Origin: Thermoanaerobaculia bacterium
GTDB taxonomy: Bacteria; Acidobacteriota; Thermoanaerobaculia; Thermoanaerobaculales; Sulfomarinibacteraceae
DNA: 63,990 nt
Reading direction: 5' to 3'
Assembly: GCA_027067575.1 (NCBI GenBank)
Contig: JAMOVQ010000012.1
Location: 1 to 63,990 of the forward strand
Part shown: piece by piece, positions 1 through 63,990 of the stretch
Layout of the letters: each line of letters opens with the position of its first letter
Position numbering within the stretch: the first letter of the stretch is position 1
Notes under the pieces: model-generated
What the model was told of the DNA's origin: nothing
What the model saw: only the letters and a program-made list of their open reading frames with translations
The model's database searches: none
Made by a program: the position numbers and the translations under genes

Positions 1-285
1 CTTCTCCAAGTGTGGCGAACCCCGGCGAACGTCCCGGCGCCGTAGCCACGATCACCCAAGGCGCCGGCCCTTCGAAACCCGTGACACGGGCCCAGCCGTC
101 CGCGTTGGTGAGGGCGTGCGGCAAGGCCTGGTGGCATTGTACCCGTCATGATCTTCATGGCAGCGTGGATCGGGCCGCCAGCGCTTCCGCTGGACGCCCC
201 CCGTTCCCTGGTGCAGAATGGGGCGGGTTGAGGAGGTATGCGATGACGATCCATCACGCGGGCGAGGCCGGAGCCGGGGAACGCG

Positions 286-1782
286 GTGAACGCTGAACCG
301 CTCCCCGGCCGCCGGCGCTTCCTCGAGCTCGCCCGGGACCACGATGTGGTGCCGGTCGTGCTCGAGCTGACCTCGGACACGGTGACACCGTACCTGGCGT
401 GGCGGCGCCTGGCCCGCCGGGGCCGGAACCCGTTCCTGCTGGAGAGCGTCGAGGGCGGCGAGCGGACCGCCCGGTACTCCTTCGCCGGGATCGATCCGTG
501 CTCCGTGGTGGAGATCCGCGGCGGCACGGCGTTCGTTGACGGGGCCCCGCGGGAGGGCGATCCGGTCCGCGTGCTGCGGGAGGCCGCCGACTGGGGGACC
601 GTCGCCCCGGTGGAGGGTACGCCGCCGTTCGCCGGCGGTGCGCTGGGGTACCTGGGGTACGATGCCGTCCGGCTCGTCGAAGCGATCCCCGACACGGGGC
701 GGGACGAGGACGGCCTGCCCGAGGCGTGGTTCGGGATCTACGATGCCGTGGTGGCCGTGGACCACGCCCGGCAGCGGCTGATCCTGACCGTGGCCACCCG
801 CCCGGGGAACGGCCCGGCGGCCGCCTGGGAGGCCGCGATGGAGCGGCTCGAACGGCTCCGGGAGGCCGTCCAGCCCCCCGGCGACGAGGCGCCGCCCCGG
901 CCCGTTCCCGCTGTCGCCCCGCCGGCGGCCGGCGAATGGGCCGCGACGCCTTCCGCACCCCGGTACCTGGAGGCCGTGGCCCGGGCGAAGGAGGCCATCG
1001 CCGCGGGGGAGATCTTCCAGGTCGTGCTGTCCCGGCGGTTCCGGAAGCTGCCGGACTGCACCGTGGCCGAGATCTACCGGATGCTCCGGCTGACCAACCC
1101 GTCGCCGTACATGTTCCTGCTGGACACGGGGACGGCTCGGGTCGCCGGCGCGAGCCCCGAGATGCTCGTTCAGGTCCGGGACGGCGTGGCCCGGACCTGC
1201 CCCATCGCCGGAACCCGGCCCCGGGGCGCGACGCCCGGGGAGGACGCCCGGCTGGCCGCGGAGCTCCTGGCGGACCCCAAGGAGCGCGCCGAGCACGTGA
1301 TGCTCGTGGACCTGGGCCGCAACGACATCGGCCGGATCGCCGAGCCCGGAACGGTCCGGCTCGCGCGGGAGATGGTGATCGAGCGGTACAGCCACGTGAT
1401 GCACATCGTCAGCGAGGTGGAGGGCCGGCTGCGGGAAGGGCTCGACGCCTGGGACGCCCTGATGGCGTGCTTCCCGGCGGGCACCCTGACCGGCGCGCCG
1501 AAGGTCCGGGCGATGGAGATCATCGACGAGCTGGAAGGGGTCCGGAGGGGCCCCTACGGCGGCGCCATCGCCTACCGGACGTTCGGGGGCGACCTGGACT
1601 CGTGCATCACCATCCGCACACTGATCGAACGGGGCGGTGTGGTGCAGGTGCAGGCGGGCGCGGGGATCGTGCACGATTCGGTGCCCGAACGCGAGCTCGA
1701 GGAATGCCTCAACAAGGCCCGGGCGCTGATGCAGGCCGTGGCCATGGCCGAGGCGGCCGCCGGGAGCGGGGTGGACGGATGA
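286..1782 (+). CDS. trpE: Anthranilate synthase component I
   Basis: LLESVEGGERTARYS, GEIFQVVLS, NPSPYM, PIAGTRPRG, EHVMLVDLGRND, FPAGTLTGAPK motifs; first gene of the trp cluster. Confidence 0.95.
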   Translation: MNAEPLPGRRRFLELARDHDVVPVVLELTSDTVTPYLAWRRLARRGRNPFLLESVEGGERTARYSFAGIDPCSVVEIRGGTAFVDGAPREGDPVRVLREAADWGTVAPVEGTPPFAGGALGYLGYDAVRLVEAIPDTGRDEDGLPEAWFGIYDAVVAVDHARQRLILTVATRPGNGPAAAWEAAMERLERLREAVQPPGDEAPPRPVPAVAPPAAGEWAATPSAPRYLEAVARAKEAIAAGEIFQVVLSRRFRKLPDCTVAEIYRMLRLTNPSPYMFLLDTGTARVAGASPEMLVQVRDGVARTCPIAGTRPRGATPGEDARLAAELLADPKERAEHVMLVDLGRNDIGRIAEPGTVRLAREMVIERYSHVMHIVSEVEGRLREGLDAWDALMACFPAGTLTGAPKVRAMEIIDELEGVRRGPYGGAIAYRTFGGDLDSCITIRTLIERGGVVQVQAGAGIVHDSVPERELEECLNKARALMQAVAMAEAAAGSGVDG

Positions 1783-2381
1783 TCCTGATGCTCGACAACT
1801 ACGACTCGTTCACGCACAACGTGGTCCAGGAGATCGCCGTGCTGACATCCGAGCCCGTCGAGGTCGTGCGCAACGACCGGGAGGGCGTCGCGTCCCTGCT
1901 CGGGCGCGCCCCGCGGGCCATCGTGATCTCCCCGGGACCCGGCACCCCGGAACGGGCCGGCGTCACCATGGAGCTGATCCGCGAGGCGGCAGACGTTCCG
2001 CTGCTGGGGATCTGCCTGGGGCACCAGGCGCTGGCCGCCGTCCACGGGGGACGGGTCGTCCGGGGCGGCGAGCCCGTCCACGGCAAGACCTCCCCGATCC
2101 GCCACGACGGCCGCGGGCTGTTCGAGGGCGTCCCCGACCCGTTCGAGGCGACCCGCTACCACTCCCTCGTGGTGGACCCGGACTCGGTCCCGCCCGCGCT
2201 GGAGGTGACGGCGTGGACCGGGGACGGCGTGGTCATGGGGCTCCGGCACCGGGAGCGGCCGCACCGGTCGGTCCAGTTCCACCCCGAGTCGTACCTCACC
2301 CGCGCGGGGCTCGCCATCCTGGCCAACTTCCTGCGGCTGGCGGGGGTTCCGGTCCGGAACGGCGTGGAGGCGGTGTCGTGA
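1779..2381 (+). CDS. trpG: Anthranilate synthase component II (glutamine amidotransferase)
   Basis: ATG at 1779 overlaps the trpE stop (ATGA); DNYDSFT, ISPGPGTP, LGICLGHQ, RYHSL, QFHPES. Confidence 0.95.
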   Translation: MILMLDNYDSFTHNVVQEIAVLTSEPVEVVRNDREGVASLLGRAPRAIVISPGPGTPERAGVTMELIREAADVPLLGICLGHQALAAVHGGRVVRGGEPVHGKTSPIRHDGRGLFEGVPDPFEATRYHSLVVDPDSVPPALEVTAWTGDGVVMGLRHRERPHRSVQFHPESYLTRAGLAILANFLRLAGVPVRNGVEAVS

Positions 2382-3409
2382 AGGCGCTGCTGGACCGCCT
2401 GCTGGCCGGGGAGGTCCTGGCCCCCGCCGAGATGGAGGGCGCCATCGGAGCGATCATGGGGGGAGAGGTCCCCGACGCCGCGGTGGCGGGGTTCCTGATC
2501 GCCCTCCGGGCCCGGGGCGAGACGGGGGAGGAGATCGCCGCCGCCGCACGGGTGATGCGCCGTCACGCCGTTCCGGTTCCCGTCGGCGATCCGGAGGCCG
2601 CCGTGGACACCTGCGGCACGGGGGGGGACGCCTCGGGCACGATCAACGTCTCGACCGCCGCGGCGCTCGTGGCCGCGGCCGCCGGCGTCCCCGTGGCCAA
2701 GCACGGCAACCGCTCGGTCTCCTCGCGGTGCGGTTCCGCCGACGTGCTGGAGGCGTGCGGCGTGCGGCTCGACCTCGATCCGGAGGTGCTGGGCCGGCTG
2801 GTGGACGAGGTGGGGATCGCGTTCCTGTTCGCGCCCCGTCTTCACCCGGCCATGGGTGCGGTGATGCCCGTGCGCCGTGCACTGGGCGTCCGGACCGTGT
2901 TCAACATGCTGGGGCCCCTGACCAACCCCGCCGGCGTTCGCCGGCAGGTCGTGGGCGTCTGGTCGCCGGAGCTCGTGGATCTGATCGCCGAGGCGCTCGC
3001 GGGGCTCGGGGCCGTCCACGCCCTGGTGGTCCACGGTCTCGAGGGGCTCGACGAGCTGTCTGTCTGCGGCCCGTCCCTGGTGGCCGAGGTGCGCGACGGC
3101 CGGGTGGTGCGGCGTTTCCGGATCGAGCCCGGGGACGCCGGTGCCCCCCGCGGCCGGCTCGAGGCGCTCCGTGGCGGCGACGTGGCCGAGAACGCCCGGC
3201 GGCTGGAGGCGATCCTCGGCGGACGGGAGGAGGGCGCGGCGGCCGACGCCGTGGCACTCAACGCCGGAGCGGCGCTCCTCGTGGCGGGGCGGGTCGCGGA
3301 CCTCCGGGAGGGGTTCGCCGCGGCCCGGGAGATCGTGGTGTCGGGTGCGGCGCTCGAGGCCCTGCGGACCCTGGCCCGGCGATCCGGGGAGGTCGCCGGC
3401 GATGGCTGA
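2378..3409 (+). CDS. trpD: Anthranilate phosphoribosyltransferase
   Basis: GTG overlaps the trpG stop (GTGA); DTCGTGGD, NVST, KHGNRSVSSRCGSAD, NMLGPLTNP, GLDE. Confidence 0.95.
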   Translation: MKALLDRLLAGEVLAPAEMEGAIGAIMGGEVPDAAVAGFLIALRARGETGEEIAAAARVMRRHAVPVPVGDPEAAVDTCGTGGDASGTINVSTAAALVAAAAGVPVAKHGNRSVSSRCGSADVLEACGVRLDLDPEVLGRLVDEVGIAFLFAPRLHPAMGAVMPVRRALGVRTVFNMLGPLTNPAGVRRQVVGVWSPELVDLIAEALAGLGAVHALVVHGLEGLDELSVCGPSLVAEVRDGRVVRRFRIEPGDAGAPRGRLEALRGGDVAENARRLEAILGGREEGAAADAVALNAGAALLVAGRVADLREGFAAAREIVVSGAALEALRTLARRSGEVAGDG

Positions 3410-4193
3410 GGGGATCCTCGAACGGATCGTGGAGACGGTGCTCCTGAAGCTGGAGGAGACCCCGCCGCGGGACGACCTGGAGGTGCTCGCCGAGGAGGCC
3501 GCACTGGAGCGCCGGCGCGAGGGGCCACGATCGCTGGCCGCGGCGCTGAGCGGGCTGGGGCCCGCGGTGATCGCGGAGTGCAAGCGCGCCTCGCCGTCGG
3601 CGGGGTTCCTCCGGGAGCCGTTCGACCCCGTGGCGCTGGCGCGGGCGTACGAGGCGGCGGGCGCCGCCGCCGTCTCGGTGGTCACGGAACCCGACTTCTT
3701 CCGTGGCGACCCCGCGTGGATCCGGCGGGTCCGTCGCGCCGTCTCGCTGCCCGTGCTCCGCAAGGATTTCATCGTCACCCGCCGGCAGGTGCTCGAGAGC
3801 GCCGTGCTCGGCGCCGACGCCATCCTCCTGATCCAGAGGCTCCTCGACCCCGGGCAGCTCGAGGAACTCCTCCTGACGGCCAGGGAGCTCGGCCTCGACG
3901 TGCTGCTCGAGATCTTCGCCGACGAGGACCCGGCGCCCGCCGTGGCGTCGGGCGCGCCGGTCATCGGCGTCAACGCCCGGGACCTGGCGACGTTCGCCAC
4001 CGACCTCGACGCCGTGGAGGCGAAGGCCACGGCCATCCCGGCGGACCGGATCCGCGTGGCCGAGAGCGGGATCCGTTCCGCGGCGGACCTGCGCCGCCTC
4101 CACCGCGCCGGGTACGGCGCCTTCCTCGTGGGCGAACACCTCGTGCGCTCGCCCGACCCCGGTGCGGCCCTCCGGGAGCTCCTGACGCCCTGA
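3402..4193 (+). CDS. trpC: Indole-3-glycerol phosphate synthase
   Basis: Start MAEGILERIV at 3402; IAECKRASPS, SVVTEPDFF, VLRKDFI, IGVNARDL, VAESGI. Confidence 0.95.
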   Translation: MAEGILERIVETVLLKLEETPPRDDLEVLAEEAALERRREGPRSLAAALSGLGPAVIAECKRASPSAGFLREPFDPVALARAYEAAGAAAVSVVTEPDFFRGDPAWIRRVRRAVSLPVLRKDFIVTRRQVLESAVLGADAILLIQRLLDPGQLEELLLTARELGLDVLLEIFADEDPAPAVASGAPVIGVNARDLATFATDLDAVEAKATAIPADRIRVAESGIRSAADLRRLHRAGYGAFLVGEHLVRSPDPGAALRELLTP

Positions 4194-4220
4194 TCCGAGG
4201 CCGCTGCGCCTTCTTCTTCC

Positions 4221-4345
4221 TGTCACTGCGAGGACCCGCAGGGCCCAAAGCAACCGCTCGCAGCTCGGCTCGCGTTCCGGCCGGGACACCCCCCGGCGCG
4301 AACCCTGCCGCGAGGGATCGCCACGGCGGTCGCCTCGCGATGACA
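4221..4345. repeat. REP-like palindromic element (TGTCACTGCGAGG...CCTCGCGATGACA)
   Basis: 13-bp imperfect terminal inverted repeats enclosing ...AAGCAACC...GGATCGCCACGG..., resembling the widespread GTCATTGCGAG...CTCGCAATGAC extragenic palindromes. Confidence 0.6.
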
Positions 4346-4615
4346 TGGAGAGGACGGGAGGGGTGTGGCCGTGACGGTGACCGTGTCGGTGAGGGCGCCC
4401 GTGCTCGTGTCCGTGCCCGATGGAGAGGTCCCCGCGAGGGCCCACCGTGCCCGCAGCGAGCAGGAGGCGAGGCATTCCATCCGTTTCTGCCCGCACCCCG
4501 TCTCCTCGGCCCGGAAAGGGCTCGGTGCGACGGCCTCGATCCGCCCGGACATGGCCGGATGGTCATACGGTGGTGTATCCTGTCGCCGCCGCAAGGGCGC
4601 GGCAGGGAGGTACGG

Positions 4616-6067
4616 ATGTTCCGGTCCCATCGTCGCACGCTGGTGTTGGGGTTCTTCGCGCTGCTCGCGGTCCTCGTCTTCCCGGGCATGGCCATGGCGG
4701 GCGAAGGGGCGGCGGGGCACGACCTCGGGGCGGCCCTGCCGCTGTGGTCGGTGATCCCGTTTGCCGGGATCCTGCTCTCCATCGCGATCTTTCCGCTGGT
4801 GGCTCCCGAGTTCTGGCACCACCACTTCCCGAAGATCTCGGCGGCGTGGGCGCTGCTGTTCGCCGTGCCGTTCGTGGTCGTCTACCACAGCGAGGCGATG
4901 CACGAGATCCTCCACATCTACATCCTCGACTATATCCCGTTCATCATCCTGCTGTGGGCGCTGTTCACAGTGGCCGGGGGCATCCTGATCCGGGGCTCGT
5001 TCAACGGCACTCCGGTCCTCAACACGATCTTCCTGTTCATCGGGACGATCATCGCCTCGTGGGTCGGGACCACCGGTGCCGCGATGCTCCTCATCCGGCC
5101 GGTGATCCGGGCCAACGCCCGCCGCGCCCACAAGGTGCATACCATCGTCTTCTTCATCTTCCTCGTGGCCAACATCGGCGGTTCCCTGACCCCGCTCGGC
5201 GACCCGCCGCTGTTCCTCGGGTTCCTGCACGGCGTGCCGTTCTTCTGGACGTTCAACATCATCGCCGAGACGGGGCTCGTGGCTGGAATCCTGCTCGTGA
5301 TCTACTTCCTCCTCGACCTGTACTGGTGGAAGAAGGAGACCAACGCAGCCCAGCAGCCCCACGACGGGCCGAAGGAACGGCTGAAGATCGAGGGGCTTCA
5401 CAACCTGATCTTCCTGGGCGGCATCCTGGGCGGCGTGCTGCTCTCCGGCATGTGGCACCCGGGCCAGGTGGAGATCCTCGGCGTCCACCAGCACATCGAG
5501 AACATCGTCCGGGACGGGATCCTGATCGTCATGGGTCTGCTGTCCATGGTCACGACGAAGAAGCAGATCCGGGAGGACAACGGGTTCACCTGGTTCCCGA
5601 TCCTCGAGGTCGCCTACCTGTTCGCCGGGATCTTCATGACCATCGTCCCGGCGCTGGCGATCCTCAAGGCGGGGGAGCACGGCGCCCTGGCCGGCCTCGT
5701 CAGGGCGGTCAACGATCCGGTCCACTTCTTCTGGGCCACGGGGATCCTCTCCTCGTTCCTGGACAACGCGCCGACCTACCTGACGTTCCTCAACACGGCG
5801 CTGGGCCGGTTCTTCCCCGGCATGGCGGAGCGGGAGGCGATCCACTCGCTGATCGCCCACCACGAGCTGTTCCTGAAGGCGATCTCCACCGGGGCGGTCT
5901 ACATGGGCGCCAACACATACATCGGCAACGCGCCGAACTTCATGGTCAAGTCCATCGCCGAGGAGAACGGCGTGGAGATGCCCAGCTTCTTCGGCTACAT
6001 GCTGAAGTATTCGCTGGTGTTCCTGATCCCGACATTTATCCTCGTGACGTTCGTCTTCTTCATGTGA
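4616..6067 (+). CDS. Ion-transporter superfamily membrane protein (CitMHS_2-like; commonly annotated sodium:proton antiporter)
   Basis: GGGAGG SD then ATG 4616; many TM helices; ANIGGSLTPLGDPPLFLG, LSSFLDNAPTYL, TYIGNAPNFMVK motifs. Confidence 0.85.
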   Translation: MFRSHRRTLVLGFFALLAVLVFPGMAMAGEGAAGHDLGAALPLWSVIPFAGILLSIAIFPLVAPEFWHHHFPKISAAWALLFAVPFVVVYHSEAMHEILHIYILDYIPFIILLWALFTVAGGILIRGSFNGTPVLNTIFLFIGTIIASWVGTTGAAMLLIRPVIRANARRAHKVHTIVFFIFLVANIGGSLTPLGDPPLFLGFLHGVPFFWTFNIIAETGLVAGILLVIYFLLDLYWWKKETNAAQQPHDGPKERLKIEGLHNLIFLGGILGGVLLSGMWHPGQVEILGVHQHIENIVRDGILIVMGLLSMVTTKKQIREDNGFTWFPILEVAYLFAGIFMTIVPALAILKAGEHGALAGLVRAVNDPVHFFWATGILSSFLDNAPTYLTFLNTALGRFFPGMAEREAIHSLIAHHELFLKAISTGAVYMGANTYIGNAPNFMVKSIAEENGVEMPSFFGYMLKYSLVFLIPTFILVTFVFFM

Positions 6068-6077
6068 GGAGGTTCCC

Positions 6078-6653
6078 ATGAGCGAGCCGACGCGGTATCT
6101 GGAGATCGAGCTGAACGGTCCGGGCGAGCAGGCGGTGGGGTACGTGGAGGGGTACCGCCTGGGCTCCGGCGAGACGTCCCCGGTCTGGTTCGCAGGCCGC
6201 GAGGAGGTGGACATCCCGGGGTTCTGGGACCGGATCCGCCAGAAGCTCAGCATGGAGAGCCACGTCATCGCCCCCGAGCCGCTGGGCCGGGCGATGATCG
6301 AGGCGCTCGGGCGGTCCGAACTCCTCGAGATCGAGGTGGGTAAGGTGTGGGAGATCGACTACGCCGAGCTGGCCTTTGACTTCGAGGTGTACGATCGGGA
6401 CACCGCGAAGGCCGTCGTCCACGTGCTCAAGGACGACCTGCCCGAGGGCGTCCGGATCGAGGGGTACGAGGTCACCGAGAAAGTCGACGAGAGCGCCAAG
6501 GGACCCGAGCTGTACACGCCGGTACACGACTACGTGCTTTCGGGACGGGGCCGGTACGTCGGGTCGGTCCCCGGGATCCTGGCCATGGCCGACCGCCTGG
6601 CGGACCAGAGCTTCATTCACCCCGACAAGATCAAGCTCCACAGGGTGGAGTGA
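6078..6653 (+). CDS. Hypothetical protein (191 aa), cytoplasmic, in operon with the transporter
   Basis: GAGGAGG SD, high-GC3 codon pattern, stop overlaps the next start (GTGA). Confidence 0.8.
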   Translation: MSEPTRYLEIELNGPGEQAVGYVEGYRLGSGETSPVWFAGREEVDIPGFWDRIRQKLSMESHVIAPEPLGRAMIEALGRSELLEIEVGKVWEIDYAELAFDFEVYDRDTAKAVVHVLKDDLPEGVRIEGYEVTEKVDESAKGPELYTPVHDYVLSGRGRYVGSVPGILAMADRLADQSFIHPDKIKLHRVE

Positions 6654-7417
6654 GGCCGCTCGTCCTCCTGACCGACTTCGGCACGGCCGACCACTACACC
6701 GGCGTGCTCCACGCCGTCATCGAGCGGGATGCGCCCGGCGCGGCCCGGATCGACCTGACGCACGAGATCCCCCCCGGCGACGTGTGGGCCGCCTGCTTCA
6801 TGCTCCGGGCCGCCTGGCCGCACCTGCCGCCGGACGCCGTGGTGCTGGCCGTGGTGGACCCCGGTGTCGGGACCGGCCGGCGTGCCGTGGCGGTGGAGGC
6901 CGGCGGCCGGTGGCTCGTGGCGCCGGACAACGGCCTCGCCGCGGCGCCCGGACCGCCCGGCCGCGTGATCGACCTCGACGCCCGGGCCATGGGACTGCCC
7001 GAGCCGTCGGCCACGTTCCACGGCCGGGACCTGTTCGCCCCGGCCGCAGCCCGGCTGGCCCGTGGGGACACTCCCGGTTCGCTGGGGACCGAGGGACCGT
7101 CCGACCTCGTTCCGGCGCCGCTCCCCGAACCGGTCCGGGAGCCCGGCGGGAGCGTCCGGGGCGCCATCCTCCACGTGGACCGGTTCGGGAACGCCGTCAC
7201 CAACGTCCCGGCGGCCTGGTTCCCGGGCCCGGTGGAGGTCCGCTGCGGAGACGCCACCGTCCGGATCCGAGTCCGGATCTACGGCGACGCACCGGCCGAC
7301 ACCCCCGTGGTCCTGGCCGGGTCCTCCGGCCTGCTCGAGATCGCCGTCGCGGGCGGATCCGCCGCGGACCACCTCGGCCTGGGCCGAGGCGACACCGCCA
7401 TCGTCAGATCGGCGTAA
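6650..7417 (+). CDS. SAM hydroxide adenosyltransferase / SAM hydrolase (DUF62, chlorinase/fluorinase superfamily)
   Basis: LLTDFG, DLTHEI, VVDPGVGTGRR, APDNG, TFHGRDLFAP, VDRFGN motifs; Asp-Arg-His triad of the hydrolase branch. Confidence 0.9.
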   Translation: MRPLVLLTDFGTADHYTGVLHAVIERDAPGAARIDLTHEIPPGDVWAACFMLRAAWPHLPPDAVVLAVVDPGVGTGRRAVAVEAGGRWLVAPDNGLAAAPGPPGRVIDLDARAMGLPEPSATFHGRDLFAPAAARLARGDTPGSLGTEGPSDLVPAPLPEPVREPGGSVRGAILHVDRFGNAVTNVPAAWFPGPVEVRCGDATVRIRVRIYGDAPADTPVVLAGSSGLLEIAVAGGSAADHLGLGRGDTAIVRSA

Positions 7418-7469
7418 CGCCCAAGCCCTCACCAACTTCACGGGGAGAGTATCCCTTGTTTGGTTGTTC

Positions 7470-8963
7470 TCACCGACTCTCAATGAGGGGAGTGTCCCCT
7501 CGACTTTCCCTCGACAACTGCGAAGGGAGTGTCCCCTCGACCCGCCGGGCGATGACGGGGAAGAACGGGTTGTACCGCAGCCGGTTGAGCAGGGACGTCG
7601 GGAGCTGGAGCTGGCGGGTCTCACCCTTGAGCCGGAGCGAGCCCAGGGGGAGCAGGCGGTCCGAGTCCGGAGCCGTCCCGTCGCCGTAGATCGGATCGTC
7701 CGGCGGGAAGGGAACCGCCACGTGGGAGAGCGAGTAGACCCCCTGCGGCCAGGCCATCCCCGTCTCGTGGATCGTCACCCGCCCGTTGCGCCCGCGCACC
7801 CGCTCGACGACCTCGCGGGTGTCCGAGGCCCGGTTCGTCACCAGCGTCAGGGTGTACGGGGCACCGGACGGATCGAGCCTCCACCCGGCCCGATCCCGGG
7901 CCGCGGACGAGAGGAGGCGAACCGTGCCCGCCAGCCGGTTGACATCGAACAGGACGAGCTCGTTCATCCCTGGGGGCAGGCGATCCATCAGGTCGCGCTG
8001 GAGAGCCGGGGCCGTCACCGTGGCGTCCACCACCGAGACGAACGCGGCCACCGGCGGCATGGACGCCAGGCGCCCCGTCCGGTCGGCGTTCTCGAGCAGC
8101 CGCCGGACAGCCCGGGTACCCCGCCAGCACTCGTAGGTTGCGTTGAACGGGAACGAGCCGTACTTGTACGGGTCCACCTCGGGTTCGATCTCCTGCCAGG
8201 CCGTCCCGCGGAGCGGTCCGATCCAGTCGATCAGACGCACCCAGCGCGTGATCCGTGCCGCCTCCGGGATCGCCACGGCCGGGGAGAGGAGCACCACCCT
8301 GTCCGGGACGCGTCCCTCGCCCGTCGTGAGCCGCTCGAGGGTCAGAGCCAGCGCGATGGTGGCGCCGTTGGAGTACCCCACCACGTGGAACGGGCCGTCA
8401 CCCGCGAGCTCCGCCACACGGCCGGCTGCGATCCGGGCCGCCGCCAGCCAGTCCTCCCAACGAACCCGCCGGAGCGCAGAAGGAGCCGTCCCGTGTCCCG
8501 GCAGCCTGAGCCACACCGCGGCGAAACCGTGCCGGACGTACAGCTCGCCGGTGGCCCGGAGGCTGTACGGGGAGTCGCTGAGCCCGTGGAGGAGGAGGAC
8601 CGCGCCGCGCGACTCCGGCGGCACCTCGACGCGCGTCCGGTTCCAGTTCTGGGGAAAGCGGAACGGATCCGAGGGGCTGCCCGCAACGTACCGGTCGTAG
8701 ATCACCTCTTCGGGCCTGGCGGCCGGACGGACGAGCCGCTTCCGCAACGACTCGAACAGACGGTCCTCCAGCCGGACGTAGGCGTCGAGGTCGGGAACGC
8801 GCTGCGCCGCGTCCGCCGCAGTGAACTCCCGGCCGGGCAGGACCGTCAGCGGGGGCGTGGGATCGGGGCGGGTCGACGTGACCAGCGCCACCCCGAGGAG
8901 AAAACCGGCAGGTACCGCCAGGATGGCAACTGCGCCCCACCGGAGGGTCCGAAAGGCCCACAT
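7470..8963 (-). CDS. Alpha/beta hydrolase with N-terminal membrane anchor (lysophospholipase/esterase-like)
   Basis: LLHGLSDSPY oxyanion motif, GYSNG nucleophile elbow, LSHVAVPF; likely start MWAFRTL at 8963. Confidence 0.8.
   Translation of the reverse strand: MWAFRTLRWGAVAILAVPAGFLLGVALVTSTRPDPTPPLTVLPGREFTAADAAQRVPDLDAYVRLEDRLFESLRKRLVRPAARPEEVIYDRYVAGSPSDPFRFPQNWNRTRVEVPPESRGAVLLLHGLSDSPYSLRATGELYVRHGFAAVWLRLPGHGTAPSALRRVRWEDWLAAARIAAGRVAELAGDGPFHVVGYSNGATIALALTLERLTTGEGRVPDRVVLLSPAVAIPEAARITRWVRLIDWIGPLRGTAWQEIEPEVDPYKYGSFPFNATYECWRGTRAVRRLLENADRTGRLASMPPVAAFVSVVDATVTAPALQRDLMDRLPPGMNELVLFDVNRLAGTVRLLSSAARDRAGWRLDPSGAPYTLTLVTNRASDTREVVERVRGRNGRVTIHETGMAWPQGVYSLSHVAVPFPPDDPIYGDGTAPDSDRLLPLGSLRLKGETRQLQLPTSLLNRLRYNPFFPVIARRVEGTLPSQLSRESRGDTPLIESR
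7487..7536. repeat. Two GGGAGTGTCCCC palindromic units inside the 3' end of the hydrolase CDS
   Basis: Copies at 7487-7499 and 7525-7536; same motif family as the 11.9 kb, 15.5 kb, 47.5 kb and 63 kb copies. Confidence 0.7.
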
Positions 8964-9012
8964 CCGCGCTGCCGCACGGCCGTCCGGTGCGCCCGGCGGA
9001 TCCCCCACCGCC

Positions 9013-9840
9013 TCAGTAACCCGCAGCCTTCAGGATCGACCGGGCCGTCTCCGCCTCGGGAGCGTCCGGTGCGAGCTGGAGAAACCGCTCCAGGTCGGCC
9101 AGCATCTCCGACGTCTGCTTGAGCTTCTCCCGGCAGAGCGCCCGGTAGTACCAGGCGTGGGCGTAGGAGAGATCGGCCTCCAGCGCCGCCGTCAGTCGGC
9201 TCGCCGCGTCGCTCCACTTCTGCTCGAACGCGTACGACAGCCCCTGCTGGTACGCGACCATGGCCGGATCCCAGCCGTTGGCCGCCGCGACCTCGAGCGC
9301 CTCCCGGGCCGCGTCGAACCGCTTGAGCCGGACGCGGGACGCTCCGGCGTAGAAGGAGGCCCTCGGATCGTCATGGGCCTTGTCGAGAATCGCGGAGGCC
9401 CGTGCCTCCGCCGCGCGCCACGCCTCCGTGCCGCCCGAGAGATCCCTCCGGAAGGTGTAGAGCACCTCGCCGAGCCAGTACGCCGGGGCCGGGTCGCCAG
9501 CGAGCACATCCTTCGCCGCACGGAGCCGGGCGATGCCGTCGTCGACCTTCCCCTCCTCGGCGAGCAGGAGTCCCCAGGCCGTCTCGAGCCCCCCTCCGGT
9601 CCCCGCCGTCTCGAGGATCGTACGGGCCTTGGCGTGCTGCCACCGGGCCAGCAGAGCCACAGCCTCGTCGGCCGCCGTGTCTCCGGCCGCCGACTGGCTC
9701 TCCCCCTGCCCCGCCACGCCCCGCGCCGTGCCGACGGATGCCTCCCGCGCGCCGGGTTGCTTCCGGATCTGGGCCTCGGACGCGGGCACTGTCAGGATCA
9801 GCGCCGCCACCGCGATCAGCATGCTCGTCCCTCGCCTCAT
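9013..9840 (-). CDS. Secreted tetratricopeptide-repeat protein
   Basis: GGAGG SD; signal peptide MRRGTSMLIAVAALILTVPASEA; TPR-like helices (AYYWL/AWYYRALC, FLQLAPDAPEA). Confidence 0.8.
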   Translation of the reverse strand: MRRGTSMLIAVAALILTVPASEAQIRKQPGAREASVGTARGVAGQGESQSAAGDTAADEAVALLARWQHAKARTILETAGTGGGLETAWGLLLAEEGKVDDGIARLRAAKDVLAGDPAPAYWLGEVLYTFRRDLSGGTEAWRAAEARASAILDKAHDDPRASFYAGASRVRLKRFDAAREALEVAAANGWDPAMVAYQQGLSYAFEQKWSDAASRLTAALEADLSYAHAWYYRALCREKLKQTSEMLADLERFLQLAPDAPEAETARSILKAAGY

Positions 9841-10023
9841 GGTGTCCTCCCGTTCCTCTCCACCCTGCCCCGCCCCGCCCCCCGTGTCAAGGAGCCACAC
9901 CACCCCTGACGCCACCGTATGCGCCCCCCTCGGGTTCACCCCATTCGCCCTGGAGTGCCTCGCCTTCTGGAGCCTCCTCGCAGGTGGTACCCTTGGAGCC
10001 GACCGGATCGAATGGACGGAGGG

Positions 10024-10800
10024 ATGACGATGACCCGACGAACGATGCTCGCGCTCGTTGTGACCGTACTGGCGGCTGGCCCGGCCGCGGCCCAGTTCCT
10101 CGCACCGGGGGGGACGGTTCCCGTGGTGGCCAACCTTCCCGGGAACGCCGGGACGTTCTGGCGGTCCGACGTCACCATCACCAACGTCTCGGACACCGAC
10201 ACGACGGTCGTGCTCGAGCTCTATCCGGAGATCGCGGGCGGCGAGCCGACTTTCGAGAAGCCGGACCCGGTCCGCGTCGAGATCGGTGCGGGAGAGCAGG
10301 CGTCGCTCTCCAACGTTGTACAGACCCGGTTCGGCCTCCAGGGCGTCAAGGGCGCCCTCCAGATCTACTCGGAGAACGGTGCGCCCCTCGTCATCACCTC
10401 CCGGACATGGACGCCGGGCGCTGGAGGGAGCTACGGGCAGGGTGTCTCGGGCGTGTACGTGGCGAACCGGGCCTGGCTCGGCGGCCTCGTCCAGGACGGC
10501 TTCTACCGGACGAACATCGGCATCTTCTGGCCGTGGGACCAGCACGCCACGTTCACGGTCCGGATCCACGCGGCGGACGGCACGGTGGTGAAGGAGACCT
10601 CGGTCGGGTTCGACCGGGCCGGCCTCCGGCAGCTCGGGCTGGACACGGCGCTGGGGGTTCCCTCGCTACCCGCCGGCTGGGTGGAGATCGAGTCGAGCGA
10701 GCCGTCCCTCGGCTTCTACGCCTACGCCTCCCGCGTGGACCAGGCCACGGGGGACGCGGCGTACCAGCCTGCTGTGGGCCGGTTCTCGGACGTGTTCTGA
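10024..10800 (+). CDS. Secreted hypothetical protein (beta-rich, ...FWRSDVTITN...AYASRVDQATGD)
   Basis: GGAGG SD, signal peptide ending AAA-QF, high-GC3 codons. Confidence 0.8.
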   Translation: MTMTRRTMLALVVTVLAAGPAAAQFLAPGGTVPVVANLPGNAGTFWRSDVTITNVSDTDTTVVLELYPEIAGGEPTFEKPDPVRVEIGAGEQASLSNVVQTRFGLQGVKGALQIYSENGAPLVITSRTWTPGAGGSYGQGVSGVYVANRAWLGGLVQDGFYRTNIGIFWPWDQHATFTVRIHAADGTVVKETSVGFDRAGLRQLGLDTALGVPSLPAGWVEIESSEPSLGFYAYASRVDQATGDAAYQPAVGRFSDVF

Positions 10801-10953
10801 CACGACGATCCGAAACGTTCCGGCCGACCCGGTTCCCTTCCTCCGGGAAGCGGCGTGCCGCACCGCGATACCGCGCCGCGGCAGGACGGCGGCGCCGTCT
10901 CCTGATATCCTGGACCGGCGGCCATCCGGGAGACCGCGAACGAAAGTGAGGCC

Positions 10954-11697
10954 ATGCGAGGACTGATCTCCTTCACCATCCTGCTGGTGATCAAGGTCAT
11001 CAGCCGCATCTTCTACCGGTTCCAGGTGGAATGGATCGGCGAGTTGCCGCCCGATCCCTGGCGGCGGCTGCGCATCCTCGCCGTGCTCAACCACACGAGC
11101 CTGTACGAACCGATCCTGGTGGGAGCGGCCCCGCTCCGGCTCCTCCAGAAGCTTGCCTGGTGGGGCGTGCTCCCCGTCGCGGCGAAGACGATGCGGCGCA
11201 AGGTCGGGATCTTCTTCCGGCTGATTGCGCGCAACGTCGTGGTGGTCACACGGAAGCGCGATCATACGTGGCAGGAGGTCCTGGAGAAGATCGACCATCG
11301 CGCGATGGTGTGTATCCTCCCCGAGGGCCGAATGATGCGGCCCGGAGGTCTCGACGCCGACGGGAACCCAATGACAGTCCGGGGCGGCATCGCCGACATT
11401 CTCCTGGCGATCGACGACGGCACGATGCTCCTCGTCTACTCCGGCGGACTCCATCACATTCAGGCCCCCGGAGAGCGGTTCCCAAGGCTGTTCAAGACCG
11501 TCTCGCTGCGTCTCGAGATGGTGGAGATCGCCGCCTACCGTGAGCGCCTCCTCGCACAGGCAGGGAAGGAGGGGTTCAAGAAGGCCGTGATCCGCGACCT
11601 CGAGGAACGCCGCAACCGCCACTGCCCCGGTTACGTCCCCGTCACCGCCCCGCGATCCGCGGAGGACGGTAGCGGCTCCGAGCGGCTCACTGCCTGA
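10954..11697 (+). CDS. Lysophospholipid acyltransferase family protein (PlsC-like)
   Basis: NHTSLYEP block I variant, ILPEGRM block III. Confidence 0.8.
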   Translation: MRGLISFTILLVIKVISRIFYRFQVEWIGELPPDPWRRLRILAVLNHTSLYEPILVGAAPLRLLQKLAWWGVLPVAAKTMRRKVGIFFRLIARNVVVVTRKRDHTWQEVLEKIDHRAMVCILPEGRMMRPGGLDADGNPMTVRGGIADILLAIDDGTMLLVYSGGLHHIQAPGERFPRLFKTVSLRLEMVEIAAYRERLLAQAGKEGFKKAVIRDLEERRNRHCPGYVPVTAPRSAEDGSGSERLTA

Positions 11698-11917
11698 TCC
11701 CCCATCCCGGCGCTCCCGGCGCCTCCTGAAAGGCCCTACAAGAAGACCGGGCCGGGCGGCCCGGAAAAGAAGAGTGGCGGGTCCGCGGAGGGCACGCCCC
11801 CCGCGGCGAAACGGACCATGTCACGTTCCGGCCCGTCCAGCTTCGTGTCACTCGACGGCCGGAAGACCAGATCATTCTATCGTCATACCCCGGTGACGAT
11901 CAACCTTGGCGTCCGGC

Positions 11918-12056
11918 CCTCTCGTTCCAGAGGGACACTCCCTGCAATCTCCCTGCAATCACCCTCTCATTCCAGAGGGACACTCCCTGCAATCACCACC
12001 GATGACAGGGACACTCCCCTCGAACGGACCGCCGCCAGCCACGGGGGACACTCCCC
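11918..12056. repeat. Cluster of four GGGACACTCCC palindromes, including a ~31-bp direct repeat
   Basis: CCCTCTC(G/A)TTCCAGAGGGACACTCCCTGCAATC twice (~11918 and ~11962), plus motif copies at ~12008 and ~12045. Confidence 0.8.
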
Positions 12057-12101
12057 TGGTCGTGGCCCCGTGGGGCCGTGGAGTCGCGTACACTTGGGCC
12101 C

Positions 12102-15100
12102 GTGGTTGGACGGATCGATGCCCTCCGGACCGCCCTCGGCGAGCGGATCCTGCTGCTGGACGGCGCCACCGGCACGGCGCTGGAGGGGATGGTACTCGGA
12201 CCGGAGAGCTACGGCGGCGAGGCCCTCGTCGGGTGCAACGAGGCGCTGGTGCTCCACGATCCCGGCGCCGTGCTCGAGCTGCACCGCCGGTACCTCGAGT
12301 CCGGCGCGGACATCGTGGAGACCGACACGTTCGGCGCGACGCCGGTGGTGCTCGCCGAGTACGGGCTCGCCGGCAGGGCGCGGGAGATCAACCGCAGGGC
12401 GGCGGAGCTGGCACGGCAGGCAGCCGGCGCCCTCTCGACGCAGGAGCGGCCCCGGTGGGTTGCCGGCTCCATGGGCCCGACCACCCGCAGCCTGACCCTG
12501 ACCGGCGGGATCACCTTCGCCGAGCTCGTGGCGGCGTACCGCGTCCAGGCCGAGGGCCTCGCCCAGGGTGGTGCCGACGTCCTGCTGATCGAGACGGCCC
12601 AGGACGCCCTCAACCTCAAGGCGGCGCTGATCGCCTGCGCCGAGGCCGCGCCCGGCGTTCCGGTGGCCGTCTCGGCCACCATCGAGCCCGGCGGGACCAC
12701 CCTGGGCGGGCAGACCATCGAGGCCGTGGCCGTGATGGTGGAACCGTGGGAACCGCTGTGGATCGGTCTCAACTGCTCCACCGGCCCCGGCCCCATGCGG
12801 GAGCACGTGAGGGCCCTCGCCGCCATGAGCCCGGCGTTCCTCTCGGTGGTTCCCAACGCCGGGATGCCGGATGAGGACGGCCGGTACTCCGAGACGCCGG
12901 GGCGGCTGGCGGAGGTTCTGGGCGCCTTCGCCGCCGAGGGATGGGTCAACCTGCTCGGTGGCTGCTGCGGCACGACGCCCGACCACATCCGGGCGCTTCG
13001 CGGGGTCTGCGATGCCCACAGCCCGCGGACGCCCGTGCCGTACGAACCGGCCTGGGCCGCAGGTGGGATCGCCGTGCCGCTCGTCCAGGAACGGCCCCCG
13101 ACCCTCGTGGGCGAGCGGACCAACGCGCTGGGCTCGCGAAAGTTCCGCGAGCTGATCGACGCCGGGAAGTACGCCGAGGCGGCCTCCGTCGCCCGCCGCC
13201 AGGTCCGCCGCGGCGCGCACCTGGTGGACCTGTGCGTGGCCGATCCGAACGCCGACGAGAAGGCGCGGATGACGGCGCTGGTGGAGGCCGTCCGGCGGGC
13301 GGTGCGGGTCCCGCTGATGGTGGACACCACCGACCCGGCGGTACTGGAGGCTGCGCTGGGACGGATCCCCGGCCGTCCCGTGGTCAACTCGGTCAACCTG
13401 GAGGACGGCGGCGCCCGCCTCGACCGGATCGCGGCCCTGGCCCGGCGGTTCGGGTGCGCCGTGGTGGCCGGGTGCATCGACGACGATCCGGAGGACGGGA
13501 TGGCCCGCACCGCCGGGCGGAAGGTCGAGGTGGCCCGGAAGCTGGTGGCCCGCCTGGAGGGCCACGGGTTCCGGCGGGCCGAGATCCTCGTGGATCCGCT
13601 GGTGTTTCCGGCGGCGACAGGGGACCCGAAGTTCGCCGGAGCGGCCCGGGAGACCGTGGAGGCGATCCGGAGGATCAAGCGGTCGATCCCCGGGGTGCTG
13701 ACCCTCGCGGGCGTCTCCAACGTCTCCTTCGGCCTGCCGGGCCCGGCGCGGAAGGTGGTCAACGCCGTCTTCCTGCACCATTGCGTGGAGGCCGGGCTCG
13801 ATGCCGCCATCGTCAACACCGAGGGGCTCGTTCGCCTGGGCACGCTGGCCCCGGAGGACGTCCGCCTCGCCGAGGCCGTGCTGTTCGAGGGCGACCGGGC
13901 CGCCATCGACGCGCTGACCGAGCGGTTCCGGGCCGCCCGGGAGCGCCGGACCGGCGAACTGGAACGGCTGCCCGCCCCGGAGCGGTTGCAGCGGATGGTG
14001 CTGGAGGGCGAGCGGGCTGGTCTGGAGGACACGGTCCGGGAGCTCTTGCGGACCATGGACCCGCTCGAGATCGTCAACGGCCCGCTGATGGCCGGCATGG
14101 ACGAGGTTGGCCATCTGTTCGGCGAGGGGAAGCTGATCGTGGCCGAGGTCCTGGTCTCGGCCGAGGTCATGCAGGCGGCCGTGGACCTCCTCCGGCCCCA
14201 CATGGCGTCGGCCGCCGATGCCGACCGCGGCTCGATCCTTCTGGCCACCGTGCGGGGGGACGTCCACGACATCGGCAAGAACCTCGTGGGGATGCTCTTC
14301 GCGACCAACGGATGGAGGGTGGTGGACCTCGGTGTCCAGGTTCCGTCAGAGCGCCTGATCGAGGCGTGGCGGACCGAGCGGACCGACCTGATCGGCCTTT
14401 CCGGGCTGCTCGTCCGGTCGGCGCACCAGATGGCGGCCACGGCCAGGGATCTGGCCGAGGAGGGTGTCCACGTGCCGGTGCTGGTCGGGGGCGCCGCGCT
14501 CAACCCGCGGTTCGTCCGGGAACGGATCGCTCCGGCCCACCGGGCGCCGGTGCGGTACGCCCAGGACGCCATGGAGGGGCTCCGGCTCGCCGCGGAGCTC
14601 GCTCGGGGCGGGGGCGGCGAGGATCCCGGTGAACCATCCGGGCCGGTCACGCCGTCCCCGGCCGAAGCACCCACGACCGGTACCGGGGAACCGGTGGACC
14701 CGTTGCCCGCCGGAACGTTGCCACGGCCGCCGGACCTGGAACGGCACGTGCTGCACGAGATCGCCCTGGATGCGCTACTCCCCCTGGTGAACCCCCAGGC
14801 GCTCCTCGGCCGCCACCTCGGGCTCCGCGGTCCCGTCCACCGGCTGCTCGAGTCCGGCGACGCCCGGACCACGGAGCTGGCCGCCCGCATGGAGGCGCTG
14901 ACGGACGAGGCCGTTGTCCGTGAATGGTTCCGGCCCGCGGGCGTCTACCGGTTCGTACGGGCTTTCTCCGAGGGCGAGACGGCCGTGCTCCTCGACGGGA
15001 GCGGGCGGGAGCTCGGGCGCCTCCGCCTTCCGCGGAAAGCCCGGCCGCCCCACCGTTCCGCCGCGCACTGGATCCACCCCGACCCGGAGGCCGGCGACGC

Positions 15101-15494
15101 CGTGGCGCTCCTGGCCGTCACTGTAGGAAAGGCGTACCGGGAGGCGGCCGAGGCGCTCCGCGTCGAGGGCCGCCTTCTCGACTCCTTCGCCCTGCAGGCC
15201 CTCGCCCTGGAGGTCGCCGAGGCCGCCGCCGAGTGGCTCCACGGCCGGATCCGCTCCCTCTGGGGGTTCCCCGATCCGCCGGAGACCACACCCCGCGACC
15301 TGCTCCGGGGCCGGTACCGGGGCATCCGCCTGTCGCCCGGCTACCCGGCCATGCCCGACCTCGAGGCCCAGCAGATCCTCTTCGCCCTCCTGAAGCCGGA
15401 GGCCGTGGGGATCGAGCTGACCGAGGGCCTCATGATGTTCCCCGAGGCGTCCGTCTCGGCCCTCGTCCTCCACCACCCAGACGCCCGACTCTGA
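12102..15494 (+). CDS. metH: Cobalamin-dependent methionine synthase
   Basis: LLDGATGT, GLNC and GGCCG Zn ligands, GERTNALGSRKF pterin domain, GDVHDIGKNLV B12 motif, RLSPGYPAMPD activation domain; start may be GTG 12102 (7 nt after TACACT) or GTG 12078. Confidence 0.95.
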   Translation: MVGRIDALRTALGERILLLDGATGTALEGMVLGPESYGGEALVGCNEALVLHDPGAVLELHRRYLESGADIVETDTFGATPVVLAEYGLAGRAREINRRAAELARQAAGALSTQERPRWVAGSMGPTTRSLTLTGGITFAELVAAYRVQAEGLAQGGADVLLIETAQDALNLKAALIACAEAAPGVPVAVSATIEPGGTTLGGQTIEAVAVMVEPWEPLWIGLNCSTGPGPMREHVRALAAMSPAFLSVVPNAGMPDEDGRYSETPGRLAEVLGAFAAEGWVNLLGGCCGTTPDHIRALRGVCDAHSPRTPVPYEPAWAAGGIAVPLVQERPPTLVGERTNALGSRKFRELIDAGKYAEAASVARRQVRRGAHLVDLCVADPNADEKARMTALVEAVRRAVRVPLMVDTTDPAVLEAALGRIPGRPVVNSVNLEDGGARLDRIAALARRFGCAVVAGCIDDDPEDGMARTAGRKVEVARKLVARLEGHGFRRAEILVDPLVFPAATGDPKFAGAARETVEAIRRIKRSIPGVLTLAGVSNVSFGLPGPARKVVNAVFLHHCVEAGLDAAIVNTEGLVRLGTLAPEDVRLAEAVLFEGDRAAIDALTERFRAARERRTGELERLPAPERLQRMVLEGERAGLEDTVRELLRTMDPLEIVNGPLMAGMDEVGHLFGEGKLIVAEVLVSAEVMQAAVDLLRPHMASAADADRGSILLATVRGDVHDIGKNLVGMLFATNGWRVVDLGVQVPSERLIEAWRTERTDLIGLSGLLVRSAHQMAATARDLAEEGVHVPVLVGGAALNPRFVRERIAPAHRAPVRYAQDAMEGLRLAAELARGGGGEDPGEPSGPVTPSPAEAPTTGTGEPVDPLPAGTLPRPPDLERHVLHEIALDALLPLVNPQALLGRHLGLRGPVHRLLESGDARTTELAARMEALTDEAVVREWFRPAGVYRFVRAFSEGETAVLLDGSGRELGRLRLPRKARPPHRSAAHWIHPDPEAGDAVALLAVTVGKAYREAAEALRVEGRLLDSFALQALALEVAEAAAEWLHGRIRSLWGFPDPPETTPRDLLRGRYRGIRLSPGYPAMPDLEAQQILFALLKPEAVGIELTEGLMMFPEASVSALVLHHPDARL

Positions 15495-15526
15495 CGCTCC
15501 ATCCCCGATCAGATCACCACGGCGTT

Positions 15527-15709
15527 GGGGACACTCCCCTTCCGAAGTCCTCTTGGAGTGCTGGAACCTCCACGTGCGTCATGGGCGCCTAGCCGGGCCG
15601 GGCCCAGATACTGATGCTCCAGATCAGGGACGAAACCATCCCAGGATCTCTCCGGGACCGTTCCCAAGCAAGAACGGTCTGCCCCTTTCTCTCACAAGGG
15701 AGTGTTCCC
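15527..15709. repeat. GGGGACACTCCCC-family palindromes downstream of metH
   Basis: Exact copy at 15527-15539, variant GGGAGTGTTCCC at 15698-15709. Confidence 0.6.
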
Positions 15710-15756
15710 GCTGGATGCCGTGTGAACCCGCCGGCACTGGCTGCCGTTAGAGGCCG

Positions 15757-16542
15757 TCAGAGAATGACGCCGCGATCCGAGGTGCGGATGAACTCGATGA
15801 GGCCGCGGACCTCGGGGGTGTCGGTCAGGCCATCGGCCTCGATCCGTTCCAGCGCCTCGATGAGCCCGAACTTCGGGCTGTGGATCAGCCGCCACGCCTG
15901 CTTGATCGCCCTCCGGACCTCCTCGGAGAAACCGCGCCGCTCGAGCCCGATGGAGTTGGGCCCGTAGCACTTCGCCGGCCTCGAGCCGACGGTCCGCATG
16001 AACGGCAGGCAGTCCTTCGTCGCCACCGTGAACCCGCCGAGGAACGCATGGATGCCCACCCGGCAGAACTGGTGGACGGCCGAGAACGCCCCGATGGTGG
16101 CGAAGTCCGCAACGGTGACGTGACCCGCGAGGGTCGCCGCGTTGGCGAAGATGACGCCGTCCCCAACGTGGCAGTCGTGGGCCACGTGAGCGTACGCCAT
16201 GAACAGCCCCCCGCTCCCGATCCGGGTGAGGCCGCCCCCCCCGGGGGTTCCCCGGTTGACGGTGACGAACTCCCGGAACGTGTTGCCGTCCCCGATCTCG
16301 AGCCGTGTCGGCTCCCCGCCGTACTTGAGGTCCTGGGGTGGCCCGCCGATGGCGCAGTGGGACTCGAACCGGTTCTCCCGGCCGATGACCGCCGGGCCGG
16401 CGATCCGGCAGAAAGGACCGACGACGCACCCGCCCCCGAGCGTCACACCGGCCTCCACGACCGCGTACGGCCCGATCTCGACTCCGTCGCCGAGGACCGC
16501 CGCAGAATCGACGATCGCCGTTGGATGGATCCGCGCGCTCAT
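15757..16542 (-). CDS. lpxA: UDP-N-acetylglucosamine acyltransferase
   Basis: IHPTAIV start, hexapeptide repeats, [35 protein letters not shown]. Confidence 0.95.
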
Positions 16543-16976
16543 TCCTCCGCCTCCACCATCGCTGACGAGAGCACCGCCTCGCAGACGACGTTGCCGTCCA
16601 CGCTCGCGGTCCCCTCGAGCTTCGCGAAGTTCCTGCGAACGCAGCGCGCCTCGACCTCGAAGACGACCTGGTCGCCCGGAACCACCGGCCGGCGGAACCG
16701 GCACCGGTCGATCCCGGCGAAGTAGATCAGCTTGCCGTCGAGCGACTCGAGGCCGTGCAGCAGCATGAAGCCACCCGCCTGGGCCATGGCCTCGACGATC
16801 AGGACGCCCGGCATGACGGGCGTTCCCGGGAAGTGCCCCTGGAAGAACGGCTCGTTGAACGTGACGTTCTTGATCGCTCTGACACGCTGTTCCTCGAGCT
16901 CGAGGATCCGATCGATCAGGAGCAAGGGGTACCGGTGGGGCATCACCCTGAGAATCTCGCGGATGTCGTGCATCAT
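16539..16976 (-). CDS. fabZ: 3-hydroxyacyl-ACP dehydratase
   Basis: [38 protein letters not shown]. Confidence 0.95.
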
Positions 16977-18013
16977 TCCCCCCCATCGAGCAGACCGGCC
17001 CGCTCGAGCACCTCCTCGAGCTCCCGGACCTTCCGCCGCAGCGCCTCGATCCGGCGCAGCGCGGCGGCATCCCGCAGCCATTCCCGGTGCGGACGAGCCG
17101 GGAAGCCGCTGACCATTGCACCCTCCGGGACGTCCCTGACCACCCCGGCCTTGGCCGTGGCCACGACCCGGCTGCCGATCCTCAGATGGCCCGCCGCACC
17201 GGACTGTCCCGCCATCACCACGTGGTCTCCAAGGACCGTGGAACCGGAGATCCCGACCTGCGCCACGAGCAGGCAGCCCTCCCCGACCGTCACGCCGTGG
17301 GCAATCTGGACGAGGTTGTCCACCTTGGTGCCCCGCCCGATCCGCGTCTCGCCGAGGGCACCACGGTCGACGCAGACGTTGGCGCCGAGCTCCACGTCGT
17401 CCTCCAGGACGACCGTGCCGACCTGCGGGACCTTGTGGTGGACGCCGTCCACCGTGGCGAACCCGAACCCGTCCGAGCCCAGCACGACGCCCGGGTGCAG
17501 GATGCACCGGTCGCCCACCGTACACCGCTCCCGGATCACGACGCCGGGGTGGAGCAGGCAGTCGGCGCCGACGGTCACGTCCTCCCCGAGGAGACACCCC
17601 GCTCCGACCACGGTCCGGTCCCCGACCCGGCATCCGGCACCAATGACGGCGTTCGGCCCCACCGAGGTCCCCTCGCCGAGTACCGCGCCCGGGTCCACCA
17701 CCGCCGACGGATGGACGCCCCCGGGAGGGCGCCGCGAGGGGTGGAACAGCGCCAGAGCCCGGGCCAGCGCCAGGTACGGGTGCGGGGTGACCAGCACGGT
17801 CCGCCCGGGCAGCAGCCCCGCATCGTCCACCAGGATTGCGCCCGCCCGCGACCGCCTCGCCTCGGCCACGTACTTCGGGTTGTGGAGGAACGAGAGGTCC
17901 GCGGGTCCGGCCTCGGCCAGCGGCCGGACCCCCTCGAGGACCAGGTCACCGTCGCCCTCCGGCCGTGCGCCGAGCCGCCGGGCGAGGTCGGCGAGGGTGA
18001 ACGACGGGCTCAC
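16973..18013 (-). CDS. lpxD: UDP-3-O-acyl-glucosamine N-acyltransferase
   Basis: [40 protein letters not shown]. Confidence 0.95.
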
Positions 18014-18540
18014 TGGGAGGAGGTGTTGAACCGCCGGATGATCTCGTCGGTGATGTCGGTCTTGGCGTCGTCCGCGTAGACGAGACCGGACTGGTACTTC
18101 TGGAAGATCAGGAGGTACCCCTTCTCCTTCCCGACCTGCTGAATGATCGGCATGATCTTCTGTTCCAGCGTCGTCAGGGCCTTGCGCCGGGCGTCATCGA
18201 GCTCGCGCTGGGCGTCGTCCTGGAACCGCTTGAGGGCGATCCCCTTGTCCTCGATCCTCTTGGTCAGCTCGGCCAGCTTGTCGTCCGACAGCGTGAACCG
18301 CTGCTTGTTGAACTGGTCCTTCAGGCTGTCGAGCTCCTGCTGCATCGCCTTGGCCTGGTTGAGCTTCTCCTCCTGGAGCTTCTTGAGCTTCGCCAGGGCC
18401 TCTTTGCCCGGATCGGACTCGGTGACCACACGCTGCACGTCGATGACGGCGACCTGGGCCTGCTGGGCCCGGACGGCCGGCACGGCACCGAGCACGACGG
18501 CCGCCGCAATGGTGATGGCTCTGATCGGAGAACGCTTCAT
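18010..18540 (-). CDS. skp: OmpH/Skp periplasmic chaperone
   Basis: Signal peptide, VAVIDVQRVV, coiled coil, DITDEIIRRFN; lies between bamA and lpxD. Confidence 0.9.
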   Translation of the reverse strand: MKRSPIRAITIAAAVVLGAVPAVRAQQAQVAVIDVQRVVTESDPGKEALAKLKKLQEEKLNQAKAMQQELDSLKDQFNKQRFTLSDDKLAELTKRIEDKGIALKRFQDDAQRELDDARRKALTTLEQKIMPIIQQVGKEKGYLLIFQKYQSGLVYADDAKTDITDEIIRRFNTSSQ

Positions 18541-18562
18541 GTTTCGATTCCTCCCTCGTTGG

Positions 18563-20968
18563 CTAGAAAGTCGTCCCGATCGAGAACTGGAAGTCGCTCG
18601 ACTTCTCGTCGGGGAACGGATCCAGGTTGATGCCGTAGATGAACCGGATCGGCGCCTGGAAGATCGGCAGGAAGATCCGGATCTCCACGCCGGTGGTCTT
18701 GCGGAACAGGCCAAGGTTCCATCCCTGGTCCTCGAAATAGGTGTTGCCCATGTCTGCGAAGAACACGAGCTTGACGGGACCACCGAGCCGGATCTGGTAC
18801 TCGACGTTGAGCAGCCAGTACCGGTCGCCACCGAGGCGGGAACCGCCCTCCGTCAGGAAGTACTGTCCATCCTTGGTCCGCGGCACCACGGTGTAGTACG
18901 GGATCCCCCGCAGCGACCGGTCGCCGCCCAGCCGGTACCGCTCGTAGATCGGTATCCTCGAGTCCCGGTAGGTGAAGAACTGCCCGGCGGCGATGTTGTA
19001 CGCAAAGATCGTTCGCCGCGTCAGCGGATGGAAGTTGGTGAACATCATCTCCGGGCGCACGTAGTCGTAGTCCCCACCCAGGAGCCCGCCTGCGAGACGG
19101 ACCCTGGACACGAACCGCCGGCCACGGTTGGGGTCGAACGGATCGTCCCTCGAATCGTACACGTACGCCGGTGTGAACGATGCCGTCGTGCCCTTGAACA
19201 CCTCGTAGGTCCGCTCCGGGGCCTCGTAGAACGGTGGTGGCAGGTCGATGGGGCGGTCGTGTCCTCCGGTCGGGTCGCCCGGGAACCCCATCCTGACCAC
19301 CGCATACTTCGACGTCACGTCCTCGTAGGCGAACAACGTCGTGATCGTATCGAACGGTCCCAGACCGAACCCCAGCGTGACGCTGCCCCCCCGCGTCTCG
19401 CGGTAGAAGTCGGCAACGTCGAGGTTCGTGCTGAAGATCGAGGCCCCCAGCAGGATCCGCTTGTCGAGGAAGTACGGCTCCGAGAAGCTGATGGTGTAGT
19501 AATCGGAACGGCGCCCGGTCTGAAGTGAGACCCCGAGGGTCTCGCCGCGTCCGAGGAAGTTGCGGGTGTTGAACATCGCCTGGGCGAAGAACCCGTCGAG
19601 CTCGGAGTACCCGGCACCGAACTGCATGTCGTTCCGGCCGACCTCGTGCCCCTTGACGTTGACGTTGACCCGCTTGTTCTCGTCGTCGAAGGTGAACTCC
19701 AGCGGATCGTCCTCCAGCTTCCAGTACCCGAGGGCGTTGACCTTGTACACCGAACGCTTGAAGCTGCCCATGTTCATCCAGGAGCCCTCGCTGACGAGGA
19801 ACTGCCGCCGGAGGACCTTGTCGCGCGTCTTGGTGTTCCCCTTGAACTCCAGCCGCCCCAGGCGGTACCGGTCACCCTCGAACACCTCGATGGTGACGTT
19901 GACCACGTGGTCGGCGTCAGGATCGTTCTCCAGCACCTGGTTTGCGTAGGCGTAGACGTACCCGCGGTTGTGGTACATGTCCTGGATCGCGTCGAGGCCG
20001 CTCTTGATCACCTTCTTGCTGTACCACTTGCCCGAGGTCACCTGAAACAGCCGTTCGAGCTGGTGTTCTTTGAACACCTTCGTGCCGTGGACCCGGACCT
20101 TCCCGACCCGGAACCGCTCCCCTTCCTCCACGGGCACCACGAGCTTGACGCGGTACTTCTTCTTCTTGAGCTCCTTGGCCTCGGGATGCTTCGCGATCAG
20201 CTCGACTTTCGGCTTGCCGATCTTGATGTCCTTGTACCCGTGGTCCATGTAGAAGTCGCGGAGCGCCTTCTCGTCCTCCTCCCAGGAGCTCTCGGAGTAG
20301 ATGATCTTCTTGCCCCAGGGGCGGTACCAGTGCGTCTCCTTGGTCTTCTTGAGCACGTGCCGCAGCTTGGAGTCCGAGAACACCTCGTTGCCATCGAACT
20401 CAACCCGCTCGATCTTGACCTTCGCGCCCTCGTCGATGTGGAAGGTGACCTGCTTCTCGTTCTTCGACAGGTCCTCGATGGTGTAATCGACCTTCGCCGA
20501 GAGGTACCCGGCGACCTTGTAGATCTCCTTCAGCACGGCCCGAATCCGGTCGAGCTCCGGGATCCTCAGCGGGACGTTGCGGGGCAGCTCGATCCCGACC
20601 TGGTCCAGCTTGTCCTTGAGGTCGCTCGTGGAGAGCTTCTTGTTTCCTTCGAAGATCACACTCCGGACGAACGGCCGCTCCTTGACCACCACGATCAGCT
20701 TGACCTGCCCATCCGGCTCGTCCTCCTCCTCGATCTTCAGGTCCTCGAACAGCCCCGAGTCCCACAGCCGGTGGAACCCCTCGTTGATCGCCGCGTGATC
20801 GAGCGGATCTCCGGGTTCCAGCCCCAGGTAGTACTCCACCGTGTCCACGGTGACGGTGATCCCGCCCTCCACCACGATGTCCGCGATCTCGGGCCGGTCC
20901 TCGGCGGCTCCTAGGAACCCGGCTGCCCACACCACCATGACCAGGACGGTCAGTACGAACCGCTTCAC
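18563..20968 (-). CDS. bamA: Outer membrane protein assembly factor
   Basis: POTRA repeats, GNTKTRDKVLRRQ, FGAGYS, NFLGRG, RLGGDRSLRG, C-terminal FQFSIGTTF. Confidence 0.95.
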   Translation of the reverse strand: MKRFVLTVLVMVVWAAGFLGAAEDRPEIADIVVEGGITVTVDTVEYYLGLEPGDPLDHAAINEGFHRLWDSGLFEDLKIEEEDEPDGQVKLIVVVKERPFVRSVIFEGNKKLSTSDLKDKLDQVGIELPRNVPLRIPELDRIRAVLKEIYKVAGYLSAKVDYTIEDLSKNEKQVTFHIDEGAKVKIERVEFDGNEVFSDSKLRHVLKKTKETHWYRPWGKKIIYSESSWEEDEKALRDFYMDHGYKDIKIGKPKVELIAKHPEAKELKKKKYRVKLVVPVEEGERFRVGKVRVHGTKVFKEHQLERLFQVTSGKWYSKKVIKSGLDAIQDMYHNRGYVYAYANQVLENDPDADHVVNVTIEVFEGDRYRLGRLEFKGNTKTRDKVLRRQFLVSEGSWMNMGSFKRSVYKVNALGYWKLEDDPLEFTFDDENKRVNVNVKGHEVGRNDMQFGAGYSELDGFFAQAMFNTRNFLGRGETLGVSLQTGRRSDYYTISFSEPYFLDKRILLGASIFSTNLDVADFYRETRGGSVTLGFGLGPFDTITTLFAYEDVTSKYAVVRMGFPGDPTGGHDRPIDLPPPFYEAPERTYEVFKGTTASFTPAYVYDSRDDPFDPNRGRRFVSRVRLAGGLLGGDYDYVRPEMMFTNFHPLTRRTIFAYNIAAGQFFTYRDSRIPIYERYRLGGDRSLRGIPYYTVVPRTKDGQYFLTEGGSRLGGDRYWLLNVEYQIRLGGPVKLVFFADMGNTYFEDQGWNLGLFRKTTGVEIRIFLPIFQAPIRFIYGINLDPFPDEKSSDFQFSIGTTF

Positions 20969-23403
20969 TGGGCCTCCTGCGTCTGCTCGACCGCCTCGAG
21001 ATCCACCACGGCCAGCGTCTCACCGCGCAGCTCGACGCGCAGGCGCTCGCCACCCCGCCGCCCCCGGCGCGCGATCAGGTGGTCGGCCACGGCGTCCTCC
21101 ACCCACCGCTGGACGAGCCGCCGGAGCGGCCGTGCTCCCGCCCTCGGATCGACGCCGGCACGGTCCACGAGCCAGCGTGCCAGCGCCTCGTCCCACTCCA
21201 GGTGGACGCCGTGCCGCCGGAGGTTCTCCACCGTCTCGTCCAGGAGGAGCCGTGCCACGGCGTGGAGGCTCGCGCCGTCCAGCGGCCTGAAGACGATGAC
21301 GTCGTCGAGCCGGTTGAGGAACTCCGGCGGGAAGTGCTTGCGAAGGTTGCGATCGACGAGCTCCTCCAGCCCAGCAGCCGACACATCGCCCGCCGACGTC
21401 TCGCCGAAGCCGACCCGGTCGGCCGGCACCATGTGACGGGAGCCCAGGTTCGAGGTCATGATGATGATCGTGTTGGTGAAGTCCACGACGTTGCCGTAGT
21501 TGTCCGTCAGCCGGCCGTCTTCGAGCACCTGGAGCAGCAGGTTGTAGATGTCCGGGTGGGCCTTCTCGATCTCGTCGAGCAACACGACCGAGTACGGGTT
21601 GCGCCGCACCTGCTCCGACAGCTGACCGCCCTCCTCGAACCCCACGTAGCCGGGGGGTGATCCAACCAGCCGCGAGACGGTGTGCTTCTCCATGTACTCC
21701 GACATGTCGAACCGCACGATCCTGCGCGGATCCTGGAACAGGAACCGCGCGAGCTGGCGGGCGACCTCCGTCTTGCCGACGCCGGACGGCCCCAGGAAGA
21801 TGAACGACCCGATGGGCCGGTTGGGGCTCGTGACTCCGAGACGGCTCCTCCGGATCGCCCGGGCCAGGGCGCCGATCGCCTCGTCCTGGCCCACCACCCG
21901 CTGGCGCAGGATCTCCTCCATCCGCTGGAGCCGCTCGGCCTCGTCCTCCTTGATCGAGGTTATCGGGATCCCCGTCCAGGAGGCGACCACATCCTCCACG
22001 TCCTCGCGCGTCACCATCGAGGAACCCTCCGACCCTCCCACGGTGCGCTCGAGCATCTCGATCTCCTCCCGCAGCCGGAGCTCCTCCTCGCGAAGCTCCA
22101 CGGCCCGGTCGAACTCCTTGCGGGAGATCGCCTCCTTCATCGATCCCACGACATCCTGCATCTCCTGACGAACCCGCTGGAGTGTCGTCGTGCTCTCCGC
22201 GTTGCGCAGCTTGACCCTGGCGCCGGCCTCGTCGATGACGTCGATCGCCTTGTCCGGAAAGAACCGGTCCGTGATGTACCGTCCGGACAGCCGGACCGCC
22301 GAGACCACGGCCTCTGCGTCGTACCGGATCCCGTGGAACGCCTCGTACCGGTCCCGGACGCCAAGCAGGATCTCGATCGTCTCCTCCTCGTCCGGCTGGC
22401 GGATGACCACCGGCTGGAACCGTCTCGAGAGGGCGCGATCCTTCTCGATGTACTTCCGGTACTCTTTCATCGTCGTGGCACCGATGCAGGTCAGCTCCCC
22501 GCGCGACAGGGCCGGCTTGAGGATGTTGGCCGCATCGAGGGAGCCCTCCGCGGAACCGGTCCCGATCAGCGAGTGGATCTCGTCGATGAAGATGATGATC
22601 TCGGGGTGTTCCTGGAGCTCCTTGAGCAGCCCCTTGAGCCGCTCCTCGAACTGTCCCCGGTACTTCGTCCCGGCGACGAGCAGCGACAGGTCGAGCGCCA
22701 GGATCCTGCGGTCTGACAGAAAGAGCGGCACCCTTCCCTCGACGATCCGGACGGCCAGCCCCTCGACGATGGCGGTCTTCCCGACGCCGGCCTCACCGAG
22801 GAGGAGCGGGTTGTTCTTCGTCCGGCGAGAGAGGATCTGGATCATCCGGTCCACCTCCTGCTCCCGGCCGATCAACGGATCGAACACCCCCTGGGCCGCC
22901 AACTGAGTCAGGTCTCTCGAGTACTCCGTCAGGTTCGGGGTGGAACGGGCGTTCTCCTCGAGCTCCCGTTCCCGGCCGAGCCGGGCGATCTCGTTCCGGG
23001 CCTCGGCGAGGTCGACCCCGTGCTCCTCGAGGTACTGCGCGGCCAGACTGTCCTCGATCCGGAGCAGCCCGAGGATCAGATGCTCCGTGCCGACGGACTC
23101 GTGCCCGAGCTGCTCGGCCTCGTAGACGGCGTGCGCCAGCGCCCGCTTGGTTTCCTCGGCCAGGGGCAGATCCGGCGAGGCGCTGACCCTGGAAGTCACC
23201 GCGAGTTCCCCGATCAACTCCTCCCGGAGCTCCTGGAGGTCCACCTCGAGCCGTTCCAGGACCTCCACGAGCGTCTCGTCGGCCTCCCGCAGCAGGCCGA
23301 GCAACAGGTGCTCCGCCCCGATCACGCGGCTGCGTGCGCGGCTCGCCTCGTACCGGGCGAAGAAGAGGCTGCGACGAGCGTGCTCGTTGAACTTCTCAAA
23401 CAT
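20965..23403 (-). CDS. clpC: ATP-dependent Clp protease ATPase subunit (ClpC type)
   Basis: Two Clp-N repeats, [22 protein letters not shown]-like coil, [19 protein letters not shown]. Confidence 0.9.
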
Positions 23404-24079
23404 GCGTCACCGTGCTGGCCGGATCGAGCCTGACGACACGATCGCACCGACTGGCCAGCCCTTCGTTGTGCGTCACTATAACCGAGGTCAAACCCTCCTT
23501 CAAATGAAGCTCCCGGATGAGCGAGAACACCTTCTCGGCGCTTTCCCGGTCGAGGTTCCCGGTCGGTTCGTCGGCCAGCAGGATCCCTGGTCCCATGGCC
23601 AGCGCACGGGCCACCGCGACCCGTTGTTGCTCGCCCCCCGACAGCTCGTCCGGGTAGTGGTGGGCCCTTCCGGAGAGCCCGACCCGCTCCAGCAACGCCC
23701 CGGCCCGCTCCCGCGCCTCGCGCCGGCTCCGTCCGCCGATCCGCAGCGGAAGCGCCACGTTGTCCCTGGCGTCCAGCTCGTCCAGCAGGTAATGGAACTG
23801 GAACACGAACCCGATCAGCCGGTTCCGGAGCGCCGCTCTCTCCGCCGGACCGAGGGATGCCACGGGCACACCGTCCAGCTCGATCGAGCCCGCGTCCGGC
23901 CGATCCAGCAGCCCGATCAGGTGGAGCAGTGTGCTCTTGCCCACCCCGGATGGACCGACCACCGCGACCATCTCGCCGCGGCCGATCTCCATGTCGAGAT
24001 CGCGCAGGACCTCGACCCGGCGCTCGCCCTCCCCGTACCCCTTGCACACCCCCTCGAGACGGACCATCGGATCACTCAT
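23396..24079 (-). CDS. lolD: Lipoprotein-releasing ABC transporter ATP-binding protein
   Basis: [38 protein letters not shown]; follows the LolC/E-like permease. Confidence 0.85.
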
Positions 24080-25223
24080 ACCGCAACCCCTCGGCCGGTT
24101 CGCGCCGGGCCACCGTACGGGCCGGGAGCCACGCCGCAAGGGTCGCCAGGATCAGCGAAAACACCATCACGACGGCCACCGTCACCGGTTGCACACGAAA
24201 CGGAACCGCCGTCACCGCGAAGACGCCCCGCGGCAGGGGGAGAGCCCCCGTCCTGTCCAGGACCATCGCCAGCCCCGCCCCAAGCCCCGCCCCGAGCGCC
24301 GTGGCCGCGGCGCCGATCATGACCCCCAGTCCGAGGAAGAGCCGGCGCACCCTGGCGGGAGCCATCCCCAGGCCGGAGAGCACCGCCAGGTCCCGCCGCT
24401 TCCCGGCGGCCACCATGGCGACGTTGCACAGCAGGTTGAGTGCCGCCACCACGAGCATCAGCCCCACGGCGAGGAACAGCATCGCCCGCTCCAGGGCGAG
24501 GGCAAGGAACAGCGGCCGGTGGAGGTCGCCGATCCCCTCCACCCGAAGCGAGCCCCGGCGATCTCCGAGCGCCTCGCGCACACGCGCCGCGAGGTGCCAC
24601 GGATCGGCTGGATCCCGAAGCTCCAGCGCCTCCACGGCGGGGCGCCCCCACAGGATGCGCTGGACGACCGCGAGGGGCGCAACCAGCACGCCGCCCTCCC
24701 CGGCTCCGGGCTCCCGTGGGATCACCTCCCCGATCTCGAGTCCGGCCCGGACCGGCACGGGACCGAGCGGCGTCAGCCGGGTCCGGGGCGAGAGGACACG
24801 AACCGTGTCACCCGGCCCGACGGCCAGCCGCGCCGCGAGGACCCTGTCCGCCGCGACCCCCTCGACGTCCGAGCGTCCGACCAGCCGGGCCGGGACCGTC
24901 CCCCCGGGGCCGGCCACGAGGCAGCTTCCCGTCACGACCTCCTCCACCGTCGCATCGCCGAGGGACTCTTGCAGCCGACGTGCCAGCCCGTCGGGATCGC
25001 CCAGCAGTCGCCCCGACGCCGCCGAGACCCGGGCGTGGGCCGAGAGCCGGACGAGCTCCCCGCGGATGGTCGACTGGAACCCTTCCAGCAACGCCAGGGT
25101 GACCACGAGCGCGAGCACCCCGAGCGTCAGGCCGACGAGGGAGATCGCCGTGACGGTGGCCACGTGGGTCCTGCGGCCCAGGCCGAGCAGGTAGCGCGCC
25201 GCCAGGGCGAACTCGACGGGCAC
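24072..25223 (-). CDS. LolC/E-family (FtsX-like) ABC transporter permease
   Basis: N-terminal TM helix, periplasmic domain, three C-terminal TMs, [20 protein letters not shown]; context lysS-lolD. Confidence 0.85.
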   Translation of the reverse strand: MPVEFALAARYLLGLGRRTHVATVTAISLVGLTLGVLALVVTLALLEGFQSTIRGELVRLSAHARVSAASGRLLGDPDGLARRLQESLGDATVEEVVTGSCLVAGPGGTVPARLVGRSDVEGVAADRVLAARLAVGPGDTVRVLSPRTRLTPLGPVPVRAGLEIGEVIPREPGAGEGGVLVAPLAVVQRILWGRPAVEALELRDPADPWHLAARVREALGDRRGSLRVEGIGDLHRPLFLALALERAMLFLAVGLMLVVAALNLLCNVAMVAAGKRRDLAVLSGLGMAPARVRRLFLGLGVMIGAAATALGAGLGAGLAMVLDRTGALPLPRGVFAVTAVPFRVQPVTVAVVMVFSLILATLAAWLPARTVARREPAEGLRYE

Positions 25224-25227
25224 CGTC

Positions 25228-26715
25228 TCACTCCCCCTCCCGGGGCCGCAGCAGCGGGAAGAGGATGACGTCGCGGATCGACTGACGCCCCGTCATCAGC
25301 ATGACGAGACGGTCGATGCCGATCCCCTCCCCTCCCGTCGGCGGCATCCCGTGCTCGAGGGCGAGCAGGAAGTCCTCGTCCACCGTACCGCCACTGCGGC
25401 GTGCCTGCTCCTCGAGACGCCGACGCTGCTCCGCCGGGTCGTTGAGCTCCGTGTAGGCGTTGGCCAGCTCCATCCCACCGACGAACAGCTCGAACCGCTC
25501 CACGGTGTCGGGATCGGACGGGGACGACTTCGCCAGCGGCGAGATGTCCCGCGGGAAGTCGATGATGAAAGTCGGGTCGATCAGGCGCGGCTCCGCCGTC
25601 ACCTCGAACAGCTCCGCCAGCAGCTTCCCGTCGGACCGCTCCTCGATCCGCTCCACCCCGAGGCGCCGGGCCGCCGACTCCATGGCCGCACGGTCGGCCA
25701 GATCGGCCTCCTCGAGGTCCGAATATGCCAGGATGGCGTCCCGGAGCGTCAGCCGCCGCCACGGCCGGGAGAGGTCGATCGTCCCCTCGCCCCACGGCAG
25801 GGTCAGGCTCCCCACGGCCTCCTCTGCCACGGCGGTCAGCATCGCCTCGGTGAACTCCATCAGGAGCTCGTAGTCGGCGTACGCCCAGTAGAACTCCAGC
25901 ATGGTGAACTCAGGGTTGTGCCGGGTGGAGATCCCCTCGTTGCGGAAGTTCCGGTTGAGCTCGAACACCCGCTCGAACCCGCCGACGATCAACCGCTTCA
26001 GGTACAGTTCCGGGGCGATCCGGAGGTAGAGGTCGAGATCCAGCGCGTTGTGGTGCGTGACGAACGGCCGGGCGGTGGCCCCACCCGGGATCGGGTGCAT
26101 CATCGGCGTCTCGACCTCGAGAAACCCGTGCTCCCCCAGGAACCGCCTGAGCGCGGCGACGATCCTCGAACGGATCTCGAACACCCGGCGCGACTCCGGG
26201 TTGGCCACGAGGTCGAGGTACCGCTGGCGCGCCCGGGCCTCCCGGTCGGCGAGACCGTGGTACTTCTCGGGGAGAGGGCGCAGCGCCTTCGCCAGCACGC
26301 TCAGGCGCTCCACCGCCACCGTGAGCTCGCCCGTCCGCGTCCTGAACAGGACGCCCTCGGCACCGGCGAAGTCGCCGAGGTCCAGGAGCTTGAAAACGGC
26401 CCAGTCGTTCTCGGGGAGCCGGTCCTTCCGGACGTGAAGCTGGATCCGCGTCGCGCCGTCGTTGAGGTCGACGAACGCCGCCTTCCCATGCCCGCGGATC
26501 GCCCGGACACGCCCGGCGAGGCGGACCGCGGGCCGCGCCTCCTCCAGCGCCGCGGCGTCGGCGTCCTTCCAGCGCGCCACCACGTCCGTGATCGACGTCT
26601 CCACGCGGTAGCGCGCCGGGTACGGCTCGACGCCGAGCTCCCGGAGCGCCTCGAGCTTGGCCACACGGTTGGCGATCAGCTGCTCCAGCGGCTGCTGGGT
26701 TCCGTCGTCGGGCAC
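25228..26715 (-). CDS. lysS: Lysyl-tRNA synthetase (class II)
   Basis: GGGGAGG SD then GTG 26715; RGHGKAAF, FRTRTGE, FRNEGISTRHNPEFT, GMPPTGGEGIGIDR. Confidence 0.95.
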   Translation of the reverse strand: MPDDGTQQPLEQLIANRVAKLEALRELGVEPYPARYRVETSITDVVARWKDADAAALEEARPAVRLAGRVRAIRGHGKAAFVDLNDGATRIQLHVRKDRLPENDWAVFKLLDLGDFAGAEGVLFRTRTGELTVAVERLSVLAKALRPLPEKYHGLADREARARQRYLDLVANPESRRVFEIRSRIVAALRRFLGEHGFLEVETPMMHPIPGGATARPFVTHHNALDLDLYLRIAPELYLKRLIVGGFERVFELNRNFRNEGISTRHNPEFTMLEFYWAYADYELLMEFTEAMLTAVAEEAVGSLTLPWGEGTIDLSRPWRRLTLRDAILAYSDLEEADLADRAAMESAARRLGVERIEERSDGKLLAELFEVTAEPRLIDPTFIIDFPRDISPLAKSSPSDPDTVERFELFVGGMELANAYTELNDPAEQRRRLEEQARRSGGTVDEDFLLALEHGMPPTGGEGIGIDRLVMLMTGRQSIRDVILFPLLRPREGE

Positions 26716-26877
26716 GTCGAACCTCCCCACCGGCCGGCCGCGGAGCCCCGGCCCGGGCTTCCCGGCCCGGTCGTCGGCCCGGCCCGCCGAGCGCCGGATT
26801 CTACCACGGGTGAACGGTGCCGCCCGTCCGCCGGCGGCCCACTTGTGGAACGGCGCGGCCGGTGGCATGATGCGCCC

Positions 26878-28101
26878 GTGCCAGGACGTTCGAAGTCGCT
26901 GTTCCGCCGGATCGAGAAGGCGCTGGAGACCATGTCCCGGGGATCCCACCCCCTGGAGACCATCCGTCTGACGGCTGAGTTCCTGGTGGAGAACTTTGCC
27001 TCCGAGCTCGGGCTGACCGGAGGCAGGATCTATGCGGCCGAGAACGGCCAGTACGAGCTGGTGGAAACGTTCGGCACCGTCGCCCGCGCACCCGTAGGGT
27101 TGACGATTCCCCGCACCTACCCGACGCTCCAGCAGCTCCTCGACGAGGGTGCCGTCATGATGGACCGCTCCGACCCCTCCCTCGACGAGGGGCTCGAGGC
27201 CGAGCTGGGCACCCGGGACCGGTTCGCCGCCATCGTGGTCGCCGACGGGGCGTTCGTGCTCTCCTTCGACGTGGCGCCGGGCGCAGACCCCGAGCAGGTG
27301 CTGCCCGCCCTCAACCTGTTCCGCCTCGCCATCAACCAGAAGGTCCGCGAGGAACGGATCGTGGCGCTGCTCGAAGACGCGAAACGGATCCAGACCTCGA
27401 TCCTCCCCCGCAGGATCCCCGAGTACGGCGACTACCGGCTGGCGGCACGGTCGATCCCGGCGGAGATCGTCGGCGGGGACTTCTACGACTTCATCACCAT
27501 CTCGGAGACGAACTTCCACGTGGTCCTGGCCGACGCCGCGGGGCATGGGCTTCCGGCGGCGCTCCAGGTCCGCGACGTCTACACCGGCCTCCGGATGGGG
27601 CTGCTCCGCGAGTACAAGATCACGCGCACGCTCGAACGCCTCAACCGGATCATCCACCGAAGCCGCCTGGCGACGAAGTTCGTCTCCCTCGTCCTCGCCG
27701 AGCTCGAGGTCGGGGGCACCGTGCTGTACGCCAACGCCGGGCACCCCGCGCCGATCCTCGTGCGCGCGAGCGGCACCGTGGAGATGTTGGAGACCCGCGG
27801 GATGATCCTGGGACCACGGCCCGAGGTACGGTACCCCATCGACCTGGTCCGTCTCGAACCCGGCGACCTGCTCGCCCTGTACTCCGACGGCATCACCGAG
27901 GCGCCGTCGGCCGGCGGCGGCGAGGAGTTCGGGGCCGGACGGCTCGTCCGCCTGCTCACCCGGCGGCGAACGGAGCCGGTGGAATCGATCCTGGAGGCGG
28001 TGTTCGAGGCGGTGAAGTCGTTCTCCGGAACCCCGCAGCCGGCCGACGACCAGACCGTCGTCCTGATCAAGCGGGAGATCGAGGAGGAGGAGACACCGTG
28101 A
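26878..28101 (+). CDS. PP2C-type (SpoIIE/RsbU) Ser/Thr phosphatase with N-terminal GAF-like region
   Basis: GGDFYDF, LADAAGHG, NAGHP, YSDGITEA, DDQTVV; GTG start 6 nt after CATGAT. Confidence 0.85.
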   Translation: MPGRSKSLFRRIEKALETMSRGSHPLETIRLTAEFLVENFASELGLTGGRIYAAENGQYELVETFGTVARAPVGLTIPRTYPTLQQLLDEGAVMMDRSDPSLDEGLEAELGTRDRFAAIVVADGAFVLSFDVAPGADPEQVLPALNLFRLAINQKVREERIVALLEDAKRIQTSILPRRIPEYGDYRLAARSIPAEIVGGDFYDFITISETNFHVVLADAAGHGLPAALQVRDVYTGLRMGLLREYKITRTLERLNRIIHRSRLATKFVSLVLAELEVGGTVLYANAGHPAPILVRASGTVEMLETRGMILGPRPEVRYPIDLVRLEPGDLLALYSDGITEAPSAGGGEEFGAGRLVRLLTRRRTEPVESILEAVFEAVKSFSGTPQPADDQTVVLIKREIEEEETP

Positions 28102-28799
28102 GCACCCAGTTCGTCCCGGCATCGTTCTTCGACCTGGAGGGATGGAGCCACGCGACGGTCTTTCCCCCGGACGAACCCGTCTGGAAGGCCCTTGGAGAGA
28201 CGCTGGTTGCGTACCTCGAGGCATGGAACGACTGGAGGGTCCTCGCCGACCTGCCCGATGGGGTCCACCTGCTCGGAGACCGTATCTTCATCGGGCCGGG
28301 ATGCCGGATCGAGCCGGGCGCGGTGATCCAGGGGCCGGTGATCCTCGAGGCCGACGTCGAGGTCCGGACCGGCGCCTACGTCCGCCAGAACGTCCTGGCC
28401 GGGCGTGGAACCCTGATCGGGGCCCACACGGAGGTCAAGGGCGCCATTCTTCTCCCCGGGGCGAAGGCGCCCCACCAGAACTACGTGGGCGACAGTATCC
28501 TCGGCCGGGACGTCAACCTTGGCGCCGGGACGATCCTCTCGAACGTCAAGAACATCGGCCGGGAGGTGACGTTCCGGGCCGGGCGGGAGACCGTGCACAC
28601 CGGGCTCCGAAAGTTCGGGGCGATCCTCGGCGACGGGTGCAGGACAGGGTGCAACACGGTGCTCAACCCCGGCGTCCTGATGGGCCCCGGCTCCGTCACC
28701 TACCCCAACGCCACCCTCCGATCCGGTCACTACCCCGCCCGGACTCTGATCAAGGTCCGCCAGCACCAGACCACGGTCGAGCTCGACCGCCTCCGCTGA
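28098..28799 (+). CDS. Stand-alone left-handed beta-helix acetyltransferase resembling the GlmU acetyltransferase domain
   Basis: Hexapeptide repeats; KAPHQNYVGDSILGRDVNLGAGT, KFGAILGD; no pyrophosphorylase domain. Confidence 0.8.
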   Translation: MSTQFVPASFFDLEGWSHATVFPPDEPVWKALGETLVAYLEAWNDWRVLADLPDGVHLLGDRIFIGPGCRIEPGAVIQGPVILEADVEVRTGAYVRQNVLAGRGTLIGAHTEVKGAILLPGAKAPHQNYVGDSILGRDVNLGAGTILSNVKNIGREVTFRAGRETVHTGLRKFGAILGDGCRTGCNTVLNPGVLMGPGSVTYPNATLRSGHYPARTLIKVRQHQTTVELDRLR

Positions 28800-28933
28800 C
28801 TCAGGGGCTGGGACCAGCCCCCGCCGCACCCAAGGCACCCCAACGGGAGCACCCCCTTGCCGGGACCATCGAGAGATCCGGGAGACTGGCGAGGTATTGC
28901 TGTGGCTCCAGGGAAGGGGACCGGCCCTTCGCG

Positions 28934-30268
28934 TCAGGCCCTGATCACGTTGGCATGTGGGGCACGGTAGACACCGCGGGTATCGACGACGAGGGACGCC
29001 TCGGCCACTACCAGATCCCAGTCCACCGCAGTGTGATCCGTGACGATCAGCACGGCGTCCCGGGATCGCAGCTCCCCGGCGCTCAGCGGTACGGATTCGA
29101 GGGGAGGAAGGTCGGGCCACGAGCGCATCCGGGGACTCACCGGGATGTGGGGGTCGTGGTAGTCCACCTCCGCGCCGAGCTCGAGGAGCCGTTCGATCAA
29201 CTCGAACGCCGGGCTCTCCCGGGGGTCGTCGATATCCTTCTTGTACGCAAGCCCGATGACGAGGATCCGGGAACCCCGGACCGGCCGGCCCCGATCGTTG
29301 AGGGCGAGGATCAGTTTCTCGATGACGTACCGCGGCATCTCCACGTTGATCTCGCCGGCCAGCTCGATGAACCGGGTCGGCGTCCCGTACTCCCGGGCCT
29401 TCCAGGAGAGGTAGAACGGGTCGAGCGGGATGCAGTGGCCGCCCCAGCCGGGTCCCGGGTTGAACCGCATGAACCCGAACGGCTTGGTCTCGGCGGCGTC
29501 CAGGACCTCCCAGACATCGATCCCCATGGCGTCGTACGCCACCTTGAGCTCGTTGACCAGGGCGATGTTGACGGCCCGGAAGATGTTCTCCATCAGCTTC
29601 GTCGCCTCGGCCGTCCTCGCCGACGAGACGCGCACGGTGCGGGGGATGACGGCGCCGTACAGCGCCTCGGCGAGGTCCGCGGATGTCGGATCGACGCCGC
29701 CAACGACCTTGGGGATCGACGTCGTCCCGTAGTCTGGGTTCCCGGGATCCTCGCGTTCCGGTGAGAACGCCAGAAAGAAGTCCCGGCCTGCGGTCAGTCC
29801 AGAACGCTCGAGAATCGTGCGGACCAGGCCGTCCGTCGTTCCGGGGTATGTCGTGGATTCCAGGACCACGAGCTGCCCGGGGCGAAGCACCTCCGCGATC
29901 GCCTCGCAGGTTGCCCTGACGAACCGCATCTCCGGCTCGCGCTGGGGGGTCAGCGGTGTCGGGACGCAGATCAAGATCGTATCGGGTTCCGCGAGGCGCG
30001 AAAAATCGGCCGTGGCCTCCAAACGGCCCGACCGGATCACAGAGGCCAGCGCCTCACCGTCCAGGTGGGCGATGGGGCACTCGCCACGCCCGATCGCCTC
30101 GACCCGCGGCCCGTCGATGTCGAACCCGAGAACGGGGAACCCCTTCCCGGCAAACGCCATGGCCAGCGGGAGACCGACGTAACCGAGCCCGACGATCCCG
30201 ACGAGCGCGGACCGGTCTCCGATCCGCCGTCCGAGGCGTTCGGCGTGTCCGTTCACGTCCGGCGCCAC
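28934..30268 (-). CDS. Nucleotide-sugar dehydrogenase (UDP-GlcNAc 6-dehydrogenase, WbpA/WecC family)
   Basis: GLGYVGLP, ICVPTP, ESTTYPGTT, SPEREDPG, PGPGWGGHCIPLDP, AYKKDIDDPRESP. Confidence 0.9.
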   Translation of the reverse strand: MAPDVNGHAERLGRRIGDRSALVGIVGLGYVGLPLAMAFAGKGFPVLGFDIDGPRVEAIGRGECPIAHLDGEALASVIRSGRLEATADFSRLAEPDTILICVPTPLTPQREPEMRFVRATCEAIAEVLRPGQLVVLESTTYPGTTDGLVRTILERSGLTAGRDFFLAFSPEREDPGNPDYGTTSIPKVVGGVDPTSADLAEALYGAVIPRTVRVSSARTAEATKLMENIFRAVNIALVNELKVAYDAMGIDVWEVLDAAETKPFGFMRFNPGPGWGGHCIPLDPFYLSWKAREYGTPTRFIELAGEINVEMPRYVIEKLILALNDRGRPVRGSRILVIGLAYKKDIDDPRESPAFELIERLLELGAEVDYHDPHIPVSPRMRSWPDLPPLESVPLSAGELRSRDAVLIVTDHTAVDWDLVVAEASLVVDTRGVYRAPHANVIRA

Positions 30269-30299
30269 TTCCCGCGATGACCGGGCCTGCCGCCCACGA

Positions 30300-30626
30300 T
30301 CAGAGCAGGGCGTCCAGCTTCGTGCGGATCACGGCCTCGCTGGCGGCACCAACGATCCGATCCACGACCTCGCCGTTCTTGAAGAAGAGAATGGTGGGGA
30401 TCGCCTGGATTCCGTACCGCATGGCGAGACCACGGTTCGAGTCCACATCGACCTTCGCCAGGATCGCCCGCCCCTCGTACTCCTCCGCGAGCTTCTCCAT
30501 GACCGGTGCGACCATCCGGCACGGCCCGCACCACACGGCCCAGAAATCGACAACGGCGGGCTTGTCCGCCTGAAGGATCACGGTATCGAACTCCGCCTCG
30601 GTCACTGCGCACGCTTTCCCTGCCAT
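30300..30626 (-). CDS. trxA: Thioredoxin
   Basis: DFWAVWCGPC, IPT; 108 aa. Confidence 0.95.
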   Translation of the reverse strand: MAGKACAVTEAEFDTVILQADKPAVVDFWAVWCGPCRMVAPVMEKLAEEYEGRAILAKVDVDSNRGLAMRYGIQAIPTILFFKNGEVVDRIVGAASEAVIRTKLDALL

Positions 30627-30711
30627 CGGTGCCCCTCCTTGGGATGTCCGGCAGCCCCGGCCGCCGTGACCGCGACATCATACACCACCCGTCTGGGGTA
30701 GAGTGGAGACG

Positions 30712-31623
30712 ATGGACGGAGACCGAGCCGCACCGTACCTGACGTTCCTGGGACTGGATCCGGTGGACCCGGCCGAGGCGCGGATCCGCGTGCTCCCCGT
30801 CCCGTACGACATGACGGCGTCGTACCAGCCAGGGGCGCGCCGGGGACCCATTGCCCTCCTGGAAGCATCGACCCATGTGGAGCTCTACGACGAGCTACTC
30901 GAGGACGAACCGTGGCAGGCCGGAATCGCCACGCTCCCTCCGCTGGTCCCCGCAACGGAGGGGCCAAAGGCCATGGTCCGGAGGATCGCGCGAGAGGCCG
31001 AGCGATGGGTCGACGCGGACCGGTTCCTGCTGACCATCGGCGGCGAGCACTCCATCACACCCCCGCTCGTGGCGGCGCACCGGAAGCTCTGGCCGGACCT
31101 GACGGTGGTCCAGATCGACGCCCACGCAGACCTTCGGAACAGCTTCGAGGGATCGCGCCACAACCACGCCTGCGCCATGCGCCGCGTTCTCGAGGGCGGC
31201 GGGCAGCTGATCCAGGTGGGGATCCGGTCTCTGACCGCCGAGGAGCACGTGCTGATCCGGGAGGACGGCCGGATCCGTACGTTCTTCGCGCGGGACCTCG
31301 CAGGACGCCGGCCGGAAGCGTGGGCCGTCGAGGTCGCGGCCGCCGTCGACGGCGCCTGCTACCTGACCGTGGACCTCGACGGGCTGGACCCGTCGATCAT
31401 GCCCGCCACGGGGACCCCCGAGCCGGGAGGGCTGGACTGGCGCGGCATCAGCGAGCTCGTCGCCGCACTCGCCCGCCGGGGACCGCTCGTCGGGGCCGAC
31501 ATCGTGGAGCTCGCGCCGATTCCGGGACTCGTGGCCCCCGATTTCCTTGCAGCCCGCCTGGCCCAGCGGATCATCGGATTCGCAGCCCGCTCCCGCGGGT
31601 GGCTGAATCGGACCCGTCCGTGA
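30712..31623 (+). CDS. speB: Agmatinase (ureohydrolase family)
   Basis: YQPGARRGP, GGEHS, DAHADLR, DLDGLDPSIMPATGTPEPGG; ATG 30712 (the ORF track starts at GTG 30703). Confidence 0.9.
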   Translation: MDGDRAAPYLTFLGLDPVDPAEARIRVLPVPYDMTASYQPGARRGPIALLEASTHVELYDELLEDEPWQAGIATLPPLVPATEGPKAMVRRIAREAERWVDADRFLLTIGGEHSITPPLVAAHRKLWPDLTVVQIDAHADLRNSFEGSRHNHACAMRRVLEGGGQLIQVGIRSLTAEEHVLIREDGRIRTFFARDLAGRRPEAWAVEVAAAVDGACYLTVDLDGLDPSIMPATGTPEPGGLDWRGISELVAALARRGPLVGADIVELAPIPGLVAPDFLAARLAQRIIGFAARSRGWLNRTRP

Positions 31624-31807
31624 GGATCCGCCCGCGGAGCGCGGCCCGACGCTCCTCGCGGCTTGGTCTCGCTCCGGACGGCGGTCGGGACGAGGCCCCC
31701 TCTTCCCCGTGATCCCGAGGTCCGCGGCGTGGTGTCCGGGCGGGGTGGCCATGGAAACGAAACGGCCCGCCGTCCGGCGGGCCGTGTTTGAACCGTGCAG
31801 GGAAGGG

Positions 31808-33076
31808 TCAACGGCCGCCGGGCTCCTTCCGCGGGCCCGACCACTCGTTCTCGAGACCCCGGCCATCCAGAGGCGTGTCGCCCGGATTCATCAGCTGCAC
31901 CGTGGCCTCCCGGCTCTCGATGGTCGAACCATCGGATCCGATGACCTCGAGCCTGTAGGTCATCCCTCGCACGACCTGGACGGGTTGATCGGTCCTGGTA
32001 TAGGTCGCACCGGCAGCCGCCTGGCCCGCAGCGGGAACCGTCTCCACGGCCCGCCACGTGTCATCCTCGGTCCGCGAGATCCGGAACCCCATGACGTTCT
32101 CCTCGGACACCGTTCGCCAGCTCAGCTCGACCGAGTCCATCTCGGCCTGGACAGCGGCGAACTCTGCGAGAACCGCCGCGAGGGGCCCCACGGCGCCGTT
32201 GGAGCTCGGTCCGACCACGCCGGTCTCCACGGCGGTCACCGCGGCCTCCCGGTCGGTGCCACTCGGAGCGCCGGTTCCATCGAACCGGAGCGCCAGGGCG
32301 AAGAAATAGGTGTCGCTGCCGTAAACGCGGATCGTGGCGCCGGTCTGGGATGTCGGGAGGTAACCGTCCGTCGTCGTGTTCGTCGAGCCGTCGTTCGTGA
32401 CGTAGGGGGTCGTTCCGGAGGCCGCACCCGAGAGACGGGCCCATCCCGTCTTGTTCCCGGTGTTGCTGGTGCTGCCCGTCCGATAGTAGATGGCATAGCC
32501 CGCCAGCACGTCTCCAGACTGGTCGTTGACGGCCCACGCCGAGCTCGACGGAGCACTCCACGTGACGCTGTACTCGGTGTAGGCGTTGCCGTCGTTTCCC
32601 GTCGCCGCACTGTTGATCGAGATAGAGGGGATGGACGATGCCTGGGACTGTGCTGCCGAGAGACTCAGCTGGAGCGCGTCGAGATCGACGTTCGTTCCGT
32701 TGTTCTGGCTGCCGACGCACAGGGCAAACTTACCGCCGGAGCTCGCGGTTTCCGAGACGAGCAGGAGCCCCGTGGTCAGGGGGTTGGTCGAACAGCGGGT
32801 GGAGTTGGCCCAGTTGATGCCGGTCGCCACGCCGATATCGGATCCGCTGTCCACCAGGGCCGCCGAATCACCGTCCTGATCGACGACTCCCGACGCGTCC
32901 GACGTGCCCCAAGCCCAGTAGTACGAGGCAAACCCCGTGTCCGTCGTGTTCATGTTGGTGAACACGACCGGAGTGCTCGCCTCGTTGACGGTCGTGGTAC
33001 ACGCCGCCCGAAGAGCTGTCGCGCCGAACAACGCCACCAGCACCGCTGCCGCAATGACGAGTTGTGTCCGTTTCAT
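31808..33076 (-). CDS. Secreted Ser/Thr/Gly-rich hypothetical protein with a C-terminal Ig/Fn3-like module
   Basis: Signal peptide MKRTQLVIAAAVLVALFGATALRA; C-terminal LAEFAA..VELSWRTVSEENVMGFRISR..YRLEV. Confidence 0.8.
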   Translation of the reverse strand: MKRTQLVIAAAVLVALFGATALRAACTTTVNEASTPVVFTNMNTTDTGFASYYWAWGTSDASGVVDQDGDSAALVDSGSDIGVATGINWANSTRCSTNPLTTGLLLVSETASSGGKFALCVGSQNNGTNVDLDALQLSLSAAQSQASSIPSISINSAATGNDGNAYTEYSVTWSAPSSSAWAVNDQSGDVLAGYAIYYRTGSTSNTGNKTGWARLSGAASGTTPYVTNDGSTNTTTDGYLPTSQTGATIRVYGSDTYFFALALRFDGTGAPSGTDREAAVTAVETGVVGPSSNGAVGPLAAVLAEFAAVQAEMDSVELSWRTVSEENVMGFRISRTEDDTWRAVETVPAAGQAAAGATYTRTDQPVQVVRGMTYRLEVIGSDGSTIESREATVQLMNPGDTPLDGRGLENEWSGPRKEPGGR

Positions 33077-33110
33077 CCTGGTCCCTCCATCCTCGTTCGT
33101 GTGCTCGTCC

Positions 33111-33893
33111 TCAGTAGTGCGGCGGTGCCCACGACCACGCGCACGGATCGCTCGGGGATGTACATCCGCCCGACGTGTTGGGGCAGACCAGGTCCAGCAC
33201 GTAGCCCATCGCAGGGTCGATGGGGAACGGCGCCCCGAACGCAGACCCGATACGCCACACCTCCTCGTTTCCGGTGGACGTGTTGAACCGCCGGATCTGG
33301 TAGATCCAGTCAGAGCCGCCCATGGCCTGTCCGAGATCCTCGGCATCCATCTGGCCGTTGCCGTTGACGTCGTCGAGCTTCAGGTTGGCCGGGAGGCTGA
33401 ACCGGTGGTAGTTGACGCCGTTCGGATCGAAACAATACTGGAGCTGGAAGTCCGGATCGTTGGCCCCTGCCACCTCGAGCACGTGGGTCGTGTTGCTCCC
33501 CACGGCCTGCAGGTCGATGCCGTAGCTCTCGCCGGGGACGATCTGAAACGGCGTCCCAAGGGTGCTCCCCGAGCGCCACGTCACGTAGGCCTGGGAACTC
33601 TCGTCCCACTTCCAGACCTGGTAGACCGCGCACGGGTTGCTGCCCGCATCGCACGGGCGGGTGTAGCCGCTGTCCCGTGGCTGGAGATCCTGGGCGAGAT
33701 CCTCGGCATCGACGACTCCGTTGCCGTTGGCGTCGGGCGGCTGGTAGTGGTACGGGATCGAGATCCAGTAGAGGTTGCTCCCCGACGAGTTGAACGTCAG
33801 CTGGTGCCGCACGAGAGTTCCCATGTTGCTGGCCATGATCGGACCGGCGACGACGCCCACGGCCGCCGCGACGACGAACACCCGGAGTTTCAT
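33111..33893 (-). CDS. Secreted hypothetical protein, internally duplicated, with two DxNGNG Ca2+-binding loops
   Basis: AAGGAGG SD; signal peptide MKLRVFVVAAAVGVVAGPIMA; DANGNGVVDAEDL and DVNGNGQMDAEDL. Confidence 0.8.
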   Translation of the reverse strand: MKLRVFVVAAAVGVVAGPIMASNMGTLVRHQLTFNSSGSNLYWISIPYHYQPPDANGNGVVDAEDLAQDLQPRDSGYTRPCDAGSNPCAVYQVWKWDESSQAYVTWRSGSTLGTPFQIVPGESYGIDLQAVGSNTTHVLEVAGANDPDFQLQYCFDPNGVNYHRFSLPANLKLDDVNGNGQMDAEDLGQAMGGSDWIYQIRRFNTSTGNEEVWRIGSAFGAPFPIDPAMGYVLDLVCPNTSGGCTSPSDPCAWSWAPPHY

Positions 33894-34145
33894 GAAGCCC
33901 TCCTTACGATCAGCCTGCCGTGACGCCCCCCATCCCCCTGTCCAGGCAGACGTTGAACCTGACCGTATCCTAGCACGGTGCCTGACGTCGTCCAAACCTG
34001 GTCCGGGAACCGGGACAGGCCAACGAGCGCGGCCGCGTCCCATGGCGACGGGGCTGGAAGTCGGGGCGTTCGTGGTGCTACTCTTCGGGGGCGCGGAGAA
34101 ACCGGTTTCCGGGCAGCCCCACGGCCTGGAGGGAGGAGAGGGACG

Positions 34146-35276
34146 ATGGCGGAGCAGGCGGACCTGAAACGCACACCGCTTCACGGCGAGCACGTCCGGC
34201 TCGGGGCCCGGATGGTCCCGTTCGCCGGTTTCGAGATGCCGGTCCAGTATACGGGTCTGATGGAGGAGCACCGGGCCGTTCGGGAGCGTGCGGGGCTGTT
34301 CGACGTCTCCCACATGGGCGAGATCTTCGTCCGGGGTCCGCGGGCGCTGGAGTTCGTCCAGAGGATCTCCTGCAACGATCACTCGAAGATGACGGTGGGC
34401 CGGGCCCAGTATACGGGCCTGATGGCACCCCAGGGCACCTTCGTGGACGACATGCTGGTCCACAAGATGGCCGAGGACGAGTACCTGCTGGTTGTCAACG
34501 CGGCGAACCTCGAGAAGGACTTCGCCTACCTCGAGGAGCTGGCGTCGGACGAGGAGGGCGTCCGGGTCGAGAACGAGTCCGGCCGGTGGGCCCAGGTCGC
34601 GTTCCAGGGGCCGCTCGCGGCGGAGATCCTCCAGCCGCTCGTGGACGTGGATCTCGCAGCGATCAGGTACTACCGGTTCGTCAACGGAAAGGTGCTCGGG
34701 CACGAGGCGATCGTCGCCCGGACGGGGTACACGGGCGAGGACGGGTTCGAGCTGTACACGGCTCCGGATCCCGCGCCGGAGATCTGGCGGGCGATCCTCG
34801 AGGCGGGGAAGGACCGGGGCGTGCTGCCCGCAGGTCTCGGCGCCCGGGACACGCTCCGGCTCGAGGCCGGAATGTGCCTGTACGGGAACGACATCGACGA
34901 GACCACGACGCCGCTCGAAGCGGGGCTCGGCTGGATCGTCAAGCTGGACAAGGGCGACTTCATCGGGCGGGACATCCTGGAGCGCCAGGCGGAGGAGGGG
35001 GTCGAACGGCGGCTTGTCGGGTTCGAGGTGACGGGCCGGGGGATCGCGCGGCACGGGTACGCCGTGGCGCTCGAGGAGGGCGGCGAGCCGGTGGGGACGG
35101 TGACCTCCGGGACCCACTCCCCGACCCTCGGCAAGGCGATCGGGATGGCGTACGTCCCGGCGGACTCGGCGGAGCCAGGGACGCCGCTCTTCATCGAGAT
35201 CCGGAAACGGTGGACCCCGGCGGTGGTGGTGCCACTGCCGTTCTATTCGCGGAAGAAGAAGACCACCACGAAATAG
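34146..35276 (+). CDS. gcvT: Glycine cleavage system T protein (aminomethyltransferase)
   Basis: KRTPLHGEH, FAGFEMPVQY, FDVSHMGE, RTGYTGEDGFE, GLGARDTLRLEAG. Confidence 0.95.
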   Translation: MAEQADLKRTPLHGEHVRLGARMVPFAGFEMPVQYTGLMEEHRAVRERAGLFDVSHMGEIFVRGPRALEFVQRISCNDHSKMTVGRAQYTGLMAPQGTFVDDMLVHKMAEDEYLLVVNAANLEKDFAYLEELASDEEGVRVENESGRWAQVAFQGPLAAEILQPLVDVDLAAIRYYRFVNGKVLGHEAIVARTGYTGEDGFELYTAPDPAPEIWRAILEAGKDRGVLPAGLGARDTLRLEAGMCLYGNDIDETTTPLEAGLGWIVKLDKGDFIGRDILERQAEEGVERRLVGFEVTGRGIARHGYAVALEEGGEPVGTVTSGTHSPTLGKAIGMAYVPADSAEPGTPLFIEIRKRWTPAVVVPLPFYSRKKKTTTK

Positions 35277-35340
35277 GAGCAGGACCATCGCCGGGCGGTC
35301 CCCAACGGCCTCCGGCGAGGACGGACCCAAGGAGGCGAGC

Positions 35341-35724
35341 ATGTCGGTGCCCAACGATCTGCGGTACACGAGGACCCACGAGTGGGTGCGGGAGGAGGGC
35401 GACACGGTGGTGGTCGGCATCACCCACTACGCCCAGGAGCAGCTGGGCGAGGTCGTCTACGTCGAGCTGCCCGAGGTCGGGCGCACACTCGACGCCGGCG
35501 AGGAGCTGGGGACGCTGGAGTCGGTCAAGGCCGTCTCCGAGTTCTTCTCGCCGGTGGCGGGCGAGGTCGCAGAGGTCAACGAGCGGCTCGACGACGAGCC
35601 GGGGCTCGTCAACGACGACCCGTACGGCGAGGGGTGGCTCGTGAAGATCACGGTCTCGGGCGACGGGGCGGAGCTGATGGACGCGGCGGCGTACGAGGCG
35701 TTCCTCGCGGAGGAAGGGCACTGA
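35341..35724 (+). CDS. gcvH: Glycine cleavage system H protein
   Basis: YTRTHEW, GITHYAQEQLG, lipoyl-lysine motif ESVKA, NDDPYGEGWL. Confidence 0.95.
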   Translation: MSVPNDLRYTRTHEWVREEGDTVVVGITHYAQEQLGEVVYVELPEVGRTLDAGEELGTLESVKAVSEFFSPVAGEVAEVNERLDDEPGLVNDDPYGEGWLVKITVSGDGAELMDAAAYEAFLAEEGH

Positions 35725-37085
35725 TGCACCCCTGGATCGGGGTGGGGGAGGCGGATCGCCGCCGGATCCTCGACGAGCTCGGCCTGGATTCGGTGGACGC
35801 CCTCTTCGAGACGGTTCCCGCCGCGGTCCGGACGGACCGGCTCGACCTTCCTCCGGCGGAGGACGAGGGGCGTCTGATGGCGTCCATGCGGGCGCTCTCC
35901 GGCCGGAACACGACGGCCGCGGCGGTGCCCTCGTTCCTCGGCGCGGGCGCCTACCGCCACGTCCAGCCCTCGGCGGTGGACGCCGTGCTGTCCCGGGCGG
36001 AGTTTTTCACCTCGTACACCCCGTACCAGCCGGAGATCTCCCAGGGGACGCTCCAGGCGATCTTCGAGTTCCAGACGGTGATCGCCGGGCTGGCCGGCCT
36101 CGACGTGGCCAACGCGTCGCTCTACGACGGGGCCACGGCCCTGGTGGAGGCGGCGCTGATGAGCCACCGGCTCCTCCGGGCGAAGCGGAACACCGTGGTG
36201 GTGGCCGAGACGGTCCACCCGATGTACCGCCGCGTCCTGGAGACGTACGCAGGCGCTCTCGGCATCGCCGTGGTGACCGTGCCGCCCGGTGAGGACGGCC
36301 GGACCGACCCCGGCCGCCTCGCCGCCGCGGCCGGAGGCGACGCCTGCTGTCTCGTGGTGCAGTCCCCGAACTTCGTCGGGATCGTCGAGGACCTTCCGGC
36401 CGTCGCGGAGGCGGCCCACGGCGCGGGCGCCATGGCGGTACAGGTGGTGGCGGAGGCGGCGTCGCTCGGCATCCTCCACGGTGGCGGTCGGTTCGGGTTC
36501 GACATCGTCTGCGGGGAGGCCCAGTCCCTCGGGCTTCCCCTGGGGTTCGGCGGGCCGCACCTCGGGTTCTTCGCCTGCCGCGAGGAACACAAGCGCCAGA
36601 TGCCGGGGCGTCTCGTGGGGCAGACCGTGGATGCGGACGGCCGGCGCGGCTTCTGCCTGACGCTCTCCACGCGGGAGCAGCACATCCGGCGGGCGAAAGC
36701 CACGTCCAATATCTGCTCGAACCACGGTTTGATGGCCCTGGCGGCCACGGTGTTCATGGAGCTGCTCGGCGGCAGCGGCCTGCGCGCCATGGCGCTCGGT
36801 TCCCACGCCGCGGCCGAGGAGACGAAGCGGCGGGTGCTCATGCTCGGTGATCCGTGGCGCCTCGCCTACCCCATCGCCCCGACGTTCGACGAGTTCCTCC
36901 TCGTGGGTCCGGCGCCGGGCGAGGAGCTGGCGAGGAGGGCGGCCGAGGCGGGGGTGTTCGCCGGGGTTCCGTCCCGGAAGTGGGGCGGTTCGTGGCCCGA
37001 CGGCCTGCTCGTCGCGGCGACGGAGACGACCCGCGCCGGGGAGATCCGGGCGCTGGTGGAGGTTCTCGGGAGGATCGGACGATGA
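35724..37085 (+). CDS. gcvPA: Glycine dehydrogenase subunit 1
   Basis: FLGAGAY, YTPYQPEISQG, NASLYDGATA, TREQHIRRAKATSNICSN. Confidence 0.95.
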   Translation: MHPWIGVGEADRRRILDELGLDSVDALFETVPAAVRTDRLDLPPAEDEGRLMASMRALSGRNTTAAAVPSFLGAGAYRHVQPSAVDAVLSRAEFFTSYTPYQPEISQGTLQAIFEFQTVIAGLAGLDVANASLYDGATALVEAALMSHRLLRAKRNTVVVAETVHPMYRRVLETYAGALGIAVVTVPPGEDGRTDPGRLAAAAGGDACCLVVQSPNFVGIVEDLPAVAEAAHGAGAMAVQVVAEAASLGILHGGGRFGFDIVCGEAQSLGLPLGFGGPHLGFFACREEHKRQMPGRLVGQTVDADGRRGFCLTLSTREQHIRRAKATSNICSNHGLMALAATVFMELLGGSGLRAMALGSHAAAEETKRRVLMLGDPWRLAYPIAPTFDEFLLVGPAPGEELARRAAEAGVFAGVPSRKWGGSWPDGLLVAATETTRAGEIRALVEVLGRIGR

Positions 37086-38554
37086 AGCCGCGCACGCTCC
37101 ACGACGAGCCGCTGATCTTCGAGCGCAACCCGGAGCGGGGGCCTCGCGGGACGTTCCGTCTTCCCGCCGGCGAGGTGCCCCCGGTCGATCCCCGGGCGAC
37201 GCTGCCGGCCGAACAGCTGCGGGAGCCGCTCGACCTGCTGCCGGACCTCGGGGAGCTCGAGGTGGTCCAGCACTTCCACCGGCTCTCCCAGATGAACTTC
37301 GCGGTGGACGAGGGGCTGTACCCCCTGGGTTCCTGCACGATGAAGTACAACCCCCGCGTGTGCGAGCGCGCGTGCCGGCTCGAAGGGTTCACGGAGGTCC
37401 ACCCGCTCGAACCCGACGGCCACGTCCAGGGCGCGCTGGAACTGATGTGGGAGCTCGAGCGGGCGCTCGTGGCGATCACCGGGATGGCCGCGGTGACGCT
37501 CCAGCCCGCGGCGGGCGCCCACGGCGAGCTGACCGGGATGCTGATGATCCGCAAGGCGCTCGCGGCACGGGGCGATGCGCGGCAGGCCGTCATCATCCCG
37601 GACTCGGCCCACGGAACGAACCCGGCCTCGGCGACGTTCGCGGGGTACCGGGCGCTGGAGATCGCCTCGGGCCCGGACGGCACGGTGGACATGGCGGCCC
37701 TCGACCGGATGATGGACGAGACGGTGGCGGGGATCATGCTGACGGTGCCGAACACCTTGGGCGTGTTCGAGCACCGGATCGTGGAGATCTCGCGGCTCGT
37801 CCACGAGCGGGGCGGGTACGTCTACCTGGACGGTGCCAACCTCAACGCCTTCGTCGGCCGGGCGCTCCCCGGTCTGATGGGGGCCGACGCCCTCCACATC
37901 AACCTCCACAAGACGTTCTCCACGCCCCACGGCGGCGGCGGGCCCGGCGCGGGTCCCGTGGCCGTCTCCGAGGCGCTGGTGCCGTACCTGCCCGTGCCGC
38001 GCGTCGTCCGGGAGGGGGACGCCTTCAGGATGGTGTGGGAGGACGAGCGGTCCATCGGGCCGATGCGCGGTTTCTACGCCAACTTCCTCGTCCTCGTCCG
38101 GGCGCTGGCGTACATCCGGGGGATGGGCTCGGACGGGCTCCGGGAGATGTCGGAGGCCGCCGTCCTGCTGGCGAACCTCGTCCGGCGCCGGCTCGAAGGG
38201 GCGTACCACCTCCAGTACGAGGCGCCGACGCTGCACGAGGTGGTGTTCGACGACACCTTCCAGAAGGAGCACGGCGTCACCAACATCGACATCGCCAAGC
38301 GGCTGCTCGACCATGGGTTCCACCCGCCGACGGTTTCCTTCCCGCTGATCGTGCACGGCGCGCTGATGATCGAGCCGACGGAGAGCCCGTCGCCCGAGGA
38401 GGTCGAGGCGTTCTGCGAGGCGATGCTGGCCATCGCGCGGGAGGCCGCGGAGGATCCGGAGCGGCTTCGAACGGCTCCCCATGGAACCCCCGTCCGCCGG
38501 CTCGACGAGGTGGCCGCAGCCCGGAGCCCGGTGCTCCGCTGGCGCAAGGAGTGA
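37082..38554 (+). CDS. gcvPB: Glycine dehydrogenase subunit 2
   Basis: YPLGSCTMKYNP, QPAAGAHGE, DSAHGTNPAS, PLP lysine motif NLHKTFSTPHGGGGPG, LMIEPTES. Confidence 0.95.
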   Translation: MKPRTLHDEPLIFERNPERGPRGTFRLPAGEVPPVDPRATLPAEQLREPLDLLPDLGELEVVQHFHRLSQMNFAVDEGLYPLGSCTMKYNPRVCERACRLEGFTEVHPLEPDGHVQGALELMWELERALVAITGMAAVTLQPAAGAHGELTGMLMIRKALAARGDARQAVIIPDSAHGTNPASATFAGYRALEIASGPDGTVDMAALDRMMDETVAGIMLTVPNTLGVFEHRIVEISRLVHERGGYVYLDGANLNAFVGRALPGLMGADALHINLHKTFSTPHGGGGPGAGPVAVSEALVPYLPVPRVVREGDAFRMVWEDERSIGPMRGFYANFLVLVRALAYIRGMGSDGLREMSEAAVLLANLVRRRLEGAYHLQYEAPTLHEVVFDDTFQKEHGVTNIDIAKRLLDHGFHPPTVSFPLIVHGALMIEPTESPSPEEVEAFCEAMLAIAREAAEDPERLRTAPHGTPVRRLDEVAAARSPVLRWRKE

Positions 38555-38842
38555 CGGCTGGGGCCGGCTCCTCGCGCCGGCCCTGACCCTGGCTTTTCTG
38601 CATCGAACCCTGCTCTCCCCCGGTGCGGGACCGGTGTCAGCACCTCGGACAGTGTCGCCCCGGCCGTCGCCGGCACGCTGCCTGCCGGCGAGCGTCTGCG
38701 GGATGCTCCCGGGAACACCGGTTCGCCGGACGCCTCACCGCGGTGAGGGGGGCAGACATTGCAATCAGGAATCGTTCCGCAGGCCGTTTATCGCAGAGGA
38801 CGCGCAAGTGTCACGGCTCCGTAAAAAACCGCCGAAATCTGC

Positions 38843-38871
38843 TTGACGGCCCCCTGGCCCGTTTCTAGCCT
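38843..38871 (+). promoter_or_regulatory. Sigma70-type promoter for the M4 peptidase gene
   Basis: TTGACG-N17-TAGCCT, about 70 nt upstream of the ATG. Confidence 0.55.
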
Positions 38872-38940
38872 CGGTTCAAGTTTCGAGCCCCCGAGGAGGG
38901 ACCCGAGGTGGGAAGGACGAAAAAGGAGGATCCGACGGTG

Positions 38941-41529
38941 ATGAAAAAGGTACTTATGGGGTTGGTTGGCGTGGCGCTGGTGGCGTCGCAGACGATGGCG
39001 ATGCGGCCGGTCGACGGACGGCGGCTTCCCGGAGCGACCCGAACGGCGGCAGATCTGTCGGTGTTCCCGCACGTCGAGCGGGCGGCGATCGAGGATGCGA
39101 CGGGGATGCCCAGCTGGCTTGCCGGTGACCTCGGGCAGATCCCGCGGGGCGAGAAGGCGACCGCGGCGGAGACGTACGTCCGCGCCTTGGGGCCGGCGTT
39201 CAAGATCCGCCCCTCTGATGACTTCCGCGTGACACGAATGTTCACGGACCGCCTCGGTGAGACCCACATCCGGCTCTCCCAGATCCACGACGGACTCCCG
39301 GTGGACGGCGCCGAGATCTTCCTCCACCTCGATTCCAACGGAAACGTCCGGGTGATCAACGGCCACCTCGGCGGTGGCATCGAGATCCCGCCGGTGCCCG
39401 AGATCAACGGGCAGGACGCGGTCCGGTTCTTCGTCGAGCGTCAGGCCGTGACCTCGATCGAGCTCGAGACCGAGCCCGAGCTGGTCTATTACACCCGTGC
39501 CGAGGAGCCCGTCTTCCTGGCGTGGAAGTTCGAGGCGACGTGGTCCGACGCCCAGGGAACGTACAAGGAGCGGATCTATATCGACGCGCAGGACGGGACG
39601 ATCCTCGACCGGCAGGGCCTGATCTGGGCGGCGAAGTACCGCAAGATCTACACGGCGAACCATGGGACGTCGCTTCCGGGGTCGCTCCTGTTCACGGAGG
39701 GGGGCTCCTCGTCGGATTCGGCGGCCATGGCGGCGTACAACAACCTGGGGTCCACCTACGATTTCTACAAGAACGTCTTCGGCCGCGACTCCTACGACGG
39801 GTCGGGCGCATCGCTCATCGCCACGGTTCACTTCTCCTCGAACTACAACAACGCCTACTGGAACGGTTCCCAGATGGTGTTCGGCGACGGGGACGGATCG
39901 ACCTTCTCCAGCCTGTCCGGCGCCCTGGACGTGGTGGCCCATGAGCTGACCCACGCGGTCACCGAGTACACGGCCAACCTGACCTACTCCTACGAGTCGG
40001 GCGCCCTCAACGAGGCGACCTCCGACATCATGGGATGCACGGCCGAGGCATACCACGACGGCGGCGTCAACTCCGACACATGGAAGATGGGTGAGGACAT
40101 CTACACTCCGGGGACCCCCGGCGACGCCCTCCGGTACATCAACGATCCGGCTGCGGACGGCTCCTCCCCGGACTACTACCCGGATCGGTACACGGGCTCG
40201 TCGGACAACGGCGGCGTCCACATCAACATGGGGATCGGCTCCCTGGCGTACTACCTCTTCTCCCAGGGCGGCACCCACCCGCGCGGCAAGACCTCCGTGC
40301 AGGTCCCGGCGCTGGGGATCACCAAGGCGCGGGCGATCTGGTACCGGGCTCTGACGACCTACTTCACGAGCTCGACGAACTTCGAGGGCGCCCGGAACGC
40401 CACGGCACAGGCGGCCCAGGATCTCTACGGCTCCACGGCGTACGGCGCCGTGCACAAGGCGTGGGACGCGGTGGGCGTTCCGGGGACGCCGGCGAGCACG
40501 ACGGTCACCGAGCTCTCCAACGGGCAGACGGTCTCCAGTCTCTCGGGCGCCACGGGATCCGAGACGTTCTTCAAGATCGCCGTTCCCTCCGGGCAGGACT
40601 CGCTCGAGATCAAGATCTGGGGTGGCTCGGGCGACTGCGACCTCTACGTGAAGCGGGGCGCCAAGCCTACCACCTCGTCCTACGACTACCGGCCGTACCT
40701 CTCGGGCAACAACGAGACGGTCACGGTCAGTGATCCTGCCGCGGGTGACTGGTACGTCATGCTGCGCGGGTACCAGGCGTACTCCGGCGTCTCCCTCAAG
40801 GCGACCTACACCGGATCCTCCGGCGGCGGAACCGGTGACGGCGTGGTGGTGCTGTCCAACGGCGTTGCCAAGACCAACCTGTCCGGTGCCAAGGGCTCGG
40901 CGAGCTACTTCAAGATCACGGTGCCCTCGGGCCAGAGCTCCCTCGAGATCGCCATGTCCGGCGGAACCGGGGACTCCGACCTGTACGTGAAGTTCGGCGC
41001 CCAGCCCACGACCTCCTCCTACGACTACCGGCCGTACCTGACGGGCAACAACGAGACGGTCTCGGTGGACAACCCCTCTGCCGGCGACTGGTACATCATG
41101 CTCCACGGATACGAGGCGTACTCTGGCGTCACGCTGAAGGCGACCTACTCGGGCAGCGGCGGCGGGACCACGTCGATGAACGAGAGTGAGTCCAACGGCT
41201 CGACCTCCTCCGCGGACGTGATCCCCAGCTCCCCGATGCACGTGACGGCGTACATCGGATCGAGCTCCGACGTGGACTACTTCCGGGTCACCCTGCCGGC
41301 CGGCCAGACGCTGACCGTCGATATGGACGTGCCCTCCGGCAAGGACTACGACATCAAGTTCTACGACAGCTCCGGTAACCGGCTGGCGTACGGGTACAAC
41401 GGCACGGGACAGGACGAGCACGTGACGTACACCAACAGTGGCTCGTACGCGAAGTACGTCTACATCAAGTGCTACGCCTACAGCGGTTCCTCCTCCTCCA
41501 CGCCGTACACCCTGGACGTCACCTTCTGA
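38941..41529 (+). CDS. Secreted thermolysin-family (M4) metalloprotease with tandem C-terminal PPC modules
   Basis: Signal peptide, FTP/PepSY-type propeptide, NNAYWNG, VVAHELTH, ALNEATSD, GVHINMG; duplicated PPC units (YDYRPYLxGNNETV) plus a third beta-module. Confidence 0.92.
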   Translation: MKKVLMGLVGVALVASQTMAMRPVDGRRLPGATRTAADLSVFPHVERAAIEDATGMPSWLAGDLGQIPRGEKATAAETYVRALGPAFKIRPSDDFRVTRMFTDRLGETHIRLSQIHDGLPVDGAEIFLHLDSNGNVRVINGHLGGGIEIPPVPEINGQDAVRFFVERQAVTSIELETEPELVYYTRAEEPVFLAWKFEATWSDAQGTYKERIYIDAQDGTILDRQGLIWAAKYRKIYTANHGTSLPGSLLFTEGGSSSDSAAMAAYNNLGSTYDFYKNVFGRDSYDGSGASLIATVHFSSNYNNAYWNGSQMVFGDGDGSTFSSLSGALDVVAHELTHAVTEYTANLTYSYESGALNEATSDIMGCTAEAYHDGGVNSDTWKMGEDIYTPGTPGDALRYINDPAADGSSPDYYPDRYTGSSDNGGVHINMGIGSLAYYLFSQGGTHPRGKTSVQVPALGITKARAIWYRALTTYFTSSTNFEGARNATAQAAQDLYGSTAYGAVHKAWDAVGVPGTPASTTVTELSNGQTVSSLSGATGSETFFKIAVPSGQDSLEIKIWGGSGDCDLYVKRGAKPTTSSYDYRPYLSGNNETVTVSDPAAGDWYVMLRGYQAYSGVSLKATYTGSSGGGTGDGVVVLSNGVAKTNLSGAKGSASYFKITVPSGQSSLEIAMSGGTGDSDLYVKFGAQPTTSSYDYRPYLTGNNETVSVDNPSAGDWYIMLHGYEAYSGVTLKATYSGSGGGTTSMNESESNGSTSSADVIPSSPMHVTAYIGSSSDVDYFRVTLPAGQTLTVDMDVPSGKDYDIKFYDSSGNRLAYGYNGTGQDEHVTYTNSGSYAKYVYIKCYAYSGSSSSTPYTLDVTF

Positions 41530-41552
41530 CCATCGGTCCAGACCACCTTGCA

Positions 41553-41579
41553 GGCCCCGCTCCGGCGGGGCCGTTTTTC
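41553..41579 (+). terminator. Intrinsic terminator
   Basis: GGCCCCGC-TCCG-GCGGGGCC hairpin followed by GTTTTTC. Confidence 0.85.
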
Positions 41580-41819
41580 TAGACCGTTCACGGACCGGAA
41601 CGATGAAAACGCCGCCACGGTCGCCGTGACAGCCGTGGCCTCCGTCACGGCCATGGGCACGGCCACGGACATGAACCGGAATGCCCGCCGGTTCCGAGAG
41701 TCTCCCGAGCGTCCGGATCCCCATCTCGTACGGCGCCACGCCCGTGAGCGCACCCTGGACGAGCGGACCGGACCTGTCCCCGATGGCGCCCCGGCACCCG
41801 ACAACGGGCCGGGTCGGGC

Positions 41820-44192
41820 TCAGTCCTCCCGGACCAACGCCTCGTCCAGGACCTCCCGGGCATGCTCGACGAACCGGATCCGGGCCTGACGCCGGGCGCG
41901 GGGCGGGAGGTCGGCGAGGTCGCGCCGGTTCTCCGAGGGCAGCAGGATGTCCCGGACGCCGGCCCGGAGGGCGGCCAGCACCTTCTCCTTGATCCCGCCG
42001 ACCGGGAGGACGTCGCCGCGCAGGGTAATCTCCCCGGTCATGGCGAGGTCGTGGCGGACGGCCCGGCCCGAGGCGACCGAGACGATGGCAGTCAGCATGG
42101 TGACACCCGCCGAGGGACCGTCCTTGGGAATCGCGCCGGCCGGGACGTGGACGTGGATCGTGTGATCGTCGAACCAGGCCGGATCGATCCCGTAGTTGAC
42201 TGCGTGGGCACGAGCGAAGGAGAGGGCCGCCTGGGCCGACTCCTTCATGACGTCCCCGAGCGAGCCCGTCAGCCGGAGCTCGCCCTTGCCCGGGAACGCC
42301 AGCGCCTCGATGAACAGCACGTCGCCGCCGTACGGCGTGTAGGCGAGCCCCGTGACCACGCCCACCCGGTCGTCCTTGAGCTGCGTCTCGGGCAGGAACT
42401 TCCGCGGCCCGAGCCACCGCTCCACCATGGCGGGCGTGATCCGTTTCGGAGCCCGCTTGCCCTCGGCGAGCCGGACGGCGACCTTACGGAATACCGAGCC
42501 GATCTCCCGCTCCAGGTTTCTCAGCCCGGCCTCCCGGGTGTACCCGTCGATCAGCAGCCGGAGCGCCGGTGTGGTCAGCGTCACCTGGCCGACCTCGAGG
42601 CCGTTCTCCTCCATCTGCCTGGGAATCAGGTGCCGCCGGGCGATCTCGATCTTCTCCTCCTCGGTGTACCCGGAGAGCCGGATGACCTCCATCCGGTCGA
42701 GGAACGCTGGCTGGATCGTGTCCGTGATGTTGGCGGTGGCGATGAACAGGACCTTCGAGAGGTCGTACGCCACGCCGAGGTAGTGGTCGCGGAACGAGTC
42801 GTTCTGCTCGGGGTCCAGCACCTCGAGCAGCGCCGAGGATGGGTCGCCCCGGAAGTCCGCGCCGAGCTTGTCCACCTCGTCCAGCATGAACACCGGGTTG
42901 GACGTCCCGGCCTGGTTGATCCCCTGGATGATCCGGCCTGGCATGGCGCCCACGTACGTCCGCCGGTGCCCGCGAATCTCCGCTTCGTCCCGGACGCCGC
43001 CGAGCGAGATCCGGACGAACTTTCGCCCGAGCGCCCGGGCGATGCTCCGGCCCAGGGACGTCTTCCCGACCCCGGGCGGACCGACGAAGCAGAGGATCGG
43101 CCCTTTGCCGTCCGGCTTGAGCCGCCTGACGGCGAGGAACTCCAAGATCCGCTCCTTGATCTTCTCAAGGTCGTAGTGGTCCTCGTCGAGGATCCGACGG
43201 GCCTGGCCGATGTCCAGGTTGTCCTCGGTGACGCGGGACCACGGCAGGCCCACCATCCAGTCGAGCCAGGTCCGGATGACCGAGGCCTCGGCCGAGTCGG
43301 GGTGCATGTTGGCCAGCCGCTTGAGCTGCTTCTCGAACTCCTCGCGGGCCTCCTCGGAGAGGCCGGCCTTCTTCGCCTTCTCCCGGTACTCCTCGACCTC
43401 CTCCTCGAGGTCCTCGCCTTCGCCCAGCTCCTTCTGGATCGCCTTGAGCTGCTGCCGGAGGAAGTACTCTTTCTGGCTCCTGTCCATCTCGCCCCGCACC
43501 TGGGACGAGATCTCCTGCTGCATCTCGAGCAGCGCGATCTCCTTGCCAACCAGCTCGTTGACGAGCTTGAGGCGCGGGATCGGCTCGATGGTCTCCAGGA
43601 CCCGCTGGGCGTCGGCGACCTTGAGGCCGAGGTTGGATGCGGCGAGATCCGCGAGCCGGAGCGGATCGTCCAGGTTGGCGGCGACGAGCATGACCTCGGG
43701 CGAGATCTGCTTGCCGAGGTTGACCGCCCTCTCGAGCCCCTGCTTGATCGAGCGCATGAACGCCTCGGCCTCGAGGTCGCCCGGCTCCAGCTCCGGTTCT
43801 TCGAGCCGGGTCAGACGGGCTTCCAGGTACGGCTCCGTCCTCGTGAAGTAGTCGACCCGGGCTCTCGAGAGCCCCTGGACGAGGATCCGGATGTTGCCAT
43901 CAGGGAGCTTGAGCATCCGCATGATGACGGCCACGCATCCGATCTCGAACAGGTCCTCCGGTTCCGGATCCTCCACCGAGGCGTCCCGCTGGGTCAGGAG
44001 GAAGATCAGCCGGTTCTCCGAGAGCGCCTGATCCACGGCCTTGACCGACTTCTCACGCCCCACCGACAGCGGAACGATCACGTACGGAAAGAGCACCACG
44101 TCCTTCAGCGCCATCACGGGCAGGACGTCCGGGATGTGGACGGGTTCCTGCTCGGTATCCGCGGGCTGGACGACGTTCTCGTTTTCAGCCAT
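41820..44192 (-). CDS. lon: Lon protease (LonA)
   Basis: Lon N-domain, [38 protein letters not shown] (Ser), GGIKEK (Lys). Confidence 0.95.
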
Positions 44193-44646
44193 CGTCACGT
44201 CCCTCCTCCCGGTTCTCGACCACGGGGATCGTGTGCATCCTGTGGCGTTGCTCGACCAGCCGGGGAAGCCGAACCGTCAGCACCCCGTCCTCGAGTTCGG
44301 CCCGGGCCGTCCGGGGATCGGCCGGCTCCGGCAACTCGACAGTCAACTGGAACTTGCCGATGAACCGCTCCATGAGGTGGTACCGGCGTGGTGCAGGTTC
44401 TCCCTCCAGGCGGCGCTTCGTACCCCGCACGATCAACGACCGGTCCATCAGGCCGACCTCGAGCTCGTGCGCCTCGACCCCCGGCAGCTCCACCTGGACG
44501 ATGACGCCCCCGTCCTCCTCGAACACGTCCACCGCCGGGTGCCACTCGGCTCCCCGCTCCGTCGTTCGTAGCAGGATCTCGATCAGCCGGTTGACCTCGG
44601 CCTTGAGCAGCTCGATCTCACCGTACGGCACGAGTCTCGGGCTCAT
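44185..44646 (-). CDS. Hsp20/alpha-crystallin small heat-shock protein
   Basis: WHPAVDVFE, ELPGV, ERFIGKFQLTVELP, A.LEDGVLTVRLP. Confidence 0.9.
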   Translation of the reverse strand: MSPRLVPYGEIELLKAEVNRLIEILLRTTERGAEWHPAVDVFEEDGGVIVQVELPGVEAHELEVGLMDRSLIVRGTKRRLEGEPAPRRYHLMERFIGKFQLTVELPEPADPRTARAELEDGVLTVRLPRLVEQRHRMHTIPVVENREEGRDDG

Positions 44647-44647
44647 C

Positions 44648-45109
44648 TCACCCCTCCCGCCGTTCCCGCAGCGCCTTCAGCTCTTGCATGAACTGGTCCA
44701 CGTCCTCGAACCGCCGGTAGACACTGGCGAACCGGACGTAGGCCACCTGGTCCAGCTCCCGGAGGCGGTCGATCACGATGGAGCCGATCGCCTCCGCCGG
44801 CATCTCCCGCTCCTCTCTCCGGGCCATCTCCGACTCCACCTCCTCGACGATCCGTTCGAGATCCCGCCGCGCCACGGGACGCTTCTGGCACGCCTTGAGC
44901 AACCCCGACAGCAGCTTCTCCCGTTCGAACGGTTCCCGGCGGCCGTCGCGCTTGACCACGAGAGACGGCACCGCCTCCAGCCGCTCGTAGGTCGTGAACC
45001 GACGCTGGCACACCAGGCACTCCCGGCGGCGCCGGACCTCCCGTCCCTCCCGGACCTCCCGAGAGTCCACCACCCGGTCCTCACCGTGGCCGCAGTAGGG
45101 ACACCGCAT
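44648..45109 (-). CDS. nrdR: Transcriptional repressor NrdR
   Basis: MRCPYCG..RVVDSR..RRRRECLVC.RRFTTYE, ATP-cone, DQVAYVRFASVYR. Confidence 0.95.
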   Translation of the reverse strand: MRCPYCGHGEDRVVDSREVREGREVRRRRECLVCQRRFTTYERLEAVPSLVVKRDGRREPFEREKLLSGLLKACQKRPVARRDLERIVEEVESEMARREEREMPAEAIGSIVIDRLRELDQVAYVRFASVYRRFEDVDQFMQELKALRERREG

Positions 45110-46134
45110 CAGCCGCCCTCCTCCGCCCCCCGCTCCAGCGAACCGGCCCGGGTCAGTGAGAAGCCGAGCACCGGCATGCAGAGGAGTCCCACCACCGTGA
45201 TCGGAAGGAAACAGACGGCGTGGTAGGCGATGGCGATTCCCGTCGCCAGGTCGGTCTGGACCCCCATGAACACCACGAGCCCCAGCTGGATCGCCTTGTG
45301 GAACCCTCCGACCCCTCCGGGCGTCGGGATCGCCAGCCCGGCGATGGACAGCGTCACGAGCAGGAACGCCACACGCAACGGCCGGTCGAGCCCAAAGGCG
45401 AGCATCGTCGTCCGGACCTGCCAGTAGATCGAGTACCAGATCGCCACCGACCAGAACACGGCGACCCCGAGGTCCCTGGGACGCCGGATGATCCGAAGCC
45501 CGTCGAGGAAGTGCCCGAGGAACCGTGCCGCACCGTCGCGCCAACTCTCCCGGAGCCTCCCGATCGGTGCCGTGACCCTCGCGATGAACCGCTCCTGGTA
45601 CCGGAACAGTCCGAGCATCAGCAACGTCCCGACGGCGAGGCCGGCGGCGAGAATGTACCCGCTGACGGTCAGGACGTGGAGCCAGCGCCGCGCCTCCCCG
45701 CTCATCGCCATGGCGGGAGGCCACACGAGGAAGACCATGAAGAACAGGACCACCGTCCACATGTCGAACAGCCGTTCCGTCAGGACCGACGCCAGAGCGG
45801 CGGAGACCGGAAACCGATCCCGGCGAGCCAGCAGAACGGGCCGGATCACGTCGCCCATCCGCGCGGGAAGCAACGTCATCGCGGCGTACCCGACCGCCGT
45901 GGTCAGCACCAGGCTCGAATGCCGCACCCGCGCAGCCGGCCTCAATATGATCCCCCAGCGGATCGCACGCAACCAGTAGCTCAGCAAGGCCAGGGCGATC
46001 GCCACACCGAGCCAGAACGGATCCGCACTCCCGAGGTCCCGCCCCACGGCCCGTAGATCGACATTCCAGAGGAACAGCGCCACGAGCACCGCCGTCAGGA
46101 CGAGCGAGAGCAGGACCTGGGACCGCCGCTTCAC
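45109..46134 (-). CDS. Lysylphosphatidylglycerol-synthase-like / flippase-like membrane protein (UPF0104)
   Basis: RAIRW, LLPARMGDVIR, TERLFD, IPTPGGVGGFH; multiple TM helices. Confidence 0.85.
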   Translation of the reverse strand: MKRRSQVLLSLVLTAVLVALFLWNVDLRAVGRDLGSADPFWLGVAIALALLSYWLRAIRWGIILRPAARVRHSSLVLTTAVGYAAMTLLPARMGDVIRPVLLARRDRFPVSAALASVLTERLFDMWTVVLFFMVFLVWPPAMAMSGEARRWLHVLTVSGYILAAGLAVGTLLMLGLFRYQERFIARVTAPIGRLRESWRDGAARFLGHFLDGLRIIRRPRDLGVAVFWSVAIWYSIYWQVRTTMLAFGLDRPLRVAFLLVTLSIAGLAIPTPGGVGGFHKAIQLGLVVFMGVQTDLATGIAIAYHAVCFLPITVVGLLCMPVLGFSLTRAGSLERGAEEGG

Positions 46135-46159
46135 CGCCTCAGGGTAGTATGATGCCCGG

Positions 46160-47149
46160 GTGAGCACAACCACGCCTGTCGCCGTCCTCTCCCATCCCGG
46201 CTGCCTCGAGCACCGGGTGCCGCTCGGGTTCCCGGAGACGCCCGGACGGTTGCGCGTTCTCCTCGACCACCTGGAGGCGAACGCCGGGCCCTGGACCGTG
46301 GACCGGAGCTGGGATCCGGCATCGGAGGACGACACACTCGGCGTCGTCCGGTGGCTCCACGAGGAAGAGTATGTCCGACGGTTCCGTACCGCTGTCGCAG
46401 CGGCCCCCGGTCAGCTGGATGGACCCGACACCCCTGTCTCGCAAGGGACGTTTCGGGCCGCGGCCACCGCGGCGGGCGTCGCCGTACGGGCTTCCATGGA
46501 GCTCGTCAACGGCAGGTTGGATCGTGCGTTCCTGGCGATCCGTCCTCCTGGCCACCACGCCCTCCCGCACCGGGCGATGGGGTTCTGCTTCTTCAACAAC
46601 GCCGCGCTGGCCGCGGAGATCGTGGCGCGGGCCTGGCAGGTCCCCGTCCTGATCGTGGACTTCGACGTCCACCACGGAAACGGAACCCAGGCGATCTTCT
46701 GGGAACGGGCCGACGTGGGGTACCTCTCGATCCACCGGCACCCGTTCTATCCGGGAACCGGCACGGCCGACGAGACCGGGTCCGGAAGGGGCGCGGGCAC
46801 GACGCGGAACATCCCCCTCGCCGAGGGAGCAGGGGACGACCTGTTCGCCTCGGCCGTCGAGGCGGGACTGGAAGAGCTCGGCGGCAGGCTACGCCCCGCG
46901 GTCATCGTCGTCTCCGCCGGTTTCGACGCCCACATGGACGATCCCGTGGGAGGGCTCGGCGTCTCCGAGGAAGGGTTCCGCCGGATCGGCCAAACCCTCA
47001 CGCAGGCCGCGGAGGCGTGGGCCGGCGGCCGGATCCTCGCTCTCCTCGAGGGCGGTTATCACCCCGGGGCGACCGCACGTTCTGCAACGGCATGGATTGA
47101 AGGACTCGCAGGCGCCACGGGAACCGGACGGACCGACTCCATCCACTGA
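46160..47149 (+). CDS. Histone deacetylase family amidohydrolase
   Basis: FPETPGRL, RPPGHHA, GFCFFNN, DFDVHHGNGTQ, SAGFDAHMDDP, LEGGY. Confidence 0.92.
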   Translation: MSTTTPVAVLSHPGCLEHRVPLGFPETPGRLRVLLDHLEANAGPWTVDRSWDPASEDDTLGVVRWLHEEEYVRRFRTAVAAAPGQLDGPDTPVSQGTFRAAATAAGVAVRASMELVNGRLDRAFLAIRPPGHHALPHRAMGFCFFNNAALAAEIVARAWQVPVLIVDFDVHHGNGTQAIFWERADVGYLSIHRHPFYPGTGTADETGSGRGAGTTRNIPLAEGAGDDLFASAVEAGLEELGGRLRPAVIVVSAGFDAHMDDPVGGLGVSEEGFRRIGQTLTQAAEAWAGGRILALLEGGYHPGATARSATAWIEGLAGATGTGRTDSIH

Positions 47150-47448
47150 CCCTGGTGGGCAGGAGACCATCGGGAGTTCCGTACCGCTCTACCCTGCACA
47201 TTCTCCCCACCGGTCCCAGCACACGCCATCCCAGTCCCGACGTTGGAGCTCCCGTCTGGTGGGAGTGAACACCATCGGGAAGGGTGGTTCCGGGGAGCAG
47301 GCCGTTACCCTGCGCCCCGGCAAACGACCCACCCGAAAAGATGAGGGGAGCGTGCTGGCGGTCACGTCGGTGACAGTGACGAACCAAGCGGTGGTCCCTT
47401 CTCGAGGAGATACACAGCGCCCCCTGCTCTGCGATTTCCCTGGTACGT

Positions 47449-47655
47449 CAGGGACGAGCGGAGCGACGTCCCGGCTGGCGCTCCAGAGAACCAGGCCCTC
47501 CACGATCGGGAGTGTCCCCAATCAGCACCTCCCATCGCCCGAAACGAAGCACTCCCATATGGTGCCCCACCCATCCACCCGCCCAGGGACGAGCGAAGCG
47601 ATGTCCCGGTCGGCGCCTCAGAGAACCAAGCCCTTCACGATCGGGACTGTCCCCC
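47449..47655. repeat. Two ~72-bp units (CAGGGACGAGCG...CACGATCGGGA[G/C]TGTCCCC)
   Basis: Copies at 47449-47520 and 47584-47655; third copy at 63461-63533. Confidence 0.85.
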
Positions 47656-47956
47656 AACGGAGCCCTCCGCCATCCAGCGATCGAGCGTCCATCGAGGAAC
47701 GGGCCGGCGTGGGGGCGGGGGCGGTCCGGCGACGGAGGCGAGGGCAAGCCCCGTGGAGGCGTGCCGGGGGCGGGAGCGCAGACCCCTTGGCCCGAGAGGG
47801 GGGCTGGGTGGGGGAAGGGTAAGGGGTCGAGCACTCGTCACCGGTGCGTCGCCACGGGGTGCAGCCCGAGCCGCAGGAGCCGGGACGCACCCGCCCCCAC
47901 GGCCCCGGGGAGCGGAGCGACCCGGGGGAGCCGCGAAGCGGCGCCCGGCCTGCGAC
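47561..47956. repeat. Composite dispersed repeat, copy 1 (module A 47561-47823, module B 47856-47956)
   Basis: Long near-identical stretches shared with 63438-63966. Confidence 0.85.
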
Positions 47957-48394
47957 GGCGCCCCAACGAAGCGAGGAGGGGCCGCGCGGATCGTGCCCCG
48001 GGGCCGTTCCCGCAAGGGCGCGAGGAGGAACTGACCTGGCGGTCGTGACGACGAAGCGGCCGCGGCGGGGGCGGTCCCGGGGTGCGAGACTCGCGGCCCC
48101 GTTCATTCAAAGTCGATGACACGCCCCACCTCCAACGAAGCCCAGGCGGCCGGCAGCGACGCCGGAGGCGGCGCCAGCGCGTCGCACGGGCGGCCCGGGG
48201 GGAGCTCGCTCCCACCGGGACGCGCGGGCGAAGCGCGTCGCCCGCGCGAAGCGCGGGGGCCGGCCGCCGGTTCACCCCACACCATCCGGTCGACGAAGAA
48301 AAAAACAGTGTCCCATTTTCTCCGGAGCGGTGGCCCTTGATTCGCGGGGCGGTCCACGGTAGCTTCTGCCGGACCGACCGTGGGGAGGAAACGC

Positions 48395-50014
48395 ATGGGA
48401 CAGATGGGTGGCGGACTGGATCGCGAGACGCTCGAAATGGTGCTGGGAACGTTCCGGGAGGTGGCTGCCCGCCGCCTGACCCAGGACGTCCGCTTGCGGC
48501 TCGACCAGGAGCAGCGGTTCCCGACCGAGATCGTCGAGGAGCTGATCGGCCCCGACGTCGGGCTGCACCTCGTGTTCATCCCCGAGGACTGCGGGGGGAT
48601 CGGCGGTGGGGCGTACGACCTGTTCCGGGTTTCCGAGGAGATGGCCCGCGTGGACCTCGGCGTCGCCACGGCGTTCCTGGCCATCGCCCTCGGGATCGAT
48701 CCGATCATCGTCGGGGGCACGGACGAACAGCGGCAACGCTGGCTCGGGAAGGTGGCGGAGGAGGGGCTGATCGTCGCCTACGGGGTCACGGAGCCCTCGG
48801 TGGGATCCAACGTGGCCGGGATCCAGACCACGGCAACCCCAGTTCCCGGGCCGGACGGCGCGCCAGCGGCGTACCGGATCGACGGGACCAAGCAGTTCAT
48901 CACCAACGGGGGCGTGGCGGCGCTGTACACGATCCTCGCGAGGACGCCCAACGGTCCGTCGTTCTTCGTGGTGGAGCGGGGCGTGCCCGGGCTCGGCGTC
49001 GGCGCCGACGAGCACAAGCACGGGATCCGGGCGTCCAACACGACCCAGGTGATCCTCGACGGCGTCGAGGTCCCGGCCGACCAGCTCCTCGGCCTGGAGG
49101 AAGGGCAGGGCCTCGCCCAGGCCAACCGCGTGTTCGGCTTTACCCGCCTGATGGTGGCGGCGTTCGGGCTCGGCGCCGGCGAGGAGGCGTTGGAGCGGCT
49201 CGTCCGGTACGCCCGAGAGCGGATCCAGTTCGGCGGTCCCCTGTACGACAAGCAGGGGTACACGCACACGCTGGTGGTTCCGCACTTCGTCCGCCTGGAG
49301 GCGGCCCGTGCGTTCTGCGAGCAGACGGCACGCCGGCTCGACGAGGGCGGGGAAAATCTCCACGTGGAGGGGTCGGTGGCCAAGCTGTTCGCCACCGAGG
49401 CCGGCAACGCCGCGGCCGACGCCGCGATCCAGGGCCACGGCGGGTACGGGTACACCGTGGAGTACGAGGTCGAGAAGATCCGGAGGGACGTCCGGATCAC
49501 GACGATTTACGAGGGCACCTCCGAGATCCAGAAGAGCATCATCGGGACGTTCCGGTGGCGGCAAACCGTCAAGACGAAGGGCGGGTTCTACCGCGAGATG
49601 GCGGCGGCGGTCCGGGAGGCCGGCGGCGAGGAGGCCGCAGCACTGGCCGCCGAGGCGCTGGCGGAGACCTGGCTCGTGGCCCATGCCAGCCGGCTTCCCC
49701 GGCAGCAGTGGATCCTCCTGGAGCTCGCCCGTCTCTCGGCCGAGGTGGAGACCGCGGCGGCGCTGGCGCTCAAGGCGGCGGCATCGGACGACCGGCTGCT
49801 GGCGCTCTGTGCCCGCCTCCATGCCAGTTCCGCCGCACGGGAGGTCGCCACGACCGGCGCCCGCCTTCTCCGTGCCAGCGGTGCGGTGGACGCGGATGGA
49901 ATCGACGCGTGGAAACGCACGACCCGTCATGGGACGCTTCTGGACACGGCGTCGGGCGAGATGGCTCTGATGGACGAGGCCGCGGCCGCCATCGCCGAGC
50001 ACGTTCCGGTGTGA
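48395..50014 (+). CDS. Acyl-CoA dehydrogenase with C-terminal helical extension
   Basis: GGGGAGG SD; AYGVTEPSVGSN, GTKQFITNG, KHGIRASNT, IQGHGGYGY, ITTIYEGTSEIQ. Confidence 0.9.
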   Translation: MGQMGGGLDRETLEMVLGTFREVAARRLTQDVRLRLDQEQRFPTEIVEELIGPDVGLHLVFIPEDCGGIGGGAYDLFRVSEEMARVDLGVATAFLAIALGIDPIIVGGTDEQRQRWLGKVAEEGLIVAYGVTEPSVGSNVAGIQTTATPVPGPDGAPAAYRIDGTKQFITNGGVAALYTILARTPNGPSFFVVERGVPGLGVGADEHKHGIRASNTTQVILDGVEVPADQLLGLEEGQGLAQANRVFGFTRLMVAAFGLGAGEEALERLVRYARERIQFGGPLYDKQGYTHTLVVPHFVRLEAARAFCEQTARRLDEGGENLHVEGSVAKLFATEAGNAAADAAIQGHGGYGYTVEYEVEKIRRDVRITTIYEGTSEIQKSIIGTFRWRQTVKTKGGFYREMAAAVREAGGEEAAALAAEALAETWLVAHASRLPRQQWILLELARLSAEVETAAALALKAAASDDRLLALCARLHASSAAREVATTGARLLRASGAVDADGIDAWKRTTRHGTLLDTASGEMALMDEAAAAIAEHVPV

Positions 50015-50078
50015 CCGGACCCGGGGGACCGGGGAACGCCCCCCGGCCCGATGGGGTACCATGGAACCGGGAGGCGCC

Positions 50079-50510
50079 ATGAGCGACCGGAAGTACCGTC
50101 ATCGCGGGTACATGGACGACGACAGGGACGAGCCCCGCCCAAGGCGCCGCGACGGCGGCGGACCGGGCCGCATCGAGGGGGCGCCGCGGGGCCGCACGGC
50201 GGGCCTGCCGGCCGACGTGGTGTTCGCCTGCGCCGTCTGCGGCCGGAAGATCCGGGTCTTCGAGGGGATCGAACCCGACGCCGCGTGCCCGGGGTGCGGC
50301 AAGCCGCTCCACACGTGCACCAACTGCGCCCACTTCGACACCTCGGCCCGGTTCGAGTGCCGCAAACCCGTCCCGGCGCGGATCGAGAGCAAGGCGAAGG
50401 CCAACCGGTGCGAGCTGTTCCGGCCGAAGATGGTCCGGGATCTCGCCGCCAGGGGCCCTGCCACGCCGGACGACGCCCGCGCCGCCTTCGACGCCCTCTT
50501 CAAGAAGTAG
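50079..50510 (+). CDS. Cys-rich hypothetical protein (putative Zn/Fe-S binding)
   Basis: GGAGG SD; CAVC, CPGC, HTCTNCAHF, ECRK, NRCELF. Confidence 0.8.
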   Translation: MSDRKYRHRGYMDDDRDEPRPRRRDGGGPGRIEGAPRGRTAGLPADVVFACAVCGRKIRVFEGIEPDAACPGCGKPLHTCTNCAHFDTSARFECRKPVPARIESKAKANRCELFRPKMVRDLAARGPATPDDARAAFDALFKK

Positions 50511-50616
50511 ACCACCGGCCATCCTGTCACCTCGGGATGCCACCCCTTGCCAGATCGACTAGAAAGACCGATCTTGGAGTTGGCACGGTTCGTGCTTGAT
50601 TCCAGACCGGGAGGTG

Positions 50617-51240
50617 ATGACGATGAGGACCGCACGGACACTGACGACCGGGTTCGCCATGGTGGCGATGCTGCTCGCGGTCGGCGTCGGCGCCGCCCAG
50701 GACACGGCGAAGGCGATGGACGTCGAGGTGACCCAGCCGGGCACCTGGGTGACCAAGGCCCAGACGGAGAACATGACCGTCGTGGTGGGGTACCGCCTGG
50801 CGGCGACCTCCCCCCGGCAGGACTGGCTGCTCGTCGAGCTGGCCGTCTCGGGCAGGGCGGGGAAGACCGCCACGATCCGGCGTGAGGACATCTCGGTGAT
50901 TGCGCCCGACGGCACCCGGATCCCGCTGGCCGACCAGGCGACGTTCGGCAAGGCGTACAACGAGCTCCGTTCGTACCTTCGCCGGATGATGGTGACGCGG
51001 GACCCGCTGGGGTACTTCCCCCCGCTCCGGCGCTCCTGTGACCTCCAGTTCCTGACGGAGCCCGGCCGGAAGGTCGTCTTCGACCAGGTCCAGGTTGACA
51101 ACTGGCGCGTGTGCGACGGGGTCCTGGCGTTCCCGCTCCCGAACGGGTTCAAGCCGGGCACCTGGACGCTGGTGATCGAACAACCCGATGGCGCGATCAA
51201 GATGCCGATGGACCTCGTGTCCGGCACCGCGAAGAACTAA
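50617..51240 (+). CDS. Secreted hypothetical protein
   Basis: GGAGG SD, signal peptide ending GAA-QD, high-GC3 codons, followed by a terminator. Confidence 0.8.
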   Translation: MTMRTARTLTTGFAMVAMLLAVGVGAAQDTAKAMDVEVTQPGTWVTKAQTENMTVVVGYRLAATSPRQDWLLVELAVSGRAGKTATIRREDISVIAPDGTRIPLADQATFGKAYNELRSYLRRMMVTRDPLGYFPPLRRSCDLQFLTEPGRKVVFDQVQVDNWRVCDGVLAFPLPNGFKPGTWTLVIEQPDGAIKMPMDLVSGTAKN

Positions 51241-51269
51241 GCAGTACCGAACCTCCTCCTCCTTCCTTC

Positions 51270-51303
51270 GGCTCCCCGCCCCCCGGCGGGGAGCCACCTT
51301 TTT
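51270..51303 (+). terminator. Intrinsic terminator
   Basis: GGCTCCCCGCC-CCCC-GGCGGGGAGCC 11-bp hairpin followed by ACCTTTTT. Confidence 0.8.
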
Positions 51304-51406
51304 CGGACGCTTCCCTCCGCGCATCTCCCCGTTGCGCGCCGACCACCGGACGGGCCGCGGGTGTCCGCGCTAGAATGGGGATGACCTTCCGAAGGGAACG
51401 AGGACG

Positions 51407-54400
51407 ATGATCCCGGGCCACCACACTGTCGCCGTGGCGGTCGCACTCGCCGCGGCCCTCGTCGTGCCGGCCTCCGGTTGCCGGCACCGGGAGGGGCCCG
51501 GCGCAGTCGTCGAACGTGTCGAGCCGGGCGGCGCTGCCTCGGAGGCCGGCATCCTCCCGGGGGACCGTCTCACCGCATGGTCCGGACCCAGCGGCCACGG
51601 CACGCTCCGGGACCCACTGGACCTGACCGCGGTGGAAGAGGAACAGGCCCCGCGTGGCCCCGTCACCATCACTCTCGTCCGGAACGGCCGTACGCGCCCC
51701 GTCGTCCTGCCCCGGGGGCTCTGGGGCCTCAACTGCCGGCCCGCCATGCCGCCGCGGTCGCTCGCGCGGTACCGGCACCTCCTCTCCGGTCCCGCGAACC
51801 CGGCAACCGCGGCCACGGCACTGGAGCGGCTCGCCGCGACCTCGGTGGAGGACGCCCGTCTCGCCGCATGGCTCCTCGCCAGGGCCGGGGAACGATGGGT
51901 CTGCGCCAGGGCGTTCGATGATGCGAGGCGGTGCTTCGCGATGGCGGAGGAGCGGCTCGGGAACCCATCGGGGGTGGCGGTCCTCCTCGAGCTCGAGGGC
52001 TCGGCGCTCATCGGGGCGGGCCACCCGCGGGACGCCGTGAAACCGCTCACCCGCGCGCTGGCCCTCCGGAGGCGCATCCTCCCGGACTCGCCCACCGTGG
52101 CGTGGACGGTGCATCAGCTCTCACGCACCAACCTCCGGGGGTTCGGCACGGAACTGGAGGAGGCCGAGGCGATCTATGCCTCACTCGGCCACCCGACAGT
52201 GGAACGGGCCGTGGTGCTCGCCGACCTGGCGATCCGCCACCATGTCGGGGACGATCTCGAGGCCGCCGAGGGCCTGTACCGGCAGGCCCTTGCCATCCTC
52301 GTGGAACTGGCCCCCCGTTCGAAACGGCGGGCGATGGTGCTCGGGAACCTCGGCCTGCTCCTCCAGAAACGGGGCGACTACGCCGAGGCGGCCCGCCTCG
52401 TCGAGGAGAGCCTCCACATCCACGAGAGGATCGACCCCGCCTCGCGGGAGGTGGTGTACGCGCTGAACGCGCTGGGGCTCGTCGCCAAGAGGACCGGCCG
52501 TTTTGGCCGGGCGGCCGTCTGGTACGAGCGGGCCCTCGAGGTCGCCCGACGCATCGGGCCCGACGGCGTCGAGGTGGCGGGCCTCCTGAACAACCTCGGG
52601 AACGCCGCCATGCGCCAGGGCGACCTCGACGGAGCCTGGCGCTGGCACAGGCAGGCGGCCCGGCTCCGCCACAGGCTCCACAAGGGTGGAGCCGAAGAGG
52701 CCTCCTCGCTCCACAACCTCGGACTCGTGGCCTCGAGGCGAGGGGAGGACGGAACGGCCCTCCGCTTCTTCGAGCGCGCCCTGGCGATCAAGCGCCGCGT
52801 GTGCCCCGGCACGCTGTCGGTCGCCAACACCCTGCTCGAGATCGCCACCGTCCGGTCCCGGCAGGGCGATCCGGAAGGAGCCCGCCTCGCGGCAGAAGAG
52901 GCGCTCCGGCTCCGACGGACCATCGTGCCCGGAAGCCTCGATGAGGCCGAGGCCCTCCTCGCGCTCGGGGATATCGACCTCGCCGCCGGAGAGGACACGG
53001 CCGCCGAGACACGGTGGAGCGAGGCCCTTACCGTGGCCGATCGCCACCGTTCGCGGCTGACGGCCGGTGCCGAGGATCATGCGAGGCTGGCCGGGGCGCT
53101 GGGCGGATCTGCCCGGCGGCTGGCCCGTCTCCTGGCCTCGGAAGGGCGAAACGTGGAGGCGTTCCGGCTCCTCGACGGATCGCGGGCGGCGACCCTCCGG
53201 GCGATCCTGGCGAGCCGGCCCGTCATCCACCGGGCACTCCCGGGCCCCACTGCGGCGAAGCTGGTTCGTCTGGAGATTGCCATCGACCGAATCCGCGGGC
53301 GTCTGGCCCGGAGCGGAACCGGCGCCGAAGCCGGGACGCTCCGGGAGATACAAGACCGGCTGACGGAGCTCGAGACCGAGCACCGGCGGCTGCTTGGGAC
53401 CGCGAGCCGGTCCGACCCGGGTCTGGCGGCTCTCCTCGATCCCGGGGTGCTGAACGAGGACCTCCTCGCAGAAGCGCTCTCCGGAGGAACGCTCCTCCTC
53501 GAATACTGCGTGACCGCTTCGGGAACGACACTGTTCGCGACGCGCAAGGGGGATGGTGGCGGGCTCCTCCTCGAGACCCGTGAGATCCCTGAAGGTGAGA
53601 CGGCGCTCGCGCGGAGGGTCGAGCTCGTGCGAGGGTTCCTTCGTTCCCCGGCTGCCACGTTGCCGATCGAACAGGCGCTCCGGATCCAGCTCGGAGCGCT
53701 CCACGATCTTCTGATCGGCCCGGCCTCGGAAGCCATCGGGGCGGCGGAACGAGTCGTGATCGTACCGGACGGCCCTCTGGAGGCCCTCCCGTTCGGGGCA
53801 CTGCTCGACCTCCAGCGGAACCGTTTCCTCGGAGCGTGGCGACCGATCACCGTTGCACCGTCGGGAGCGGTCTTCGCCGGCCTGGTCCGGAAGCGGGGAG
53901 CGGCCGGACGGTTCGGGAACGTTCTCGTGGTTGCCGTCCCGGATCCCGGCTCGGGCGCAAGGGGAAGCTCCCCGCCTCCCATCCCTTCGACCCATGTCGA
54001 GGCCGAACGGATCGCCGCCCGCTGGCCCGGCGCACTCCTGCTCGAGGGACCACGGGCCACGGTGGCCGCGTTCCTCCGGCACGCCCCCGAGGCCGGCCTG
54101 ATCCACATGGCCGTCCACGGCGAGCTCGACCGGTCGGAACCGTGGGAATCCGCCCTCCTACTGGCTCCGGGGGACGGGAGCGCAACGGGCCGCCTGACCG
54201 CTGGCGACGTAGCGATCCGTCTGCGAGCCCACGCCCGGGTCGTCGTCCTCTCGTCGTGCAGCACCGCGGGGGGTGCCGTCCCCGGGGATCCGGGGATCAC
54301 CGGCCTCGCGCGGGCGTTTCAGCTCGCAGGGGCGCATACGGTCGTCGCCGCGCTCTGGCCCGTCCCCGACCGTTCGACCACTGCACTGATGACCCGCCTC

Positions 54401-54547
54401 CACACCGGGCTGGCCTCGGGCCTTCCCACTGCGGACGCCCTCCGGCAGGCACGGCACGAGCTCCTGCACACTGCCGGGGCCGGGAGGCACGACCTCCGTC
54501 ATCCGGCCCACTGGGCCGCGTTCCGGGTGATTGGCGACTGGTGGTGA
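51407..54547 (+). CDS. PDZ + TPR + CHAT (caspase-like) protein, probably exported/lipoprotein
   Basis: Hydrophobic N-terminus ending ASGC; PDZ motif VEPGGAASEAGILPGD; TPRs (LGNLGLL, LNALGLV, LNNLGNA, LHNLGLV); CHAT IVPDGPLEALPFGAL, HMAVHG, VLSSCST, VVAALWPVPD, HWAAF. Confidence 0.9.
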   Translation: MIPGHHTVAVAVALAAALVVPASGCRHREGPGAVVERVEPGGAASEAGILPGDRLTAWSGPSGHGTLRDPLDLTAVEEEQAPRGPVTITLVRNGRTRPVVLPRGLWGLNCRPAMPPRSLARYRHLLSGPANPATAATALERLAATSVEDARLAAWLLARAGERWVCARAFDDARRCFAMAEERLGNPSGVAVLLELEGSALIGAGHPRDAVKPLTRALALRRRILPDSPTVAWTVHQLSRTNLRGFGTELEEAEAIYASLGHPTVERAVVLADLAIRHHVGDDLEAAEGLYRQALAILVELAPRSKRRAMVLGNLGLLLQKRGDYAEAARLVEESLHIHERIDPASREVVYALNALGLVAKRTGRFGRAAVWYERALEVARRIGPDGVEVAGLLNNLGNAAMRQGDLDGAWRWHRQAARLRHRLHKGGAEEASSLHNLGLVASRRGEDGTALRFFERALAIKRRVCPGTLSVANTLLEIATVRSRQGDPEGARLAAEEALRLRRTIVPGSLDEAEALLALGDIDLAAGEDTAAETRWSEALTVADRHRSRLTAGAEDHARLAGALGGSARRLARLLASEGRNVEAFRLLDGSRAATLRAILASRPVIHRALPGPTAAKLVRLEIAIDRIRGRLARSGTGAEAGTLREIQDRLTELETEHRRLLGTASRSDPGLAALLDPGVLNEDLLAEALSGGTLLLEYCVTASGTTLFATRKGDGGGLLLETREIPEGETALARRVELVRGFLRSPAATLPIEQALRIQLGALHDLLIGPASEAIGAAERVVIVPDGPLEALPFGALLDLQRNRFLGAWRPITVAPSGAVFAGLVRKRGAAGRFGNVLVVAVPDPGSGARGSSPPPIPSTHVEAERIAARWPGALLLEGPRATVAAFLRHAPEAGLIHMAVHGELDRSEPWESALLLAPGDGSATGRLTAGDVAIRLRAHARVVVLSSCSTAGGAVPGDPGITGLARAFQLAGAHTVVAALWPVPDRSTTALMTRLHTGLASGLPTADALRQARHELLHTAGAGRHDLRHPAHWAAFRVIGDWW

Positions 54548-54550
54548 TCC

Positions 54551-55222
54551 TCAACCCGGACCGCTCCTGGCGGTTTCACCTCCCGCCACGGTGAACGTCG
54601 CGATCCGCGACAGGAGCGGCCGACCCGCCGGCGACAGCCTCGCCTCGACGCGCCAGTGGTACGTCCCGCCACGGAACAAGAGGCCTGGGGGCACGGAGAC
54701 CGGCGGACCCTCGACCTCCGGACTGCGCCAGAGCGTCGCCCCCCCGGCGTCGAGTAGCTCCACCACGTAACCCCGTGCGTCAGGAACCGTGGTCCAGTCG
54801 AACGGGGGAGGCGGACCCGTGACGTCGCCCACCGGTCGGAGGAGCTGCGGAGCCGCTGGCGCCACCTCGCGGACCACCGGCGCCTTCCCCTCCCGTCCCG
54901 GACGAACGAGGAGCACGGCGGTCACCGCGAGCACGACGCCGGCGGCCAGCGCAAAGAGACGGACCGGTCGAAGAGCCGGGCGACGGCCCCCGCCCCGGAC
55001 CGGGGCATCCGGGTCGAAACGGGGCGCCTCCCGGGCGAGCTGGAGAAGGGCCCGATGCACCACGGAACACGACGGACAGCGGATCGCGTGCTCCACGAGA
55101 CGCCGTTCCTGTTCCGGAGCGAGCTCGCCCGTGGCGAACGCCTCCCACTCGGCCTCGGTGGGATGCGCTTCCTCGGGCGGCCACGCCCGGTACGCCCGGC
55201 CCAGCTCGTCCGGATCACGCAT
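54551..55222 (-). CDS. ZAS-type (zf-HC2) anti-sigma factor with one TM helix and an extracytoplasmic Ig-like domain
   Basis: HAIRCPSC (HxxxCxxC), TM segment LFALAAGVVLAVTAVLLV, beta-rich C-terminus (YHWRVEA); overlaps the ECF stop. Confidence 0.8.
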   Translation of the reverse strand: MRDPDELGRAYRAWPPEEAHPTEAEWEAFATGELAPEQERRLVEHAIRCPSCSVVHRALLQLAREAPRFDPDAPVRGGGRRPALRPVRLFALAAGVVLAVTAVLLVRPGREGKAPVVREVAPAAPQLLRPVGDVTGPPPPFDWTTVPDARGYVVELLDAGGATLWRSPEVEGPPVSVPPGLLFRGGTYHWRVEARLSPAGRPLLSRIATFTVAGGETARSGPG

Positions 55223-55742
55223 GGATCCCCCGTCGCGCGAGCTCTTTCCGGAGGTCGGCCATCCCCCGGGAGATCAGGTTCCGCGCCCTGTGGTAGCTCC
55301 ACCCGAACATTTCCATCACCTCCCGGACGTCGTACCCCGCCAGGTGCGCCCGGACCGCACGGGCCCGGTCAGGGGAGAGCGTCTCGATCGAGCCGGCGAT
55401 CTGCCGTCCCAGCTCGCGCGAGAACGCGCGCGCCTCCGGGTCCGGGTCCATCGCCGCCCGCTCGCCGACGGCGTCCATCGCCGTCTCCTGCTCCCGGCGC
55501 ACCCTTCGCAAGAGGCGCACGGTCTCCCGCACCGCCGTCCTGTAGATGTAGGAGGCGGGATGCCCCGGGGTTCGCTCATTGCCAAGGGCCTTCCAGAGCG
55601 AAAGAAAGACCTCCTGCTCCGCGTCCTCGGCGACCAGCGCACTCTCCGGGCCCGCCACCCGTCCCACCGCCGAGCGGACGAGCCGTGCGTACCGCTGGAC
55701 CAGCGCCTCGAACCGGCCGTTCCCTTCCGTTCGTGATGCCAC
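55215..55742 (-). CDS. ECF (sigma-70 family) RNA polymerase sigma factor
   Basis: Region 2 AEDAEQEVFLSLW, YIYRTAVRE; region 4 LSPDRARAV..GYDVREV. Confidence 0.88.
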   Translation of the reverse strand: MASRTEGNGRFEALVQRYARLVRSAVGRVAGPESALVAEDAEQEVFLSLWKALGNERTPGHPASYIYRTAVRETVRLLRRVRREQETAMDAVGERAAMDPDPEARAFSRELGRQIAGSIETLSPDRARAVRAHLAGYDVREVMEMFGWSYHRARNLISRGMADLRKELARRGIHA

Positions 55743-55788
55743 TGCCAGGAGTATACGACGGCGTCCACGGGCACGTCCCGGGAGAGCC

Positions 55789-55818
55789 TTGACCGGCCGG
55801 TGGGGTTCGGCGGAGAAT
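55789..55818 (+). promoter_or_regulatory. Putative sigma70 promoter of tRNA-Leu
   Basis: TTGACC-N18-GAGAAT, 9 nt upstream of the tRNA. Confidence 0.45.
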
Positions 55819-55827
55819 GGCCGGCGC

Positions 55828-55913
55828 GCCGGAGTGGCGGAATGGCAGACGCAGGGGACTCAAAATCCCCCGAGGGTCACCTCGTGCGGGTTCGACTCCC
55901 GCCTCCGGCACCA
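55828..55913 (+). tRNA. tRNA-Leu(CAA)
   Basis: GCCGGAG/CTCCGGC acceptor stem, TGGCAGAC D-loop, GGGGA-CTCAAAA-TCCCC anticodon arm, long variable arm, GGTTCGACTCC, encoded CCA. Confidence 0.95.
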
Positions 55914-55920
55914 CATCCGC

Positions 55921-56316
55921 TCAATCCACGGCCTCCCCGCGGATCCTCGCGGCCGTCTCCACGAGGCGGGCTTGCGCCTCCCGGTCCACCGGCGGAAGCG
56001 GGAAGTCCGCAAGGCTGTTCGTCGGCAGAAGGTGGACGTGAACGTGGGGCACCTCGTACCCGACCACCATGGTCACCACCCGGGCGCAGCCCGTCCGTTC
56101 CTTGAGGAGCGCGGCCACCGTCCGCGCTGCATCCCACAGCCGGTGGTAGGCCTCTTCCGGCATGGAGAACAGCTCCTCGTGGGGGTGCTTGGGGATCACG
56201 AGCGTGTGCCCCTCGACCCTCGGGTTGATATCGAGGAAGGCCAGGTGCTCCCCGTCCTCCCAGATCCTGTGACACGGGATCTCGCCCGCCACGATCCGTT
56301 CGAAGATCGTCGCCAT
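55921..56316 (-). CDS. HIT family nucleotide-binding protein
   Basis: TIFERIV.GEIP, FLDINP..EGHTLVIPK, VPHVHVHL triad. Confidence 0.92.
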   Translation of the reverse strand: MATIFERIVAGEIPCHRIWEDGEHLAFLDINPRVEGHTLVIPKHPHEELFSMPEEAYHRLWDAARTVAALLKERTGCARVVTMVVGYEVPHVHVHLLPTNSLADFPLPPVDREAQARLVETAARIRGEAVD

Positions 56317-56354
56317 GTGCGCCTCCCCTCATGACCGCCGCGAACCCCTGCCCC

Positions 56355-56397
56355 TTGACGGAACAACGGGGCACGGCTATATTCCTCGATGATTATA
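56355..56397 (+). promoter_or_regulatory. Sigma70 promoter with overlapping inverted-repeat operator
   Basis: TTGACG(56355)-N17-TATATT(56378); TATATTC-N6-GATTATA imperfect palindrome at 56378-56397. Confidence 0.75.
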
Positions 56398-56410
56398 AAG
56401 GAGGGTGCCG

Positions 56411-56776
56411 GTGCGAGCCCTTCCGTCCGACGAAGTCCTCGAGAAGATCGCCGATGTCTTGAAGGCGCTCGCCGATCCGACACGTCTCCGGATCCTCCAC
56501 GTGCTGCAGGACGGGGAGCTGTGTGTCAGCGACATCCTGGGCCATGTGGGGGGAAGCCAGGCCAACGTCTCGAAGCACCTGTCCGTGCTCAAACGCGCCG
56601 GGCTCGTCGGATGCCACCGGGAGGGGCTGAACGTGTTCTACCACATCTCGGACGACGGCGTCTTCGCCATCTGCCGCAACGTCTGCGACTCCCTGCAGAT
56701 CCGCCTCGACCGTGAACGTGAGACGCTGGCGGAGGCGAGAAGCCGCATGGACACGGGAACCGGGTCCCCGGACTGA
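56411..56776 (+). CDS. ArsR/SmtB-family transcriptional repressor, Cys-containing
   Basis: AAGGAGG SD then GTG 56411; LKALADPTRLRIL, ELCVSD, SQANVSKHL, C-terminal ICRNVC. Confidence 0.92.
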   Translation: MRALPSDEVLEKIADVLKALADPTRLRILHVLQDGELCVSDILGHVGGSQANVSKHLSVLKRAGLVGCHREGLNVFYHISDDGVFAICRNVCDSLQIRLDRERETLAEARSRMDTGTGSPD

Positions 56777-56801
56777 CGGCGAACCCATCGGAGTGAACCT
56801 G

Positions 56802-57005
56802 ATGAACGACCACCGAGGAACGACGACGACTCCGGCCATCCCCACGGGCACCTGCCCGGACTGCCGGGGCGAGGTGCTGCCGGTCCCGACTTGAGGAGCC
56901 ATTCTCTGGCGGTGCCGGAGCTGCAAGAACGTGTTCTACACAGGCCAGGTCTTTCCGGACGGCGTGCCGCTCGATGTGTGGCAGCGGCTCCCGTTCGGCT
57001 GCTGA
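56802..57005 (+). CDS. Candidate selenoprotein: 67-aa zinc-ribbon protein CPDC-x9-U-x6-CRSC (Sec at codon 31, TGA 56892-56894)
   Basis: GGAG SD then ATG; the two CxxC knuckles lie on either side of the TGA in one frame; SECIS-like hairpin follows. Confidence 0.7.
56904..56920 (+). promoter_or_regulatory. Putative bacterial SECIS element 1
   Basis: CTCTGGC-GGT-GCCGGAG, 7-bp stem (one G-U pair); loop begins 16 nt after the TGA. Confidence 0.65.
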
Positions 57006-57014
57006 GGAGGAACC

Positions 57015-57224
57015 ATGCCGATCTACGAGTACCGCTGTCTCGAATGCGGCGCCGTCTTCTCGAAGCTGCAGCGGGTTGGCGCGACCAGCGAGGGCGTGCG
57101 GTGCCCGAAGTGCGGCTCCGAGAAAGTGGAGCGCATGCTGTCCACCTTTGCCTCGGGCTCCTCGAGCGGAACCGGAACCTCAACCGGTGCGGCGTCGTGC
57201 ACGGGGTTCACCTGAGGCGTCTGA
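57015..57224 (+). CDS. FmdB-family zinc-ribbon protein, candidate selenoprotein (...SCTGFT-U-GV*); ends at 57215 if the TGA is a stop
   Basis: GAGGAGG SD; MPIYEYRCLECG..F..CPKCGS..VERMLSTFA; TGA 57213 followed by GGC GTC TGA and a SECIS-like hairpin. Confidence 0.85.
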
Positions 57225-57228
57225 CCCG

Positions 57229-57249
57229 ATGCCGCCAGGCTGGCGGCAT
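57229..57249 (+). promoter_or_regulatory. Putative bacterial SECIS element 2 (alternative: U-less terminator between convergent genes)
   Basis: ATGCCGCCA-GGC-TGGCGGCAT perfect 9-bp stem; loop 22 nt after TGA 57213; no U-tract on either strand. Confidence 0.55.
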
Positions 57250-57293
57250 GCACGGTGAACACAGACACACCCCGACCGGGAGGACCGGGAGCG

Positions 57294-58424
57294 TCAGGGC
57301 TCCGGTGAGTTTCGCTTGAGTCGCAACAAGCCACGGTCCAGAAGTCCCTTCATGCGAAGCCGGTTCTCCATGGCATCGCCCGGGATCAGCTTGAGGACCT
57401 CGTCCACCGTGTAGATACCGTTGATCCGGGAGAGGAGAAACCCCTCCTCGGGACCGCACTCGACGTTGGGCAGGTCGGCCATGGAGATGGCGAGCTCGGG
57501 AACCGCCCTGTCGTCGAGCCCCGAACGGTCCAGGGCCTCCTGGATCCGAGACCGGAACGTCCCCAGGAGCTCTGCAACCTTTCGCTGGCTTCCGTACTTT
57601 TCTTCCAGGCCGGTGAGGCCTGCGAGGGCATCCAGCAGACGGCCCTCCGCCAGCGCCCGCTCCACGTCCTTGACGAGAAACCTCCAGGCGCCTCCGCCCA
57701 GGCCGGGGATCGGCTCCGGCTCACCCGAGGGAGGCAACAGCTCGAAGACACCCTGCTGGATCCCCTGGAAGACGAAGTGAGCAACATGGAACGTGGCGAT
57801 CCGGCAGTTGAGTGCGATCCGCTCCACGCTGTTCGCCCCGTCGATCTCCCTGAGAATCGCGATCTCCACCGGTCCCATCTTTCGCACATCGAGCGCCCGG
57901 ACGATCCTTGGCACGTGAGCCGCGTCTGGGACCACATCCCGGATCCTCTGCCACTCGTCCTTGCGGCGGACCCCCTCGAGAATCAACAGGTCTACCGGAA
58001 TCGCCTGAGCCTGGAACTTTCGGGCTGGCAAGATGTTGTCCAGGAACCGGAACTCCCCCTCATCCCAGAGGAACAGGTCGTAGATCAGCTCCTCGGTCTT
58101 GACCCGGAGGATCCGATCGAGCTCCTCCCGGTTGAGCCGGCCGATCATCACGAGCAGCTCTCCGAGCATGGTGCCGTGCCGTTCCTGGAGCTGGAGCATG
58201 TGCTCGAGCTCCTCCTCGCCCAGGATTCCCCAGCCCACGAGGTAGTAGCTGAGAAACTCCTTCGGGTTGTCCGAGGCCGACGCCGTGATGGAGCCATCCT
58301 GGAAGTAGATCTTCTTCTGGAAGGCGTCCCCGCTCACCACGAGCGTACCGGTCTTCGCACTCTGCGCCACCCACTGGAGCAGGTCGGCGAAGGGCATTGT
58401 TCGAAGGTTTCCGCTGATCGACAC
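57294..58424 (-). CDS. DUF4388 (PATAN-like) domain protein
   Basis: ISGNLRTMPFADLLQW..KTGTL..KKIYFQDG, LFLWDEGEFRF, LILEGVRRKDEW. Confidence 0.85.
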   Translation of the reverse strand: MSISGNLRTMPFADLLQWVAQSAKTGTLVVSGDAFQKKIYFQDGSITASASDNPKEFLSYYLVGWGILGEEELEHMLQLQERHGTMLGELLVMIGRLNREELDRILRVKTEELIYDLFLWDEGEFRFLDNILPARKFQAQAIPVDLLILEGVRRKDEWQRIRDVVPDAAHVPRIVRALDVRKMGPVEIAILREIDGANSVERIALNCRIATFHVAHFVFQGIQQGVFELLPPSGEPEPIPGLGGGAWRFLVKDVERALAEGRLLDALAGLTGLEEKYGSQRKVAELLGTFRSRIQEALDRSGLDDRAVPELAISMADLPNVECGPEEGFLLSRINGIYTVDEVLKLIPGDAMENRLRMKGLLDRGLLRLKRNSPEP

Positions 58425-58643
58425 TCGGGTGACACCCCCGGGAGGTCAGTCCATCAGCCACCACCCGGCGGAAGCCCCGCCAACTGCGGCGCCCCCCGGC
58501 GTGGTCGCTTCAGAGGCATTGTACTTGAACCGGTGTCCCGAAACGGACACGGCACGTGCCATCCTGGGACGCCGGTACTCAGGCAGCGCGGGAGCACGTA
58601 CAATGGGCAGGGAGAACAACTCGCGAGTGAATCGGAGGGAACG

Positions 58644-60140
58644 ATGGCTGATCTCATGACTCGTCTTTCGGAAATGGTGATGAACAACCTCGGGCCGGTA
58701 CTCATGGCGCTGGGCGTCCTTGTGGGCGGCTGGCTCATCGCGCTCATTGTTGCAGCGCTGGTCCGGCGAACGCTCAAACGCACCGACATCGACAACAGGC
58801 TTGCAGCATGGCTCCTGGGTCCCGATCGGGCCGAGCGCCTCCCGGTCGAACGATGGATCGGGCGGATCGTCTTCTGGATCCTGATGCTGTTCGTCCTCGT
58901 CGGCTTCTTCCAGGTTCTCGGCCTGGCAGCGATCACCGAACCGCTGAACCGGTTCCTGACGAGGATCTTCGACTACCTGCCGCGGCTCCTGGGACCGGTC
59001 ATTCTCGGTTTCGTCGCATGGATCGTCGCGACCGCCCTACGGTTCGTCGTCCGCCGGGCCCTCCAGAGTCTCGAGCTCGACGAGAAGCTCAGCGACAAGG
59101 CCGGCCTGGAGGACGAGAAGGCCATTCCGCTGGCAAAATCGGTCAGCGACACGGTCTACTGGCTCGTCTTCCTGCTGTTCCTCCCCGCGATCCTCGGAGC
59201 CCTCGACCTGGACGGTCTGCTCGCACCGGTCCAGGGAATGATGGATCGTGTCTTAGGGTTCCTGCCCCAGCTCTTCGCCGCCGGCCTGATCCTCTTCTTC
59301 GGGTGGCTCCTGGCGCGGGTCCTCCAACGGATCGTCACCAACCTGCTGGCAGCGGCCGGCGTGGACCGCATCGGAGAGCAGGCGGGACTCCAGACGGCGC
59401 TGGGCGAACAGCGGCTCTCCGGGCTCGTGGGGCTGATCGTCTACGTCCTCGTCCTGATCCCGGTTCTCATCGCCTCTCTCAACACGCTCAAACTCGATGC
59501 AGTCACGCGGCCCGCCTCCGAGATGCTCAACACGATCCTGACCGCCCTGCCGCTGGTCTTCGGCGCCTCACTGATCCTGGTCATCGCCTACTTCGTCGGC
59601 CGGGCCGTCTCGGGGCTCCTGAGCAACCTCCTGGCCGGCGTCGGGTTCGATTCGATCCTCGTCAAGCTCGGAATCGGCAAGGAACCTTCGGGCGGCGCGG
59701 CGACCCCCTCGGCGATCGTCGGGCATCTCGTGCTCGTCGCGATCATGCTGTTCGCCTCGATCGAGGCCGTCGATATGCTGGGGTTCGATGTTCTCGGCGC
59801 CCTGCTAGCCGAGTTCCTGGTGTTCGCCGGCCAAATCCTGCTGGGGCTCGTCATCTTCGGGGTCGGGCTCTACCTGGCCGACCTGGCCGCGAAGACCGTC
59901 CAGGCCTCCGCGTCCGCCCAGGCCCGTCTCCTGAGTCTGGCGACCCGGATCTCCATCGTCGTCCTCGCTGGAGCCATGGCTCTCCGGCAGATGGGCCTCG
60001 CCAATGAGATCATCACACTGGCGTTCGGCCTCCTGCTCGGGGCGATCGCCGTCGCCTTCGCCCTGGCGTTCGGACTGGGATGCCGGGAGATCGCCGCCGA
60101 GGCCACACGGAGCTGGCTCGAGAAACTGAACCGCCAGTAG
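58644..60140 (+). CDS. Multi-TM protein with repeated 'TM helix' units (CmpX / MscS N-terminal-like)
   Basis: GGAGG SD; repeated FxYLPRLLG / FLPQLFAA / ALPLVFGA units; C-terminal ALAFGLG. Confidence 0.85.
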   Translation: MADLMTRLSEMVMNNLGPVLMALGVLVGGWLIALIVAALVRRTLKRTDIDNRLAAWLLGPDRAERLPVERWIGRIVFWILMLFVLVGFFQVLGLAAITEPLNRFLTRIFDYLPRLLGPVILGFVAWIVATALRFVVRRALQSLELDEKLSDKAGLEDEKAIPLAKSVSDTVYWLVFLLFLPAILGALDLDGLLAPVQGMMDRVLGFLPQLFAAGLILFFGWLLARVLQRIVTNLLAAAGVDRIGEQAGLQTALGEQRLSGLVGLIVYVLVLIPVLIASLNTLKLDAVTRPASEMLNTILTALPLVFGASLILVIAYFVGRAVSGLLSNLLAGVGFDSILVKLGIGKEPSGGAATPSAIVGHLVLVAIMLFASIEAVDMLGFDVLGALLAEFLVFAGQILLGLVIFGVGLYLADLAAKTVQASASAQARLLSLATRISIVVLAGAMALRQMGLANEIITLAFGLLLGAIAVAFALAFGLGCREIAAEATRSWLEKLNRQ

Positions 60141-60372
60141 GACCATCTTTCCGGCACGACGCCTCCACGCCGCGACTCGTCGTCGGAGGCCCGCCGGCCC
60201 GGTCTGAACGTGGCTCACCCTCCCCCGCCCCCGTGGGGCGAGAGGGGGGTGAGCCACACTCCTTTCATGAGCAGACCGGCGAGCCAGGACCTCCCGGCGA
60301 TCCCGCCGCTCCCGACCCGGAGACTCGGAGACGCGAGACACACCCCGTCCTGGAAGCGGGTAGAATGGAAGG

Positions 60373-61407
60373 GTGAGGATGGCGGTGATTTCCGGGGTGA
60401 CGGGCCAGGACGGGTCGTACCTGGCAGAGCTGTTGCTGCAGAAGGGGTACGCTGTCCACGGGCTCGTCCGGCGGGCCTCGACGCTCAACCGCCAGCGGAT
60501 CGATCACCTGCGGAACGATCCCTCGACACGCGGCCGGTTCCACCTTCACTACGCGGATCTCGGTGACACGGAGTCGCTCATCGCCGTGCTGACGGCAGTG
60601 CAGCCTGACGAGGTTTACAACCTCGCGGCCCAGTCGCACGTCGGAATCTCGTTCCGGATGCCGACGTACACCGGAGAGGTCACTGGCCTCGGCACGGTCC
60701 GGCTCCTGGAGGCCGTGCGGACCCTCTGTCCCGGGGCACGGTTCTACCAAGCCTCCACCTCCGAGCTGTTCGGCAAGGCCAAGGAGATCCCCCAGAACGA
60801 GCGCACTCCGTTCCACCCGCGGTCGCCCTACGCCGTCGCCAAGCTCTACTCGTACTGGGCGACGGTCAACTACCGTGAGGCGTACGGAATGTTTGCGGTC
60901 AACGGCATCCTGTTCAACCACGAGTCGCCCCGGCGTGGTGAGAACTTCGTCACGCGAAAGGTCACCCGGGCCGTGGCCGAGATCGTGGCCGGACGCCGCG
61001 AATCGGTGGCGCTCGGCAACCTGGAGGCACGCCGTGACTGGGGGTACGCCGGAGATTTCGTGGACGCCATGTGGCGGATGCTCCAGCAGGAGGAACCGCG
61101 CGACTACGTTATCGGGACCGGCGAGTCCCACTCGGTCCGGGAGCTCGCGGAGACGGCGTTCGGTGAAGTAGGGATCGAGCTGGAGTGGGAGGGCGAGGGC
61201 GTGGACGAGACCGGCAGGGACGCAAGGACCGGCGAGATCCGTGTCACGGTGGATCCGGCCTACTTCCGTCCGGCCGAGGTGGACTTCCTCCTGGCCGATC
61301 CCTCCGCGGCGCGCCGGGACCTCGGCTGGAGGCCCCGCGTCACGTTCACGGAGCTCATCCGGATGATGGTGCGCGCCGACCTCGAGGTGCTCGGCGTCAC
61401 CGCCTGA
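60373..61407 (+). CDS. gmd: GDP-mannose 4,6-dehydratase
   Basis: [52 protein letters not shown]. Confidence 0.95.
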
Positions 61408-61461
61408 AATCTCCCCTCCGGGGCGCGTAGAATCGGCGCGAGGGAGGCGTCCGGAACGACC

Positions 61462-62271
61462 ATGTACCTCGACTTCTACGGGCTCGGCGAGCCACCGTTC
61501 AATATCACCCCCGATCCGAGGTACCTGTACTTCTCCCACGGCCACCGCGAGGCGTTCGAGCACGTCCTGTTCGGCATCACCCAGCGGAAGGGGTTCATCC
61601 AGCTGACGGGAGAGGTGGGTGCGGGCAAGAGCACGCTGTGCCGGAAGGTCCTCGAGGAGTTGGGCGACGGCTTCCACACCGCCCTGGTCCTCAACCCGGT
61701 CATGACGGGGATCCAGCTGCTTCGGACGATCCTGACAGAGCTCGGAGTGGACGCCCGCGGGAACGACCGGGTCCGCCTCAACGAACGGCTCAACACGTTC
61801 CTCCTCGACCGTCTCAGGGCCGGAGAGGACGTCGTGCTGTTCATCGATGAGGCCCAGGACATGGACGCCGAGCTGCTCGAACAGGTCCGGCTCCTGTCCA
61901 ATCTGGAGACCGACGACCGGAAGCTGCTCCAGATCGTGCTCGTCGGCCAGCCCGAGCTCGTGGAGAAGCTCGGGAGCCGTTCGTTACGCCAACTGGCCCA
62001 GCGGATCACCGTCCGGACTCACCTGGGGCGGCTGAACCGCCGGGAGACCGAGGCGTACATCCGCCACCGGCTCGAGGTCGCCGGATCGACAGGCCGCCCG
62101 GAGTTCACGCCTCGGGCGTTCGGCGCCATCCACCGCTGGTCCCGGGGCATCCCCCGCCTGATCAACGCCGTCTGCGACATGACGCTGCTCGCGGGGTTCG
62201 CCGACGGGGAGGACCGCCTCCGCTGGCGCCACGTCAGGCGGGCCATCCGCGAGCTCGGGGGGCGGCGGTGA
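61462..62271 (+). CDS. ExeA/GspA-type AAA ATPase (ATPase domain only)
   Basis: MYLDFYGL.EPPFNITPDP.YLY, GEVGAGKST, IDEAQ, LQIVLVGQPEL, GIPRLIN. Confidence 0.88.
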   Translation: MYLDFYGLGEPPFNITPDPRYLYFSHGHREAFEHVLFGITQRKGFIQLTGEVGAGKSTLCRKVLEELGDGFHTALVLNPVMTGIQLLRTILTELGVDARGNDRVRLNERLNTFLLDRLRAGEDVVLFIDEAQDMDAELLEQVRLLSNLETDDRKLLQIVLVGQPELVEKLGSRSLRQLAQRITVRTHLGRLNRRETEAYIRHRLEVAGSTGRPEFTPRAFGAIHRWSRGIPRLINAVCDMTLLAGFADGEDRLRWRHVRRAIRELGGRR

Positions 62272-62966
62272 GCCTGATCAACGACGCGCTCCGCCGTGCC
62301 CGCCAGGAGGCCGCCGAACGGGAGGCCCGTGAGAAGGGCCTGCCCCAACCGGTGTTCCCGCCACCGCGCCGTCGTCTTCCATCGCTTCCGCCGGCAGGGG
62401 TCCTGATGGTGGTGGGGCTCGGCGCGCTGCTGATCGGGGTGCTCGTTGCGGTGCTCGCCGTCCGGCCCGGAACCCGGAGCAACGCCCGGGACGCGACGGT
62501 GACCGTGACGCCGTCCTCCTCGCCACGGGACCCGCAAGGCCCCGCTGCACCCACAACCGCCGGACCAGCCCCATCCGCATCACCCCACCACGTGGGGGAC
62601 GAACGCCGGGCCGGCATCGCACCTCCGGCGGCCACACCGCCACCGGACGCATCCGCCGCACCACCACCGGCCCCGCCGGTTACGCCGCGCCCGGCCACCA
62701 CGACCCCGCCGCCCCCCGCTGCCCCGGCGCCGGCCGCGCCACGCTCCACGCCCGCACGACGGGAGTTCCGCGGCGAGGCCACCTTGGGCGGCACGACACT
62801 GCGGCTCGACTACCTGGTCTACCGGCCATCGGATCCGTTTGCGGAGATCAACGGGGTGGAGCTTCACGAGGGCTGGGAGATCGAGGGGTACACAGTGGTC
62901 CGGATCCAGACGGACCGGGTCGTCTTGGAGGGGCCCGAGGGGAAGGTCGTCCTCAGGGCGCGGTAG
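62268..62966 (+). CDS. ExeB/GspB-like membrane-anchored protein
   Basis: MSLINDALRRA start, one TM helix, Pro-rich linker, C-terminal beta domain (AEING...EG..IEGY.V..I); coupled to the ATPase. Confidence 0.75.
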   Translation: MSLINDALRRARQEAAEREAREKGLPQPVFPPPRRRLPSLPPAGVLMVVGLGALLIGVLVAVLAVRPGTRSNARDATVTVTPSSSPRDPQGPAAPTTAGPAPSASPHHVGDERRAGIAPPAATPPPDASAAPPPAPPVTPRPATTTPPPPAAPAPAAPRSTPARREFRGEATLGGTTLRLDYLVYRPSDPFAEINGVELHEGWEIEGYTVVRIQTDRVVLEGPEGKVVLRAR

Positions 62967-63109
62967 AACTGCTCCGGGCCGGAGGAAGGCGGGGAGTGTG
63001 AAGGCGCTCTCAATGAACCGGAAAGGTCCTGAGGACACTCCCCCCGATCCCCGCATCGTATCCGGGAGAGGATGGCCGCAACGAAACCGGTTTGCAACAT
63101 CCTCGTCAT

Positions 63110-63390
63110 ACCGCTGGAACGTCACCCAGCTCGGCGTGCCGACACTGGCCCGGCCCGGCCAGATCGAGGCCAGTGTCGATCCGAGCTTCGAGGGCTATTC
63201 GATCTGCGACACGGGGCAGTTCATGGAGTCCTCCGCCCTGCTGGCCCACGCTTCCACCGTGGACAACCGGACCGGCGGCGCGGTCTTCTCCCTGGCGCAG
63301 ACCTCGTGGGCGGACTACTCCGAGCAGTGTGGCGAGACGCCGGACGACGACTGCGACCCCATGAACAAGGGAATGGTCCCGTTCCGCTGA
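63110..63390 (+). pseudogene. Orphan 3' fragment of a secreted-protein gene
   Basis: About 90 codons with strong GC3 bias and the motif AHASTVDNRTG (cf. AYASRVDQATG at 10.7 kb); no credible start or signal peptide upstream. Confidence 0.5.
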
Positions 63391-63437
63391 GCGTCCCCGT
63401 CTGCACGACCCCTTGGCCGAAACGAGGCGCCCCGCCT

Positions 63438-63966
63438 GGTGCCCCACACACCCACCTCCCCAGGGACGAGCGAAGCGATGTTCCGGCTGGCGCCACAGAG
63501 GACCAAGCCCTTCACGATCGGGACTGTCCCCCCAACGGAGCCCTCCGCCATCCAGCGATCGAGCGCCCCACGAGGAACGGGCCGGCGTGGGGGCGGGGGC
63601 GATCCGGGGACGGAGGGGAGGGCAAGCCCCGGGACGGCCGCCGGGACGCCGAACGCAGGCGGCTTGGCCCGGCGGGGCGGGCGGGTCGGGGGAAGGGTAA
63701 GTCGCTGAACGGTGCAGGGAGACCGGCGAACGGTCGTTGCCGAGGGGGTCGCAGGCCCGTCAGGGCCGGAGAGGGCGGGTGGACGGCTTACGACCGTCCG
63801 GTCTCCCAAACCGTCACCGACGCCGAAGGCGGCGAGTAATACGGCGTATCCGGCGAGCCGTCCCGGGGTGCAGCCCGAGCCGCAGGAGCCGGGGCGCACA
63901 CGCCCCCACGGCCCCGGGGAGCGCAGCGACCCGGGGGAGCCGCGCAAGCGGCGCCCGGCCTGCGAC
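63438..63966. repeat. Composite dispersed repeat, copy 2 (module A 63438-63701, module B 63865-63966)
   Basis: Matches 47561-47956. Confidence 0.85.
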
Positions 63967-63990
63967 CGCCACTCGCCGTGACGAGGAGGG

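What the first reader, a model, noticed from the sequence alone, without database searches (positions are those of the whole stretch)
51407..55742. Exported PDZ-TPR-CHAT caspase-like protease paired with an ECF sigma and ZAS anti-sigma
Seen: an intact CHAT His/Cys dyad (HMAVHG, VLSSC), a TPR array, an N-terminal PDZ and a lipoprotein-like signal (ASGC). The gene converges, 3 nt apart, on an ECF sigma plus a HxxxCxxC/TM/Ig-like anti-sigma. Established: ECF anti-sigmas are released by regulated proteolysis with PDZ-gated site-1 proteases (DegS), and TPR-CHAT proteases release a sigma factor in the Csx29/Csx30/CASP-sigma system. Inference: a CRISPR-independent trans-envelope signalling module in which a periplasmic caspase-like protease cleaves the anti-sigma ectodomain. 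Sigma/anti-sigma/CHAT neighbourhoods occur in other bacteria, but I know of no mechanistic characterisation of this exported PDZ form.
Basis: partly seen in the sequence, partly recalled or inferred. Interest (0 to 1): 0.65.

Follow-up and report, generated by a model that had tools for sequence, protein, structure and literature searches.

The report
Split sigma/anti-sigma/exported caspase-like protease module
An acidobacterial genome carries a conserved three-gene switch (a stress-type sigma factor, its membrane-bound inhibitor and a separately exported caspase-like protease) that looks like a "split" form of the recently solved Myxococcus DdvA anti-sigma factor; the protease probably frees the sigma factor by cutting the inhibitor outside the cytoplasm, which is untested.

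Summary
Window 51407-54547(+) encodes a 1046-aa signal-peptide/Cys, PDZ-like, TPR, CHAT protein with an intact His/Cys dyad. It converges, 3 nt apart, on a ZAS (HxxxCxxC)/TM/FN3-like anti-sigma gene (54551-55222, -) that overlaps an ECF sigma gene (55215-55742, -) by 8 nt.

The window comes from a Thermoanaerobaculia (Acidobacteriota) MAG. The trio is a real module:
- All 7 sigma orthologues found in other genomes keep the same arrangement.
- 17 of 19 informative anti-sigma homologue loci in the class have a TPR-CHAT gene within 7 kb, in convergent, co-directional or divergent order, with unrelated flanking genes.
- The association extends across the phylum and into a Gemmatimonadales MAG.
- All 41 N-terminally complete CHAT homologues have a signal-like N-terminus.
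- The dyad is kept in 19 of 19 trio CHATs.

The best PDB fold match of the AF2 model is DdvA, the Myxococcus anti-sigma with a fused periplasmic TPR-CHAT. Fused ZAS-TM-TPR-CHAT genes also exist in the same class.

One juxtamembrane Arg of the anti-sigma (R118) is invariant in 24 homologues, which makes it a candidate cleavage site.

Verdict: a split variant of the DdvS/DdvA kind. Functional linkage is well supported. The site-1 protease role is inferred, and cleavage, signal and regulon are untested.

The parts
51270..51295 (+). Intrinsic-terminator-like hairpin ending the upstream gene, so the CHAT gene needs its own promoter
   Evidence: 11-bp stem with 10 G-C pairs, followed by a T-run
51371..51376 (+). 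TAGAAT -10-like box (GCGCTAGAAT) about 31 nt upstream of the CHAT start codon. Orthologues have GCGCTATAGT and GCGCTACAAT in the same place
   Evidence: sequence reading; not picked up by the consensus scan
51407..54547 (+). Gene for the exported PDZ-TPR-CHAT caspase-like cysteine protease (1046 aa, P0001)
   Evidence: AF2 model pLDDT 88, pTM 0.81; top PDB fold hits are DdvA 8rw5 and 8rot_A
51407..51481 (+). Signal peptide with lipobox-like ASG|C (residues 1-25; hydrophobic core 7-21, Cys25)
   Evidence: The Cys is conserved in 6 of 6 close orthologues. The strict PROSITE lipobox is not met here (Pro at -4).
51494..51742 (+). PDZ-like domain (residues ~30-112)
   Evidence: Pfam PDZ_6 E 2.6e-4, sub-threshold; the family profile hits DegP/DegQ/DegS/RseP PDZ domains; AF2 pLDDT above 90 with a b-a-b-b-a-b-b-b topology
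51752..53476 (+). TPR / helical-repeat scaffold (residues ~116-690)
53594..54544 (+). CHAT (clan CD caspase-like) domain. Catalytic His904 is at 54116-54118 and Cys951 at 54257-54259
   Evidence: Pfam PF12770 E 2.7e-57; invariant H900/H904/C951
54551..55222 (-). Gene for the single-pass ZAS-type anti-sigma factor (223 aa, P0002). It converges on the CHAT gene with a 3-nt gap
55067..55090 (-). Zinc-binding anti-sigma motif H45-x3-C49-x2-C52
   Evidence: invariant in 24 homologues
54908..54967 (-). Transmembrane helix (residues 86-105)
   Evidence: AF2 helix 86-105
54869..54904 (-). Disordered juxtamembrane periplasmic linker (residues 107-118) ending in the invariant Arg118 (codon 54869-54871), the candidate site-1 cleavage position
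   Evidence: pLDDT below 50 for residues 107-118. R118 is 100% conserved in 24 homologues and is the only invariant residue outside the Zn motif and the beta-sandwich core.
54578..54865 (-). Periplasmic FN3/Ig-like beta-sandwich domain (residues 120-215)
   Evidence: AF2 pLDDT of at least 90; Foldseek hits CopC, FN3 and PKD domains; profile hits the FN3 domains of C5a peptidase
55215..55742 (-). ECF sigma factor gene (175 aa, P0003), overlapping the anti-sigma start by 8 nt
   Evidence: TIGR02937 1e-16, Sigma70_r2 3.4e-12; 51-57% identical orthologues
55750..55755 (-). TATACT -10-like box 7 nt upstream of the GTG start of the sigma gene (probably a leaderless or very short-leader mRNA)
   Evidence: a TAnnnT box 6-18 nt before the start codon in 11 of 16 orthologous loci

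Best explanation
The three genes form one trans-envelope signalling module, a 'split' counterpart of the Myxococcus DdvS/DdvA switch.

Shown or well supported:
- The ECF sigma factor is encoded with, and translationally coupled to, a single-pass ZAS anti-sigma. The anti-sigma's N-terminal Zn-motif helices face the cytoplasm, and its C-terminal FN3-like domain faces the periplasm on a disordered linker.
- The convergent gene encodes an exported, probably lipid-anchored, PDZ-TPR-CHAT protein with an intact clan-CD His/Cys dyad.
- The three genes travel together across Acidobacteriota.

Inferred:
1. In the resting state the anti-sigma holds the sigma factor at the membrane, and its folded ectodomain keeps the RseP-type site-2 protease away.
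2. A periplasmic protein or peptide signal is read by the PDZ and/or TPR parts of the CHAT protein and switches on the caspase-like domain.
3. The CHAT domain cuts the anti-sigma in its juxtamembrane linker, most likely next to the invariant Arg118, and so acts as a dedicated site-1 protease.
4. The genome's RseP homologue then cuts within the membrane, cytoplasmic proteases remove the ZAS fragment, and the sigma factor is released to transcribe an as yet unknown regulon.
For: Domain content and integrity.

Export:
- N-terminal hydrophobic signal in 41 of 41 N-terminally complete homologues; 14 have a strict lipobox.
- Conserved Cys in 6 of 6 close orthologues.

Linkage:
- 7 of 7 sigma orthologues from other genera keep sigma > anti-sigma > < CHAT.
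- 17 of 19 informative anti-sigma homologue loci in the class have a TPR-CHAT gene within 7 kb, in three different gene orders.
- 13 of 28 phylum-level loci have a CHAT catalytic domain within only 1.5 kb, and 7 more have a TPR hit.
- The same trio occurs in a Gemmatimonadales MAG.
- Flanking genes are not conserved.

Rosetta stone: ZAS-TM-TPR-CHAT single proteins exist in the same class and in Myxococcus, where DdvA is the top PDB fold match (8rw5 E 1.7e-16; 8rot_A over 1019 columns).

Candidate substrate site: R118 is invariant in 24 homologues and sits at the end of a disordered linker. Clan CD enzymes such as separase and metacaspases cut after Arg (established knowledge).

Site-2 protease: a Peptidase_M50 gene is present at G000:C39:29684-30922, E 5.7e-62.

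Precedent: DdvA's TPR-CHAT is proposed to clip its own linker before RseP acts, and removing it exposes DdvA to RseP (PMC11506125).
Against: - No cleavage, binding or expression data exist, and AlphaFold-multimer could not be run.
- Even for DdvA, CHAT-mediated cleavage is only proposed, not demonstrated (PMC11506125).
- R118 lies at the boundary of the folded domain and could be structural rather than a P1 residue.
- The window protein's n-region has no Lys or Arg, and its lipobox is non-canonical.
- The convergent orientation means the CHAT gene is not co-transcribed with the sigma/anti-sigma pair here.
- No shared ECF-type promoter motif was seen upstream of either transcription unit.
- Many PDZ-TPR-CHAT paralogues have no sigma neighbour and pair with other transducers, so the protease family is not intrinsically anti-sigma specific.
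- The sigma factor shows no detectable sequence affinity to DdvS.
Confidence: 0.5

Rival explanations
1. The CHAT protein is a partner, sensor or shield rather than the site-1 protease. It binds the anti-sigma's FN3-like domain, in the way RseB binds RseA or the bulky TPR-CHAT of DdvA blocks RseP. Its protease activity is directed at something else, such as an incoming or misfolded envelope protein. A different protease (HtrA/DegS-, Prc- or signal-peptidase-type) makes the site-1 cut once the CHAT protein lets go.
For: In DdvA the TPR-CHAT demonstrably blocks RseP, whereas its catalytic role is unproven (PMC11506125). TPR and PDZ are binding modules. The conserved FN3-like ectodomain (W143, W165, P178 and W190 invariant) looks like a docking domain. 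Paralogues pair with CHASE2 cyclases and kinases, where cleavage of the partner is less obvious.
Against: The His/Cys dyad is retained in 19 of 19 sigma-linked CHATs, so catalysis is under selection. The invariant linker Arg has no obvious role in a pure docking model.
Confidence: 0.27
2. The CHAT protease is an output of the system rather than an input: an envelope quality-control or remodelling protease whose gene stays next to its regulator because the ECF sigma controls it.
For: ECF regulons often include adjacent genes. In five class loci and in L113 the CHAT gene is co-directional with, and downstream of, the sigma/anti-sigma pair, as in an autoregulated operon.
Against: In the window and most orthologues the CHAT gene is convergent with its own -10-like box. 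No shared ECF-type -35/-10 motif was seen. Natural fusions of ZAS-TM to TPR-CHAT (DdvA) argue for physical co-operation on the input side. An output role alone also leaves the invariant juxtamembrane Arg unexplained.
Confidence: 0.15
3. The adjacency is fortuitous or merely inherited local synteny, with no functional link.
For: CHAT-TPR genes are abundant in this family (up to 42 matches in one genome). Most class-level examples are related MAGs.
Against: The adjacency persists in three gene orders and with non-conserved flanks, across several families of the class, in other classes of the phylum and in a Gemmatimonadales MAG. Fused forms also exist.
Confidence: 0.03

Closest known systems
[quoted passage not shown]
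   Same: An ECF sigma is held by an N-terminal Zn-motif anti-sigma domain, followed by a single TM helix and a flexible juxtamembrane linker. A periplasmic TPR-CHAT carries a His/Cys dyad. The proposed mechanism is the same: a CHAT-mediated site-1 cut followed by RseP. DdvA is the best PDB fold match of the window's CHAT protein.
   Different: Here the TPR-CHAT is a separate, independently exported (lipoprotein-like) polypeptide with an extra N-terminal PDZ-like domain, and the anti-sigma instead carries a small FN3-like ectodomain. No sequence-level homology to DdvA or DdvS was detected. No defence island or CRISPR lies nearby. The host is an acidobacterium, not a myxobacterium.
RseA/DegS/RseP regulated intramembrane proteolysis of sigma-E (E. 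coli)
   Same: A PDZ-bearing periplasmic protease is proposed to make the site-1 cut in a single-pass anti-sigma, followed by an M50 site-2 protease. An RseP homologue is present in this genome.
   Different: The protease is a clan-CD cysteine (CHAT) enzyme with a TPR scaffold, not an HtrA serine protease. It is encoded next to its presumed substrate. The anti-sigma is ZAS-type with an FN3-like ectodomain.
Type III-E craspase: Cas7-11 / Csx29 (TPR-CHAT) / Csx30 / CASP-sigma (PMC10028731)
   Same: A TPR-CHAT protease whose cleavage of an inhibitor releases an ECF-like sigma factor. There is fold similarity (8eey_B E 1.2e-14, 7y84_C).
   Different: Craspase is cytoplasmic, RNA-guided and CRISPR-encoded. 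The protein here is exported, has a PDZ domain, and has no Cas7-11, Csx30 or Csx31 partner.
Separase/securin (eukaryotic clan CD, C50)
   Same: A helical-repeat scaffold plus a caspase-like domain. There is weak sequence similarity around the catalytic Cys and fold similarity (9hn0_B E 4.8e-15). Separase cuts after Arg, which motivates the R118 idea.
   Different: Unrelated biological context; the resemblance is one of fold and chemistry only.

Membership tests
CHAT domain / clan CD caspase-like peptidase (PF12770) | Full-length match to the CHAT profile above the curated cut-off | tested here: met
   E 2.7e-57, 194.9 bits against a cut-off of 24, covering 4-289 of the 289-position profile
CHAT domain / clan CD caspase-like peptidase (PF12770) | Catalytic His (H-G/A/S) and Cys dyad | tested here: met
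   H904-G905 and C951 are invariant in 44 homologues and retained in 19 of 19 sigma-linked genes
CHAT domain / clan CD caspase-like peptidase (PF12770) | Proteolytic activity | not testable with these tools
   Needs an enzyme assay
ECF sigma factor (sigma-70 group 4) | Sigma-2 and sigma-4 regions only; match to TIGR02937 above its cut-off | tested here: met
   TIGR02937 61 bits against a cut-off of 42.9; Sigma70_r2 3.4e-12; 175 aa
ECF sigma factor (sigma-70 group 4) | Assignment to a numbered ECF group (Casas-Pastor 2021) | not testable with these tools
   No ECF-group HMMs were available. The main text of PMC7826278 does not mention CHAT, and its supplements are not held.
ZAS-type class I anti-sigma factor | N-terminal HxxxCxxC zinc motif within a helical anti-sigma domain | tested here: met
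   H45, C49 and C52 are invariant in 24 homologues; AF2 helices at 4-69. Pfam zf-HC2 is only E 0.0036, below its cut-off.
ZAS-type class I anti-sigma factor | Gene adjacent to, and coupled with, an ECF sigma gene; single TM helix | tested here: met
   8-nt overlap with the sigma gene; TM helix at 86-105
DdvS/DdvA-type system (anti-sigma with periplasmic TPR-CHAT) | TPR-CHAT is the covalent periplasmic domain of the anti-sigma | tested here: not met
   The TPR-CHAT is a separate convergent gene with its own signal peptide. Fused forms exist elsewhere in the class.
DdvS/DdvA-type system (anti-sigma with periplasmic TPR-CHAT) | Structural similarity of the TPR-CHAT to DdvA | tested here: met
   Foldseek top hits are 8rw5 (E 1.7e-16) and 8rot_A (E 2.6e-15, TMq 0.41, TMt 0.47)
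DdvS/DdvA-type system (anti-sigma with periplasmic TPR-CHAT) | Sequence homology of the sigma and anti-sigma to DdvS and DdvA | tested here: not met
   No DdvS or DdvA chain appears among the PDB sequence hits of the sigma, anti-sigma or CHAT-domain queries
DdvS/DdvA-type system (anti-sigma with periplasmic TPR-CHAT) | Controls an adjacent CBASS/CRISPR defence island | tested here: not met
   Neighbours are acyl-CoA dehydrogenase, HIT, ArsR and mechanosensitive-channel-type genes. Flanks are not conserved among orthologues. Only Pfam was used on the neighbours; no PADLOC scan was run.
PDZ domain | Match to PDZ profiles and a PDZ fold | tested here: inconclusive
   Single-sequence Pfam hits are sub-threshold (PDZ_6 21.1 bits against 27). 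The family profile hits PDZ-containing proteins in the PDB, including DegP, DegQ, DegS and RseP. AF2 gives a confident small beta/alpha domain. No fold search of the isolated domain was possible.
Bacterial lipoprotein (SPII signal) | Lipobox matching PROSITE PS51257 with Cys at +1 | tested here: inconclusive
   The window sequence VPASG|C fails the strict pattern (Pro at -4), and its n-region lacks Lys and Arg. Fourteen homologues pass strictly, and the Cys is conserved in 6 of 6 close orthologues. No SignalP or LipoP was available.
Type III-E craspase (Csx29) | Association with Cas7-11 and Csx30/Csx31; cytoplasmic location | tested here: not met
   No CRISPR or cas genes lie among the neighbours, and the protein carries an export signal
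DegS-type site-1 protease | Trypsin-like serine protease domain plus a C-terminal PDZ | tested here: not met
   No Trypsin or Peptidase_S1 hit. The PDZ-like domain is N-terminal and the catalytic domain is CHAT.

The most novel reading that the evidence does not exclude
Acidobacteriota, and at least some Gemmatimonadota, may use a large and so far undescribed class of exported, lipid-anchored PDZ-TPR-CHAT caspase-like proteases as dedicated, signal-gated site-1 proteases of ZAS anti-sigma factors, cutting at an invariant juxtamembrane Arg. More generally, these proteases would be interchangeable periplasmic input modules that plug into different transmembrane transducers: FN3-type anti-sigmas, CHASE2 adenylate/guanylate cyclases and Ser/Thr kinases. 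DdvA would then be the fused special case of a much wider 'periplasmic caspase signalling' principle.
Probability: 0.35. Interest if true: 0.78.

Novelty: new variant of a known kind. Interest (0 to 1): 0.6.

Why it matters
How ECF anti-sigma factors sense signals, and which protease makes the first cut, is known for only a handful of systems.

The only characterised link between a periplasmic TPR-CHAT and an anti-sigma is DdvA, for which neither the signal nor the cleavage has been demonstrated. One reason is that protease and substrate are a single polypeptide.

A naturally split version separates enzyme (the CHAT lipoprotein) from presumed substrate (a 223-aa anti-sigma with a short linker and one invariant Arg). 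The site-1 hypothesis therefore becomes directly testable in vitro and by simple genetics.

The finding also shows three further things:
- Exported caspase-like proteases are a common feature of acidobacterial envelopes.
- DdvA-type fusions are not confined to Myxococcota.
- The same protease family is wired to cyclases and kinases, which hints at a general proteolytic input layer for bacterial transmembrane signalling.

Tried and rejected
- **Shared ECF promoter.** I looked for a shared ECF-type promoter (-35 GGAAC-like, -10 CGTC-like) upstream of the sigma and CHAT genes in the window and its orthologues. Only sigma-A-like TAnnnT boxes close to the start codons were seen, so neither autoregulation nor regulon membership could be supported.
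- **ECF group.** Assignment failed: no group HMMs were available, the main text of Casas-Pastor 2021 does not mention CHAT, and its supplements are not held.
- **PDB sequence searches.** The full CHAT family profile was swamped by TPR proteins. The CHAT domain alone gave only marginal separase hits at E around 0.03. Only the fold search recovered DdvA.
- **Anti-sigma C-terminal tail as a PDZ ligand.** The tail (S-A-S-R/H-P in many orthologues) is not conserved in the window protein (ARSGPG) or in remote homologues, so this was not adopted.
- **Conserved neighbours as regulon hints.** None were found apart from a HIT gene shared with one close relative.
- **Complex prediction.** AlphaFold-multimer or a fusion construct for CHAT with the anti-sigma could not be run with the available tool.
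- **Chance adjacency.** Rejected on the basis.

Full report
**What is there.**

The window has about 70% G+C and is contig C12 of a 3.08-Mb MAG. Its relatives in public genomes are titled Thermoanaerobaculia / Acidobacteriota MAGs.

(i) The CHAT gene, 51407-54547(+), encodes 1046 aa.
- Pfam gives CHAT at residues 762-1044 (E 2.7e-57, full-length model), strong TPR_12 and TPR_10 hits, and weak PDZ hits at 30-97.
- An intrinsic terminator (51270-51295) precedes the gene. There is also a TAGAAT box, and a GAGGA Shine-Dalgarno sequence sits just before the ATG.

(ii) The anti-sigma gene, 54551-55222(-), encodes 223 aa, with H45-x3-C49-x2-C52 and a hydrophobic helix.

(iii) The sigma gene, 55215-55742(-), encodes a 175-aa ECF sigma (TIGR02937 1e-16). 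It overlaps the anti-sigma start by 8 nt.

The CHAT and anti-sigma stop codons are separated by 3 nt, and no terminator fits between them. Codon-position GC supports all three frames. The neighbours are unrelated housekeeping-type genes: acyl-CoA dehydrogenase, HIT, ArsR, a mechanosensitive-channel-like protein and an LPG-synthase-like protein.

**Structure.**

The AF2 model of the CHAT protein, built from a 44-sequence alignment, is confident (pLDDT 88, pTM 0.81). It shows:
- an N-terminal helix at 7-17, which is the signal peptide;
- a disordered tether at 19-27;
- a compact beta/alpha domain at 33-112;
- a helical-repeat scaffold at 116-690;
- a small beta subdomain at 695-727;
- the CHAT alpha/beta domain running to the C-terminus.

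Foldseek against the PDB ranks the Myxococcus anti-sigma DdvA first (8rw5, E 1.7e-16; 8rot_A, E 2.6e-15, 1019 aligned columns, TMq 0.41, TMt 0.47). Human separase and the craspase protease Csx29 follow.

A profile of 23 homologous N-terminal domains finds PDZ-containing proteins in the PDB, such as DegP, DegQ, DegS, RseP and Scribble. The PDZ call is therefore reasonable, although single-sequence Pfam scores are below threshold.

The anti-sigma model (pLDDT 81) has cytoplasmic helices at 4-69, a TM helix at 86-105, a disordered linker at 107-118 and a confident beta-sandwich at 120-215. The sandwich resembles FN3, CopC and PKD domains.

**Export.**

The window protein starts MIPGHHTVAVAVALAAALVVPASG|C. 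No alternative upstream start exists. The strict PROSITE lipobox is missed because of Pro at -4, and the n-region has no Lys or Arg.

The family evidence is much stronger:
- All six full-length close orthologues have an n-region, a hydrophobic core and a Cys 8-14 residues before the PDZ-like domain.
- Among 44 homologues, 14 carry a strict lipobox.
- Most of the rest have signal-peptidase-I-like A-x-A sites or looser lipoboxes.
- The only three without any hydrophobic N-terminus are N-terminally truncated gene calls that begin inside the PDZ-like domain.

An extracytoplasmic location is therefore well supported. Lipidation of this particular protein is likely but not proven.

**Is the trio a unit?**

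Searching genome contigs with the sigma alignment gave seven orthologues in other genera, 51-57% identical. All seven have sigma > anti-sigma > < CHAT in the same tight convergent arrangement. In some of them the stop codons of the converging genes even overlap by 20 nt.

I then searched a profile of the anti-sigma, the most system-specific part, in 301 genomes of the class and fetched 20 loci. Of 19 informative loci, 17 have both an ECF sigma and a TPR-CHAT gene within 7 kb. The order is mostly convergent, but co-directional in five and divergent in one.

In 401 genomes across the phylum, 28 loci with anti-sigma matches were fetched with only 1.5-kb flanks. Thirteen show an adjacent CHAT catalytic domain and seven more show an adjacent TPR segment.

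Metagenomic homologues show the same pattern: L048 and L115 are convergent and L051 is co-directional. A Gemmatimonadales MAG has sigma > zf-HC2 protein > TPR-CHAT in one direction.

Flanking genes are not conserved. Adjacency that survives inversion and changes of neighbourhood argues strongly for functional coupling rather than inherited synteny.

**Rosetta stone.**

Some anti-sigma profile hits fell in ORFs of about 1100 aa. These are zf-HC2 / TM / TPR / CHAT single polypeptides, the DdvA architecture. Each is preceded by a 4-nt-overlapping, divergent sigma-like gene of about 290 aa. The two halves that are separate in the window therefore occur fused in the same bacterial class, as they do in Myxococcus.

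**Catalysis and a candidate substrate site.**

H900, H904 and C951 are invariant in 44 homologues, and the dyad is retained in all 19 sigma-linked CHAT genes examined. The protease function is therefore under selection.

In an alignment of 24 anti-sigma homologues, some only about 30% identical, just eight columns are 100% invariant:
- the Zn motif, H45, C49 and C52;
- four beta-sandwich core residues, W143, W165, P178 and W190;
- R118.

R118 sits in a hydrophobic-x-R-small motif. It is the last residue of the otherwise variable, gapped and low-pLDDT juxtamembrane linker.

Clan CD peptidases are defined by their P1 specificity, and several cut after Arg, including separase, metacaspases/orthocaspases and gingipain R (established knowledge). 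R118 is therefore a natural candidate for the P1 of a site-1 cut. This is inference; the residue could equally cap the first strand of the domain.

The genome encodes an RseP-type M50 protease for the second cut.

**Comparison with the literature.**

Full-text searches link TPR-CHAT, anti-sigma and periplasm only in the DdvA/DdvS papers.

Those papers report that DdvA's roughly 900-residue periplasmic domain is a separase/craspase-like TPR-CHAT whose active site faces the linker of the partner protomer. Deleting the TPR-CHAT exposes DdvA to RseP. The authors propose, but could not show, signal-induced autoproteolysis as the site-1 step. They state that DdvA-like anti-sigmas are confined to Myxococcota plus one Comamonas (PMC11506125).

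The module here differs in five ways:
- It is split into two polypeptides.
- It adds an N-terminal PDZ-like domain and a lipoprotein-type signal to the protease.
- It gives the anti-sigma an FN3-like ectodomain.
- It shows no detectable sequence homology to DdvS or DdvA.
- It lacks an adjacent defence island.

It is therefore not a member of the DdvA family in the strict sense. It is an architectural variant of the same principle.

There is no serine-protease domain, no CRISPR context, and the compartment is the opposite one.

**Earlier notes of this scan.**

Earlier notes in other genomes reach the same 'split DdvA' reading. I treated them as leads only.

**What remains open.**

The signal, the regulon, the actual cleavage, the membrane to which the lipoprotein is sorted, and the ECF group are all unknown.

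I found no ECF-type promoter shared by the two transcription units. Instead, the sigma genes have a TAnnnT box only 6-18 nt upstream of the start codon in 11 of 16 loci. That suggests leaderless, constitutively transcribed mRNAs, which would fit post-translational control.

Many PDZ-TPR-CHAT paralogues lack sigma neighbours. They sit instead with an unassigned exported protein plus a CHASE2 adenylate/guanylate cyclase, with Pkinase-CHASE2, or with an ECF sigma plus a Ser/Thr kinase. This broadens the picture to a family of periplasmic proteases associated with several kinds of transmembrane transducer. It also cautions that cleavage of the partner is not the only possible logic.

**Verdict.**

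- Functional linkage of the three genes is very likely (about 0.85-0.9).
- The specific mechanism, CHAT as the site-1 protease of the anti-sigma, is the best-supported reading but unproven (about 0.5).
- The main rival is a non-cleaving sensor or shield role (about 0.27).
- This is a new variant of a known kind, of moderate to high interest. It offers an experimentally tractable, naturally split version of a mechanism that is still hypothetical for DdvA, and it appears to be widespread in a poorly studied phylum.

Noticed in passing
window 55828-55913 (+): A tRNA-Leu(CAA) gene lies in the 178-nt gap between the sigma gene and the upstream HIT-family gene, on the opposite strand. The HIT gene is therefore not in the sigma operon.
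   Followed up: partly
window 55750-55755 (-); L041-L057 sigma upstream regions: The sigma genes of the trio have a TAnnnT (-10-like) box only 6-18 nt before the start codon in 11 of 16 loci, which suggests leaderless or very short-leader mRNAs from a housekeeping-type promoter.
   Followed up: partly
L104-L112 (G191, G246, G180, G160, G214, G100, G062, G106, G195; same class): Single ~1100-aa proteins with zf-HC2, a TM helix, TPR and CHAT (the DdvA architecture). In the seven loci examined, a 4-nt-overlapping ~290-aa divergent sigma-like gene lies upstream (sub-threshold Sigma70_r2/r4 hits in the four scanned). This is a wider distribution than the Myxococcota plus one Comamonas stated in PMC11506125. 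A conserved juxtamembrane motif, R-x3-4-[GP]-R-[LI]-[ST]-G-G-F, follows the TM helix.
   Followed up: partly
L025 3195-10036, L027 180-6531, L030 3639-9925: PDZ-TPR-CHAT paralogues form co-directional operons with a ~310-340-aa exported protein that has no Pfam match and a CHASE2 adenylate/guanylate cyclase. The middle protein in L025 shares an Ig-like segment with the anti-sigma ectodomain.
   Followed up: partly
L049/L050 3226-9023; L114 1638-7654: Other TPR-CHAT homologues are coupled to a Pkinase-CHASE2 protein by a 4-nt overlap, or to an ECF sigma plus a Ser/Thr kinase with DUF4384. These are alternative transducers paired with the same protease family.
   Followed up: no
L113 2348-11162 (Gemmatimonadales MAG): Sigma > zf-HC2 protein > TPR-CHAT is followed directly by two giant RCC1/Big_2 repeat surface proteins, a possible regulon hint in another phylum.
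   Followed up: no
G000:C111:4461-7070 (L039): The window's own genome has a second TPR-CHAT gene, 31% identical, with no sigma or anti-sigma hit on its 8.2-kb contig.
   Followed up: partly
anti-sigma C-termini in L042, L043, L052, L053, L057, L048, L056: Many orthologous anti-sigmas end in S-A-S-[RH]-P or A-N-[HR]-P. This short conserved tail could be a ligand for the PDZ-like domain, but it is absent from the window protein.
   Followed up: partly

What the first reader, a model, noticed from the sequence alone, without database searches (positions are those of the whole stretch)
56355..57249. Hidden ArsR-controlled operon encoding two tiny zinc-ribbon selenoprotein candidates
Seen in sequence: a TTGACG-N17-TATATT promoter with an overlapping palindrome drives arsR (56411-56776), then ORF1 (ATG 56802), then an FmdB-type gene (57015). 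Each small gene has an in-frame TGA followed by a Gly codon and by a hairpin with a 3-nt GGN loop, 16 nt and 22 nt downstream respectively. Established: bacterial SECIS elements sit just 3' of the UGA, with the apical loop roughly 16-37 nt away and a G at the start of the loop. Inference: two independent TGA+SECIS signals in adjacent Cys-rich genes under a Cys-containing ArsR suggest a dedicated Sec-based redox/metal/sulfur-sensing or Fe-S/Zn handling module. Standard gene callers would truncate it. I cannot confirm whether it has been described.
Basis: partly seen in the sequence, partly recalled or inferred. Interest (0 to 1): 0.88.

Follow-up and report, generated by a model that had tools for sequence, protein, structure and literature searches.

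The report
Two hidden selenoprotein genes behind ArsR
Two tiny zinc-binding protein genes beside an ArsR-type regulator each carry a "stop" codon that is almost certainly read as selenocysteine by the ordinary bacterial mechanism, so gene finders miss one and truncate the other; one protein type is not in the catalogues I could read, and their function is unknown.

Summary
The operon arsR (56411-56776), ORF1 (56802-57005, TGA at 56892) and an FmdB-type gene (57015-57224, TGA at 57213) is real.

- **Conservation:** the cassette occurs in 28 related Acidobacteriota genomes (names point to Thermoanaerobaculales). All 28 keep TGA at both sites.
- **ORF1:** one zinc ribbon spans its TGA. The six codons forming the hairpin CTCTGGC-GGT-GCCRGAG are frozen at synonymous sites.
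- **FmdB gene:** TGA is always followed by exactly two codons and a second stop (TGA, TAG or TAA). A covarying GC-rich hairpin with a GGN apex lies 16-22 nt downstream.
- **Machinery:** the genome has selA, selB, selD and tRNA-Sec.

Both genes are therefore very probably selenoprotein genes.

ORF1 is a divergent relative of NCBIfam NF041197 (dual-CXXC small selenoprotein). Its Sec falls in the same column, but it scores below the curated cut-off. No Cys form was found among 1.84 billion representative proteins.

The FmdB protein ends C-x4-U-G-V. This differs from the FmdB selenoproteins predicted from GOS, which have Sec inside a CxxC motif.

ArsR control is inferred from invariant synteny and a conserved promoter/operator region. 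Function is unknown; a selenol/thiol ligand or redox relay is my inference.

Verdict: new variant of a known kind.

The parts
56355..56383 (+). Sigma-70-type promoter TTGACG-N17-TATATT
   Evidence: Only promoter-like site in 55900-57500, 10 of 12 positions, 0.1 expected in shuffles. A TTGAC/TTGC -35 and an AT-rich -10 recur upstream of arsR in all orthologous loci.
56378..56397 (+). Candidate ArsR operator: imperfect AT-rich inverted repeat TATATTCCTC|GATGATTATA overlapping the -10
   Evidence: 16 of 20 positions self-complementary by direct reading. A related element (ATATTSC...GGTTATA / ATATTGG...CCAATTATA) sits at the promoter of every orthologous locus. Binding is not shown. The repeat tool finds only the exact TTATAA core.
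56411..56776 (+). arsR: ArsR/SmtB-family repressor (121 aa from GTG 56411)
   Evidence: NF033788 96.1 bits against a cut-off of 55; PF01022 58.7 bits. Present upstream of ORF1 in 27/27 loci. Cys70, Cys90 and Cys94 (numbered from GTG 56405) are invariant in 27/27; Cys40 is present in 21/27.
56802..57005 (+). ORF1: 67-residue zinc-ribbon selenoprotein, CPDC-x9-U-x6-CRSC plus a conserved C-terminal Cys
   Evidence: 28 orthologues, each with one in-frame TGA at P-[VL]-P-T-U-G. Residues are invariant on both sides of the TGA. AlphaFold2 models one domain, pLDDT 90. NF041197 scores 22.6 bits.
56892..56894 (+). Sec codon (UGA) of ORF1, residue 31
   Evidence: TGA in 28/28 orthologues. Replacing this residue by Ala in an orthologue (from L023) lowers the NF041197 score by 9 bits, and moving the Cys one place either way lowers it by 9.6-12 bits.
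56904..56920 (+). SECIS hairpin of ORF1: CUCUGGC-GGU-GCCGGAG
   Evidence: -9.3 kcal/mol, 7 bp, loop GGU starting 16 nt after UGA. The sequence is invariant in 28/28 except R/Q (CGG/CAG, U-G to U-A) and A/G changes that keep pairing. Codons +4 to +9 are frozen: Leu CTC 28/28, Arg CGG 28/28, Cys TGC 28/28, Ser AGC 24 of 25. Other invariant residues use 3-5 codons.
57015..57224 (+). FmdB-family zinc-ribbon selenoprotein, 69 residues, ending S-C-T-G-F-T-U-G-V
   Evidence: TIGR02605 60.6 bits against 31.3; PF09723 61.7 bits against 34.4. All 28 orthologues end C-x(4,5)-U-x-x-stop. The AlphaFold2 model has a zinc ribbon at pLDDT about 80 and a tail (residues 47-62) below 50.
57213..57215 (+). Sec codon (UGA) of the FmdB-type gene, residue 67
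   Evidence: TGA in 28/28. The second stop, always two codons later, is TGA 20, TAG 6, TAA 2, which matches the genome background of 77% TGA.
57222..57224 (+). True stop codon of the FmdB-type gene
   Evidence: In-frame stop exactly two codons after the Sec codon in 28/28 orthologues, although the two codons differ (GGCGTC, GCGTCC, CCAAAC, GGGATC and others).
57229..57249 (+). SECIS hairpin of the FmdB-type gene: AUGCCGCCA-GGC-UGGCGGCAU. It lies in the 3' UTR and may also serve as a terminator.
   Evidence: -14.7 kcal/mol, 9 bp, loop GGC starting 22 nt after UGA. In 26 of 28 orthologues a stem of at least 6 bp with a GG or GUG-type apex starts 16-22 nt after UGA, against 1.4% of shuffles. Stem sequences differ throughout but stay paired. 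There is no T tract.

Best explanation
**Architecture.** A sigma-70-type promoter with an overlapping AT-rich inverted repeat drives one transcript: arsR, ORF1 and an FmdB-type gene. The gaps between genes are 25 nt and 9 nt, and each gene has its own GGAG(G) ribosome-binding site.

**Recoding.** Both small genes are selenoprotein genes. SelB carrying Sec-tRNA(Sec) binds a short GC-rich hairpin with a GGN apical loop, placed 16 nt (ORF1) or 22 nt (FmdB gene) after the UGA, and inserts selenocysteine.
- ORF1 becomes a 67-residue zinc ribbon. Its Sec sits at the tip of the beta-hairpin between the two CxxC knuckles. It also has a conserved Cys at its flexible C-terminus.
- The FmdB protein becomes a 69-residue zinc ribbon. 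It carries a disordered Ser/Gly/Thr-rich arm that ends C-T-G-F-T-U-G-V.

**How well each step is supported.**
- Supported by sequence comparison only: the recoding signals, their conservation, the presence of the Sec machinery, and the operon architecture. No experiment backs any of it.
- Inferred: ArsR represses the operon at the inverted repeat and is released by a thiol-reactive signal acting on its invariant Cys70/Cys90/Cys94.
- Inferred, about 0.35-0.4: each small protein uses a selenol/thiol pair on a mobile segment anchored to a zinc-ribbon scaffold. The pair would bind or relay a thiophilic species (soft metal or metalloid, sulfane sulfur, selenium) or reducing equivalents.
For: **Sec trait present.** tRNA-Sec, selB at 317 bits, selA at 496 bits and selD at 363 bits, all above their cut-offs.

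**ORF1.**
- 28 orthologues in two families of the order, 43-58% identical, each with exactly one TGA at the same column.
- Invariant residues lie on both sides of the TGA.
- It is modelled as one zinc-ribbon domain, pLDDT 90.
- Synonymous sites are frozen only inside the 17-nt hairpin.
- Two rare non-Sec relatives (Arg, Ser) have lost the loop GG, reading GTT and GCT.

**FmdB gene.**
- TGA in 28/28, then two codons, then a second stop whose codon usage matches the genome background.
- The hairpin has the same C-GGN-G apex as the internal ORF1 hairpin, keeps a fixed distance from UGA, and has fully compensated stems: 26 of 28 against 1.4% of shuffles.
- The same GF[ST]-U tail with hairpin occurs in unrelated gene neighbourhoods.

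**SECIS model.** Both hairpins meet the published bacterial constraints: loop 3-9 nt, stem 4-16 bp, G in the first two loop positions, 16-37 nt spacing, MFE of -7.5 kcal/mol or lower (PMC13188914).

**Operon.** arsR lies upstream in 27/27 loci. The promoter and AT-rich element are conserved. ArsR keeps three invariant Cys.

**Related family.** NF041197 places its Cys/Sec column exactly on the ORF1 Sec.
Against: - There is no experimental evidence of any kind. No RNA runs hold this stretch, and there are no proteomic or 75Se data.
- No Cys-containing homologue of ORF1 exists among 1.84 billion representatives. The usual Cys/Sec pair criterion therefore cannot be applied to it.
- The FmdB hairpin lies after the last gene and could be, or double as, a transcription terminator.
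- In this single sequence, the stretches around the hairpins fold no better than shuffled controls.
- The 28 genomes are related, so the counts are not independent events.
- ArsR binding, its inducer and any biochemical role are entirely inferred. Flanking genes in this window (HIT protein, DUF4388 protein, mechanosensitive channel) give no functional hint.
Confidence: 0.88

Rival explanations
1. Only ORF1 is a selenoprotein. The FmdB-type gene really ends at TGA 57213, and the hairpin at 57229-57249 is a factor-independent terminator closing the operon.
For: The hairpin follows the last gene of the operon and faces a convergent gene. TGA is the commonest stop in this genome at 77%. Only two codons would be added, so coding conservation is hard to measure.
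Against: - A second in-frame stop lies exactly two codons later in 28/28 loci, although those codons vary. It also occurs in distant loci (U-A-G-stop, U-A-stop).
- The first stop is TGA in 28/28, while the second is TGA/TAG/TAA at 20/6/2.
- The hairpin keeps a GGN apex and a 16-22 nt distance from the UGA, like the internal ORF1 SECIS, which cannot be a terminator.
- No T tract follows it.
- The invariant Cys at -5/-6 and G-F-[ST] directly before the TGA suggest a functional C-terminal motif that is completed by the next residue.
Confidence: 0.07
2. Both TGAs are ordinary stops. ORF1 would be a decayed gene or a 30-codon leader peptide, and the hairpins would be attenuators or terminators regulating downstream expression.
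For: Gene callers treat the locus this way. The 34-40 nt contexts fold no better than shuffles in the single sequence.
Against: - A pseudogene would not keep one TGA at one column, an open frame, and invariant Cys, Trp and Pro residues on both sides across 28 genomes at 43-58% identity.
- The two CxxC halves form one zinc ribbon.
- The half after the TGA has no start codon before its CxxC.
- The full Sec machinery is present.
Confidence: 0.02
3. The UGAs are read through, but not as selenocysteine. Near-cognate Trp, Cys or Arg might be inserted, or UGA might be locally reassigned.
For: One metagenomic gene call of an ORF1 homologue was made with TGA=W. Rare relatives carry Arg or Ser at the site.
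Against: - TGA ends 77% of long open frames in this genome, so it is not reassigned.
- SECIS-type hairpins at the canonical distance, plus selA, selB, selC and selD, give a specific mechanism.
- The relatives with a sense codon have lost the loop GG, as expected if the hairpin serves Sec insertion.
Confidence: 0.02

Closest known systems
NCBIfam NF041197, 'dual CXXC motif small (seleno)protein' (OS_HP3 of the Olavius symbiont; also 'hypothetical protein DW'). Listed in PMC13188914.
   Same: A small protein with CxxC, then Sec, then CxxC. ORF1 and its orthologues hit only this selenoprotein model (22-29.7 bits, E = 1e-4 to 5e-7), without gaps over profile positions 1-32. The model's Cys/Sec column falls exactly on the ORF1 Sec.
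   Different: All scores are below the curated cut-off of 40 bits. The local motif is P-V-P-T-U-G rather than the RxU or GxU listed for that family. The C-terminal 20 positions of the profile are not matched. ORF1 has its own conserved F-P-x-G-x-P...W...C tail. No Cys form was found.
FmdB-family selenoproteins predicted from Global Ocean Sampling reads (Zhang and Gladyshev 2008, PMC2398784; TIGR02605)
   Same: The same zinc-ribbon family (TIGR02605 and PF09723 above cut-off), predicted to contain Sec with a bacterial SECIS.
   Different: There the Sec replaces a zinc-ribbon Cys (CxxU or UxxU motif). Here all four ribbon Cys are Cys, and the Sec is the third residue from the C-terminus of a disordered tail, C-x4-U-G-V.
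'UXX-star' selenoprotein families 1 and 2 (NF041114, NF041211) and the KCU-star family (NF033934). Haft and Tolstoy 2025, as listed in PMC13188914.
   Same: Sec is followed by two residues and the stop codon, so annotation loses only a few residues. [quoted passage not shown]
   Different: No sequence match: neither model appears at E of 1 or better for the FmdB protein. The scaffold here is an FmdB zinc ribbon. I could not read the primary paper.
Tso 'three selenoprotein operon' with the ArsR/SmtB-type regulator TsoR (NF045707; Haft and Tolstoy 2025 via PMC13188914)
   Same: An ArsR-family regulator heads an operon of several small selenoprotein genes. The sister family of this locus has three such genes. 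The ArsR here gives a partial hit to the TsoR model.
   Different: The TsoR score is 59.8 bits against a cut-off of 115. None of the small proteins matches TsoA, TsoB, TsoC, TsoX or TsoY.
Mammalian thioredoxin reductase C-terminal Gly-Cys-Sec-Gly arm (my own knowledge; analogy only)
   Same: A penultimate-region Sec is paired with a nearby Cys on a flexible C-terminal extension. In that enzyme the pair shuttles reducing equivalents.
   Different: There is no homology. The spacing is C-x4/5-U rather than C-U. There is no flavoprotein domain. Whether a selenenylsulfide forms here is unknown.

Membership tests
Bacterial selenoprotein gene (Sec-UGA plus bSECIS) | In-frame UGA kept as UGA in orthologues | tested here: met
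   TGA in 28/28 at both sites. No TAA, TAG or sense codon appears in the genome set.
Bacterial selenoprotein gene (Sec-UGA plus bSECIS) | Coding conservation continues past the UGA | tested here: met
   ORF1 has 9 invariant residues after the UGA and folds as a single domain. In the FmdB gene, exactly two codons and then a stop follow in 28/28.
Bacterial selenoprotein gene (Sec-UGA plus bSECIS) | bSECIS model: loop 3-9 nt, stem 4-16 bp, G in the first two loop positions, 16-37 nt from UGA, MFE of -7.5 kcal/mol or lower (PMC13188914) | tested here: met
   ORF1: 7 bp, loop GGU, 16 nt, -9.3 kcal/mol. FmdB gene: 9 bp, loop GGC, 22 nt, -14.7 kcal/mol. Both are conserved or covarying in orthologues.
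Bacterial selenoprotein gene (Sec-UGA plus bSECIS) | selA, selB, selC and selD present in the genome | tested here: met
   tRNA-Sec on C116; selB 317 bits; selA 496 bits; selD 363 bits.
Bacterial selenoprotein gene (Sec-UGA plus bSECIS) | Cys-containing homologues align Cys with the UGA (usual, but not obligatory) | tested here: not met
   A profile search of 1.84 billion representatives found three true ORF1 homologues: one called with TGA=W, one with Arg, one with Ser. None has Cys. For the FmdB tail, no GF[ST]-C form appears among 31 database hits.
Bacterial selenoprotein gene (Sec-UGA plus bSECIS) | Selenium demonstrated in the protein | not testable with these tools
   No RNA or proteomic data are available. 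Only DNA runs from hydrothermal vent metagenomes hold the stretch.
NF041197 dual CXXC motif small (seleno)protein | Score at or above the curated cut-off (40 bits) | tested here: not met
   22.6 bits for the window protein; 22.0-29.7 bits for three orthologues.
NF041197 dual CXXC motif small (seleno)protein | CxxC, Sec, CxxC with the Sec in the family's Cys/Sec column | tested here: met
   Tested on the best-scoring orthologue (from L023). The score is 29.7 bits with C at the Sec position, 20.6 with A, 19.9 with X, and 17.4 or 20.1 with the C moved by one residue.
FmdB family zinc ribbon (TIGR02605 / PF09723) | Model score above cut-off; MPxYEY start and two CxxC motifs | tested here: met
   60.6 bits against 31.3, and 61.7 against 34.4.
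FmdB-family selenoproteins of the GOS type | Sec replaces a Cys of a CxxC motif (CxxU or UxxU) | tested here: not met
   All four ribbon Cys are encoded by Cys codons. Sec is residue 67 of 69.
UXX-star selenoprotein families (NF041114, NF041211) | Sec followed by two residues and a stop | tested here: met
   U-G-V-stop here; U-x-x-stop in 28/28 orthologues.
UXX-star selenoprotein families (NF041114, NF041211) | Match to the family models | tested here: not met
   Neither model is listed at E of 1 or better.
Tso operon / TsoR (NF045707) | Regulator scores above the TsoR cut-off (115 bits); TsoA/B/C present | tested here: not met
   59.8 bits. No Tso model is hit by the small proteins.
ArsR/SmtB metalloregulator (NF033788 / PF01022) | Model score above cut-off | tested here: met
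   96.1 bits against 55, and 58.7 against 22. Effector and operator binding were not tested.

The most novel reading that the evidence does not exclude
The arsR cassette is a self-contained, Sec-obligate relay system specific to Thermoanaerobaculia-type Acidobacteriota. It has two members here and three in the sister family, which adds a one-helix membrane protein ending its helix with L-G-V-P-T-U-A. The members share near-identical Sec environments (V-P-T-U-G/A and G-F-[ST]-U-G/A), and for ORF1 no Cys form was found. That would imply chemistry that cysteine cannot replace. Examples are hand-over of a selenium, sulfane-sulfur or soft-metal ligand between selenols from membrane to cytoplasm, sensed by a three-Cys ArsR. 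This would be a new selenoprotein pathway analogous to, but unrelated in sequence to, the Tso and Sao systems.
Probability: 0.3. Interest if true: 0.75.

Novelty: new variant of a known kind. Interest (0 to 1): 0.6.

Why it matters
- **Annotation.** ORF1 is essentially absent from protein databases: three called homologues among 1.84 billion representatives. Every close FmdB homologue in the databases lacks its last three residues, including the probable active-site Sec. Selenoproteome censuses of Acidobacteriota and of vent communities undercount accordingly.
- **Biology.** ORF1 with no Cys counterpart found, a C-terminal C-x4-U arm on a very widespread zinc-ribbon family of unknown function, and their strict coupling to an ArsR with three invariant Cys together give a small, testable system. 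It could reveal what FmdB-type zinc ribbons do and why selenium is required.
- **Method.** The frozen synonymous sites in ORF1 are a clean natural example of a coding-region SECIS constraint. They could help train SECIS predictors for high-G+C phyla.

Tried and rejected
- **Word-based protein search with ORF1** found nothing, as expected if the family is uncalled.
It returned only a chance off-frame match inside a 1494-aa Bacteroidota protein. I therefore have no named-genome distribution for ORF1.
- **A 250-genome sample spread over the phylum** gave no hit other than the window's own genome. That sample contained only three genomes of the order, all already negative. It shows restriction, not absence, and only 26 candidates per genome were scored.
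- **The primary paper on UXX-star and Tso families** (Haft and Tolstoy 2025) is not held. I tested membership through the NCBIfam models instead.
- **Rfam** has no matching family.
- **Fold search of the ORF1 model** gives only generic zinc ribbons (ZifS, Rpb9, L37ae, ATCase regulatory chain), none at E of 0.001 or better.
- **PDB sequence search with the FmdB protein** gives only generic zinc fingers.
- **A literature search for ZifS** returned unrelated materials-science papers.
- **No RNA-seq run** holds the stretch.
- **BigR/SqrR-type persulfide sensor reading of the ArsR:** considered and not adopted. The alpha-2/alpha-3 Cys (Cys40) is missing in 6 of 27 orthologues, and the BigR model scores 48 bits against a cut-off of 155.
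- **Read-through fusion of ORF1 to the FmdB protein:** considered and rejected. The two are in frame here and in L035, but the frames differ in other orthologues.
Full report
**What is in the sequence.**

The region reads as the first-stage reader said.
- A TTGACG-N17-TATATT promoter (56355-56383) is the only sigma-70-like site in 55900-57500. It matches 10 of 12 positions, against 0.1 expected by chance.
- arsR follows: GGAGG at 56400-56404, GTG 56411, stop at 56776.
- ORF1 starts 25 nt later at ATG 56802. Its frame reads MNDHRGTTTTPAIPTGTCPDCRGEVLPVPT-TGA-GAILWRCRSCKNVFYTGQVFPDGVPLDVWQRLPFGC-TGA.
- An FmdB-type gene starts 9 nt later at ATG 57015. It ends ...AASCTGFT-TGA-GGC-GTC-TGA.
- The hairpin after the first TGA is CUCUGGC-GGU-GCCGGAG (-9.3 kcal/mol, loop 16 nt after UGA).
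- The hairpin after the second is AUGCCGCCA-GGC-UGGCGGCAU (-14.7 kcal/mol, loop 22 nt after UGA).
- Both meet the published bacterial SECIS constraints (PMC13188914).
- In a 70% G+C genome such hairpins are cheap. The 34-40 nt contexts fold no better than shuffles. The single sequence therefore proves little.

**The genome can make selenoproteins.**

The 3.08-Mb assembly (191 contigs, 70% G+C) has tRNA-Sec, selB (317 bits), selA (496 bits) and selD (363 bits). All are above their curated cut-offs.

**ORF1 is a conserved gene that spans its TGA.**

- A six-frame search of 60 relatives found 28 further copies. Five genomes of the window's own family of 37 carry it (one of them twice), and 22 of 24 genomes of the sister family do. 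The copies are 43-58% identical, and every one has exactly one in-frame TGA.
- Properly oriented, all read C-x2-C-x9-U-x6-C-x2-C around P-[VL]-P-T-U-G-x-L-L-W-R-C.
- Invariant residues lie on both sides of the TGA, and the C-terminus carries an invariant Cys.
- With these sequences as alignment, AlphaFold2 models one zinc-ribbon domain (mean pLDDT 90). The Sec sits in the turn between strands 9-14 and 19-23. Fold search returns only generic zinc ribbons.
- The codon table gives the strongest single argument. Invariant Pro, Gly and Thr positions elsewhere use 3-5 synonymous codons. The six codons forming the hairpin are frozen: Leu CTC 28/28, Trp TGG 28/28, Arg CGG 28/28, Cys TGC 28/28, Arg/Gln only as CGG/CAG, and Ser AGC in 24 of 25. 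The few changes in the stem keep pairing (U-G to U-A).
- That pattern shows selection on the RNA, exactly where a SECIS must be.

**The FmdB-type gene also reads through its TGA.**

- In all 28 loci the gene follows ORF1. It ends C-x(4,5)-U-x-x-stop, that is G-F-[ST]-U-[GA]-x.
- The first stop is TGA in 28/28. The second, always exactly two codons later although those codons differ, is TGA 20, TAG 6, TAA 2. That matches the background of 77% TGA among long open frames.
- A stem of at least 6 bp with a GG or GUG-type apex starts 16-22 nt after the UGA in 26 of 28 loci, against 1.4% of shuffles.
- The stems differ completely between lineages (GGCGCC, GGGCTC, GGGACC, GACCGTC, ATGCCGCCA) yet stay paired.
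- The apex (C-GGN-G, sometimes GGUC) is the same as in the internal ORF1 hairpin, which cannot be a terminator. No T tract follows it.
- The hairpin may still help terminate transcription. I rate the rival 'true stop plus terminator' at about 0.07.
- AlphaFold2 gives a zinc ribbon (pLDDT about 80) and an unstructured tail (residues 47-62 below 50).

**Public data confirm that annotation misses both genes.**

- All close FmdB homologues in the 5.8-billion-protein collection end at ...C[ST]GFT.
- In a public vent contig with the same cassette, the space holding ORF1 has no called gene.
- A profile search of 1.84 billion representative proteins found only three real ORF1 homologues.
  - One had been called with TGA=W and is in fact TGA with the usual hairpin.
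  - One has AGA (Arg), and its hairpin loop reads GTT.
  - One has AGC (Ser), its loop reads GCT, and no FmdB gene follows it.
- So no Cys form is known. Where the Sec codon is gone, the loop GG is gone too.
- More distant FmdB genes end GFS-U-A-stop (next to a TauE-family gene) and GFS-U-A-G-stop (next to thioredoxin, SBF-like and Usp genes). Both have hairpins. The C-terminal Sec form therefore extends beyond this operon.

**Regulator.**

- arsR lies upstream in 27 of 27 loci with enough flank.
- Its product is a clear ArsR/SmtB protein (96 bits). Cys70, Cys90 and Cys94 are invariant; Cys40 is present in 21 of 27.
- The promoter region of every locus has an AT-rich imperfect inverted repeat at or next to the -10. 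Here it is TATATTCCTC|GATGATTATA, 16 of 20 positions self-complementary. The repeat tool sees only the TTATAA core.
- Autoregulated repression released by a thiol-reactive effector is the textbook behaviour of this family. Here it is inference.

**Relation to what is known.**

- *ORF1 and NF041197.* The only selenoprotein model that ORF1 touches is NF041197, 'dual CXXC motif small (seleno)protein'. The window protein scores 22.6 bits, three orthologues score up to 29.7, and the cut-off is 40. A substitution test on the best-scoring orthologue shows that the model's Cys/Sec column is the ORF1 Sec column: 29.7 bits with C, 20.6 with A, and 17.4 or 20.1 with C shifted by one. ORF1 is thus a divergent relative of a catalogued family (OS_HP3 / protein DW in PMC13188914). 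It is not a member by the curated threshold.
- *FmdB selenoproteins.* These were predicted from GOS reads in 2008, but with Sec inside a CxxC motif. The form here keeps four Cys and puts Sec third from the end.
- *UXX-star.* That 'U-x-x-stop' layout is what Haft and Tolstoy call UXX-star. However, their models NF041114 and NF041211 do not match.
- *Tso.* An ArsR-type regulator heading several selenoprotein genes parallels their Tso operon. The regulator here scores 59.8 bits against the TsoR cut-off of 115, and no Tso protein model is hit.
- *Limits.* I could not read that paper. Earlier unchecked notes of this scan report the FmdB C-terminal Sec in other genomes. I treated them as leads only.

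**Origin.**

Names attached to close homologues are 'Acidobacteria bacterium' and 'Thermoanaerobaculales bacterium'. The stretch is held by hydrothermal vent metagenome runs. ArsR homologues at or above about 64% identity are numerous in metagenomes: 591 proteins at E of 1e-10 or better.

**Mechanism and function.**

- The recoding mechanism is the standard one: SelB with Sec-tRNA(Sec) on a hairpin just 3' of the UGA. I hold it at about 0.9 for ORF1 and 0.85-0.9 for the FmdB gene.
- Function is open. Each protein pairs its Sec with a conserved Cys on a mobile element fixed to a zinc-ribbon scaffold. In ORF1 the Sec is at the hairpin tip and the Cys is at the C-terminus. In the FmdB protein the motif is C-x4-U on a disordered arm.
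- The regulator has a three-Cys site.
- In the sister family the cassette sits between RND, YgaP-like and P-II-like genes upstream and a DUF302 gene downstream.
- The habitat is hydrothermal vents, which are generally rich in sulfide and metals (my own knowledge; one search gives only the habitat).
- My best guess (0.35-0.4) is an inducible selenol/thiol system that binds or relays a thiophilic species or reducing equivalents. Nothing supports a role in Fe-S assembly.

**Verdict.**

This is a new variant of a known kind. It matters for annotation and as a compact test system, but the recoding mechanism itself holds no surprise.

Noticed in passing
L014-L037 (sister-family loci), between arsR and ORF1, e.g. 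L019 about 1230-1470: A third selenoprotein candidate, absent from this window and genome. It is a 60-75-residue protein with one transmembrane helix followed by L-P-[RK]-L-G-V-P-T-U-A-V-P-x-P-A-G-G and a later Cys. It has its own hairpin (CCGGCC-GGC-GGCCGG) about 17-20 nt after the UGA. It appears in all 22 sister-family loci examined. It has no Pfam or NCBIfam match.
   Followed up: partly
L050 217-420 and L051 1095-1298: These are the only ORF1 homologues with a sense codon at the Sec column: AGA (Arg) and AGC (Ser), each one base from TGA, neither Cys. In both, the hairpin loop has lost its GG (GTT, GCT). L050 still has an FmdB gene ending F-T-U-A-S-stop. L051 has no FmdB gene, and has a YgaP-like membrane gene upstream.
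   Followed up: partly
L041 2501-2725; L044 2501-2707: FmdB-family genes from unrelated neighbourhoods also end G-F-S-U-A-stop or G-F-S-U-A-G-stop with a GC-rich hairpin. One sits by TauE and MtrB/PioB genes, the other by thioredoxin, SBF-like and Usp genes. The C-terminal Sec form of FmdB proteins is therefore wider than this operon.
   Followed up: partly
L027 1-3159 (sister family): There the cassette is flanked upstream by the end of an RND-type transporter gene, a YgaP-like_TM (PF11127) gene and a P-II-like (PF00543) gene. A DUF302 (PF03625) gene lies downstream. None of these flank the cassette in this window.
   Followed up: partly
window 57003-57017: The terminal TGA of ORF1 is in frame with the ATG of the FmdB-type gene (TGA GGA GGA ACC ATG). 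The same holds in L035 but not in L011-L013, and no conserved hairpin follows this TGA. I take it as coincidence, not a third recoding site.
   Followed up: yes
window 56346-56376: A 9-nt inverted pair, CCCTGCCCC / GGGGCACGG (89% complementary), brackets the -35 hexamer of the arsR promoter. Its conservation was not examined.
   Followed up: no
window 55921-56316 (-), 57294-58424 (-), about 58650-60140 (+): Neighbours of the operon are a divergent HIT-family gene, a convergent DUF4388-domain gene, and a mechanosensitive-channel-type membrane protein gene. No functional link to the operon is evident.
   Followed up: partly

What the first reader, a model, noticed from the sequence alone, without database searches (positions are those of the whole stretch)
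56802..57005. ORF1: zinc ribbon split by TGA (CPDC...PVPT-U-GAILW-RCRSC), missed by the ORF track
Reading through TGA 56892-56894 gives MNDHRGTTTTPAIPTGTCPDCRGEVLPVPT-U-GAILWRCRSCKNVFYTGQVFPDGVPLDVWQRLPFGC. The two CxxC knuckles needed for a zinc ribbon lie on opposite sides of the TGA, so termination there would leave half a fold. The hairpin CTCTGGC-GGT-GCCGGAG (56904-56920) overlaps the L-W-R-C-R-S codons. Sec would sit in the hairpin loop between the metal ligands rather than in a CxxU motif, an unusual position.
Basis: partly seen in the sequence, partly recalled or inferred. Interest (0 to 1): 0.82.

Follow-up and report, generated by a model that had tools for sequence, protein, structure and literature searches.

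The report
Tiny zinc-ribbon selenoprotein gene, ArsR operon
The in-frame TGA is almost certainly a selenocysteine codon in a real 67-residue zinc-ribbon protein; the protein is an unannotated, Sec-only sister branch of a selenoprotein family known since 2007, and it sits in a conserved operon whose neighbouring small genes also appear to encode selenocysteine.

Summary
ORF 56802-57005 carries an in-frame TGA at 56892-56894, between two CxxC knuckles. A hairpin, CTCTGGC-GGT-GCCGGAG, follows at 56904-56920.

The gene is real. All 28 orthologues in species genomes of one order, and all 33 found in metagenomes with a probe that did not include the TGA, keep TGA at this column. Third-codon-position variation continues in one frame on both sides of the TGA. 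Codons over the hairpin never vary, even at synonymous sites. The genome has SelA, SelB, SelD and tRNA-Sec.

No Cys form was found among 1.84 billion representative proteins. The only two sense-codon variants (Arg, Ser) have both lost the GG of the hairpin loop.

The Sec position is not new. The spacing CxxC-x9-U-x6-CxxC is that of NCBIfam NF041197 (OS_HP3, "hypothetical protein DW"), with hhalign probability 95%. The family scores 22-27 bits against a cut-off of 40 and has a different C-terminal half, so it is a sister subfamily.

The gene always lies between an ArsR regulator gene and an FmdB zinc-ribbon gene. That FmdB gene ends GF[TS]-TGA-(1-2 codons)-stop plus a covarying hairpin. Function is inferred: an exposed selenol on a zinc-ribbon hairpin tip that handles a soft metal(loid) or a reactive sulfur/selenium species.

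The parts
56355..56383 (+). Sigma-70-like promoter (TTGACG-17-TATATT) upstream of the ArsR gene; probable operon promoter
   Evidence: 10 of 12 consensus matches; shuffles give a mean of 0.0 such sites. This is a consensus match only.
56405..56776 (+). ArsR/SmtB-family metalloregulator gene, first gene of the cassette
   Evidence: Pfam HTH_5, E 5e-16. NCBIfam NF033788, 96 bits. Found upstream of the selenoprotein gene in every genome locus with enough upstream DNA (27 of 28, plus the second copy in G022, L047) and in metagenome contigs L048 and L050.
56790..56793 (+). GGAG ribosome-binding site, 8 nt before the ATG of the selenoprotein gene
   Evidence: Read directly from the sequence.
56802..57005 (+). 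Selenoprotein gene: 67 aa, a zinc ribbon with Sec31
   Evidence: It is conserved as one frame across the TGA.
56853..56864 (+). First CxxC knuckle (C18, C21)
   Evidence: Invariant in alignment A2.
56892..56894 (+). Sec codon UGA (U31)
   Evidence: TGA in 28 of 28 genome orthologues and 33 of 33 metagenome members found with a probe that lacked the TGA.
56904..56920 (+). SECIS-like hairpin: stem CUCUGGC/GCCGGAG, loop GGU. The loop starts 19 nt after the U of UGA.
   Evidence: Codons CTC TGG CGG TGC are invariant, synonymous sites included, in 28 of 28 loci. 96.8% of cells are paired, and every 3'-arm change is A<->G opposite U. The loop GG is lost only in the two sense-codon variants.
56913..56924 (+). 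Second CxxC knuckle (C38, C41), encoded within the 3' arm of the hairpin
   Evidence: Invariant in A2.
57000..57002 (+). Invariant C-terminal Cys67, a candidate partner of Sec31
   Evidence: Invariant column in A2. OS_HP3 also ends ...RCDRL/I.
57015..57224 (+). FmdB-family zinc-ribbon gene. It probably ends ...CTGFT-U-G-V-stop (first TGA 57213-57215, second TGA 57222-57224).
   Evidence: Zn_ribbon_8, E 7e-17. TIGR02605, 61 bits. All 30 FmdB genes read in the genome-derived and exact-look-up loci and all 30 complete ones in metagenome loci end GF[TS] (RFT in three) - TGA - 1 or 2 codons - TGA/TAG/TAA.
57229..57249 (+). Hairpin ATGCCGCCA-GGC-TGGCGGCAT after the FmdB gene: a candidate second SECIS or a T-less terminator
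   Evidence: In 25 orthologues all 6 consensus pairs show compensatory changes. No T tract is present.

Best explanation
ORF 56802-57005 is a functional gene for a 67-residue cytoplasmic selenoprotein. Shown by comparison: UGA 56892-56894 is conserved as a coding position. The frame is under protein-level selection on both sides of it. The hairpin that starts 12 nt after it (7-bp stem, GGU loop, loop 19 nt from the U of UGA) is held constant at the RNA level. The genome has the complete Sec machinery. Inferred from established knowledge of bacterial Sec decoding: SelB-GTP-Sec-tRNASec binds the GG-containing apical loop and delivers Sec to the ribosome stalled at UGA. Inferred for the protein: C18, C21, C38 and C41 form a zinc-ribbon metal site. 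Sec31 sits in the T-U-G turn at the tip of the beta-hairpin between the knuckles. The invariant C-terminal Cys67 can pair with it as a selenylsulfide or as a two-ligand soft-metal site. The protein is a divergent sister subfamily of NCBIfam NF041197 (OS_HP3 / 'hypothetical protein DW'). It shares that family's CxxC-x9-U-x6-CxxC ribbon but not its C-terminal half, and no Cys form is known. It is expressed from one ArsR-controlled unit together with an FmdB zinc-ribbon protein, which itself most likely ends in Sec-x-x-stop. In the sister taxonomic family the unit also holds a membrane peptide ending VPT-U. Most likely role (inference, about 30-35%): a stress-induced selenolate/thiolate carrier or reductant for a thiophilic metal(loid) or a reactive sulfur/selenium species, de-repressed when ArsR senses that species.
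For: TGA is invariant in 28 of 28 orthologues from two taxonomic families at 44-58% identity. It is also invariant in 33 of 33 metagenome members retrieved with a probe that did not contain the TGA. Codon-position entropy is 0.73/0.76/1.20 upstream and 0.84/0.57/1.30 downstream of the hairpin region. Invariant residues such as P, T and G use 3-4 synonymous codons. Codons +4 to +7 (CTC TGG CGG TGC) show no synonymous variation in 28 loci, whereas the other Cys and Leu codons of the gene vary. The hairpin is in the MFE fold of 27 of 28 sequences and 96.8% of cells pair. The two sense variants, AGA (L049) and AGC (L050), both changed CGG to CGT/CGC and so lost the loop GG, against 0 of 28 TGA-bearing loci. 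SelA scores 403 bits, SelB 317 bits, SelD 363 bits, and a tRNA-Sec(TCA) is present. TGA is an ordinary stop elsewhere: ArsR and this ORF itself end in TGA. NF041197 is the top NCBIfam hit for all five family members scanned (the window protein and four relatives; E 1e-4 to 3e-6, model positions 1-32 to 1-34), and U falls on the same model column 14 as in OS_HP3. hhalign of the family against OS_HP3/DW gives probability 94.9%, E 4e-8, with the Cys and Sec columns in register. The AF2 model has pLDDT 80, with strands 24-30 and 33-38 flanking U31-G32. The best Foldseek hits are zinc ribbons: ZifS, YfgJ, Rpb9. The ArsR - ORF - FmdB order is conserved.
Confidence: 0.85

Rival explanations
1. The ORF is a pseudogene or the TGA is a sequencing error: an ordinary zinc-ribbon gene was knocked out by a nonsense mutation.
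For: The gene is absent from protein databases. A single sequence cannot exclude this.
Against: The same TGA is present in 61 of 61 independent homologues. Purifying selection continues downstream of it.
Confidence: 0.01
2. UGA is a genuine stop. A 30-residue peptide is made, the hairpin is a regulatory or attenuator structure, and the downstream conserved sequence is translated separately or not at all.
For: The hairpin is GC-rich and lies in a tightly packed operon. When selenium is scarce, termination at UGA will occur to some extent.
Against: No conserved start codon or RBS follows the TGA; codon +13 is GTG only in the window and in L008 and L010, ATC in most others. The downstream 36 codons keep the same frame with third-position variation and invariant P, G, P, W and C residues. 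The second CxxC knuckle needed for the ribbon lies after the TGA.
Confidence: 0.03
3. UGA is read through with a standard amino acid (Trp, Cys or Arg, by near-cognate decoding or a suppressor) and not with Sec.
For: One database entry translates the codon as W (P0008). Arg and Ser variants exist.
Against: P0008 is a table-4 gene call on a TGA codon ('with_TGA=W'). TGA is the usual stop in this genome. The full Sec machinery is present. The hairpin has the spacing and the GG loop expected of a SelB site, and that GG is lost exactly where the TGA is lost. The homologous ribbon of OS_HP3/DW is an accepted Sec site.
Confidence: 0.05
4. The protein is real, but its main role is regulatory. The chained Sec codons make translation of downstream cistrons depend on selenium supply, and the peptides themselves matter little.
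For: The RBS of the FmdB gene lies within the last codons of the selenoprotein gene. In the sister family the read-through tail of the membrane peptide ends in an ATGA/GTGA overlap with the start of this gene in 34 of 49 loci.
Against: Protein sequences are strongly conserved: 14 invariant columns including 5 Cys plus Sec. That is not expected of a mere leader peptide.
Confidence: 0.06

Closest known systems
NCBIfam NF041197 'dual CXXC motif small (seleno)protein' = OS_HP3 (Zhang & Gladyshev 2007, PMC1976440; Olavius delta-symbionts, Desulfosarcina)
   Same: A small (about 60 aa) protein with CxxC-x9-U-x6-CxxC. Sec falls on the same model column (14) and is preceded by Thr (KRT-U against VPT-U). 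A Cys lies near the C-terminus (RCDRL). The SECIS lies in the coding sequence just after the UGA.
   Different: Scores 22-27 bits against a cut-off of 40. Only model positions 1-33 align. The C-terminal half (FPxG[IV]P..W..LW..C) is unrelated. No Cys forms were found. It has an obligatory ArsR/FmdB neighbourhood, and it occurs in a different phylum (no NF041197 hit at E 1e-4 or better in 401 genomes of this phylum).
'Hypothetical protein DW' (deep-Sep, Xiao & Zhang 2025, PMC12013277), with paralogues in this order (G015:C27, G017:C94, G019:C107)
   Same: The same ribbon spacing (CIFC-x9-U-x6-CRSC), including the CRSC second knuckle.
   Different: It has the motif GR-U rather than PT-U-G, a helical C-terminus (YRDQIE.W), and reported Cys homologues. 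It scores 32-44 bits on NF041197.
Zinc-ribbon proteins YfgJ (PDB 2jne/2jrp), ZifS TTHA0897 (8yoz) and the Rpb9/TFIIS-type ribbons
   Same: A three-stranded ribbon with two CxxC knuckles. In YfgJ a Cys aligns with U31 (CPDCRQPLQVLKACGAVDYFC). In TFIIS-type ribbons the hairpin tip is the functional finger (established knowledge).
Multi-selenoprotein operons: Tso (with the ArsR-type regulator TsoR) and SAO (Haft & Gwadz 2023; Haft & Tolstoy 2025, as summarised in PMC13188914)
   Same: Several selenoprotein genes sit in one operon with an ArsR/SmtB regulator. The window's ArsR scores 59.8 bits on the TsoR model.
   Different: The TsoR cut-off of 115 is not met. None of TsoA/B/C/X/Y or the Sao models hits these proteins. 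The proteins here are all tiny (about 30-75 aa).
UXX-star selenoproteins, and FmdB-family selenoproteins with Sec in the CxxC (GOS, PMC2398784)
   Same: The neighbouring FmdB gene ends Sec-x-x-stop, as UXX-star proteins do. The FmdB family is already listed as containing selenoproteins.
   Different: The published FmdB Sec sites are in the knuckle (CxxU/UxxU), not the C-terminal tail. No UXX-star NCBIfam model matches.

Membership tests
Bacterial selenoprotein gene (general criteria) | In-frame UGA conserved among orthologues, with coding conservation on both sides | tested here: met
   28 of 28 and 33 of 33 carry TGA. Third-codon-position entropy exceeds that of positions 1 and 2 on both sides.
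Bacterial selenoprotein gene (general criteria) | Stem-loop just downstream of UGA, apical loop 16-37 nt away, with G in the loop (bSECIS model as described in PMC13188914 and PMC1976440) | tested here: met
   7-8 bp stem and GGU loop, with 16 nt between the UGA and the loop. Invariant at synonymous sites. bSECISearch itself could not be run.
Bacterial selenoprotein gene (general criteria) | SelA, SelB, SelD and tRNA-Sec in the genome | tested here: met
   SelA is present in 59 of 61 genomes searched (the window's genome and 58 of its 60 relatives).
Bacterial selenoprotein gene (general criteria) | Cys-containing homologues aligned at the Sec column | tested here: not met
   None within the subfamily among 1.84e9 representative proteins or 5.8e9 clusters. 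Cys forms are reported only for the distant DW relatives (PMC12013277).
Bacterial selenoprotein gene (general criteria) | Selenium incorporation shown (75Se or mass spectrometry) | not testable with these tools
   An experiment is needed.
NCBIfam NF041197 dual CXXC motif small (seleno)protein | HMM score at or above the curated cut-off (40 bits) | tested here: not met
   22.6 bits for the window protein and 22-27 bits for relatives. OS_HP3 scores 69.3 and DW 43.8.
NCBIfam NF041197 dual CXXC motif small (seleno)protein | CxxC-x9-U-x6-CxxC layout with Sec at model column 14 | tested here: met
   (hhalign 94.9%).
NCBIfam NF041197 dual CXXC motif small (seleno)protein | Homologous C-terminal half (model positions 34-53) | tested here: not met
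   Alignments stop at model position 32-34.
Zinc ribbon fold | Two CxxC knuckles flanking a beta-hairpin, plus a third strand | tested here: met
   Invariant C18, C21, C38 and C41. AF2 strands at 24-30, 33-38 and 44-46.
Zinc ribbon fold | Significant structural match to solved ribbons | tested here: inconclusive
Zinc ribbon fold | Zn bound by the four Cys | not testable with these tools
   Needs ICP-MS or EXAFS on purified protein.
Tso three-selenoprotein operon | TsoR, TsoA, TsoB and TsoC models matched above their cut-offs | tested here: not met
   TsoR scores 59.8 against 115. No TsoA/B/C/X/Y hit.

The most novel reading that the evidence does not exclude
The cassette would be an undescribed operon made only of tiny selenoproteins under an ArsR sensor. 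Its parts are a membrane peptide ending VPT-U (sister family only), the PVPT-U-G zinc ribbon, and an FmdB ribbon ending GF[TS]-U-x-x-stop. All are Sec-obligate with no Cys forms. The cistrons are translationally chained, so each depends on Sec decoding in the one before. In this reading the operon works as a selenium-gated selenolate relay for a thiophilic metal(loid) or a reactive sulfur/selenium species.
Probability: 0.2. Interest if true: 0.8.

Novelty: new variant of a known kind. Interest (0 to 1): 0.55.

Why it matters
Gene callers cannot see this gene. In 1.84 billion representative proteins only three members appear: one mistranslated with TGA=W and two rare sense mutants. [quoted passage not shown] It extends the OS_HP3/NF041197 ribbon to another phylum; an earlier AI note gives Acidobacteriota, which I did not check. 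It also gives that orphan family its first conserved genomic context, an ArsR sensor plus an FmdB ribbon, and that context suggests concrete experiments. If the neighbouring genes are selenoproteins too, one short operon would yield two or three of them, and selenoproteome counts for this order and for many wetland, soil and sediment metagenomes are underestimates. NCBIfam has no model that would annotate these genes.

Tried and rejected
- Folding the single sequence gave no signal (z +0.85). A 7-bp hairpin cannot beat shuffles at about 68% GC.
- The Rfam search with the E-value threshold found nothing relevant.
- A word-indexed protein search with the window protein alone found nothing. The same search with the NF041197-like paralogue also found nothing.
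- The one genome-contig scan was largely wasted. The tool back-translated the Sec column as Cys, and the only confirmed hit (L032) is a chance match inside a 1977-aa Bacteroidota surface protein. It does show that no P[VL]PT-C-GxLLW Cys form exists in those 185,579 species genomes.
- A phylum-wide scan with the family profile found clear members only in the window's own order. A phylum-wide scan with NF041197 found nothing.
- SelA co-occurrence does not discriminate, because 59 of the 61 genomes searched have SelA.
- The covariation test on the ORF1 hairpin is uninformative, because the core never varies.
- A literature search for ZifS returned only unrelated material.
- Haft & Tolstoy 2025 (PMC12013261) is not held, so I could not check whether this operon is mentioned there.
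- Considered and rejected: global TGA reassignment (TGA ends ArsR and this ORF itself); pseudogene; two separate ORFs.

Full report
**Observation.** The ATG at 56802 lies 8 nt after GGAG and opens a frame that runs to TGA at 57003-57005. The frame has one internal TGA at 56892-56894. Reading through it gives a 67-residue protein with CPDC (codons 18-21) before the TGA and CRSC (codons 38-41) after it. The hairpin CTCTGGC-GGT-GCCGGAG lies at 56904-56920. The ORF list under table 11 shows only a 60-aa fragment that ends at the TGA. On this one sequence the fold is not distinguishable from chance (z = +0.85), so the case rests on comparison.

**Conservation.** A six-frame search of 60 related species genomes found 28 orthologues in 27 genomes, spread over two taxonomic families of one order, at 44-58% protein identity. 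Every one has exactly one in-frame TGA. In the DNA alignment the TGA is an invariant column.

Codon-position entropy shows the pattern expected of coding sequence on both sides of the TGA, in the same frame. Upstream the values are 0.73/0.76/1.20. Downstream of the hairpin region they are 0.84/0.57/1.30. Invariant residues (P-4, P-2, T-1, G+1, P+21, G+23, P+25) use three or four synonymous codons.

Codons +4 to +7 are different. They are CTC TGG CGG TGC in 28 of 28 loci with no synonymous change, while the other Cys and Leu codons of the same gene vary freely. This is the signature of a constraint at the RNA level.

**The hairpin.** The invariant block forms a 7-bp stem (8 bp in most loci) with a GGU loop that starts 19 nt after the U of UGA. 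It appears in the minimum-energy fold of 27 of 28 sequences. On the 3' arm the only changes are A<->G opposite U, and 96.8% of cells pair. One locus (L008) shows a G-C to C-G swap at the stem base. Because the core never varies, covariation statistics are uninformative, and Rfam holds no matching model. I state this plainly: the structure is supported by synonymous-site invariance, not by covariation.

**An unbiased test of the codon.** I scanned metagenome contigs with the hairpin core alone, without the TGA. Of 80 loci fetched, 33 encode family members, and all 33 have TGA at the Sec column. Two of them have one extra codon between the TGA and LLWRC.

An exhaustive profile search of 1.84 billion representative proteins found only three members called as ORFs.
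- P0008 is a table-4 gene call on a TGA codon.
- P0009 has AGA (Arg).
- P0010 has AGC (Ser).

No Cys form exists. A scan for the back-translated Cys version in 185,579 species genomes found only one chance hit. In both sense variants the Arg codon that supplies the loop has changed from CGG to CGT or CGC, so the GG is lost. It is CGG in all 28 unselected TGA loci; 2 of 2 against 0 of 28 gives Fisher p of about 0.002. Close relatives of P0009 (L071, L105) carry TGA, so its AGA is a recent change.

**Decoding machinery.** The genome encodes SelA (403 bits), SelB (317 bits, above the cut-off), SelD (363 bits) and a tRNA-Sec(TCA). TGA is an ordinary stop here: ArsR and this ORF itself end in TGA. 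A pseudogene, a sequencing error, a global reassignment and two separate ORFs are therefore all excluded or very unlikely. Sec insertion through an in-frame SECIS is the explanation that fits every observation.

**Comparison with known families.** NCBIfam NF041197, 'dual CXXC motif small (seleno)protein', is the top hit for all five family members scanned, the window protein and four relatives (22-27 bits, E 1e-4 to 3e-6). The score is below the curated cut-off of 40, and only model positions 1-33 align.

The 2026 review of prokaryotic selenoproteomes lists two families under this model: OS_HP3 (Olavius symbionts, 2007) and 'hypothetical protein DW' (2025). Their sequences are in the deep-Sep supplement:
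- ...CPVCRRPLVMKRT-U-TRVTLACRVCG...RCDRL
- ...CIFCGKVAEIRGR-U-SNARVVCRSCG...

Both are CxxC-x9-U-x6-CxxC, the spacing found here, and OS_HP3 maps Sec to the same model column 14. A profile-profile comparison gives 94.9% probability (E 4e-8), with all Cys and Sec columns in register.

What differs here:
- the C-terminal half (FPxG[IV]P..W..LW..C);
- the absence of Cys forms;
- the phylum (no NF041197 hit in 401 genomes of this phylum);
- the genomic context.

I therefore file it as a sister subfamily, not as a member.

**Context.** The gene order ArsR regulator, this gene, FmdB zinc-ribbon gene is conserved in every locus with enough flanking DNA. It is also seen in metagenome contigs. A sigma-70-like promoter precedes ArsR, and no terminator lies inside the unit. 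The RBS of the FmdB gene sits at, or inside, the end of this gene.

Two further observations go beyond the finding I was given.
- All 30 FmdB genes read in the genome-derived and exact-look-up loci, and all 30 complete ones in metagenome loci, end GF[TS] (RFT in three) - TGA - two codons (one codon in three loci) - TGA/TAG/TAA. A hairpin with a G-rich loop follows, and all six of its consensus pairs show compensatory changes. This is the layout of a Sec-x-x-stop selenoprotein. No NCBIfam UXX-star model matches it.
- In the sister taxonomic family and most metagenome loci, though not in the window, a fourth gene lies between ArsR and this gene. It encodes a roughly 30-residue membrane peptide ending LP[RK]LGVPT-TGA, followed by a covarying hairpin. 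Its open tail contains a Cys in 45 of 49 loci and ends in an ATGA/GTGA overlap with this gene's start in 34 of 49. [quoted passage not shown]

**Mechanism and its limits.** Shown by comparison: a conserved coding UGA, an RNA-level constraint on the adjacent hairpin tied to the presence of the UGA, complete Sec machinery, homology of the ribbon to an accepted selenoprotein family, and a fixed operon context. Inferred from established knowledge: SelB binds the GG loop, and the four Cys bind Zn. Inferred from context only: the role. My best guess (about one in three) is a selenolate/thiolate carrier or reductant for a thiophilic metal(loid) or a reactive sulfur/selenium species, induced when the Cys-bearing ArsR releases the promoter. 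Nothing here tests that.

**Provenance.** The window DNA is held by a hydrothermal-vent metagenome run. An earlier AI note suggests Acidobacteriota; I did not check this.

**Verdict.** Novelty: a new variant of a known kind. Interest is moderate (0.55). It is raised by the Sec-only status, by the gene's invisibility to annotation, and by the apparently undescribed operon of two or three tiny selenoproteins. It is limited because the ribbon itself has been known since 2007 and the function remains unknown.

Noticed in passing
window 57015-57249: The FmdB-family gene probably does not end at TGA 57213-57215. It most likely reads ...CTGFT-U-G-V and stops at 57222-57224. All 30 FmdB genes read in the genome-derived and exact-look-up loci, and 30 of 30 complete metagenome orthologues, have TGA, then 1-2 codons, then a second stop of varying identity, followed by a hairpin with a G-rich loop and compensatory stem changes. 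The alternative reading of the hairpin is a T-less terminator.
   Followed up: partly
L006-L029 (sister family), e.g. L016 about 170 nt upstream of the ribbon's TGA; absent from the window (56777-56801): A fourth tiny gene lies between ArsR and the ribbon gene. It encodes a membrane peptide...LLQWVVLP[RK]LGVPT-TGA, followed by a covarying hairpin. Its open tail has one Cys in 45 of 49 loci and usually ends in an ATGA/GTGA overlap with the ribbon gene's start. [quoted passage not shown] No NCBIfam model hits it.
   Followed up: partly
L042 (G015:C27), L043 (G017:C94), L044 (G019:C107): Relatives in the window's taxonomic family carry a second NF041197-like selenoprotein, CPLCG-x8-GR-U-x6-CRSC (32-36 bits, just under the cut-off). 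It is closer to 'hypothetical protein DW' than the window's protein is.
   Followed up: partly
L049 (217-420) and L050 (1095-1298): These are the only sense-codon members found: AGA (Arg) and AGC (Ser) at the Sec column. Both have the loop codon CGG changed to CGT or CGC. L050 also lacks the FmdB gene and lies next to a YgaP-like TM protein gene and a second ArsR gene.
   Followed up: partly
L048 (JGI 3300004481, gene 891-1094): A public gene call translates the Sec-TGA as Trp (table 4). This is the only way an intact, TGA-bearing member of this family entered the protein databases; the two others on record are the Arg and Ser sense mutants.
   Followed up: yes
G022:C36 (L005) and G022:C28 (L047): One relative genome holds two copies of the ArsR-ribbon-FmdB cassette.
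   Followed up: no
window 56405-56776: The ArsR orthologues keep a Cys in V.C[RH]R[ED]G and a CxxxC in the last helix. The Cys of ELCVSD is lost in one genus (EMRVSD). This suggests thiol-based sensing. The best specific NCBIfam models (Rv2640c family, TsoR, CmtR, BigR) all score below their cut-offs.
   Followed up: partly
L006 and L125, tail after the membrane peptide's TGA: In two loci the read-through tail carries five Cys. In L006, the one read, it contains CEECGG...CPHCG, as if a further small ribbon were fused there.
   Followed up: no
window 55828-55913: A tRNA-Leu(CAA) gene lies between the ECF sigma gene and the HIT-family gene (55921-56316, minus strand), just upstream of the cassette. 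HIT and DUF4388 genes flank the cassette in several loci of the window's own taxonomic family (L004, L008, L027), not in the sister family.
   Followed up: no
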